The notes: generated by a model from the letters alone, not told the origin. A stretch of DNA of 32,000 nucleotides from Aliivibrio fischeri ES114 (GCF_000011805.1 NC_006841.2); one strand, 5' to 3'; positions 1 through 32,000 are shown, numbered from the stretch's first letter. Made by a program: numbers and translations.

Positions 1-1194
1 AATTTGTTGTCGGATCTCAGGTTCAACGTCTTTTAAAAATGCATCCGTAGAAGGATAAAGGGAGCAAGCAAACATCATGTCTTGCCATACCATTAATCCC
101 AGTTCATCACAGAGATCGTAGAATAGTTCGGACTCATATTGACCACCTCCCCAAACACGGATCATGTTCATGTTAGCGTCTTTAGCACTGGTTAATAATT
201 CTCGGTAACGGCTTTCAGACTCAAGGCTTGGCATTGCATCCATAGGGATCCAATTCGCTCCTTTTGAGTTAATAGGAAAACCATTAATCACAAATTCCAT
301 CGCTGAGCCAATTTCATCATTTTTGTTATTAAGCTCTAATTGACGTAAGCCAACTCTTTTTGTGATTGTTTGTTCATCCAGTTCAACGGTGAGTGAATAT
401 AAAGGTTGCTCACCGTAGCCAGAAGGCCACCAAAGTTCAGGATTTTCAATATGGAAAATGGTGCTTGTTTCACCACTCTCATGGCTAATTAACGTGTGAA
501 TTTCGTCATTGAAATTAACGGTAATCGCTTGTCCCGCAATACACTCATGTTTAACATTAACCGTAAGATCAACAGCACCTTGATACCAAATTTGTGCAGT
601 TTCGATTGAGCTTAATTCAATCTTTTTTACAACCTCAATATAAATTGGATCATAGATACCAGAAACCATTAAGCAAATTCCCCAATCCCAACCAGAGTGG
701 CATTGTGTTTTGCGTATTAGGTTCATGTGTGGAAGCTGGTTATTCCCTACCGCCCATGGGATAGGCATAGGTAATTTCTTCGCTCTTGATAGCGCCTCTT
801 CATCGACTCGAGAGAAATGAACTGAAATCGTGTTATCACCCGGTTTAACAAATGGTTTGATATCAATGCGGTGGCGTTGAAATTGGTTAGTAGAGCTTAA
901 AACAAGTTCATTATTAATAAAGACATTAGCCAATGTATCAACACGACTTAAATTGAGTATTAAAGATGCAGCACTCATCTCTTGTGGTGAAAGAGAAAAT
1001 TCTTGAGATAGATGCCAATCGCATTCTCTTACCCATTGAACCTCATTTTCGTTCGTTCCCATATATGGATTGGTAATGATCCCTGCTTGGTATAAAGCAT
1101 GGTAATTATCGCCGGGAACCGTCATTGGAATTGCAAGATGCGAATGCGCTGGAGAGGTGAGTATCCATTTGCCATTAAGAGAAATTTGCGACAT
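1..1194 (-). CDS. Glycoside hydrolase family 2 beta-mannosidase, N-terminal 398 codons (3' end lies beyond the left window edge)
   Basis: Absent from the supplied ORF track because it runs off the edge. Reading the reverse strand from ATG at 1194..1192, the frame stays open to position 1: MSQISLNGKWILTSPAHSHLAIPMTVPGDNYHALYQAGIITNPYMGTNENEVQWVRECDWHL ... NMNMIRVWGGGQYESELFYDLCDELGLMVWQDMMFACSLYPSTDAFLKDVEPEIRQQI. The N-terminal PGxxxxxLxxxGxIxxPxxGxNExxxQW pattern and the WGGGxYE acid/base motif are typical of GH2 beta-mannosidases. Confidence 0.8.
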   Translation of the reverse strand, partial: MSQISLNGKWILTSPAHSHLAIPMTVPGDNYHALYQAGIITNPYMGTNENEVQWVRECDWHLSQEFSLSPQEMSAASLILNLSRVDTLANVFINNELVLSSTNQFQRHRIDIKPFVKPGDNTISVHFSRVDEEALSRAKKLPMPIPWAVGNNQLPHMNLIRKTQCHSGWDWGICLMVSGIYDPIYIEVVKKIELSSIETAQIWYQGAVDLTVNVKHECIAGQAITVNFNDEIHTLISHESGETSTIFHIENPELWWPSGYGEQPLYSLTVELDEQTITKRVGLRQLELNNKNDEIGSAMEFVINGFPINSKGANWIPMDAMPSLESESRYRELLTSAKDANMNMIRVWGGGQYESELFYDLCDELGLMVWQDMMFACSLYPSTDAFLKDVEPEIRQQI

Positions 1195-1640
1195 AAAAAA
1201 TCCTTCTGATGCCGTATATAGTGAAGAAATTGCAAGAAGTGTATGTCTGAAAGCAGAGAAAATATGTGACTCTATTCTCGGATGAGAGTGAATCCTTTTT
1301 ATAAATTCAATAATTTAGATCGTAGCCACAATTCAAATGTGTGTTGTTTATTATCTATCCTTAATATTAATGGAATGATGTGTTGTTATTAGGTGCGGAA
1401 CGCCATACACTATCCTAATTAATAGACTTGTTTGGAAGTATAGATTGATTGAATGTGTTCTTGGTTCAATTTTGAATTTAATCTTATTGATGCAAATCAT
1501 TATATATAATTCTAGTGAATGCATTCGTTATCTGTCAGTTGTATAAGACATTCAGGATTTTATTTGGTGTAGTCCAAAATGAAGCAGCAAAGTGCTGTTA
1601 TTTTGAGTTTAAATGGAATTTATAGTAGTTAGGCACGATC

Positions 1641-3524
1641 ATGTACAAAAATATCTCAATAAAAAATAAGTTAACCCTCATGTTTGTGGTGGTTATCTTG
1701 GTTATGGCGTCAATTCAAACTTATATGACAGGTAAGCAATTGATGAAAGAAACACATCGGTCTGTTGAGCAATTTTCATTAGCTATTACACAATCCAGTA
1801 TTGCGGGTATTGAGAAGTGGATTGATGGGAAGGTGCAGATCTTATTAGCGACAGAAAAATCGTTTTCTTATTCGGATAAACCAATTAGCTACTTTGCTCA
1901 AGCAGAAAAAGCAGGTCAATTTGATATTACTTATGCAGGTTTATCAACGGGTGAATTTTACCAAAGCCGAAATCTTCCCGTACCAGAGGGGTATGACCCA
2001 AGGGGACGTGATTGGTATTTAGCGGCACAAAGCTCATCAGCTCCTATCGTTACAAGTCCATATATTGATGCGGGAACAGGCAATCTCGTTGTGACCATTG
2101 CTGATTCATTTAATACCGATATTTACGCAGGCGTTATTGGTGCTGATATTGGAATCCAATCTATTGTTGCCGATGTACTTGCTGTTAACCAAGATGGAGT
2201 ATCTGCTTATTTGGTGGATAAAGATGGTCATTTTGTTGCGCATCAAGACCACAACATGCTGCAGAAATCCGTTTCAACATTAAGTGATAAACTTTCTGTT
2301 GCTGGCATTGAAGCACTATCAAAAAGCGGTTCTTTATCTGAAGCGGTAATTAATGGTAAAGACGTATTTATCACTGTGGCAAAAGAAGGGATTTCTGGTT
2401 GGTATTTTGTCACGATTATCGATAAGGAGCATGCATTTGCCTCTGTAAGAAGTGTGATTAGTGATTCTCTTTTTATGGTGATGTTGCAGCTTATTATTAT
2501 CGCAGCATTAGCAGCATACTTGATAAAACAAGCTCTATCTCCACTTACGTTGTTAAGCAAAGCAATGGAAGATTTATCTAAAGGTGAAGGGGATTTAACA
2601 CAACGCATCACGGTTGATTCAAAAGATGAAATTGGTCAATTAGCCGGTCATGTAAATGCTTTTATTGATAAATTACATTCAATTATTAAAGACATTGCTT
2701 CTTCTTCGTTAGAGTTAAACTCTCAATCAAGATTAAGTACTCAAATGGCAGGTAAAACCAGCGAAGGTTTAGCTATTCAGGTAAATGAAATTACACAAAT
2801 TGCCGCAGCGGTTCATGAAATGTCAGCTACCGCTCAAGAAGTTGCTAATAATGCACAATTAACGGCTGAATCAGCAGTGAGCTCTACAGAAAGTTGCGAG
2901 CAAGGAAAGCTAGTTATTATTCGCAACCAAGAGTCTATCGTAAACCTAGCTAATCAGGTTGATAATGCATCAAATATTATTCAAGAGTTAGAGAGCAACG
3001 CTCAACAAATAAATACCATTCTTTCAACGATCAGAGAAATTGCAGAACAAACTAATTTGTTGGCATTGAATGCTGCGATTGAAGCGGCGAGAGCTGGAGA
3101 GCAAGGCCGAGGTTTTGCGGTAGTGGCAGATGAAGTTCGAGTGTTATCGCAACGTACTCATAGTTCAACAGATGAAATCCGCCACATGATTGAAACCTTA
3201 CAACGAAATACTCATTCAGCAGTTCAGAGTATGGATGAAAGTAAGAAATTTGCTCAATCAAGTGTTGATGATGCGAGTAATGCGACCACAGCGTTAGAAG
3301 AAATATCTTACTCTATTCAACAAATATCAGATATGGCGATGCAAATTTCTAACGCAGCAGCAGAGCAAAGAACTGTAACCGATGAAGTAAACCAAAACAT
3401 TCAATTGGCGAGCGATGTATCTGATCAAATGTCGACAGAAGCAAACAATTCACAACAATTATCTGAAGAGTTACGTGAAATCGCGACTCGTTTGAACAAT
3501 CAAGTGAACTTGTTTAAGTATTAA
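1641..3524 (+). CDS. Methyl-accepting chemotaxis protein with a periplasmic double-Cache-type sensor and a HAMP domain
   Basis: 627-aa ORF. It has an N-terminal TM helix, a Cache-like sensor (YDPRGRDWY motif), a second TM and a HAMP domain ([17 protein letters not shown]). It also carries the near-invariant MCP signalling hairpin [38 protein letters not shown]. Confidence 0.95.
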
Positions 3525-3541
3525 TAAAATCCCCCTAAAAA

Positions 3542-3588
3542 AAAGCCTCTTTCATTTAGTGTGACGACTAAATTTAAGAGGCTTTTTT
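3542..3588 (+). terminator. Rho-independent terminator of the MCP gene
   Basis: 10-bp outer stem aaagcctctt / aagaggcttt with an inner 7-bp stem atttagt / actaaat, followed by TTTTTT. It starts 18 nt after the stop codon. Confidence 0.85.
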
Positions 3589-3776
3589 GTAAACTCCATA
3601 TAATTATGATGTGATGACGGTCATCCTTTTGGCTTCTATTTATTGTTAATCATAGCCAATATCTTTAGATTAATTCATGAGATTTATGTATTACTTAAGT
3701 TTCATTTCTGTAAATAAAGTATCGAAACCAATTTAAACCCTATTTTGAGACGTTTTATTTAACAGAGGAAACCAAT

Positions 3777-4061
3777 ATGGCTAAGTACCAATTTTTTTGT
3801 ATTCCCAATAGTGATCGTAAGAAATACACCTTCCTAGATATGGCGTCGGAGTCTTTTTTAAAAGAGAAATCCGCCATACTCGCACAAGGCTTTGAAGTTG
3901 AAGATGATGTTATTTATGCAGAAACATCAGAAGAAGCCGTTGAGAAATTTAAATCCAACTTTGTTTATGCGGTAGATGAATATGGAAAAGCTGATGTCAG
4001 TTATGGCTTCGCTATTTTTATTCAATCTATTTATAAGAAATTGTTTAAGAAAAATGCATAA
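3777..4061 (+). CDS. Hypothetical 94-aa protein with an acidic core and a basic amphipathic C-terminus
   Basis: ORF preceded by the Shine-Dalgarno agagga 7 nt upstream of ATG. I recognise no family motif. Confidence 0.55.
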   Translation: MAKYQFFCIPNSDRKKYTFLDMASESFLKEKSAILAQGFEVEDDVIYAETSEEAVEKFKSNFVYAVDEYGKADVSYGFAIFIQSIYKKLFKKNA

Positions 4062-4142
4062 GTTTTATTTAAATAAAAACAAAAGGATGAGAATTATGGA
4101 TAAGGTCTTTTGTTGCTTAGTGCTTTTGTTCAGGCCAAAAAA

Positions 4143-4628
4143 TTAAAATAAGTCATCAAAAGAGAGCTCAAGATGATGCATGAGTATTATCCCTTTTGAA
4201 TCCGGCACAATCCCATTGACTAATGATAGAGAGATTGTGTCGGTAATAGGGTAAGAAATAATAAGCTCAGGTATGAGATAAAGGCTGATATCTTCATTGA
4301 TATAAGTAATGATTTCCTCTTGCTTGTAGCCTGTAACCAGACCTAAAACAACCCCAGCATCAAATGATAACTTGCTAAGCATTAATGCATCGTCGGTTTG
4401 AAATTTCCAGCCAACAAGTGTTGATTTTCTATTATATGAATTAGTGAAATTCGCAACACTAAAACCGTTATTGATGCTAAAACCTATCAGCTTATGCTGT
4501 TCATTATAGTCATAGTCTCTATCAACATAATGGTTACTGTAACCAAGAAAAGCCACTTCGATTGACGTCGCCTGAACGGGGAGAGAAAGAGCAATAAGTA
4601 GGAATGCAAATACAGAAATCCATTTCAT
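4143..4628 (-). CDS. Small secreted protein, probably an outer-membrane beta-barrel; function unknown
   Basis: Signal peptide MKWISVFAFLLIALSLPVQA-TS, alternating hydrophobic/aromatic strand pattern, and a C-terminal Phe (..SFDDLF) as in OMP sorting signals. SD aggat lies upstream of ATG. Confidence 0.65.
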   Translation of the reverse strand: MKWISVFAFLLIALSLPVQATSIEVAFLGYSNHYVDRDYDYNEQHKLIGFSINNGFSVANFTNSYNRKSTLVGWKFQTDDALMLSKLSFDAGVVLGLVTGYKQEEIITYINEDISLYLIPELIISYPITDTISLSLVNGIVPDSKGIILMHHLELSFDDLF

Positions 4629-4819
4629 ATTTATCCTAACATTTAAGTAAACATACTATTAATAGTAGTAGGCAGTTATTTGTTTTGCTTATTTCTTTTA
4701 TTGAATTTGCCATAACTTCCCCCTTTTTGTTTATTATCGCAATATTGGTATTAAGGGATTTAATCGTATTTTATTAGGAGTAATATGATAAAGACTAGGT
4801 GATCAGTTAAGGGACGAAA

Positions 4820-5770
4820 ATGCGTAAAATACTATTAGGATTGGCATGTATTGTGACACTACAAGCGTGCTCGCCAGATAAAGGTGATGAAGCATTAGGC
4901 ACATTAGAGCGAGATAGAGTGACTTTTTCTGCTACCTCAAATGAAATTATTCGAGCATTACCAGTTAAAGAGGGAAGTGAAGTCAAAGTCGGTGATGTAT
5001 TGGTGCAGCTAGATACCAAGAATCAAGAAGCGATTCTTGCTCATGCCATTGCGAATACGGCTAAAGCGCAAGCGTATTTATTACGTTTAACGAATGGAGA
5101 GCGCCCAGAGGATATTGCCTCTGCGCAGGCAAGGGTTGATCAAGCCAAAGCTCAACTGATCGATGCTGAAAAAACGTATCGTAGAATGGTTGAGTTAGTA
5201 AAGAAGAATCTTGCCAGTCAATCAAATAAGGATGCCGCATTAGCATCAAGAGATTCAGCCAGAGCGGCATTAAATTCAGCAAATGAAGAGTTTTCAAAAC
5301 TGACCGCTGGAGCAAGGCCTGAGGATATTGAGCCAGCCAGAGCTGAGCTTGATGCCATGAAAGCAGAAGCCATTTTGCAACAACAGAAACTTGATGAATT
5401 AACCATTGTTGCTACTCGTGATGGTATTTTAGATAACTTACCCTATAACCTAGGTGAGCGTGTTCCTGTTAATGGTTTTGTCGCCGTCATTCAAGCCAAT
5501 AGAGTTCCTTATGCTCGTGTTTATGTTCCTGCATCGTATCGTGTAGGCTTTGTACCTGGGAAAAAATTCTCCGTTAAAGTTGATGGTATTGATACTCCTT
5601 TTGAAGGAACTGTACGATGGGTTGCAACGGATCCATTATTTACACCTTATTACGCATTAACAGAAGAAGATCGTTCACATCTCGTTTATTTAGCTGAGGT
5701 TGACTTACCCGAATCAGCAGCTCTATTACCTTCAGGTGTACCTGCTCAAGTTGAATTGAGTAAGGACTAA
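4820..5770 (+). CDS. HlyD-family membrane-fusion/periplasmic adaptor protein (YbhG/YhiI-like), lipoprotein form
   Basis: Lipobox LGLACIVTLQAC, a long coiled-coil hairpin (repeated ARPEDI...A motifs) and beta-barrel ends typical of HlyD_D23 adaptors. It is the first gene of a tightly spaced three-gene operon. Confidence 0.9.
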   Translation: MRKILLGLACIVTLQACSPDKGDEALGTLERDRVTFSATSNEIIRALPVKEGSEVKVGDVLVQLDTKNQEAILAHAIANTAKAQAYLLRLTNGERPEDIASAQARVDQAKAQLIDAEKTYRRMVELVKKNLASQSNKDAALASRDSARAALNSANEEFSKLTAGARPEDIEPARAELDAMKAEAILQQQKLDELTIVATRDGILDNLPYNLGERVPVNGFVAVIQANRVPYARVYVPASYRVGFVPGKKFSVKVDGIDTPFEGTVRWVATDPLFTPYYALTEEDRSHLVYLAEVDLPESAALLPSGVPAQVELSKD

Positions 5771-5774
5771 GTAT

Positions 5775-6701
5775 ATGACTGAATTGGCAATTCAAGCAAA
5801 AGAGGTAGTAAAAAAGTTCGGTGATTTTACTGCGATTGATGGGATTAACTTATCCGTACCTAAAGGCAGCATTTATGGTTTTTTAGGGCCGAATGGGTGT
5901 GGTAAATCAACAACTATCCGAACCCTAACAGGCTTATTAAGTCCAACATCAGGAACCGTTGATGTGCTGGGTTTATGCATACCAAAAGAGTCGGAAGCGT
6001 TACGTTTAAAGATTGGTTACATGACTCAAAAGTTCTCGTTATACGATGATTTAAGTGTTGAAGAGAACCTAGAATTTATTGGTCAAATCTTTGGTATGGA
6101 AAAGCAATTATTAAATGCACGAGTTTCTGAACAACTAGCGACATATGGGCTTGATCAGCTACGCAAACAACGAGTATCAGGAATGAGTGGTGGCCAAAAG
6201 CAGAGATTATCATTGGCCGCGGCCACTATGCATAATCCAGAACTTTTGTTTTTAGATGAACCTACATCAGCGGTTGACCCTGAAAATCGACGAGAGTTTT
6301 GGGAGCAATTATTCGATCTTTCAGATAAAGGCACCACCATTCTCGTGACAACTCACTACATGGATGAGGCTGAACGTTGTCATCGTTTAGCGATTATGGA
6401 GTCAGGCATTATTCGGGCTGATGGTGAGCCTGAAGAACTCATGGCAAACATGGGGGTTAATATTGTCGAGGTAAAAGCGAATAACTTACGAGCGTTAAAA
6501 GCAAAATTAATAGCTTGTGATGAGGTACGCTCTGCCGCTCAACTAGGGATCCGTTTACGAGTGCTTATTCATCAACATATTGATGACCCTATTTTATGGT
6601 TAAGAACGAATTTTAGTGAATTAAAAGACGCGGAAATGAATATCGCTCGTCCTAGCTTAGAAGATGTTTTTGTTACCGTAACAGGGAAGGGACGTCAATG
6701 A
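5775..6701 (+). CDS. ABC transporter ATP-binding protein (ABC-2/drug-exporter type)
   Basis: Walker A GPNGCGKST, ABC signature SGGQKQRLSLA, Walker B LLFLDEPTSAVD and H-loop TTHYMDEA. It starts 4 nt after the adaptor gene. Confidence 0.95.
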   Translation: MTELAIQAKEVVKKFGDFTAIDGINLSVPKGSIYGFLGPNGCGKSTTIRTLTGLLSPTSGTVDVLGLCIPKESEALRLKIGYMTQKFSLYDDLSVEENLEFIGQIFGMEKQLLNARVSEQLATYGLDQLRKQRVSGMSGGQKQRLSLAAATMHNPELLFLDEPTSAVDPENRREFWEQLFDLSDKGTTILVTTHYMDEAERCHRLAIMESGIIRADGEPEELMANMGVNIVEVKANNLRALKAKLIACDEVRSAAQLGIRLRVLIHQHIDDPILWLRTNFSELKDAEMNIARPSLEDVFVTVTGKGRQ

Positions 6702-7798
6702 AATCAATGAATCGCATGAAAGCCATCATGATGAAAGAGATACGCCAGCTATCTAGAGATAAGTTGACGTTCGGAATGGTTATTATGATCCCATTAATTC
6801 AATTGTTGCTGTTTGGCTATGCCATTAACACGGATATTAGGGATATTCCGGTCGCGGTTGTTGATCAAAGTGAGAGTACACTAGGGCGCTTAATTACGGA
6901 GTCAGTTAAAGTAACTCAAGTGGTTAATATAAAGCAGTATTACCCTACGGTTGAAGAAGCTGAAAAGGCGATTCAACAGGGTGTGGTTCGTGCCGCCTTA
7001 GTCTTACCAAAAGACATCACTCAACGAGTCATGCAAAAAAGAGAACTTGGCCAATGGATAGTGGATGGCTCAGATACCATGATCAGTGCTGCTATTTTAT
7101 CATTACAAACCATGCCATTGGCTGATTTGGATTTTGATGTAAGAAATACAGCCAAAGCCAAAACATTTGAAGTCACTTTGTTTTATAATCCTAGTCGACG
7201 CTCTGCAGTTAATATCGTTCCTGGTTTATTGGGCGTTATATTAACCATGACCATGGTGCTTTTTACTAGCTCTGCAATTGTTAGAGAGCGTGAAAGAGGT
7301 AATTTAGAGTTATTGATCACCACTCCGATCCGCTCATTTGAACTCATGGTCGCAAAAATTATTCCTTATATCTTTGTCGGCTTAATTCAAGTGTTGATCA
7401 TTCTTGGTTTAGGTTACGCTATTTTCGATGTGCCTATTAACGGTTCGTTATCACAAATATTATTTGGAACATTGCTATTTATATCAGCAAGTTTGACGCT
7501 TGGGTTAGTGATATCAACAATAGCAAAAACACAGTTGCAAGCCATGCAAATGACGATCTTTATACTCCTTCCATCTATATTGTTATCTGGTTTTATGTTT
7601 CCGTACGAAGGTATGCCTGTCATAGCTCAATGGATAGCAGAGGTATTACCCGCAACTCACTTTATGCGGTTGATTAGAGGTATCGTATTAAGAGGGGCTG
7701 ATTTAATGGACTTATGGCGTGACACGATTTGGATGATAGTGTTTACATTAATAGGACTGTTTGTCGCGTCTAAACGATTTAAGAAATCATTGGATTGA
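6698..7798 (+). CDS. ABC-2 family transporter permease (YbhS/YhhJ-like)
   Basis: ATGA start/stop overlap with the ATPase gene. It has an N-terminal TM, a large periplasmic loop and then five further TM helices, matching ABC-2 permease topology. Confidence 0.92.
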   Translation: MKSMNRMKAIMMKEIRQLSRDKLTFGMVIMIPLIQLLLFGYAINTDIRDIPVAVVDQSESTLGRLITESVKVTQVVNIKQYYPTVEEAEKAIQQGVVRAALVLPKDITQRVMQKRELGQWIVDGSDTMISAAILSLQTMPLADLDFDVRNTAKAKTFEVTLFYNPSRRSAVNIVPGLLGVILTMTMVLFTSSAIVRERERGNLELLITTPIRSFELMVAKIIPYIFVGLIQVLIILGLGYAIFDVPINGSLSQILFGTLLFISASLTLGLVISTIAKTQLQAMQMTIFILLPSILLSGFMFPYEGMPVIAQWIAEVLPATHFMRLIRGIVLRGADLMDLWRDTIWMIVFTLIGLFVASKRFKKSLD

Positions 7799-7817
7799 TT
7801 GGTTAAATAGAGAGAAT

Positions 7818-7856
7818 GCCCTGATTGTTTGAGCACCAATTCAGGGCGTTTTTATT
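7818..7856 (+). terminator. Rho-independent terminator of the efflux operon
   Basis: Stem gccctga / tcagggc (7818-7824 / 7841-7847) followed by gtttttatttc. Confidence 0.7.
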
Positions 7857-7877
7857 TCAATCTAAAGCATGTGTACC

Positions 7878-7985
7878 TTAAGCGATAAAAATTATATTTC
7901 CGCAGATACAAACCCAAATATGACGGGTTTCGCTATAGAACCATTCTTGATGTTGTTGGCAGCATGGGCAGACTATTTTATCCAT
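7878..7985 (-). CDS. Candidate 35-aa Cys-rich (zinc-ribbon-like) small protein, below the ORF-track size cutoff
   Basis: My own translation of the reverse strand gives MDKIVCPCCQQHQEWFYSETRHIWVCICGNIIFIA. The CPCC ... CICG spacing resembles a zinc knuckle/ribbon. A good SD (aaggga) ends 5 nt before the ATG. There is no homology evidence. Confidence 0.3.
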   Translation of the reverse strand: MDKIVCPCCQQHQEWFYSETRHIWVCICGNIIFIA

Positions 7986-8248
7986 AAGTTTCCCTTAACT
8001 TTTTTTATTATCAAGATCTAGTATGGGAAGAAAACTTATCTTATCAAATCAAAATATGAGCTTGTGAGTCTCAATTCGACATAAGCAACACTTTGATGTA
8101 ACTATGAGATTAGTTAATAGCAATACGTTTATTTTAATTACATTTTTAAGAGATAAGCGTCGTAAATTTTGCGGGCTGTCACATTATGAATATTGTCTCT
8201 GTGTATAAAATGAGAATCCCAAAGAGAAAGTATGCTCAAGGAGGAGTC

Positions 8249-8371
8249 ATGTTTTTATTGGAAGGGTTAAGCCCACTTACAGAGCTAATTATATGGATAA
8301 GTTATGCCATCACGATTGTAATTTGTGCGTTGACGGTTGCTGTTATCGTTGAATTTAGTAAAAAAGAGTAA
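8249..8371 (+). CDS. Candidate 40-aa single-TM small membrane protein
   Basis: The track ORF 8186..8371 contains an internal ATG at 8249 preceded by a near-consensus SD (caaggaggagtcATG). Product: MFLLEGLSPLTELIIWISYAITIVICALTVAVIVEFSKKE, one hydrophobic helix with a charged tail. A strong terminator follows directly. Confidence 0.45.
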   Translation: MFLLEGLSPLTELIIWISYAITIVICALTVAVIVEFSKKE

Positions 8372-8400
8372 GACACGATGACTTACCCTAAAAACAAAAA

Positions 8401-8430
8401 AGAGCACATTGGTTATGTGCTCTTTTTTTA
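8401..8430. terminator. Bidirectional rho-independent terminator between convergent genes
   Basis: Perfect 9-bp stem agagcacat / atgtgctct with a 5-nt loop, flanked by an A-run upstream and a T-run downstream. Confidence 0.8.
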
Positions 8431-8446
8431 TTTACATTAGGGAAAA

Positions 8447-9106
8447 TTAAAGTGTTGTAATCACATCTTCCATTGGTAAACGTGCTTTTGGTAGACCGTG
8501 GTTATAATCTTCGCCATCTTTGTGATAACCCAACGCAAGGGCAAAATCACATACATAACCATCTAATTCATCTTTAAACTCTTCACCAATCAATGCTGAG
8601 TCAACACCTTCCATTGATGTTGATGCTATGCCCATACGAGCAAGAGTATGCAGTGTGTTACCTAGAGCAATGTAGCTTTGTGCTTTTGTCCAGTTACCAT
8701 TAAAGCCTGCTTCGTTAGTATTTAATTCAACAAAGCCAAAAGCGCCATCTAGCATATCGTTATAACGCTCAGCAGGTAAGTGGCCAGAAGCAACTTCAGC
8801 ATCCACTACTTTACGGTATTGGTCTTTTGTATAGTTTGGATTGTGTGCAAATAAAATCGTGTGCGATGCTTCTTTTGCGTGTGGTTGATTAAATTCAAAC
8901 ATATTCGCAAATGTACCATGAAAACGTTCTTTTGCTTCTTCACTCTCAAGAACAATGAATTTCCAAGGTTGAGAGTTAATTGAAGATGCAGATAGACGAA
9001 TCGCTTCTTTAATTACGTCCATATCTTCTGCTGAAATGCGCTTTGTTGCGTCGTATTTTTTAGCAGTATAACGAGAATTTAAATCAGCAATAATTGGGTG
9101 AGTCAT
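8447..9106 (-). CDS. nfsB: Oxygen-insensitive NAD(P)H nitroreductase / FMN reductase (NfsB / Vibrio fischeri FRase I family)
   Basis: 219 aa. MTHPII...RYT.KKYD...LSASSINSQPWKFIV...LALGN.LHTLAR...MEG...EDVIT.L is co-linear with the FRase I/NfsB sequence as I remember it. Confidence 0.9.
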   Translation of the reverse strand: MTHPIIADLNSRYTAKKYDATKRISAEDMDVIKEAIRLSASSINSQPWKFIVLESEEAKERFHGTFANMFEFNQPHAKEASHTILFAHNPNYTKDQYRKVVDAEVASGHLPAERYNDMLDGAFGFVELNTNEAGFNGNWTKAQSYIALGNTLHTLARMGIASTSMEGVDSALIGEEFKDELDGYVCDFALALGYHKDGEDYNHGLPKARLPMEDVITTL

Positions 9107-9250
9107 ATGAGCTATTTCCTAAATCTGGTGAACAAAAGCGCGAGTTTATATTTTCTTTACTCGTCGTTGATGTGAGTAAGATAAAGAAAATCAAAGACGA
9201 GAAAAAGAGATGAAAGATCCAATCACTATGGAATAAAAGTTCCATAATTG

Positions 9251-9281
9251 TTGACCTGTCTATAGCTTTACAGTTTATGAT
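9251..9281 (+). promoter_or_regulatory. MerR-type promoter: -35 TTGACC, 19-bp spacer containing an imperfect dyad, -10 TATGAT
   Basis: ttgacc (9251-9256), then tgtctatagctttacagtt (19 nt), then tatgat (9276-9281). The dyad ACCTGT ... ACAGTT spans the spacer. It points toward the MerR-family gene starting at 9325. A separate 7-bp inverted repeat tatggaa-N6-ttccata sits at 9227-9246. Confidence 0.55.
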
Positions 9282-9324
9282 GGGTATCAATTGAACGGTG
9301 AGTCTTATTTAACAGGAGCCAACC

Positions 9325-10494
9325 ATGTACCGTATATCACAACTTGCAGAGTTAGTGGGGTTATCAAGAACGACCTTACTCTATTACGAAAAATTGGGTT
9401 TGATAAAAGGCGAACGTTTAAATAATGGTTACCGTCAATACAGTGAGAAAGATGCGCAACGATTGGTGCTATTACAAAACCTTCAAGCGGGTGGATTAAC
9501 GCTTAAAGAGTGCCAAGCTTGTCTTGATGCCAAAGTGAACCGTGAGGTTTTAGTTGAGCGTTTAGAGCAATTAGATCAAGAGATTGAGCAAAAACAAAAT
9601 TCACGCCAGTTGCTTGCCGCTTTATTAGGAGAAAGCAGTTTAACAGACTGGCACGAGTCATTAGACCAACTAGCACCAGAAGCGCATATTGAGTGGTTAA
9701 TGAAACAAGGCTTTGATGAAAAGCAAGCAATGAGACTGAAATGGTTATCTAAAGATATGAACGAACATGAACGCTACATGCAAGATTTTGATTTGATTTT
9801 TAAAGAGTTAGAAAGATGGGGCCCAGGTTCTGAAAGTGACACATTAAAAGCATTACAGAAAGTACCTAATAAATCAATGACGCTACTTGAAATTGGTTGT
9901 GGGCAAGGTATTGCGACTGAGCTTTTTGCTCGACATACCGATGCGATGATTACCGCGGTTGATAACGAAGAATTTGCACTCAAGCATTTAATGGAAAAAA
10001 TGCAACAAAATGGTTTAGAAGATAAGATCACAACGGTGTGTGCAGATATGGCTAAAATGCCGTTTGAGACAAAGAGTTTTGATCTTATTTGGTCAGAAGG
10101 CAGTGCCTACATTATGGGCGTTCAAAATGCGTTAAAAGCATGGAAACCATTATTAAGTGAAGATGGTGTTCTTGTGGTAAGCGATTTAGTTTGGAGTACG
10201 GATAAACCAAGCGAGGGTGCCTTGTCTTTTTGGAAAAAAGAGTACCCAGATATGGTGTCAGTTTCAGAGCGAATTAAGCATGCACAACAAGCTGGTTATG
10301 AGGTTATTGAACATTTTTCTCTTAGTGATGCCGCATGGGAAGCGTATTACCATCCCTTAATCGAGCGATTAGATACATTAAAAGATAAATTAATAGATTC
10401 TCCAGTATTAATTGATTTTGAGAATGAAATAACCGCTTTTAAACAGCGAGCAAATGAGTTCGATTATGAGATTTTTATACTAAGGTCTCGTTAA
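9325..10494 (+). CDS. MerR-family transcriptional regulator fused to a class I SAM-dependent methyltransferase domain
   Basis: The N-terminus has a MerR HTH (MYRISQLAELVGLSRTTLLYYEKLGLI), a wing and a coiled-coil dimerisation helix. A CxxC pair is present (C63, C66). The C-terminal half has methyltransferase motif I LLEIGCGQGIAT and post-I/II/III motifs (AVDNEE, FDLIWSEGSAY, GVLVVSD). SD aggag. Confidence 0.9.
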   Translation: MYRISQLAELVGLSRTTLLYYEKLGLIKGERLNNGYRQYSEKDAQRLVLLQNLQAGGLTLKECQACLDAKVNREVLVERLEQLDQEIEQKQNSRQLLAALLGESSLTDWHESLDQLAPEAHIEWLMKQGFDEKQAMRLKWLSKDMNEHERYMQDFDLIFKELERWGPGSESDTLKALQKVPNKSMTLLEIGCGQGIATELFARHTDAMITAVDNEEFALKHLMEKMQQNGLEDKITTVCADMAKMPFETKSFDLIWSEGSAYIMGVQNALKAWKPLLSEDGVLVVSDLVWSTDKPSEGALSFWKKEYPDMVSVSERIKHAQQAGYEVIEHFSLSDAAWEAYYHPLIERLDTLKDKLIDSPVLIDFENEITAFKQRANEFDYEIFILRSR

Positions 10495-10569
10495 GAACAA
10501 AAACTACTGACCTATTTGTCATTTTACAGATTATGCTTTGAAAAACGATAAAACATATAAGGTTGTGGA

Positions 10570-11106
10570 ATGGATTACTCTCAATATCATGTTGAACAAA
10601 CTCAAGAAATTACGGAACTGGTTACTCGCACTTTTTCAAAATCAGAAGGGGTTGATGAAGGCACATTGATTGGTGCATTAATCAAAGATCTTTTTGCAAC
10701 AACAGACTCTGATGATATGTTTATTTTTGTTGCGAAAGATAACGGCAAAATTGTTGGAAGTATCTTTTTTACACGCTTAACATTTGAAATAGATACAACG
10801 GCATTTTTACTTTGCCCTGTTGTGATCGATACTGAATATCAAAATAAAGGTGTTGGTCAGACGCTTATTAATCATGGTCTTGAAGTTTTGAAACAAGAAG
10901 GTGTTGAGTTGGTATTTACTTATGGTGAGCCAAAGTTTTATGAAAGAGTTGGTTTTGAGATCGTAAGTGAAGAACAATTTAAGTCTCCAATTCCTTTGAG
11001 TTATTTGTATAGCTGGTTAGCTCAATCTTTAAATGATGAAGTATTAACTTATATTCCGGGGCGCTCAAAATGCGTTGCTGCTCTTAATAATTTGCGACTC
11101 TGGTAA
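10570..11106 (+). CDS. GNAT-family N-acetyltransferase
   Basis: 178 aa. Acetyl-CoA-binding motif A is QNKGVGQTLINHGLEVLKQEG, followed by ...FYERVGFE. Confidence 0.88.
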   Translation: MDYSQYHVEQTQEITELVTRTFSKSEGVDEGTLIGALIKDLFATTDSDDMFIFVAKDNGKIVGSIFFTRLTFEIDTTAFLLCPVVIDTEYQNKGVGQTLINHGLEVLKQEGVELVFTYGEPKFYERVGFEIVSEEQFKSPIPLSYLYSWLAQSLNDEVLTYIPGRSKCVAALNNLRLW

Positions 11107-11140
11107 CCGTTAATTATCGTTTCTTTAGTATATCGATAAA

Positions 11141-11183
11141 AAGGGATAATTGTACTTTGTAGTAAGTACGGTTATCCTTTTTT
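11141..11183 (+). terminator. Rho-independent terminator after the GNAT gene
   Basis: Compound hairpin: outer stem ggataa / ttatcc, inner stem gtactt / aagtac, followed by TTTTTT. Confidence 0.65.
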
Positions 11184-11302
11184 GCGTATATTTACCCATT
11201 CTATTCACCTTTCCAGTACGAATGTTTAGACAGGACGTATTTGATTTGGCATTCTCATTATTATAATAACACTAAGGCATACTCGCCTTTAAAAGGATAA
11301 TA

Positions 11303-12232
11303 ATGAAAATAGGAATCATCGGCTTAGGTGACATTGCGCAAAAAGCGTATTTGCCCGTCATTACTCAACTTCCGGGCATTCAACCGCTTTTTTGTACACG
11401 AAATCCTGACACGCTCATACAATTATCGTCAAAATATCGTATAGAAGGGACTTGCCAAGATTACCAGCAGCTTCTAAAAATGGGGGTGGATGCAGTGATG
11501 ATCCACGCTGCAACTCAAGTTCATTTTGATATTGCCTCTTTTTTTCTGAAAAATGGTATCCCAACCTTTGTTGATAAGCCTCTTGCTGATTCCGCACAAG
11601 AAGCGGAGTTGTTGTATACGATTGCAGAGCAATATAACACACCACTTTATGTTGGATTTAATCGCCGACATATTCCATTGTATAACCAATTTGTACCAGA
11701 GCTGGCGAACGGAACGGTAGGTAAATTGCGTTCATTACGTTGGGAAAAACATCGTCATGCTTTACCGGGTGATTTACGAACCTTTATCTTTGATGATTTC
11801 ATACACCCATTGGATAGCGTGAATCTAAACGCTCAGTCCACCATTGATGATGTTCATGTTATTCATCAAATGCAGGGAACACAGTTAGCAAGATTAGACG
11901 TTCAATGGCAAGTTGGAGAGACAATACTGCATGCCTCGATGGATCGTCATTTTGGAGTGACCACAGAGCGAGTTTCTGTTGGTTATGAAAATCAATCTTT
12001 TGAGTTTCCGTCGTTTGTTGAAGGCCGACAATGGAAAGATAGCACAGAGCAAAAGTTAGTGTTGAAAGATTGGACGCCAATGCTAACAAGTAAAGGGTTT
12101 GAAACTATGATTAAAGATTGGATTCGAGTGGTGGAAAAAGGCAAGTTATCAACCGCAACAGCGGATCGTAACCTTGCCAGTCACCAATTGGCGGAGGCTG
12201 TGTATCAGAAAATACACAACCAATTGAAATAA
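11303..12232 (+). CDS. Gfo/Idh/MocA-family NAD(P)-dependent oxidoreductase
   Basis: N-terminal Rossmann signature MKIGIIGLGDIAQKAYLPVI, then ...FVDKPLA... and a C-terminal alpha/beta dimerisation domain. SD aagga. Confidence 0.9.
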   Translation: MKIGIIGLGDIAQKAYLPVITQLPGIQPLFCTRNPDTLIQLSSKYRIEGTCQDYQQLLKMGVDAVMIHAATQVHFDIASFFLKNGIPTFVDKPLADSAQEAELLYTIAEQYNTPLYVGFNRRHIPLYNQFVPELANGTVGKLRSLRWEKHRHALPGDLRTFIFDDFIHPLDSVNLNAQSTIDDVHVIHQMQGTQLARLDVQWQVGETILHASMDRHFGVTTERVSVGYENQSFEFPSFVEGRQWKDSTEQKLVLKDWTPMLTSKGFETMIKDWIRVVEKGKLSTATADRNLASHQLAEAVYQKIHNQLK

Positions 12233-12235
12233 CAA

Positions 12236-13087
12236 TTATTTCAGCCTTCTTGATAGTTTAATATAAACAAATAAAGATAAAAATATGACCGCACCTCCAA
12301 TGAGTTTTTGAGGTGCGACAACTTCATGAAGTACGCTAATACTCAATACAAGCGTCCAAACCGGCTCCAATATCATGATGAGTGAAGCGGTTTCAATGTT
12401 AACTGAGAATTGTCCAAGAGTTTGTGCAAGGTATCGAATTGCGGTTGCTACAATAGTAGAAATTAAAAACCAAAAGACCGCATGTTGAGTGATTTCAAAA
12501 GAAGGATGGGAATTAAGCGAGGCATACAAGCACCCACTAAGGCCTACAACAAATAATTGAACACAAATGGATAAAAGTGGTGTGATTGCGCCAATGATGC
12601 GTTTATTAAGCACAAAATGCATGGAAAGTAATAATGCAGATAGCATAAAGCCAAGTTGACTGGCTTCTAATTTCCAACCATTTCCTAACGTCAGCAAAAT
12701 CATTCCAAGTATTGATATTGGTAGAGCAATCCAAAAGGCTTTATTGGGTTTATTGCGAAATAATATCCATGAAATGATAGGTGCAATGATCATCGCTAAA
12801 CTCATGATGAATGCGCCTTCAGCAAGTGATGTGGTGATGGATACGGCATACACCCAAACTTGCAGAGCAAAAGATAAAACCAACCCAACCCCACTCAAGG
12901 CTAAAATTTGTTTGCCAGTTAATGTGCGAAATTGTTTAAAACAAAAGGGTGCCAGCACAAAACTAGCCAGTAGAAATCGAGTTCCAATAAAAATATCACC
13001 GGGTATGGTCATCACGACCATTTTTGATGCTCCCCAGCCAATGGCAGCCAGAATGGTAGCAATAATTAAATAGATCATACCGCGCAT
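12236..13087 (-). CDS. EamA/DMT-family (drug/metabolite) transporter
   Basis: Ten predicted TM helices arranged as two EamA repeats. I prefer the start at MRGMIYLIIATIL (13087, SD aagag) over the longest-ORF start at 13135. Its stop lies only 3 nt from the stop of the convergent oxidoreductase gene. Confidence 0.85.
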   Translation of the reverse strand: MRGMIYLIIATILAAIGWGASKMVVMTIPGDIFIGTRFLLASFVLAPFCFKQFRTLTGKQILALSGVGLVLSFALQVWVYAVSITTSLAEGAFIMSLAMIIAPIISWILFRNKPNKAFWIALPISILGMILLTLGNGWKLEASQLGFMLSALLLSMHFVLNKRIIGAITPLLSICVQLFVVGLSGCLYASLNSHPSFEITQHAVFWFLISTIVATAIRYLAQTLGQFSVNIETASLIMILEPVWTLVLSISVLHEVVAPQKLIGGAVIFLSLFVYIKLSRRLK

Positions 13088-13140
13088 GATGTTATCTCTT
13101 GATAAAAATGACGATAATACCAGTGTTATCATCATTTATA

Positions 13141-13173
13141 AAAAATAACCCCACTCAAAAAAGCAGGGTTATG
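13141..13173 (-). terminator. Rho-independent terminator downstream of nemA (minus strand)
   Basis: On the minus strand, stem ataaccc / gggttat is followed by a T-run (the complement of the A-run at 13141-13145). Confidence 0.55.
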
Positions 13174-13198
13174 TGTAGTTGATTCATTTGTTTTAAAT

Positions 13199-14302
13199 TT
13201 AATGCGCTTCTTGGTATTCAGGGTAATCTACAAGCCCTTGTTGTGTACCACCAAATAGCGTATTTGGATCGTGCTCAGCTAATGGATAATCGTTTTTAAT
13301 ACGATTAGGCAAATCAGGATTCGCAATAAATGGGCGACCAAATCCAACTAGATCTGCAAGGTTGTCTGTCAGTGCTTGCGCCGCTTTGCCTGTATTATAA
13401 CGACCAGCATAAATAATCGTGCCTTGATAAGCCTCACGAATTGCTGTTTTAAATTCCTCAGGCGTCTCAGGGGCATTATCCCAGTCCACTTCTGCAATGT
13501 GCATATAAACCACGTTGTGTTTGTTTAATAATGCTGCTGCTGCTGTGTAGGTTTCTACTGGTGTTTTATCGACTGTGCCATTTAGAGAAGTAAATGGAGC
13601 AAGGCGAACACCAACACGGTCGTAACCAATGGCTTCGTTTACTGCTTCGACAACTTCGCCTAGAAAACGCAGACGATTTTCGATAGAACCACCGTATTCA
13701 TCGGTACGGTTGTTCGCTTCAGAGTCAATGAATTGATTAATTAAATAACCATTGGCTGCGTGAAGCTCAATACCATCAAAGCCTGCTTCAATCGCGTTTA
13801 ATGCCGCTTGGCGATATTCTGCGATAACATCGTTAATATCTTGCTGAGTCATTTCACGAGGCTCAACAACATCAACAAAACCTGGCGCATCAGTACCGTT
13901 ATCGATGAATACCTTTACGTTCTCTGCTTTAAGTGCAGAAGAAGAAATAGGTTGTTGACCACCAATGTTTTCAGGGTGAGTGACACGGCCTACATGCCAA
14001 AGCTGAGCGAAAATAGTACCGCCTTTAGCATGAACGGCATCAGTTACTTTTTTCCAACCAAGGATTTGTTCTTGAGAATAAATTCCCGGAGTCCATGCGT
14101 AACCTTGACCCATTTCTGAAATTTGAGTTCCCTCTGCGATAATAAGACCTGCACTTGCACGTTGAGCATAGTATTTGGCCATCATATCGTTCGCTACATT
14201 ACCCGGTTGGCTTGCACGAGAACGAGTCATAGGAGGCATAACGATACGGTTTTTTAGTGTCAGATTACCAAGTTGCATTGGTTGAAATAGTGCATTTTTC
14301 AT
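13199..14302 (-). CDS. nemA: N-ethylmaleimide reductase / Old Yellow Enzyme family NADH:flavin oxidoreductase
   Basis: MKNALFQPMQLGNLTLKNRIVMPPMTRSRA ... HAANGYLINQF ... GRPFIANPDLP, co-linear with NemA/OYE. The true start is the ATG at 14302; the track's first M is a TTG. SD gagga. Confidence 0.92.
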   Translation of the reverse strand: MKNALFQPMQLGNLTLKNRIVMPPMTRSRASQPGNVANDMMAKYYAQRASAGLIIAEGTQISEMGQGYAWTPGIYSQEQILGWKKVTDAVHAKGGTIFAQLWHVGRVTHPENIGGQQPISSSALKAENVKVFIDNGTDAPGFVDVVEPREMTQQDINDVIAEYRQAALNAIEAGFDGIELHAANGYLINQFIDSEANNRTDEYGGSIENRLRFLGEVVEAVNEAIGYDRVGVRLAPFTSLNGTVDKTPVETYTAAAALLNKHNVVYMHIAEVDWDNAPETPEEFKTAIREAYQGTIIYAGRYNTGKAAQALTDNLADLVGFGRPFIANPDLPNRIKNDYPLAEHDPNTLFGGTQQGLVDYPEYQEAH

Positions 14303-14314
14303 CAATAAATCCTC

Positions 14315-14694
14315 TTATTTGCTTAATTGAATAAGCTCAATTTGATAACCATCAGGATCTGTAATAAACGCAATACGCGTGTACCGCCTTTTACTGGCCC
14401 AGCTTCACGAGTCACGTTGCCACCTAGTGCTTTGATGTTATCGCAAGCTGCATAAATATCTTGGACACCTAAAGCTAAATGACCAAACGCATTACCCATG
14501 TCGTAATTATCGGTATCCCAGTTATACGTCAACTCGATACTTGTTCCGCCTTCTTCATAACCAACGAAAACGAGTGTGTAGCGATATTCACTGTTTTCGC
14601 TGTGATCGAGCACTTTCATCCCCAAAACCTTGGTATAAAATTCAATAGATTGTTTTAAGTCTGTCACTCTGATCATCGTATGTAGAAATTGCAT
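14315..14694 (-). pseudogene. gloA: Lactoylglutathione lyase (glyoxalase I) with an apparent 1-nt deletion near codon 102
   Basis: [29 protein letters not shown]...ELTYNWDTD...[14 protein letters not shown] matches GloA. The annotated frame then reads nonsense ([18 protein letters not shown], stop at 14323). The adjacent frame reads [21 protein letters not shown], the expected GloA C-terminus, with stop at 14315-14317. The shift lies at ggtacacgcgt, about 14378-14384. Confidence 0.75.
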
Positions 14695-15013
14695 GATTTC
14701 ACCTTGCCAGTGCTGATTGTTGTCGTTTGTATAATCTAACGATACGCAAGATGACTAAATTTATGAAATTATGATTTTTTATTAATTTAATAATTTTTTG
14801 TTATTGGTAGGGTATGTGACCCAGTTATGAAAATGCTATCAGATGTTATTTATTGATTAATCTGTAAATAATTCGTGCAATTTGCGAATTAAAATGACTG
14901 CTGATGATTCTCAATTTGAAAATCTAAAGTAATGTCATTTAATATCAATAAGTTAAAATTGGTACGGGCTATGCAATGTCTCATATACACATTAAGTATA
15001 ATGAGGGAACATT

Positions 15014-17158
15014 ATGAAATCTAAACACTCAATATCCTATCTTGCAACGTTAAGTATTGCCTTAGGGGTTAGTACACAATTGCAAGCGGCAGTTCCATTT
15101 GAGTCATGTCCTAGCCAAGCTTTTATGCTGCAAAATCCATCAGGTACTCCTATTGCGTATGGTATTAGTTTAGATGTTGGTAGTTATAGTACTTTATCTT
15201 GGGAAGTTGGCAGTGGGAAAATTAATGCTGTTGGCTACAGTGTTCATGATGACTTCATCTATGGGTGGGATTATGGTGCTCAATCTCTGACTAAGATCGG
15301 CTCAGATTTTATTTCAAATCCATTATCTGTTTCTAATTTAAATATTGGACCTACGTCGTTTTATGTTGGTGACGTTTCAACAAATGAAAGTGCATGGTAT
15401 GGATACCGGATTAATAATGGTCTATTTAAAATTGATATCGATACATTAACGATGAGTCAGGTTGCGACCTCGACAACCATTGGTAAGCTTCGAATTTTAG
15501 ATATGGCTTTCCATCCTGATGATGGGATTATTTATAGTGTAGATAACTATGGTTACCTCTATCAAATAGATCCAACTACAGGTGCAAGTACCCAGTTAAA
15601 TCAGGTAATAAGTAGTAGTGGCGTTGGGCACAGTTTATCGTTTGGTGCACAATATTTTGATGTTGACGGAACTCTTTATCTTAGTAATAACGGTAATGGT
15701 TATATTTATGCCGTTGATATTAACGGTATGAACTCAAGTTCAGAGTTTTTTGCTTATGGCCCATCAAGTAATTCCAATGATGGGGCACGTTGTGCCTTTG
15801 CCGCTGTAGGACAAAATGACAATAGTGATTACGGAGATGCTCCTGATTCCTATGGTACGTTATATGATTCGATGGGGGCTCGTCATGGCGTTTCTGATTT
15901 AAGACTAGGTGATGTTGTTGATGGTGAAAGTGACGCTTATGTATATCCACTTTCTGATGATGCATCAGATTCCAGTAACGATGATGATGGCATTTCTTTC
16001 CCTGTTCCAATCGAAATTCAAGAAACCAGTTTTATTTATGCCAATGTTAATGGCGCAGAAGGTGAGGGCGTATTAAGTGCATGGATTGATTGGGACCAAG
16101 ATGGGCAATTTAACGATGATGAAATCATACTAAATAGTGAATGGGTTGATGATGGACAAAATCAACTTTACTTTAATGTACCTAGCTGGGCGTTAGCTGG
16201 AACGACGTGGGCTCGTTTTCGTCTAAGTCGAACTTATGATCTTGGTCCTAATGGCGGGGTTAGTATGGGGGAAGTTGAGGATTATCAAGTTACCGTTACG
16301 GATCAAGGCGTCTCGGTAGAGCTTTATCCTTCAGGAGCAGCATACACTACGTTTGCTTATGAAGATCAATACCCTAAGGTTGGGGACTATGACATGAATG
16401 ATGTATTAATGAACGTCAAATACACAGAGTACAGTCATAGTAATAAAGTGATACAGCTAAGAATTGATGGTCAGGTCGCTGCTTTAGGTGGGACGTATCG
16501 TTCAGGGTTTGCAATTCGTTTACCGGGTATAAGCCCATCGAAAATAAAATCAGCCTCAGTTAAATTAATTATTGATGGTGAATTGCAAAATACTGAAGTC
16601 GTTGAAAGTGGTACTACAGACGCTGTATTGATTGTTCATGAGGATCTTTGGTCATTTACAGAATCAGGGGAGGAAGAAGGGTGTTATATGTTCCGTACTC
16701 AATTAGGTTGTGGTACTCAACATCGTCCTAGTTGGACGTTAATTATTCCTTTTGAACAACCAATCTCTCAATCTCAAATGCCTGATTTCCCTTATGATCC
16801 GTTTATCTTTGCTACACCGGGTTATTATCATGGTAATGATGGATTACTGGTAAGTGGAGGGCATCCAGGTAGAGGTTTAGAAGTTCATCTTAAAAATAAA
16901 ACGCCAACATCTAAGTTCAATTATGGATACATAGGCCGTAGTGACGATGCAACGAATACCGCTGCTGGAACTTACTTCCATACAAGTAATGGGTTGCCAT
17001 GGGCAATTGAGCTTCCACTTGATTGGAAGCACCCAATAGAATCGATCAGTATTCTTGATGCTTACCCTCAATTTGCCAATTTTGCTCAAGATGAAACTGG
17101 ACAAACAGCAACCGACTGGTATGTCACCCCGATTACTGGCAAGGCTTATACAGATTAA
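15014..17158 (+). CDS. Secreted multidomain protein: N-terminal DUF6923-like repeat region, acidic GEVED-type domain, C-terminal LruC domain
   Basis: Signal peptide ...STQLQA-AVPF. The first ~250 aa are repetitive and rich in G/Y/D (..INAVGYSVHDDFIYGWDY.., ..IYSVDNYGYLYQIDPTTG.., ..GNGYIYAVD..). The middle has DYGDAPDSYGT...HG...LGD..DGESDA...DDDGISFP...WARFRLS...GEVEDYQVTV. The C-terminus has AYEDQYPKVGDYDMNDVLMNVKY ... GLPWAIELPLDWKHPIESISILDAYPQFANFAQ...ATDWY, the LruC-domain signature as I remember it. Confidence 0.85.
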   Translation: MKSKHSISYLATLSIALGVSTQLQAAVPFESCPSQAFMLQNPSGTPIAYGISLDVGSYSTLSWEVGSGKINAVGYSVHDDFIYGWDYGAQSLTKIGSDFISNPLSVSNLNIGPTSFYVGDVSTNESAWYGYRINNGLFKIDIDTLTMSQVATSTTIGKLRILDMAFHPDDGIIYSVDNYGYLYQIDPTTGASTQLNQVISSSGVGHSLSFGAQYFDVDGTLYLSNNGNGYIYAVDINGMNSSSEFFAYGPSSNSNDGARCAFAAVGQNDNSDYGDAPDSYGTLYDSMGARHGVSDLRLGDVVDGESDAYVYPLSDDASDSSNDDDGISFPVPIEIQETSFIYANVNGAEGEGVLSAWIDWDQDGQFNDDEIILNSEWVDDGQNQLYFNVPSWALAGTTWARFRLSRTYDLGPNGGVSMGEVEDYQVTVTDQGVSVELYPSGAAYTTFAYEDQYPKVGDYDMNDVLMNVKYTEYSHSNKVIQLRIDGQVAALGGTYRSGFAIRLPGISPSKIKSASVKLIIDGELQNTEVVESGTTDAVLIVHEDLWSFTESGEEEGCYMFRTQLGCGTQHRPSWTLIIPFEQPISQSQMPDFPYDPFIFATPGYYHGNDGLLVSGGHPGRGLEVHLKNKTPTSKFNYGYIGRSDDATNTAAGTYFHTSNGLPWAIELPLDWKHPIESISILDAYPQFANFAQDETGQTATDWYVTPITGKAYTD

Positions 17159-17169
17159 GGAGAAATACT

Positions 17170-17643
17170 ATGAGTACTATCGTAAATAAAATGGGTCGCA
17201 TTTGTTTGATCCTTGGTCTTATGATTTTGATTGCGGCATGTAATAGTGATAGTTCTGGCTCGGGAGATTCAACCTACTCCGGAGGCTCTAGCTCGACGCC
17301 TTCTGTACAGTCGGTTATGGATTTAGAGATCAGCGCTGAAAATAACCTCGATTCAGTTTATTCAGTTGATGTTGATATTGATATTTCGAGCATTTCAACT
17401 AAACGCGCTTTCGTTTCTATTTGCAATAATAGCGATGCAAAAGGTGATCTTAGTAAGCTCGATTTTGATATGTGTTTTGTGAAAGGTAACTTAGAGCAAG
17501 GTATCGGAGAGTTTGACTTGCGAGTCGCAAATCATAATGACGAACTCATTACTATTATCTGGGTGATGGAAAAAGATAGGGAACCTTTAACCTATACTTT
17601 TTCTCATAATAAGCAAAAAGAGAGTTATTGGTTGATTAATTAA
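17170..17643 (+). CDS. Lipoprotein of unknown function, co-transcribed with the LruC-domain protein
   Basis: It starts 11 nt after the upstream stop, with SD aaggag. Lipobox LMILIAAC, with Asn at +2. A Ser/Gly-rich tether (NSDSSGSGDSTYSGGSSSTPS) is followed by a ~110-aa globular part. Confidence 0.8.
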   Translation: MSTIVNKMGRICLILGLMILIAACNSDSSGSGDSTYSGGSSSTPSVQSVMDLEISAENNLDSVYSVDVDIDISSISTKRAFVSICNNSDAKGDLSKLDFDMCFVKGNLEQGIGEFDLRVANHNDELITIIWVMEKDREPLTYTFSHNKQKESYWLIN

Positions 17644-17649
17644 AGAGAC

Positions 17650-17683
17650 AAAAATGCCGCAGTGTTATCTGCGGCATTTTTTA
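17650..17683. terminator. Bidirectional rho-independent terminator between convergent genes
   Basis: Perfect 9-bp stem atgccgcag / ctgcggcat with a 6-nt loop, flanked by an A-run before and TTTTT after. Confidence 0.85.
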
Positions 17684-17699
17684 ATTTATAACGTATGGA

Positions 17700-18812
17700 T
17701 TAAGCGCATTCTTTCTTTGGTTTTCTTTTTTTATAAACCACACAGAAGTTGCCACGTTTGGTTCGGCACTTAGAACAACGCTCGCAATCGACTTCGGCTC
17801 TATTGCCTTCTTTCCAACGTTTAATTAGCTGAGGTTCTGCAAGTAAAGGACGTGATAAAGCAAAGTATTGGATATTCGTTTCTTCAGCAATCTTTTCAAT
17901 AGCATTAATGTCGTTTAAACCACCAACGGTAATCACAGGAACATTAACATCTTGGCTGATCACATTGCCATATTCATGGAAATAACCTTCTTCTTGAAGC
18001 GTATAGCCATCAAAAGATTCACCAACAAGTGTGCTTGCATTACCGTGAATGTTGCCTGAAATGATGATCCCATCAACACCGATCTCTTCCAGTTTTTTAC
18101 AGATGATTCGAGTCTCATCGAACGTTAAACCACCTTCAAAGAACTCAGAAGCCGTCAGTTTTACTAGGATAGGGTAATCGTCACCCACTTGTTTTCTGAT
18201 CTCTGCGTAGATCTCTAACAAGAATCGCATACGATTATCTAAGCTACCGCCATATTCATCTTCACGACGGTTATAGTAAGGGCTTAAAAATTGGTTGATT
18301 AAATAGGTGTGAGCAGCATGGATTTCAACACCATCAAAACCAGATTCTTTTGCTCTTAGGCTTGCTTTGGCAAACGCATCAACAATGTAGTCGATTTCGT
18401 CTTTTGTCATCGCTTTGCCTTGTGTTTGTGTACCACGTTCACACACATCACTTGGAGCAAAAATAACACGTTCACCAACATTATAAGTCGTTTTAGTGCC
18501 ACCATAAGCAAGCTGCATAACAATTTTTGAATCATTTAGGTGTACAAGTTCAGTCAGCTTTTTGTACTCTTCAATGAAAGAATCGTTATACATACCCATC
18601 ATGCCAGCGTTGGGTTTTTCTTCTTCAACAATGTTTGCATAGCCAGTAACAATTAAGCCAACTTCACCTTTAGCGAGCTCTTCGTAGATATCGTATAACT
18701 TGTCTGTCATATGGCCGTCTTCTGTTGCCATATTTTCCCACGTTGCACTTCTCATGAAGCGGTTTTTAAGTGTCATGTTGCCAATGCGGGTTTCGGTAAA
18801 CAAAGTGCTCAA
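17700..18812 (-). CDS. OYE-like NADH:flavin oxidoreductase with a C-terminal Cys cluster and Lys-rich tail
   Basis: 370 aa. (M)STLFTETRIGNMTLKNRFMRSAT ... HAAHTYLINQF ... RPLLAEPQL. It uses a TTG start (agaggaacacacTTG). The C-terminus is C343-x2-C346-x2-C349-x7-C357 followed by KKRKPKKECA. Confidence 0.88.
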   Translation of the reverse strand: MSTLFTETRIGNMTLKNRFMRSATWENMATEDGHMTDKLYDIYEELAKGEVGLIVTGYANIVEEEKPNAGMMGMYNDSFIEEYKKLTELVHLNDSKIVMQLAYGGTKTTYNVGERVIFAPSDVCERGTQTQGKAMTKDEIDYIVDAFAKASLRAKESGFDGVEIHAAHTYLINQFLSPYYNRREDEYGGSLDNRMRFLLEIYAEIRKQVGDDYPILVKLTASEFFEGGLTFDETRIICKKLEEIGVDGIIISGNIHGNASTLVGESFDGYTLQEEGYFHEYGNVISQDVNVPVITVGGLNDINAIEKIAEETNIQYFALSRPLLAEPQLIKRWKEGNRAEVDCERCSKCRTKRGNFCVVYKKRKPKKECA

Positions 18813-19143
18813 GTGTGTTCCTCTATTACTGGTTTTATTTTATGGGGCGATTTTAGCGTCAATATAAAGCAAAAAACTTAATCTGTATTAAGTTCATGTC
18901 ATATCCGATTAAACAACAAACAAAATAGGGATAATTATTCTTACTTCTTTCCTATATTGCTGTTTTTATATGATTTTTTTTGGTCATTTATAGAACACTA
19001 TTTTTGAAAACTTATGTTGCACGAGTTTCGCCGCAAACTTCTTGGTGTTTTTATCGATGCTGTGTATGTTTACCCAATATTAATGAATAAGTACCAATGA
19101 AAATGGGGTGCACTTATTCTCTCTAGCAGTTGTGGGACAATAG

Positions 19144-20610
19144 ATGAATACAATCAAACAACCTAAAGGGATATTCCATATTATTGCAATCCAAATGTGG
19201 GAGTTCTTTAGTTACTATGGTATGCGCTCTTTATTAATTCTTTTCTTAACGGAGAAGCTATTAATGTCAGATCAACATGCCTACGCTTTGTATGGTGCGT
19301 ATACATCGCTTGTGTATGTGACTCCTATTATTGGTGGTTATTTAGCGGATAAGTATTTAGGTAACTACTGGTCGGTAATTTTAGGTAGTTTGTTAATGGT
19401 GGGTGGGCACTTTGTGCTGAGTTTTCCAAGCAGCGATCACACGACCTTATACATTGCCTTGTCTTTGATTATTTGTGGTTACGGATTCTTTAAAACCAAT
19501 TCAAGCTGTTTGTTAGGTGAACTGTATCAAACTAAAGAGCAAGAGCGTGGCCGTGAAGCGGGTTTCTCTATCTCTTATATTGGTGGCAATATTGGTTCGA
19601 TGATTTCTCCGATTCTATGTGGCTTTGCTGCAATGAAATGGGGATGGCATATAGGCTTCTCGCTTGCGGGAATTGGGATGCTAATTGGCTTATGCATCTT
19701 CATGACAGGTCGTAAAAATTTTTCTCATGTAAGTAAACCTAATTTACCAGCGCTTCAGAAAAAGAGTGCAGGCATTCCACACTGGTCATTATTATTCGCT
19801 TCATTAGTGCTGGCTGCTGTTGGTTTGGTATTTGTGCTTAAAAACTTATGGGCAGGTTATATCTTATTGGTGATTTGTTTAATGTCTTTAGGGCACATCA
19901 TTAACTTGTACCGTAAGAGCGATGAAGAAGATCGTCAAAAACTGAATTCTATTATGTATTTTATGTTGTTTGGCACGGTGTTTTGGGCGTTTGACCAACA
20001 AGGTGGCAGCTCAATTAGCTTATTCATTGAACGTAATATTGATACTGATATTGGTGGGTTTACTATTCCAACGGCTTTCTTTCAATCCATTAACCCGATA
20101 GCCGTTATTGTGGGTGGTGCGGCGGTGGCATGGTTATGGAAAATGTTAGATTCAAAAAGCATCTCAGTGAGAACGCTAACGAAACTGAATATTGGTCTTT
20201 TATTGCTTACTGCTGGCTTTAGCTTAATTACGTTGTCTTCAAAATTAGCAATGGCAAGCGGTCAAACTACCTTTGTTTGGTTATTGATTGGTTTATTGTG
20301 CATTGGGGTGGCAGAACTGTTTATTGACCCTGTGGCATTGGCTGCGATTACACGCCTAAACCCACATGGTGCAACAGGGACGTTAGCCGGTATTTATATG
20401 CTTGCTGGTGGTTCAGTAGCAAATTACCTTGCTGCGGATATTGCTCAGTTCACATCGACGGGTACGGGTGAAAATGCAGGAACTCTGGATTTAATTGTAT
20501 CGGCAACGCAATATCACCATGTATTCCAAAGTATCCTTTTTGTAACAATTGGCGTGTTTGTTTTAGGTTTATTGGTGGACTTTAAACACCGTAAACAAGC
20601 AACTATTTAA
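19144..20610 (+). CDS. POT/PTR2-family di-/tripeptide:proton symporter, DtpC/DtpD-like subgroup
   Basis: 488 aa, co-linear with E. coli DtpD as I remember it (..AIQMWEFFSYYGMRSLLILFLT.., ..VYVTPIIGGYLADK.., ..FKTNSSCLLGELY.., ..FWAFDQQGGSSISLFI..). It has the variant QxxEF form of the ExxERFxYY motif. Confidence 0.92.
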   Translation: MNTIKQPKGIFHIIAIQMWEFFSYYGMRSLLILFLTEKLLMSDQHAYALYGAYTSLVYVTPIIGGYLADKYLGNYWSVILGSLLMVGGHFVLSFPSSDHTTLYIALSLIICGYGFFKTNSSCLLGELYQTKEQERGREAGFSISYIGGNIGSMISPILCGFAAMKWGWHIGFSLAGIGMLIGLCIFMTGRKNFSHVSKPNLPALQKKSAGIPHWSLLFASLVLAAVGLVFVLKNLWAGYILLVICLMSLGHIINLYRKSDEEDRQKLNSIMYFMLFGTVFWAFDQQGGSSISLFIERNIDTDIGGFTIPTAFFQSINPIAVIVGGAAVAWLWKMLDSKSISVRTLTKLNIGLLLLTAGFSLITLSSKLAMASGQTTFVWLLIGLLCIGVAELFIDPVALAAITRLNPHGATGTLAGIYMLAGGSVANYLAADIAQFTSTGTGENAGTLDLIVSATQYHHVFQSILFVTIGVFVLGLLVDFKHRKQATI

Positions 20611-20623
20611 TTCCATTATAAAT

Positions 20624-20650
20624 AACAGCAAGCTGCCATGGCTTGCTGTT
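20624..20650 (+). terminator. Hairpin, probable terminator, after the first POT gene
   Basis: Perfect 10-bp stem aacagcaagc / gcttgctgtt with a 7-nt loop. The downstream tract is pyrimidine-rich but is not a clean T-run. Confidence 0.5.
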
Positions 20651-20954
20651 CCTTATCTCTTTCCTCTTAATCATTCAAATTCCCCTTAACTTTTTAGAAT
20701 CAATAAATGCTGAATCTCTGTGTTCCAATTTAATTGTCATGATAATGTCAGTATAAAATGTTGCAAAATGTTTCTGTTGGTGACTTTGTGTAAATTATTG
20801 ATCATTAAGTGGTTATCTCTATTTTTCAAAATTGATAATTTAGATTTCATTTATGGCTAGTGATAAGTAAATGTTAAAAACGTAAGTTGGTTGTGTAATG
20901 CGTAAAAATGCATAAAAAAAGAAGCAATCACAACACATACACAGGGATTAATTT

Positions 20955-22439
20955 ATGTCTAACTTGAATGTATTCAAGCAGCCTAAGCAGTTTTATCTGA
21001 TCTTTTCTATAGAGTTTTGGGAGCGTTTTGGCTTCTATGGCATGCAAGCAATTTTAGCGGTTTATCTGGTTAAAATTCTAGGAATGTCAGAGTCTGAATC
21101 ATTTATACTTTTCGGTGCTTTCTCAGCGCTTATTTTTGGCTCTGTTGCTATCGGTGGCTGGGTTGGTGATAAAGTTATTGGTACCAAACGAACCATTACT
21201 TTAGGTGCCTTGATATTGACCATTGGTTACGCACTATTAGGTGTGTCGGCATCGGCAGGTAATATTGGTGGTTCTGGTCTAATTTATGTCGCAATGGGTT
21301 TTATTACTATGGGTAATGGTCTATTTAAAGCAAACCCATCAAGTCTACTAGCTAAAGTTTATGATAAAGACGATAACCGTTTAGATGGTGCATTCACAAT
21401 GTACTACATGGCGATTAACCTTGGTTCATTCTTCTCTATGCTGTTAACGCCTTGGATTGCAAACCAGTTTGGTTATGGCATGGCATTTAGTGTGAGTGCG
21501 GTTGGTCTGATCATCACTGTTCTTAATTTCGTTATGTGTTCTCGTATGGTTAAAGGTGTTGGTTCAGAACCGGATCTTATCGCAGTAAATAAAACACATT
21601 ACTTAGGTGTCGTTGCAGCAACAGTTGCTCTTAGCTTCTTATGTTCAGTATTACTACAAAACCTGTTTTACGCTCACGCTATTTTAGTTGTGGTTGGTAT
21701 TGCGATTGTTGTGCTTTACATGAGAGAAGCATTTAAAATCTCTGGTTTAGAGCGTGCAAAAATGTTGGTAGCGTTCGTATTAATGCTGCAAGGCGTTGTG
21801 TTCTTTGTGCTTTATTTCCAAATGCCAACGTCACTAAATTTCTTTGCGATTCATAATATCGAACACAACATTCTGGGTATTTCTGTTGCTCCTGAGCAAT
21901 TCCAAGCACTAAACCCATTCTGGATCATGATTGCGAGCCCAATCCTTGCTGTGGCTTACACAAACTTAGGTGAGCGTTTTGCGATGCCTTATAAGTTTGC
22001 TTTCGGTATGGTGCTGTGTGCATTGTCTTTCCTAGTTCTAAAGTTCGGCGCTAACTTTGCAAATGAAGATGGCATCATGAGCTCTAACTGGTTGGTTATC
22101 TGTTACGCTTTCCAATCTTTAGGTGAGCTTTTAGTGTCTGGTCTAGGTCTTGCGATGGTAGCTCAATTGGTACCACAACGTATGATGGGCTTTGCAATGG
22201 GTATGTGGTTCTTAACATCAGCAACGGCTGCGGTTATCGCAGGTTGGGTTGCTGCATTAACAACTGCACCAGCAGGCTTAACTGACGCAAACCAAACACT
22301 GGCTATCTACAGTGATGTATTTGGTAAGATTGGTTATGCAACTGCAGGTGTTGCCGTTATTACGTTATTAATTGCGCCTAAGTTAACTCGTATTATTCGT
22401 GGTGAATCTGAAGGTCAAACAGAAGCAGCAAACGCATAA
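20955..22439 (+). CDS. dtpA: POT-family di-/tripeptide permease, DtpA (TppB)-like
   Basis: 494 aa. FKQPKQFYLIFSIEFWERFGFYGMQAILAVYLVK.., ..GNGLFKANPSSLLAKVYDKDDNRLDGAFTMYYMAINLGSF.., ..QMPTSLNFFAIHNIEH.. closely parallel E. coli DtpA. The canonical ExxERFxYY motif is present. Confidence 0.92.
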   Translation: MSNLNVFKQPKQFYLIFSIEFWERFGFYGMQAILAVYLVKILGMSESESFILFGAFSALIFGSVAIGGWVGDKVIGTKRTITLGALILTIGYALLGVSASAGNIGGSGLIYVAMGFITMGNGLFKANPSSLLAKVYDKDDNRLDGAFTMYYMAINLGSFFSMLLTPWIANQFGYGMAFSVSAVGLIITVLNFVMCSRMVKGVGSEPDLIAVNKTHYLGVVAATVALSFLCSVLLQNLFYAHAILVVVGIAIVVLYMREAFKISGLERAKMLVAFVLMLQGVVFFVLYFQMPTSLNFFAIHNIEHNILGISVAPEQFQALNPFWIMIASPILAVAYTNLGERFAMPYKFAFGMVLCALSFLVLKFGANFANEDGIMSSNWLVICYAFQSLGELLVSGLGLAMVAQLVPQRMMGFAMGMWFLTSATAAVIAGWVAALTTAPAGLTDANQTLAIYSDVFGKIGYATAGVAVITLLIAPKLTRIIRGESEGQTEAANA

Positions 22440-22480
22440 TTAAGATTTGCATCAGCTTAATGTGATTAGGCTGAAATAAT

Positions 22481-22533
22481 AAAAAACCAGTGTTATTCCT
22501 TCTTATTTATAGAAGAAATAGGCTGGTTTTTTT
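22481..22533 (+). terminator. Rho-independent terminator of dtpA
   Basis: Long imperfect hairpin (outer stem aaccag / ctggtt, inner stem tattccttct / agaagaaata) followed by TTTTTTT. Confidence 0.75.
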
Positions 22534-22624
22534 GATCTCGGCTTATAAATTTGAACAATAGAATAGGTGAGGTATCCCACTCTGAATTAGGATTAGCATA
22601 AATCGAATTGTGAAGGATAAACAC

Positions 22625-22975
22625 ATGAAAATAAAAGTAGGTTTATGTGCGCTATTGGCTATGTTCTCTTTTAATAGCTGGAGCTCAGAGCGAAGTGAAC
22701 AAGCGTGGGAGCAAGTAGAGCAGGGCGCATTATTAATTGATGTGCGAACTCCAGGGGAATTTGATCAAGGGCATTTAGATGGCGCAACGAACTACCCGTT
22801 AAATACGGTAGATAAAACGTTCGCTAAAATAGATAAAGATACGCCGATAGTTGTGTATTGCCGAAGTGGTGCTCGTTCAGGAAAAGCCATGAGTTACTTA
22901 AAGCAAGTGGGATTCAAAGAGGTGTATAACGGCGGTGGTCTAGTGGAAATGCAATCGACTAAACCAACACCATAG
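22625..22975 (+). CDS. Periplasmic single-domain rhodanese (PspE-like thiosulfate sulfurtransferase)
   Basis: Signal peptide MKIKVGLCALLAMFSFNSWS and active-site loop CRSGARS. LIDVRTPGEFDQGHLDGATNYPL is typical of the family. I prefer the ATG at 22625 (SD aagga) over the GTG at 22610 used in the track. Confidence 0.88.
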   Translation: MKIKVGLCALLAMFSFNSWSSERSEQAWEQVEQGALLIDVRTPGEFDQGHLDGATNYPLNTVDKTFAKIDKDTPIVVYCRSGARSGKAMSYLKQVGFKEVYNGGGLVEMQSTKPTP

Positions 22976-22984
22976 TGATATATT

Positions 22985-23692
22985 TTACTGCTCGGATGCT
23001 GAAACAAGCACTCGATTATCACCGCAGCTATAAGCGATCACTTGGCTGATCTCAGATAAGCTGCGGCCAGATTCTTCTTTCCATTGATTAAAAGCTTGGT
23101 TTGCTGCGAGATGCACACGTTTTGTATCTCGACCACCATCAATAATGCCGTAATTACGTAAGTAAGACTCCACATCAGAAGATAAGATAAAGGTATCAAC
23201 TCCCATTTGGCGTAATGCATAAGCGCCAGTATTGCCACCTAAACGTTGACCGTGTTTCTTTAAGTAAGCCCATAATCCGGTAATGTCTTCACTTGGCCAG
23301 TTCGCCACCATGTTACCAAAAGAGTCGTGTTGTAATCCGGCGGAGTATATCATCATCGCATTCGCAGGAATGGTTTTTACCTTGGTTAAATGACGAATAA
23401 TGCGTGGGTCTTGTGCTTTTTCTTCCCATACTTCGTCAGGCTGCATTAACAGTGGTTGGATGCGAAATTGGAAAAAGACCTCTTCAAAATTAGGCCATTT
23501 CTTTCGTACTACATTCCAAGAAATACCACATTGAAAAACCTTCTCTGTAAATGCCGCTAACCAACGATCATCAGGAATTTTTGCTAATTCACTACGAGGT
23601 AATGGTTTGTTTAATAATAACTCAAGCTGAGCAGTTCCACCTTTGCGGAGTGCTGCTCGCTCATAAATAGATTCAAATTTTTCAATGCTCAT
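22985..23692 (-). CDS. DNA-3-methyladenine glycosylase I (Tag)-family protein, lacking the N-terminal zinc-snap cysteines
   Basis: ..CGISWNVVRKKWPNFEEVFFQF.. and ..IIRHLTKVKTIPANA.. align with the Tag motifs GLSW..VLKKRENYR..F..F and IIRHRGKIQAIIGNA. The probable start is MSIEKF at 23692. The track's 23755 start is a TTG adding 21 implausible residues. Confidence 0.7.
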   Translation of the reverse strand: MSIEKFESIYERAALRKGGTAQLELLLNKPLPRSELAKIPDDRWLAAFTEKVFQCGISWNVVRKKWPNFEEVFFQFRIQPLLMQPDEVWEEKAQDPRIIRHLTKVKTIPANAMMIYSAGLQHDSFGNMVANWPSEDITGLWAYLKKHGQRLGGNTGAYALRQMGVDTFILSSDVESYLRNYGIIDGGRDTKRVHLAANQAFNQWKEESGRSLSEISQVIAYSCGDNRVLVSASEQ

Positions 23693-23882
23693 GATAAAAA
23701 CCGACGATAGAGAAATGAGATTAAGATAGTAACAATAATGGTAAGAAATGCACAAGAAAGAGACGTAATGATAGATGTATATTAATGAAATATATGTATA
23801 TACTTAGAAATAACTAAACATTTAAATGGTGCAAAAATCTGTATTACATAAAGTGTTTAGGAGAGTGAAGTAGGAAGAAGTA

Positions 23883-24368
23883 ATGTTAGCAAAAAAGATG
23901 GATGCGCCATTGGATATGCAAAATGGGGCGCGATTTAAAACAAAAAAACACGGTTATGTCACTGTTATTGAATACTACAATACACACACCGTGATTGTTG
24001 CTTTTGAAAATACGGGCAACATTCGTGCAATTAGTGCAGCCAAGTTAAGAAGTGGTCAATTGGCAGATCGTTCAGTACCACCAGAATCGATCATGGTGGG
24101 GGAAAAGGTTGAGTCTGTAAAACACGGCATATTAACCATTGTTCAAGTTGAATCTGAAAATATCGTATTACTTACTACAGAAAGTGGTGAAGAAGTACGT
24201 ATGCTATTGCCTGCGGTTCAAAAAATGAAAAGCAAAGCAGAAGAGCCAATAACCACTAAAGAAGAGCCTGAATTGCCAACCTCGTTAAGTGCATTAACTA
24301 AGAGAAATAAAAAAACCAAGGATGTGAATAATTTACTGAAAAAAATGCTTACTGATTACGGTAAATAA
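23883..24368 (+). CDS. Hypothetical 161-aa protein with two ~40-aa KHG-initiated repeats and a Lys-rich tail
   Basis: SD aggaag. Repeat 1 is KHGYVTVIEYYNTHTVIVAFENTGNIRAISAAKLRSGQ. Repeat 2 is KHGILTIVQVESENIVLLTTESGEEVRMLLPAVQKMKS. I recognise no family. Confidence 0.6.
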   Translation: MLAKKMDAPLDMQNGARFKTKKHGYVTVIEYYNTHTVIVAFENTGNIRAISAAKLRSGQLADRSVPPESIMVGEKVESVKHGILTIVQVESENIVLLTTESGEEVRMLLPAVQKMKSKAEEPITTKEEPELPTSLSALTKRNKKTKDVNNLLKKMLTDYGK

Positions 24369-24658
24369 TAGATTTATTCAAAATAAAATAACGAGAAAAT
24401 AAACACTAAATAATTACGACTTTAATTAAAATATAAATTCCAATCTAGATCACACTCTTCGAATATAATAAAACCCTAAAAAACAAAATAAGAAATATCC
24501 CTATCAATAAGTCTCTATTAAGTAGATCTGCGTCACAATCTCATTTTGACTTTGTGATTTAGAACTATTTAAATCTCCATTTTACTCTTTAAGATTCATT
24601 ACATAATAACTCGGGAGAATATTATTTAGCTCCCGCAACCCTACAGAGAGTATATAAA

Positions 24659-24928
24659 ATGAAAAAGATCTTAGTTGTATGTGGAAACGGTTTAGGCACT
24701 TCTTTAATGATGGAGATGGCAGTAAAAGAAGTGGCAAAGAAAATTGGTTTAGAAGCTGAAATTGATCATGAAGATTTATCATCAGCAGCATCTAGCAATG
24801 CTGATATTTGGGTTGCAGCAACAGATGTCGCGACACAGCTTGAAGAAGCAGGCAAACAAAACATAGTAAGTCTTGCCAATATTTTTGATAAAGCATCAAT
24901 CGAAGCGCAGTTAAAAACATTCATCTAA
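24659..24928 (+). CDS. PTS EIIB component, L-ascorbate (Ula/Sga) family
   Basis: MKKILVVCGNGLGTSLMM carries the phospho-cysteine loop. The 89-aa size is typical of UlaB/SgaB. Confidence 0.92.
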   Translation: MKKILVVCGNGLGTSLMMEMAVKEVAKKIGLEAEIDHEDLSSAASSNADIWVAATDVATQLEEAGKQNIVSLANIFDKASIEAQLKTFI

Positions 24929-24943
24929 GCTAAGGTCACTATT

Positions 24944-26200
24944 ATGGCAAATTTCTTTGAGTTCATGCTCGGCTTATTAAAAGAGCCAGCAATCATGGTT
25001 GGTTTAATTGCATTTATTGGCCTTGTTGCCCAAAAATCAGATATATCAACCATTCTAAAAGGCACAATTAAAACCGTAATGGGATTCTTAATTCTTGGTT
25101 TTGGTGCAGGCGCATTAGTTGGCGCATTAAATAATTTCTCAGCGGTATTTACAGAAGCTTTTGGTGTAAGTGGTGTTATTCCAAATAACGAAGCGATTGT
25201 GGCATTAGCACAAGAAGCGTTTGGTTATGAAATGGCATTAATTATGTTCTTTGCGTTCATCGTAAATATATTATTAGCTCGTTTCACTCCTTTAAAATAT
25301 ATCTTTTTAACGGGTCACCACACTATGTTTATGTCTATGCTTGTCGCGGTAATTCTATCGACAGCAGATATTACAGGCACAACATTAGTGGCGCTGGGTT
25401 CAGTTATTGTTGGTTCATTAATGGTTATTATGCCTGCTATTGCCCAAAAATATACTGAAAAAGTAATGGGTACCGATCAGCTGGCAATGGGTCACTTCTC
25501 AACTTTGTCTTATGTGATTTCAGGTTATATTGGTAGCAAATTTGGTGATACATCAAAATCAACAGAAGACATTAATGTACCAAAAAGCTTAATGTTCCTA
25601 CGTGATACTCCAGTAGCCGTAGCAACTACTATGCTTCTGTTTTTCTTGCTTGCTTCTGTATTCGCAGGTGGCGAGTTTGTAGAAAGTGTCTCTGGCGGTC
25701 AAAACTGGGTTGTATTTACTTTCATGCAATCATTAACGTTTGCTGGTGGTGTATACATCGTACTGCAAGGTGTGAAAATGCTGATTGCTGAAATCGTTCC
25801 TGCATTTAAAGGTATTTCAGATACATTAGTACCAGGTGCAAAACCAGCGCTAGACTGTCCAATGGTATTCCCTGTAGCACCTAATGCAGTATTAATCGGT
25901 TTCTTAAGCTCATTCACAGCAGGTTTAGTTGCAATGGGTATTCAAGGTGCATTTGGTTGGACAATCATTGTTGCAGGCGTTGTTCCTCACTTCTTCGTAG
26001 GTGGTGCAGCAGGCGTATACGGTAACGCAACGGGTGGTTTACGTGGTGCGGTGCTAGGCGCATTTACTCAAGGTCTATGTATCTCGTTCTTACCAATGCT
26101 ACTGCTTCCAGTACTTGGTGGCCTAGGTCTAGAAGCAACAACATTTGCTGATTTTGACTTTGGTGTTGTTGGTCTTGTTCTTGGATGGATTGTGTCATGA
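24944..26200 (+). CDS. PTS EIIC permease, L-ascorbate (UlaA/SgaT) family
   Basis: 418-aa polytopic membrane protein that begins like UlaA (..FFEFMLGLLKEPAIMVGLIAFIGL..). It is flanked by the matching IIB and IIA genes. Confidence 0.92.
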   Translation: MANFFEFMLGLLKEPAIMVGLIAFIGLVAQKSDISTILKGTIKTVMGFLILGFGAGALVGALNNFSAVFTEAFGVSGVIPNNEAIVALAQEAFGYEMALIMFFAFIVNILLARFTPLKYIFLTGHHTMFMSMLVAVILSTADITGTTLVALGSVIVGSLMVIMPAIAQKYTEKVMGTDQLAMGHFSTLSYVISGYIGSKFGDTSKSTEDINVPKSLMFLRDTPVAVATTMLLFFLLASVFAGGEFVESVSGGQNWVVFTFMQSLTFAGGVYIVLQGVKMLIAEIVPAFKGISDTLVPGAKPALDCPMVFPVAPNAVLIGFLSSFTAGLVAMGIQGAFGWTIIVAGVVPHFFVGGAAGVYGNATGGLRGAVLGAFTQGLCISFLPMLLLPVLGGLGLEATTFADFDFGVVGLVLGWIVS

Positions 26201-26646
26201 GTTTATTAGATTTAATTGGTAACGACGGCATTGTTATTACGACAGAAAAAGGCCTAACACTGGATGCAGCATTAGATTTAACTTGTTCACTACTGATCAA
26301 AAATGGAAAAGTAGAAGCAAGTTACCTAGAAGCCATTAAACAAAAGCATAAAGAAATTGGTGCCTATTATGTTCTGGCTCCTAAAATTGCAATGCCACAT
26401 GCAAGACCAGAAGATGGCGTAAATGAAGCTGCACTACAAATCACAGTATTTAAAAATGGTGTTGATTTGGAATCAGAAGATAATGGTGATGTGTACTTTT
26501 CTGTCACTCTTGCAGCGATGGATTCTGATAGCCACATTCATACCATTATGGCGCTTTCAGAGTTGTTCCAAAATGAAGATGATGTCGATGCTATTATCCA
26601 AGCAGAAACTGAATCAGACATTAAAGATATCCTAAAAAAATACTAA
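26197..26646 (+). CDS. PTS EIIA component (PTS_EIIA_2, UlaC/SgaA-like)
   Basis: ATGA overlap with the IIC stop, so the start is MSLLDLIG at 26197. The phospho-histidine motif IAMPHARPE is present. Confidence 0.9.
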   Translation: MSLLDLIGNDGIVITTEKGLTLDAALDLTCSLLIKNGKVEASYLEAIKQKHKEIGAYYVLAPKIAMPHARPEDGVNEAALQITVFKNGVDLESEDNGDVYFSVTLAAMDSDSHIHTIMALSELFQNEDDVDAIIQAETESDIKDILKKY

Positions 26647-26668
26647 CTTCCCCCGTAGTATTTAAATC

Positions 26669-26699
26669 AAAACCTCGTTCTTGTAGCGAGGTTTTTTAT
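26669..26699 (+). terminator. Rho-independent terminator of the PTS operon
   Basis: Stem aaacctcg / cgaggttt with a 9-nt loop, followed by TTTTT. Confidence 0.85.
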
Positions 26700-26804
26700 T
26701 TAACAAATCTGCACTTTTTTCACTATTTTTTTTAGCAACTTTCAAGTAATCTCGTTCCACATTTAAGACGCGTTAGACGTCACATCACTTCAAAGGAAAA
26801 AGTA

Positions 26805-27632
26805 ATGATATTAGATATTTCGATGTGGATTTGGATCCCGCTTGCGTTGGCTATCATCTTAGCGTTTATCAATCAAATCAAAGCCAGTTTTGCCTTACTT
26901 GGTATCACCTTAATTGGTGCCATCATAGAGCAACGACTAAACATGATTGGGTTAGCGGGGATTGCGGCAGGTTTGCTTGTTGCCTACAAAACACCAAGCT
27001 TAGAGAAAAAATGGCAACTAGGGGCATACCTATTTATCTTCTTATGGTGCATTGCATTATTTCTTCATTTAATCCCCGGTTTTAACAACGCCAAGGTATT
27101 GGATGCCGTTGTTACCGGCCCATTAAGCGTTCCATTTACCTTATATTTAAACCTAGATAAACCGCTTATCTTATTTGGATTATTACTTGCTTATCCCGCT
27201 CTATTGGGAAGCAAAGCCAACATCAACAAAAAAGCACTTATTTATACTGCGATTCCACTTTTTAGCTTGTTGCCTCTTGCGTGGGGATTAGGTGCATTAA
27301 AACCAGAGTTCACGCTCCCTAATTGGTGGTGGTTGTTTGCATTAAATAACCTATTGCTAACTTGTGTAGCCGAAGAAGCCTTCTTCCGAGGTTTTATACA
27401 ACAATCACTCAGTAAACGATTTGGTTGGATAGCAGGGGTAGCCGTAGCCAGTGTGCTATTTGGTATTGCTCATATTGGCGGCGGTTTACTCTTGGTTGTT
27501 TTTGCTACCTTAGCCGGAGTAGGTTATGGGTTAGCCTTTCATTACAGCGCACGTTTGTGGGTAGCGGTTGCGTTCCACTTCTTGTTTAACTTCATGCATT
27601 TGGTGTTTTTCACATACCCAATAATGAAATAA
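26805..27632 (+). CDS. CPBP-family intramembrane glutamic endopeptidase (CAAX protease / Abi family)
   Basis: Polytopic membrane protein with the family's three motifs: EEAFFRGF, FGIAH and HFLFN. Confidence 0.88.
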   Translation: MILDISMWIWIPLALAIILAFINQIKASFALLGITLIGAIIEQRLNMIGLAGIAAGLLVAYKTPSLEKKWQLGAYLFIFLWCIALFLHLIPGFNNAKVLDAVVTGPLSVPFTLYLNLDKPLILFGLLLAYPALLGSKANINKKALIYTAIPLFSLLPLAWGLGALKPEFTLPNWWWLFALNNLLLTCVAEEAFFRGFIQQSLSKRFGWIAGVAVASVLFGIAHIGGGLLLVVFATLAGVGYGLAFHYSARLWVAVAFHFLFNFMHLVFFTYPIMK

Positions 27633-27796
27633 CTCACTCAATTTAAATAACTTTTATAAATGAAACTGAGTGGGCTTTTGCATTTATTTACTGACTTAAG
27701 CCAATAATTTGCGAAACCCCATTCAGTATATCTTGACCGTCATCACGCTTAGAACTAAAGTCTCACATATAAGAGACAATCATTTACTGAGGTTAT

Positions 27797-28033
27797 ATGA
27801 AAGTAGAAGCTGTTGGCAAAATTCAAATGGAATCCATTGAAAGAGAAAAAAGCCAAGAAGTATTAAAGAACAGCATTAGCAACATGAAAATGCAAAACGA
27901 AGGCGTCTACGACCAACAAGCCATTAACTTTGCGCTCAAGCGTGGAGAGATAAAAGAGCAAGAAATAGAATCCAGAGTAAACCGTTTAAAGATTTACATG
28001 GATAAGCAGCGAGAGCTAAACAACATCGCATAA
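27797..28033 (+). CDS. Hypothetical 78-aa charged, coiled-coil-like protein
   Basis: ORF with SD tgagg 5 nt upstream. I recognise no family motif. Confidence 0.45.
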   Translation: MKVEAVGKIQMESIEREKSQEVLKNSISNMKMQNEGVYDQQAINFALKRGEIKEQEIESRVNRLKIYMDKQRELNNIA

Positions 28034-28035
28034 CG

Positions 28036-28075
28036 CTTGATGATTAAGGAATTTTATAATTGCTTAATCATCAAG
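28036..28075. repeat. Perfect 13-bp inverted repeat (hairpin) between convergent genes
   Basis: cttgatgattaag (28036-28048), a 14-nt loop, then cttaatcatcaag (28063-28075). It starts 2 nt after the stop codon of the 78-aa ORF. There is no flanking T-run on either strand. Confidence 0.7.
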
Positions 28076-28093
28076 ATATTTACTCGTTAATGA

Positions 28094-28513
28094 TTAATCA
28101 AAACGAACCGCAACACCCACATAAAACGCATCATTATCATGAAACTCTTCATCAACGTCTTTGTATCCAGCTCTGATAGTCACACGTTCAAAATCGTACC
28201 CTATCTCAGCCCCAAGGCTGTAGCTGTAATCAATATCCCTATTAAAGTAATGCATGCCGACAATTGGCGCTAGGTAGAATTGTTGTTTACGAAAAGCCGG
28301 TTTAATGTTGATACCAAATGAATGAACATCTTGGTTCCATTTTGTGAAATCTAACTCATACCCAAAATCCAGCTCTTGGTTAACAGGGAAATAAAAGCCA
28401 GACTGTAAAGAATAAGCGTTGGAGTTTGAGAGAGCATCAGCACTAAAATATACCTGTGGCTTTGCGAAACAAACACCAGAGAACAGAGCTAACAATAAGA
28501 AATACTTTTTCAT
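28094..28513 (-). CDS. Small outer-membrane beta-barrel protein (OmpX/OmpW-size porin-family protein)
   Basis: Signal peptide MKKYFLLLALFSGVCFA-KP, alternating aromatic/aliphatic strands and the terminal strand ..FYVGVAVRFD. Confidence 0.78.
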   Translation of the reverse strand: MKKYFLLLALFSGVCFAKPQVYFSADALSNSNAYSLQSGFYFPVNQELDFGYELDFTKWNQDVHSFGINIKPAFRKQQFYLAPIVGMHYFNRDIDYSYSLGAEIGYDFERVTIRAGYKDVDEEFHDNDAFYVGVAVRFD

Positions 28514-28686
28514 TTAATACATATCATTCATTTGGAGAATATTTAATTCTAGCACGGCAGAAAGGTAAGAAGCACCCTTCGGGCAACCCGCTTTATTTCG
28601 CGAATTGGTGTGTCACTCATTCTTCGCAATACACCAATGGCTCAACCAAGCCACAAAACGCTTCGCTGTACGGGTTACAATCAGGG

Positions 28687-30549
28687 CTATTTATTAATGC
28701 TAATAGCTGCTGCTTCAAGACTTTCACTTAATTCATTTTCTTTATGATAAGTGGCTAATAAGTTATGAGTTGCTCGCGTCATTCCTACATATAATCGACG
28801 AATATCTTCTGATCTATTATCGCTTTTTTTAGGAATATTGGATGAGTTTAAAATTACTACTGTTTTAAATTCCAATCCTTTACTGCTAGGAATGGGAAGA
28901 ACGTTAACGACATCATTGATTGGATTATATTGTTTTTTATGCTCAGAAGTAGCGAGTAATATATGAGGTATACTTCTAGTTTTTAGTGCTTCAGCAACTT
29001 TTTTGCCAATATGTTTACAAGGATAAATTATGGCGATATCGCTCCATGCATATCCATTTTGTTTCCAATGAACTAAACATTTAACTGCATATTCAACTTC
29101 TTGATCCATCGTTGAGAATTTTTTAACAACAGGATGAGAGCCTGTAATACCAGCAGATTCAGGATGAATTAATGGGATTTCTTTAGTATCCGAATTATCA
29201 AAATATTGTTTAGCAAACTGATAAGAAAAAGATAGTATTTCTCTGGTATTACGATAGTTTAAACGTAATACTGTAGTTCTTCCTTGGGCTTGAATTCCAA
29301 CACTTGCTAAACTAAAGTCTAAATTGCTTTTTTTCTTGTAGATAGATTGAGCATCGTCATATAGTAATAATAACGAATTTGTTTCAGGATCAATCATTTG
29401 AGTAATTAATGTTAGCCATTCTGCTTCAAAATCATGTCCTTCATCAATCAATAGTGCTCCATACTGCCCTTTTGGTATATTTCCTTTTTCAACACCCTCT
29501 ATGACAGTTTCAACTTGTCTTTCCCAATAAGGGGCTTCGCCCTTTTGAATATCTAAATTGTAAGTTTTAATTTGTTGCCCACACCAATCATGAAAATGAT
29601 AGACCTGAACTTGTCCTGCAATACCTTTATCATTGATAAAGCTACGGAGCCTTGCCGCTAATGTGATATTAAAGCAGAGTACTAAAATTGGTTTTTTTAA
29701 TTGCTCGGCTAAATGTAAGCAACGATAACCTAAGATCAACGTTTTTCCGGAACCAGCTACGCCATGAATGACTCGATGTCCATCACCTAAGCTTCTAGCT
29801 AACTGCTCCTGTTGAATATCCATGATTTTAATTATTTCAGGAATGTGATCATTTGGATTTATTAATTCGTTCGTATCTTCTAGAGGTAGCAGAGTTTGTT
29901 GTTCTGATGTTGAAATACGAATTTCTGGAAATAGATGCCATCGAATTCTATCAATTTGTGGTAATGATAATTGGTTTCCAAATTTATAATTGAACATATT
30001 CCAGAGTTTTGTTTGAAACTTTTCAGGATCTATTGTACTTACCATTTCATCTTTACAAATGACTAAGTGATGTGGAAGTACCGAGTCTTGAGCGTCTAAA
30101 GGAATAGCTCGATCTAACTGAATGCGAGTAATATTGGTTAATACAACGCCATACCCATAAGGAAGACACAAGTTACCTTTATATTTCCCATCTTGATTTA
30201 TAAGTAAGTTATCTCGTTTTAGTTTATCTATGACTTGATAACTACATTGACGTACTTGCTCAATAGGATTACTTGTTGTTTCAATGCCTTTTGATGTTAG
30301 TAATTCGACACGAGACGCATCTATATTTCTGATAGTATCAAGTTTCCAATCTTTTACTTCAAGAAATAGTAACCCACGTGCGGGATGTAAGATAATGAAA
30401 TCAGGGTAACGTCGTTGGCGTCCAACAGGGATGTCATACCAACATATGTAATCATCCTCTAATAAGTTTTCAACACGTTGCGCGAAACGTTTTTCTCCTG
30501 CCGTCATTTTAGATAAACAGGTATTTAATGTTGGTATTAGTTCAGCCAT
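28687..30549 (-). CDS. NERD (PD-(D/E)xK nuclease-related) domain fused to a UvrD-like SF1 helicase/ATPase
   Basis: 620 aa. The N-terminal NERD signature is AGEKRFAQRVENLL...YPDFIILHPARGLLFLEVKDW (D50 ... E64-x-K66). Walker A is GVAGSGKT (aa 263-270, nt 29740-29763). Walker B is LLIDEGHDF (D369, E370). The C-terminal UvrD_C-like motifs are SSKGLEFKTVVIL and LYVGMTRATHNL. Confidence 0.9.
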   Translation of the reverse strand: MAELIPTLNTCLSKMTAGEKRFAQRVENLLEDDYICWYDIPVGRQRRYPDFIILHPARGLLFLEVKDWKLDTIRNIDASRVELLTSKGIETTSNPIEQVRQCSYQVIDKLKRDNLLINQDGKYKGNLCLPYGYGVVLTNITRIQLDRAIPLDAQDSVLPHHLVICKDEMVSTIDPEKFQTKLWNMFNYKFGNQLSLPQIDRIRWHLFPEIRISTSEQQTLLPLEDTNELINPNDHIPEIIKIMDIQQEQLARSLGDGHRVIHGVAGSGKTLILGYRCLHLAEQLKKPILVLCFNITLAARLRSFINDKGIAGQVQVYHFHDWCGQQIKTYNLDIQKGEAPYWERQVETVIEGVEKGNIPKGQYGALLIDEGHDFEAEWLTLITQMIDPETNSLLLLYDDAQSIYKKKSNLDFSLASVGIQAQGRTTVLRLNYRNTREILSFSYQFAKQYFDNSDTKEIPLIHPESAGITGSHPVVKKFSTMDQEVEYAVKCLVHWKQNGYAWSDIAIIYPCKHIGKKVAEALKTRSIPHILLATSEHKKQYNPINDVVNVLPIPSSKGLEFKTVVILNSSNIPKKSDNRSEDIRRLYVGMTRATHNLLATYHKENELSESLEAAAISINK

Positions 30550-30819
30550 TTATTTGTACTACTAAGGCAATAATCTTACAATTATAAGCTTTTGTCCTAT
30601 TTTAAATCGTGATCTATAACAAAATTATATAACGACTTGATAAGTATGGATTTATTTAGTTTAGATTAACTTGTTTGTTAAAGATTAAGCTATGGAATAC
30701 ATTAATGGTATTTTTATAAAATCGAAATACTAAAAATGTCACTTATATCTCGTTTTTTATCATGCATCTAGATAAGATACTGATTATTAAAGTTTGATTT
30801 GTATTTTTTAGGATGAAGT

Positions 30820-31947
30820 ATGTCTGTTGAGTATTATGTAGACAAGTTCCGTAACTTAAACATGAATAGTAATAAAGGGAGAAAGAGCCCACATAAAGTA
30901 TGCATGTTACTTTCTGTTATGGACTTAATACAAGCGGGCTATATTTATAAAAATAGATTTCAACTTGATGCTACGTTAAAAGAACGTTTTACTCATTTCT
31001 TTAATGAGCGTAGGCATGAACAAGACCGAGATACTCCAGAGAATCCTTTTTTTCACCTTAAAAGTGAAGGTTTTTGGCATTTAGCTTATCAAGATGGTAT
31101 TGATGCTTCTCTTGTTAAAGGATACTCCGCTAAAGCTATTAATTATGCTTATTTGGATGATGAGCTATTTGATTACTTAAAAAGTATAATTGTTGTTAAT
31201 GATTTAAAAGATGCATTAGTTGAAAATTTATCTGATTTAACTGACCTTTACACTCAATGGTTGATTGATGTTGGGAAGTCAGAAAAAACTGCTAAAAATT
31301 ACTCTCAAGCGATTAGAGGTTCTATTTCAAATTGGATGATACAAGAGAATATTTTGGAAGAACCATTAACAAAAGTGAAGTCTTTTCGTGAGTTTTGTCG
31401 GCTATCTGAAACTGCTCGCTCTCTTGAGAAGTTTAAAAAGTTTAATGCAAACGGAAATCATATGTATAGCGCTGCATTAAATTCATATCAGCGCTTTTTA
31501 GCAGATTTATCGCAAGTTGATGTAAAAGCAGATATTCAAGAAATTTTTGAGGATAACAAACTTACCCAAACGGAAAAAACCATTATGGTTAATACTCGTA
31601 TGGGACAGGGGACATTTAGAAAGCAACTAATAGAAATGTGGAAAGGCTGCTCTGTTACTGGATATAAGAACACTCAGATGCTTGTTGCTTCTCATATAAA
31701 ACCATGGCGTGAAGCTAATAATACAGAACGTTTAGATAAATATAATGGACTACTGTTACTTGCTAATTTAGATAAAGCATTCGATCTTGGTTTTATCTCT
31801 TTTCAAAATTCAGGAAAATTAATGATATCGAGTCAATTGGAGGCTCCAGAGGTATTAGGGCTTAGAGATGATATGATCTTTAATGTTCACCGTGAGCATA
31901 AAAAGTATTTAGACCATCATCGTAAAATTTTATTCAAAGGTTTTTAG
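30820..31947 (+). CDS. Multidomain HNH nuclease: N-terminal reader-like domain, helical SAM-like/core-binding-like linker, C-terminal HNH_2-type nuclease. Candidate type IV (modification-dependent) restriction enzyme.
   Basis: 375 aa, SD aggatga. The C-terminus is RMGQGTFRKQLIEMWKGCSVTG...LVASHIKPW...RLDKYNGLLLLANLDKAFDLGFISF, the COG3440/HNH_2-style signature. The N-terminus has KSPHKVCMLLSVMDLIQAG ... ENPFFHLKSEGFWHL. The middle has SEKTAKNYSQAIRGSIS ... GNHMYSAALNSYQRFL. Confidence 0.88.
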   Translation: MSVEYYVDKFRNLNMNSNKGRKSPHKVCMLLSVMDLIQAGYIYKNRFQLDATLKERFTHFFNERRHEQDRDTPENPFFHLKSEGFWHLAYQDGIDASLVKGYSAKAINYAYLDDELFDYLKSIIVVNDLKDALVENLSDLTDLYTQWLIDVGKSEKTAKNYSQAIRGSISNWMIQENILEEPLTKVKSFREFCRLSETARSLEKFKKFNANGNHMYSAALNSYQRFLADLSQVDVKADIQEIFEDNKLTQTEKTIMVNTRMGQGTFRKQLIEMWKGCSVTGYKNTQMLVASHIKPWREANNTERLDKYNGLLLLANLDKAFDLGFISFQNSGKLMISSQLEAPEVLGLRDDMIFNVHREHKKYLDHHRKILFKGF

Positions 31948-32000
31948 TTTTATTAGAATTGCATTTAACCATTTTTCATTGGCACGATTAGGGCGCAAAT

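Follow-up and report, generated by a model that had tools for sequence, protein, structure and literature searches.

Near the right edge of a 32,000-nucleotide stretch of Aliivibrio fischeri ES114 DNA (the window), two nuclease genes lie back to back in AT-rich sequence, and an earlier note, made from the sequence alone, took them for a two-gene defence islet. Does this locus encode one defence machine or separate ones placed side by side, and which DNA would it attack? Our preferred answer, to which we give a probability of roughly 0.6, is that the locus is an allele of a defence hotspot carrying two stacked modules: a phosphorothioate-dependent HNH nuclease (gene B) with its methyltransferase, and an autonomous nuclease-helicase (gene A).

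The two divergent genes proposed on either side of 30550-30819 are both found there as intact ORFs (Table 1). The G+C content of the locus (28687-31947) is 0.327, compared with 0.382 for the remainder of the window. Sliding windows of locus size over positions 1-28513 have a mean of 0.382 (sd 0.011, minimum 0.356), which places the locus about 5 sd under the mean, with no window in that region equally low. The compositional deviation first noticed in spot counts is therefore borne out by a sliding-window calculation; the counts themselves (28-33% against 40-42%) were roughly right, although the contrast is about 5 points and not 10. The GC3 values of the two genes, 0.21 and 0.25, fall at the low end among the genes of the window, and the intergenic region, described earlier as very AT-rich, measures 0.23 and is the lowest spacer in the window. 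We also observed that the earlier count of exactly two genes was one short: positions 31930-32000 of the minus strand are the end of a third low-GC gene, which encodes a 196-aa class-I SAM methyltransferase (MT196; G+C 0.327), is convergent with gene B and overlaps its 3' end by 18 bp. This gene does extend past the right edge, where the note had located the right boundary and a possible partner.

Table 1. Features of the locus, in window coordinates unless another contig is named.
Feature	Position	Strand	Basis or remark
Conserved left flank, upstream of 139-aa OMP gene	28514..28670	.	G+C 0.44, common to all strains
Gene A: NERD (PD-(D/E)xK) nuclease + SF1A UvrD/PcrA-type helicase, 620 aa	28687..30549	-	Intact ORF, divergent from gene B; Pfam, PADLOC
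SF1A helicase core of gene A, aa 237-605	28735..29841	-	Pfam + NCBIfam
NERD domain of gene A, aa 17-111	30217..30501	-	Pfam PF08378, E=1.8e-11
Divergent spacer	30550..30819	.	270 bp, 23% G+C, lowest among all intergenic regions
Gene B, 375 aa	30820..31947	+	Intact ORF
N-terminal sulfur-binding domain (SBD) of gene B, aa 1-138	30820..31233	+	Profile + AF2 match to 8h0l
Helical middle domain of gene B, aa 139-235	31234..31524	+	AF2 model
HNH (HNH_2) nuclease domain of gene B, aa 236-375 + stop	31525..31947	+	Pfam HNH_2, E=3.4e-9
MT196, last 22 codons + stop	31930..32000	-	Cut by window edge; full gene L001 11111-11701 (-)

Reading the window-type locus on the extended contigs L001 (window-to-L001 offset 20819) and L210, and mapping its junctions by blastn comparison with a further five A. 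fischeri hotspot alleles, we found that it represents one of the alleles at a hypervariable hotspot for defence genes on chromosome II of this species. The slot has a 139-aa OMP gene to its left and a DUF900 gene to its right, and these flanks, identical in ten A. fischeri assemblies, surround several alternative cargoes: the window type (gene A, gene B and methyltransferase); a Zn-ribbon protein with gene B and methyltransferase; sets of a type II REase and a C5 methyltransferase; a PLD-helicase-like ORF; and DndF/DndG/DndH (PADLOC E values of 5e-233 to 0). In other strains dndB, dndC and dndD adjoin the DUF900 side of the slot. Homology of 95-97% stops at about 28670 (L210 8874) in L202, L204, L205 and L206, so that the cargo begins there rather than at 28514, as had been assumed, and 28514-28670 is conserved flank. 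In L202 homology restarts at 30716 (L210 10920) and continues through gene B and the methyltransferase. A recombination junction therefore lies within the spacer, at about 30715/30716, with one part of the spacer on the side of gene A and 104 bp on the side of gene B; this second part, kept with gene B, contains a weak consensus match to a sigma-70-like promoter (30736-30763, plus strand). The window-type cargo spans about 3.9 kb, its variable part stopping some 570 bp past the window edge. Comparison with related genomes, which the earlier note had suggested as a check, revealed presence/absence polymorphism with sharp junctions at about 28670 and 30716, and the idea of a defence islet is supported: the composition is deviant, the content varies between strains, and R-M or dndFGH/dndBCDE genes occupy the same slot elsewhere.

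The Dnd cargo deserves comparison with the window allele. V. fischeri MJ11 carries on chromosome II a 17.9-kb dndBCDE island together with dptFGH homologues (PMC2663466, PMC2978375). This Dnd island (dndBCDE and dndFGH) has the chromosomal slot and the DNA mark in common with the window allele; it writes phosphorothioate and restricts unmodified DNA, whereas the window allele carries a predicted phosphorothioate reader-nuclease. Its flank holds a 54%-identical MT196 paralogue beside an HNH_4 protein and a TIGR04096 phosphorothioate-associated methyltransferase. The SBD-HNH cargo and the dnd island alternate as alleles of this locus. DpnI and DpnII are likewise alternative cassettes of pneumococcus, and by analogy the two A. 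fischeri alleles would resemble them.

Gene B has the three-part architecture, with an HNH nuclease and a modification-reader domain, that the note had described, and its sequence places it clearly among the SBD-HNH type IV restriction enzymes that depend on phosphorothioate. A profile of 24 homologues matches PDB 8h0l, the structure of SBDHga bound to phosphorothioate DNA, with E=1.1e-40 over residues 1-138, and the AF2 model superimposes on it with a TM score of 0.81 and an rmsd of 2.5 Å at 44% identity. Hga of Hahella ganghwensis (8H0L; PMC10602919) is the closest solved relative of this region. The sulfur cavity of SBDHga is formed by H25, K26, L75, P76 and H79 (PMC10602919); gene B has H25, K26, N75, P76 and H79, and four of these, as well as the backbone contact R70, are the same residues at identical numbering. 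The region also has the same length as in Hga, whose L4 loop is of the short kind linked to sequence-promiscuous phosphorothioate binding. The two differ in L75, which is N75 in gene B, in the basic L1 residues R17, R18 and H19, replaced by S17, N18 and K19, and in what follows the SBD: a PD-(D/E)xK nuclease in Hga, a helical domain and HNH in gene B. Position 75 of the cavity is Leu in SBDHga, Tyr in SBDSpr/SBDSco and Asn in gene B, where it is nearly invariant throughout the family. The NCBIfam model PT-DNA_restrict matches both ends of gene B with 61 bits, below its cut-off of 180. Like gene B, SprMcrA and ScoMcrA (PMC7470945, PMC7461809) join a sulfur-binding reader to an HNH domain, and they restrict phosphorothioate DNA; their SBDs are, however, only 12-17% identical to that of gene B (TM 0.47-0.63), and gene B has an extra middle domain of about 95 aa.

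The HNH domain of gene B is homologous to that of VcaM4I, a 5mC/5hmC-dependent EVE-HNH enzyme of Vibrio campbellii (6YEX; PMC7897488; E=1e-37, 33-37% identity); in the profile comparison with 6yex, residues 228-374 match with E=1.1e-37. The validated catalytic residues H224, D250 and D254 of VcaM4I align with H292, D318 and D322 of gene B, which are invariant across the family, as is N309. In both proteins helices join the reader to the HNH domain, but the reader of gene B is an SBD and not a VcaM4I-style EVE/PUA domain, which argues for a mark on the backbone instead of a flipped base. The middle domain consists of five helices in the AF2 model (pLDDT about 75-91), for which we found no fold match in the PDB, and it is kept together with the HNH domain in stand-alone homologues of about 234 aa that have no SBD. 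By analogy with the linker helix of VcaM4I (PMC7897488), it may be a linker or an autoinhibitory element. Some homologues of gene B bear the database names 'type II restriction endonuclease' or 'HphI', and PADLOC type II REase/HNH models match its HNH domain.

A methyltransferase of about 200 aa adjoins the gene B homologue in 28 of 36 species-level loci, the other neighbours being variable. Two methyltransferase subfamilies that are only about 25% identical to one another hold this position, and the 234-aa relatives without an SBD mostly have no methyltransferase, the partnership being specific to SBD-bearing homologues. The paper on Hga/SBDHga (PMC10602919), the only one to which this statement applies, makes no mention of a small methyltransferase neighbour. 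MT196 has Pfam matches to Methyltransf_25/11/12/23 and a confident AF2 model (pLDDT 95.5), whose fold neighbours are uncharacterised, small-molecule and protein methyltransferases of non-DNA type. Its sequence contains neither C5-methyltransferase motifs nor a target-recognition domain and, lacking a PP dipeptide, no [DNS]PP[YFW] motif. Among defence models, we considered a MADS/Dnd-type system and rejected it: the only link is that MT196 partially matches the methyltransferase domain of mad2 (E=2e-16), and the window-type allele contains no other mad1-8, dndBCDE or dndFGH components. In A. fischeri, MT196 could be the leftover of a separate methyltransferase-HNH_4 operon, as seen in the dnd allele.

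We consider it very unlikely that gene B and MT196 form a classical type II-like R-M system, in which the methyltransferase shields host DNA while foreign DNA, being unmodified, is cut by the HNH enzyme. The names of the homologue records and the PADLOC matches to the HNH domain would fit such a system, as would the operon-like order of methyltransferase and nuclease, with gaps of 20-30 bp, at gene B homologue loci. Against this, the reader of gene B is an SBD, and MT196 has none of the sequence elements of a DNA methyltransferase listed above; its one Pfam match to a DNA methyltransferase, D12, scores 19.9 bits (cut-off 22) and covers the SAM-binding region only, and the folds closest to it belong to uncharacterised or small-molecule methyltransferases.

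The conserved methyltransferase nonetheless counts against our preferred explanation, since a modification-dependent enzyme should need none. Together with Asn at cavity position 75, which implies that the ligand could differ from phosphorothioate, it raises the possibility that gene B reads another backbone or base mark, perhaps one written or erased by the methyltransferase, and that the two make up a modification-restriction pair of a new kind. Speaking for this are the near family-wide Asn at a site that is hydrophobic (Leu or Tyr) in validated SBDs, the restriction of the partnership to SBD-bearing homologues, and the occurrence of both diverged methyltransferase subfamilies at the same position. 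We nevertheless regard a different ligand as improbable, given the agreement with SBDHga at R70 and at four of the five cavity positions, the overall similarity (44% identity, TM 0.81), a methyltransferase that has no DNA-methyltransferase motifs and resembles small-molecule and protein enzymes, and the alternation with the dnd island, which fits phosphorothioate reading.

We infer that cleavage by gene B depends on phosphorothioate. In the stacked-module reading, the first module comprises gene B and the adjacent small methyltransferase, the conserved partner of its family. The SBDHga-like domain would dock on a phosphorothioate of incoming DNA through the surface cavity (H25, K26, N75, P76, H79), the VcaM4I-like HNH domain (H292, D318, D322) would dimerise and cut nearby, and the helical middle domain may hold the nuclease in check. 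Self DNA would be spared because the window allele replaces the phosphorothioate-writing dnd island that other strains carry at the slot, and the targets would therefore be DNA or phages from dnd+ relatives.

Gene A combines the NERD nuclease and SF1 helicase that had been recognised from the sequence: Pfam identifies a NERD domain (residues 17-111) along with UvrD-helicase, AAA_19, UvrD_C and UvrD_C_2. Residues D50, E64 and K66 ('YPDF...LEVKDW') are invariant in 24 homologues of 59-88% identity and are putative catalytic residues by the general PD-(D/E)xK pattern. The helicase motif residues, namely Walker A GVAGSGKT (aa 263-270), DEGHD (aa 369-373) and the motif VI TRA (aa 591-593), are also invariant in the alignment (A3), and profile matches in the PDB are to PcrA/UvrD/Rep only. 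The PADLOC model PDLC01087, 'C3a187 NERD+UvrD', covers gene A over its full length (E=3.6e-170, residues 1-613, model positions 1-555 of 559). Contrary to the earlier view that the pair could be assigned to no named system, gene A thus matches the candidate family C3a187, just as gene B falls in the SBD-HNH type IV family. C3a187 was put forward as a possible accessory of type III CRISPR on the basis of just 3 cases in which it stood near type III cas genes (PMC6546367). The loci studied here differ, since cas genes are absent both from the surroundings of gene A and from the approximately 100 homologue loci examined; there were none in the extended A. fischeri contigs or the other Vibrionaceae loci read, and no cas-like cluster recurs among the neighbours of 80 metagenomic NERD-UvrD loci, which have no universal neighbour at all.

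Three further families were considered for gene A and rejected. The PADLOC Nhi model matches residues 247-295 only (E=3.7e-5, 20.5 bits), and gene A is not a member of that family. GajB models of Gabija match helicase parts only (best E=2.4e-22), with no GajA-like gene within 10 kb on either side, and the DRT model RTasNERD-Hel matches the helicase region only (E=2e-23) in a neighbourhood that has no RT gene. Nhi and Nhi-like proteins (PMC10952713) do share the layout of gene A, in which the nuclease is N-terminal (a NERD domain in Nhi-like) and an SF1 helicase comes after it, and gene A is likewise mostly solitary amid defence genes; the gene A helicase, however, is of the SF1A UvrD/PcrA type and not that of the PADLOC Nhi model. 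NCBI names the homologues of gene A 'DNA helicase II' or '3'-5' exonuclease'. The NERD-UvrD gene is also found by itself on a conjugative plasmid of V. harveyi and on megaplasmids of Ralstonia.

Those NCBI names, and an arrangement kept in three Aliivibrio species, are what could be said for genes A and B being merely AT-rich DNA-repair or housekeeping enzymes. We find this reading barely credible: at the same slot the genes are exchanged for R-M and Dnd cargo, they are found on plasmids and at prophage edges, and hsdM/hsdS, type IV enzymes, BrxR, JetD and HipA are among their neighbours. We propose instead, in keeping with the stacked-module reading, that gene A is the second module, an autonomous NERD nuclease with a UvrD-type helicase that would load on DNA and, with ATP, unwind and degrade it, like the Nhi-like single-gene defences.

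The NERD-UvrD gene is mostly solitary and separately exchangeable. No orthologue lies beside gene B homologues in the 36 species-level loci, and strain L202 keeps gene B and the methyltransferase while gene A is replaced by a different gene. The two-gene system implied in the earlier note is not supported by this comparison, the conserved neighbour of gene B being the small methyltransferase (28/36) and not the NERD helicase (0/36).

A single cooperative system of three parts is a more serious, if still unlikely, competitor: NERD-UvrD, the small class-I methyltransferase and a modification-linked nuclease, either SBD-HNH or a SauUSI-like PLD-helicase that is reader-less, where nuclease and methyltransferase would recognise or mark DNA and the helicase-nuclease would destroy it processively. 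The Vibrionaceae NERD-UvrD genes are one clade, and in 5 of its 6 lineages they stand divergently beside a methyltransferase-nuclease pair in differing genomic contexts. In P. damselae, P. piscicola and V. porteresiae the gene after the methyltransferase encodes a PLD-helicase of about 805 aa (PADLOC type IV mREase, E=1e-94; DUF3427 absent), in V. coralliilyticus an SBD-HNH protein, and the Aliivibrio loci have SBD-HNH and a methyltransferase gene. Since each genus has its own flanking genes, the trio has either moved as a unit or re-formed. Within a second NERD-UvrD clade, a reader-nuclease lies at most two ORFs away in 6 of 10 evaluable loci, some at 2-28 bp on the same strand, and L152, L171, L129 and L144 have co-directional nuclease-helicase pairs with gaps of 2-97 bp. 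Opposed to a three-part system are L202 and the 36 SBD-HNH loci described above, the scarcity of modification-linked nuclease neighbours in the remaining NERD-UvrD clades (only 3 of 55 loci), and the layout of the window, where gene A and gene B point away from each other and their promoters are separated by a recombination junction. Full SauUSI-like enzymes, moreover, work alone. So does the reader-HNH enzyme VcaM4I (PMC7897488). Stacked modules with possible synergy are therefore the best reading of the locus; gene A may also finish DNA that gene B has nicked or cut. The clustering of NERD-UvrD with such nucleases in Vibrionaceae and in the second clade points to more than chance stacking.

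At the right end of the window lie the two divergent genes described in the earlier note, gene A (a NERD-UvrD protein) and gene B (a sulfur-binding domain, SBD, followed by HNH), and both ORFs were recovered at the positions listed in the table. In a sliding-window calculation the two genes and their spacer have 32.7% G+C against 38.2% in the other 28.5 kb, and equal-size windows elsewhere never fall below 35.6% (sd 1.07 points); the compositional deviation claimed in that note is thus real, though it amounts to about 5 points and not 10. Exact sequence matches assign the window to A. fischeri (for instance GCA_004685055.1 and many Logan assemblies), and synteny with the record CP001133 of A. 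fischeri strain MJ11 places the locus on chromosome II. Between 27500 and 32000 there was no Rfam match to a structured RNA (E ≤ 0.1). No terminator-like sites were found and promoter-like sites were fewer than in shuffled sequences, in DNA so AT-rich that such a scan is uninformative.

Features of the locus, of the alternative cargoes of the slot between the 139-aa OMP gene (OMP139) and the DUF900 gene, and of comparison loci (L numbers denote contigs read for comparison)
Feature	Position	Strand	Remarks
Gene A, NERD-UvrD	window 28687-30549	-	620 aa; ORF listing
Gene B, SBD-HNH	window 30820-31947	+	375 aa; ORF listing
Divergent spacer, genes A/B			270 bp; 23% G+C, lowest intergenic value of the window
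MT196, class-I SAM methyltransferase	window 31930-32000		last 22 codons; convergent with gene B, 18-bp overlap (extended contigs)
Order after MT196			p179 (179-aa ORF), DUF900 hydrolase gene, core genes (Na/sulfate symporter, PFL, GbpA)
p179 segment	L001:11756-12650		841 bp; ~0.9-1.8 kb right of window edge
Cargo, window type			NERD-UvrD, SBD-HNH, MT196, with or without p179; at least 12 of 23 contigs read
Cargo, L202			352-aa zinc-ribbon protein replaces gene A; gene B and MT196 kept
352-aa zinc-ribbon protein	L202:8905-9963	-
Cargo, L203			PDC-M11B-like protein, type II REase, C5 methyltransferase, p566; 147-bp gene A 3'-end remnant
Cargo, L204			PLD-helicase-like ORF, p566
Cargo, L205			NgoFVII-like fragment, two C5 methyltransferases, another HNH_2 protein, p566
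Cargo, L206-L208 (including MJ11)			DndF, DndG, DndH (PADLOC E 5e-233 to 0)
Dnd island, OMP139 flank	L206-L208 9112-16237		begins dndF, dndG, dndH
Dnd island, DUF900 flank	L213-L217 3943-12591		DUF900, TIGR04096 protein, 196-aa methyltransferase, HNH_4 protein, dndB, dndC, dndD
p566	L099:11189-12889; L100:6883-8583; L203-L205
TIGR04096-like ORF, P. damselae	L102:11957-12313; L104:11961-12311
Split SBD-HNH, V. coralliilyticus type	L105-L107 7925-9072; L110		111- and 263-aa ORFs
Stretch without called gene, V. splendidus	L188:5507-7001
PLD-helicase-DUF3427 with S24 LexA-like peptidase	L153:3889-7218
PLD-helicase-DUF3427 with N-terminal HIT	L175:117-3719

The earlier note could not, from sequence alone, assign the pair to any named system; gene B, however, is readily assignable. 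With a profile built from 24 homologues (alignment A1), residues 1-138 match the SBD of the phosphorothioate (PT)-dependent enzyme Hga of Hahella ganghwensis, solved bound to PT DNA (8H0L, E=1.1e-40), and residues 228-374 match the EVE-HNH enzyme VcaM4I (6YEX, E=1.1e-37). The AlphaFold model (pLDDT 71) compares with 8H0L at a TM score of 0.81 and 44% identity; the SBDs of SprMcrA and ScoMcrA are weaker matches to it. The sulfur cavity of Hga consists of H25, K26, L75, P76 and H79, with backbone contacts from R70 and N72 (PMC10602919). The gene B equivalents in the same numbering are H25, K26, N75, P76, H79 and R70, and the cavity appears, from the alignment, to be largely conserved. The validated catalytic residues of VcaM4I, H224, D250 and D254 (PMC7897488), align with H292, D318 and D322 of gene B; these three residues and N309 are invariant. 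Residues 139-235 form a confidently predicted helical domain for which the fold search returned no match. Many phyla encode this domain and the HNH domain without the SBD, as a separate ~234-aa protein, and some of these SBD-less copies adjoin Dcm-type methyltransferases, Vsr genes or integrases. Given these domain matches, the largely conserved cavity and the conserved active site, we identify gene B as an SBD-helical-HNH enzyme, a new member of the PT-dependent type IV restriction enzymes whose PT dependence is predicted, with an SBD of the sequence-promiscuous Hga type and not of the ScoMcrA type. It has an unusual SBD, an extra domain and a conserved methyltransferase partner, and an SBD related to that of Hga would, if the assignment holds, be of practical interest for PT-targeting applications. 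The asparagine at position 75 raises the alternative, which we consider improbable, that the SBD has been retuned to another mark, possibly one tied to the methyltransferase. N75 is nearly invariant in the family, and H25, K26 and P76 are invariant.

To survey the slot we looked up an identical 78-aa flank protein and read 23 contigs. Ten A. fischeri assemblies have identical flanks and differing cargo, so that the presence/absence polymorphism which the earlier note had proposed to look for in related genomes is real, and its junctions could be mapped by blastn: the left junction of the cargo lies at about window position 28670, the right edge ~570 bp past the window, and the swap in L202 ends at ~30716, a point in the spacer that precedes the start codon of gene B by 104 bp. 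No att-like direct repeats surround the islet as a whole. Since the same slot carries type II R-M or Dnd genes in other strains, and the junctions are mapped, the proposed defence islet is well supported, as is the view of the slot as a defence hotspot. The 352-aa protein of L202, rich in CxxC zinc-ribbon motifs, has no match in Pfam (precomputed annotation), NCBIfam or PADLOC and may be another defence candidate.

MJ11 has on chromosome II a 17.9-kb dndBCDE island and dptFGH homologues (PMC2663466, PMC2978375). The strains with dnd genes encode a 682-aa TIGR04096 'DNA phosphorothioation-associated putative methyltransferase' (E=6e-230) and a 196-aa paralogue of MT196, 54% identical to it and 1 bp from a gene for a 367-aa HNH_4 protein; we know of no named role in Dnd systems for the methyltransferase and HNH_4 genes. 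One locus thus has two alternative alleles, the island that writes PT and the nuclease predicted to read it, conspecific strains carrying either the Dnd writer or the predicted reader-nuclease in one slot. We found no description of such writer/reader allelism at one A. fischeri locus. If it holds, this natural polymorphism would concretely limit gene exchange and the spread of phages among strains of a symbiont species that has been studied closely.

The analysis shows which domains are homologous, which residues are conserved, which alleles and junctions the hotspot has and how often neighbours recur; PT-dependent cleavage, a defence phenotype and any cooperation are inferred. To the best-supported model we assign a probability of about 0.6. 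The gene B SBD would bind Rp-phosphorothioate linkages of incoming DNA and the dimeric HNH would cut; the strain's own DNA would be spared because the strain has the gene B allele instead of dnd in this slot; and gene A would unwind and degrade DNA, independently or as a finisher.

The earlier note had anticipated a partner gene beyond the right edge, and extended contigs contain one, MT196. Its G+C (0.327) and that of p179 (0.326) compare with 0.416 for the DUF900 gene. p179 has a weak Imm11 match (E=2e-4), and its segment lies between 54-nt direct repeats that are 89% identical; L209 and L202 are without the segment and have one repeat copy, so that the segment either arrived as a mini-insertion of its own or was lost elsewhere through recombination between the repeats. 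How general the partnership is was assessed on the best 80 of more than 596 gene B matches, a sample and not a census, in which 36 species loci had full-length homologues; neighbours were scored by tblastn and ORF clustering. A ~200-aa class-I methyltransferase is directly adjacent in 28 of the 36 (28 of 34 with both flanks readable), mostly upstream on the same strand with a gap of 10-30 bp, and no other neighbour is shared among the 36. SBD-less 234-aa relatives are mostly without a methyltransferase neighbour. The adjacent enzymes fall into two subfamilies ~25% identical to each other, MT-A in 26 loci and MT-B (the MT196 type) in A. fischeri, L022 and L050; that both adjoin SBD-HNH across species supports a link with gene B. 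L022 and L050 are MAGs labelled Geopsychrobacteraceae, whose SBD-HNH (62-63% identical) and MT196-type methyltransferase (49-57%) are both closest to the Vibrionaceae versions, as would be expected if the genes had moved horizontally to a distant phylum or if the MAGs were mis-binned. We rejected as a Rosetta-stone fusion P0114 of Vibrio sp. Hep-1b-8 (427 aa, methyltransferase plus HNH; database label simply 'HNH endonuclease'), in which the first ~134 residues of the upstream methyltransferase are joined to gene B from ~82 with loss of most of the SBD; it is an in-frame deletion, probably a decayed copy, and shows adjacency only.

The fold of MT196 points to no particular substrate. The AF2 model (pLDDT 95.5) has as its top neighbour 3e23, an uncharacterised structural-genomics protein of R. 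palustris, followed by toxoflavin, protein N-terminal, halide and tRNA methyltransferases, so that the fold search returned 3e23 and generic methyltransferases only. Pfam assigns it to Methyltransf_25/11/12/23; weak TehB and TPMT matches cover only N-terminal residues that belong to the SAM-binding part (36-92 and 5-112), a match to the DNA methyltransferase family D12 is below cut-off, NCBIfam gives sub-threshold small-molecule methyltransferase matches only, and PADLOC only the methyltransferase domain of mad2. A PP dipeptide and a target-recognition domain are absent from the sequence. On these grounds MT196 is not a recognisable DNA base methyltransferase. A classical R-M pair, which the close linkage of nuclease and methyltransferase might bring to mind, is accordingly very improbable.

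Modification-dependent nucleases should not need a methyltransferase, and one of non-DNA type kept beside them would, if the association holds, point to a missing step in their control or sensing. Small methyltransferases recur beside SBD-HNH, reader-less PLD-helicases, HNH_4 proteins and dnd genes. The link to HNH_4, seen as a 1-bp gap in dnd+ strains, is a fusion in p566, a 566-aa protein comprising an MT-A-type class-I methyltransferase, a ~230-aa domain and an HNH_4 nuclease, and MT196 in A. fischeri may descend from a methyltransferase-HNH_4 operon instead of being the original partner of gene B. The right-hand side of the hotspot is stably occupied by p566 in A. wodanis, in A. finisterrensis and in several strains of A. 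fischeri, and PADLOC PDC-M01B matches to it are weak; longer relatives (562-1282 aa) adjoin SBD-less HNH homologues at four other phyla-level loci. That p566 or the 367-aa HNH_4 protein might conceal an SBD-HNH fusion was considered and rejected: compared with the gene B family by hhalign they reached a probability of ~1% or less, and no SBD in the PDB was matched. We offer, as speculation that is more probably wrong than right by a wide measure, that small class-I methyltransferases (two subfamilies, ~190-220 aa, without DNA-methyltransferase motifs) are an unrecognised component of PT-linked modification-sensing immunity, with SBD-HNH, reader-less SauUSI-like PLD-helicases, HNH_4 proteins (fused or translationally coupled) and dndBCDE islands as partners and with NERD-UvrD in a mobile three-gene Vibrionaceae cassette, and that they act on the PT sulfur or DNA backbone or control the nuclease. 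If true, this would define a new class, 'methyltransferase-assisted type IV' systems. SBD-HNH enzymes, defence hotspots and NERD-helicase candidates are already known kinds; both the PT allelism and the puzzle of the methyltransferase lend themselves to direct tests.

Gene A has a NERD domain (residues 17-111) followed by UvrD-helicase/AAA_19/UvrD_C/UvrD_C_2 (Pfam), and its solved relatives are SF1A helicases only (PcrA, UvrD, Rep, HelD-type), over the helicase part. Among 24 homologues (59-88% identity) D50, E64 and K66, of PD-(D/E)xK type, are invariant, as are the Walker A GSGKT, DEGHD and motif VI TRA, and with these residues kept the protein looks active. The best PADLOC model, over the full length, is PDLC01087 'C3a187 NERD+UvrD' (E=3.6e-170), named in a 2018 survey of the neighbourhoods of type III CRISPR loci as a candidate cluster seen 3 times (PMC6546367); the PADLOC models for Nhi, GajB, AbiO and RT-associated NERD helicases matched only pieces. 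Among defences, Mokosh type I and Nhi-like systems are recorded as having NERD domains (PMC10952713). A literature search found no characterised NERD-UvrD defence gene, and the NERD RNase ZwsA (preprint) was dismissed as a counterpart on account of its different architecture. At least 8000 NERD-UvrD homologues are among the matches listed; the best 120 (identity at least 59%) come from Gammaproteobacteria (Vibrionaceae, Microbulbifer, Sedimenticola, Methylococcales) and an alphaproteobacterium. The NCBI labels 'DNA helicase II' and '3'-5' exonuclease' on such homologues would suit housekeeping repair genes, a reading that we find barely credible for cargo of this hotspot.

The earlier note presented genes A and B as a possible two-gene system, which is unsupported as such: the conserved neighbour of gene B is the methyltransferase, and a NERD-UvrD orthologue occurs at 0 of 36 gene B loci, one of which has a 24%-identical NERD helicase. 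From the gene A side, however, the adjacencies have a clade structure. Our survey of 80 metagenomic loci, on contigs that are often short, found no universal neighbour; recurrent ones are HNH_2 reader-nucleases (7 loci), SauUSI-like PLD-helicases (5) and type I hsdM/hsdS. NERD-UvrD stands by itself on a conjugative plasmid of V. harveyi and on megaplasmids of Ralstonia, and lies at the ends of eight IMG/VR contigs. In a simple neighbour-joining tree on identities, the Vibrionaceae proteins form one clade, of which 5 of 6 lineages are divergently adjacent to a methyltransferase-nuclease pair in unrelated contexts: MT-B then a ~805-aa PLD-helicase (PADLOC type IV mREase, E=1e-94; without the DUF3427 reader) in P. 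damselae, P. piscicola and V. porteresiae, MT-A then a split SBD-HNH in V. coralliilyticus, and SBD-HNH plus MT196 or p566 in Aliivibrio. In a second clade a reader-nuclease lies at most 2 ORFs away at 6 of the 10 loci that could be evaluated, in several cases on the same strand and 2-97 bp distant, against 3 of 55 loci in the other clades. Given this persistent association with modification-linked nucleases in two lineages, synergy is plausible, and the clade-specific way in which this large, strongly conserved candidate family pairs with type IV nucleases suggests a role for it. We found no description of this NERD-UvrD linkage or of the pairing of a small methyltransferase with a type IV-like nuclease. 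A cooperative helicase-methyltransferase-nuclease system would account for the Vibrionaceae arrangement, and we regard it as doubtful though worth weighing. Gene A is swappable (L202), mostly solitary and on its own promoter side of the spacer; in our reading it is an autonomous module, and obligate cooperation with gene B is unlikely.

Several NERD-UvrD loci have further peculiarities. The sole Vibrionaceae locus without a methyltransferase-nuclease pair is that of V. splendidus, where a 1.5-kb stretch upstream has no called gene, tblastn detected no methyltransferase or nuclease remnant in it, and a P2-like prophage integrase adjoins. In the V. coralliilyticus-type loci the nuclease is decaying (split into two ORFs or, in L105, not called at all), and the methyltransferase and NERD-UvrD are intact. 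A small ORF downstream of NERD-UvrD in P. damselae is 65-68% identical to the first ~120 residues of TIGR04096, a remnant which suggests that the cassette once lay beside a dnd island there too. Two SauUSI-like PLD-helicase-DUF3427 proteins beside NERD-UvrD carry extra domains, an S24 LexA-like peptidase in one and an N-terminal HIT domain in the other.
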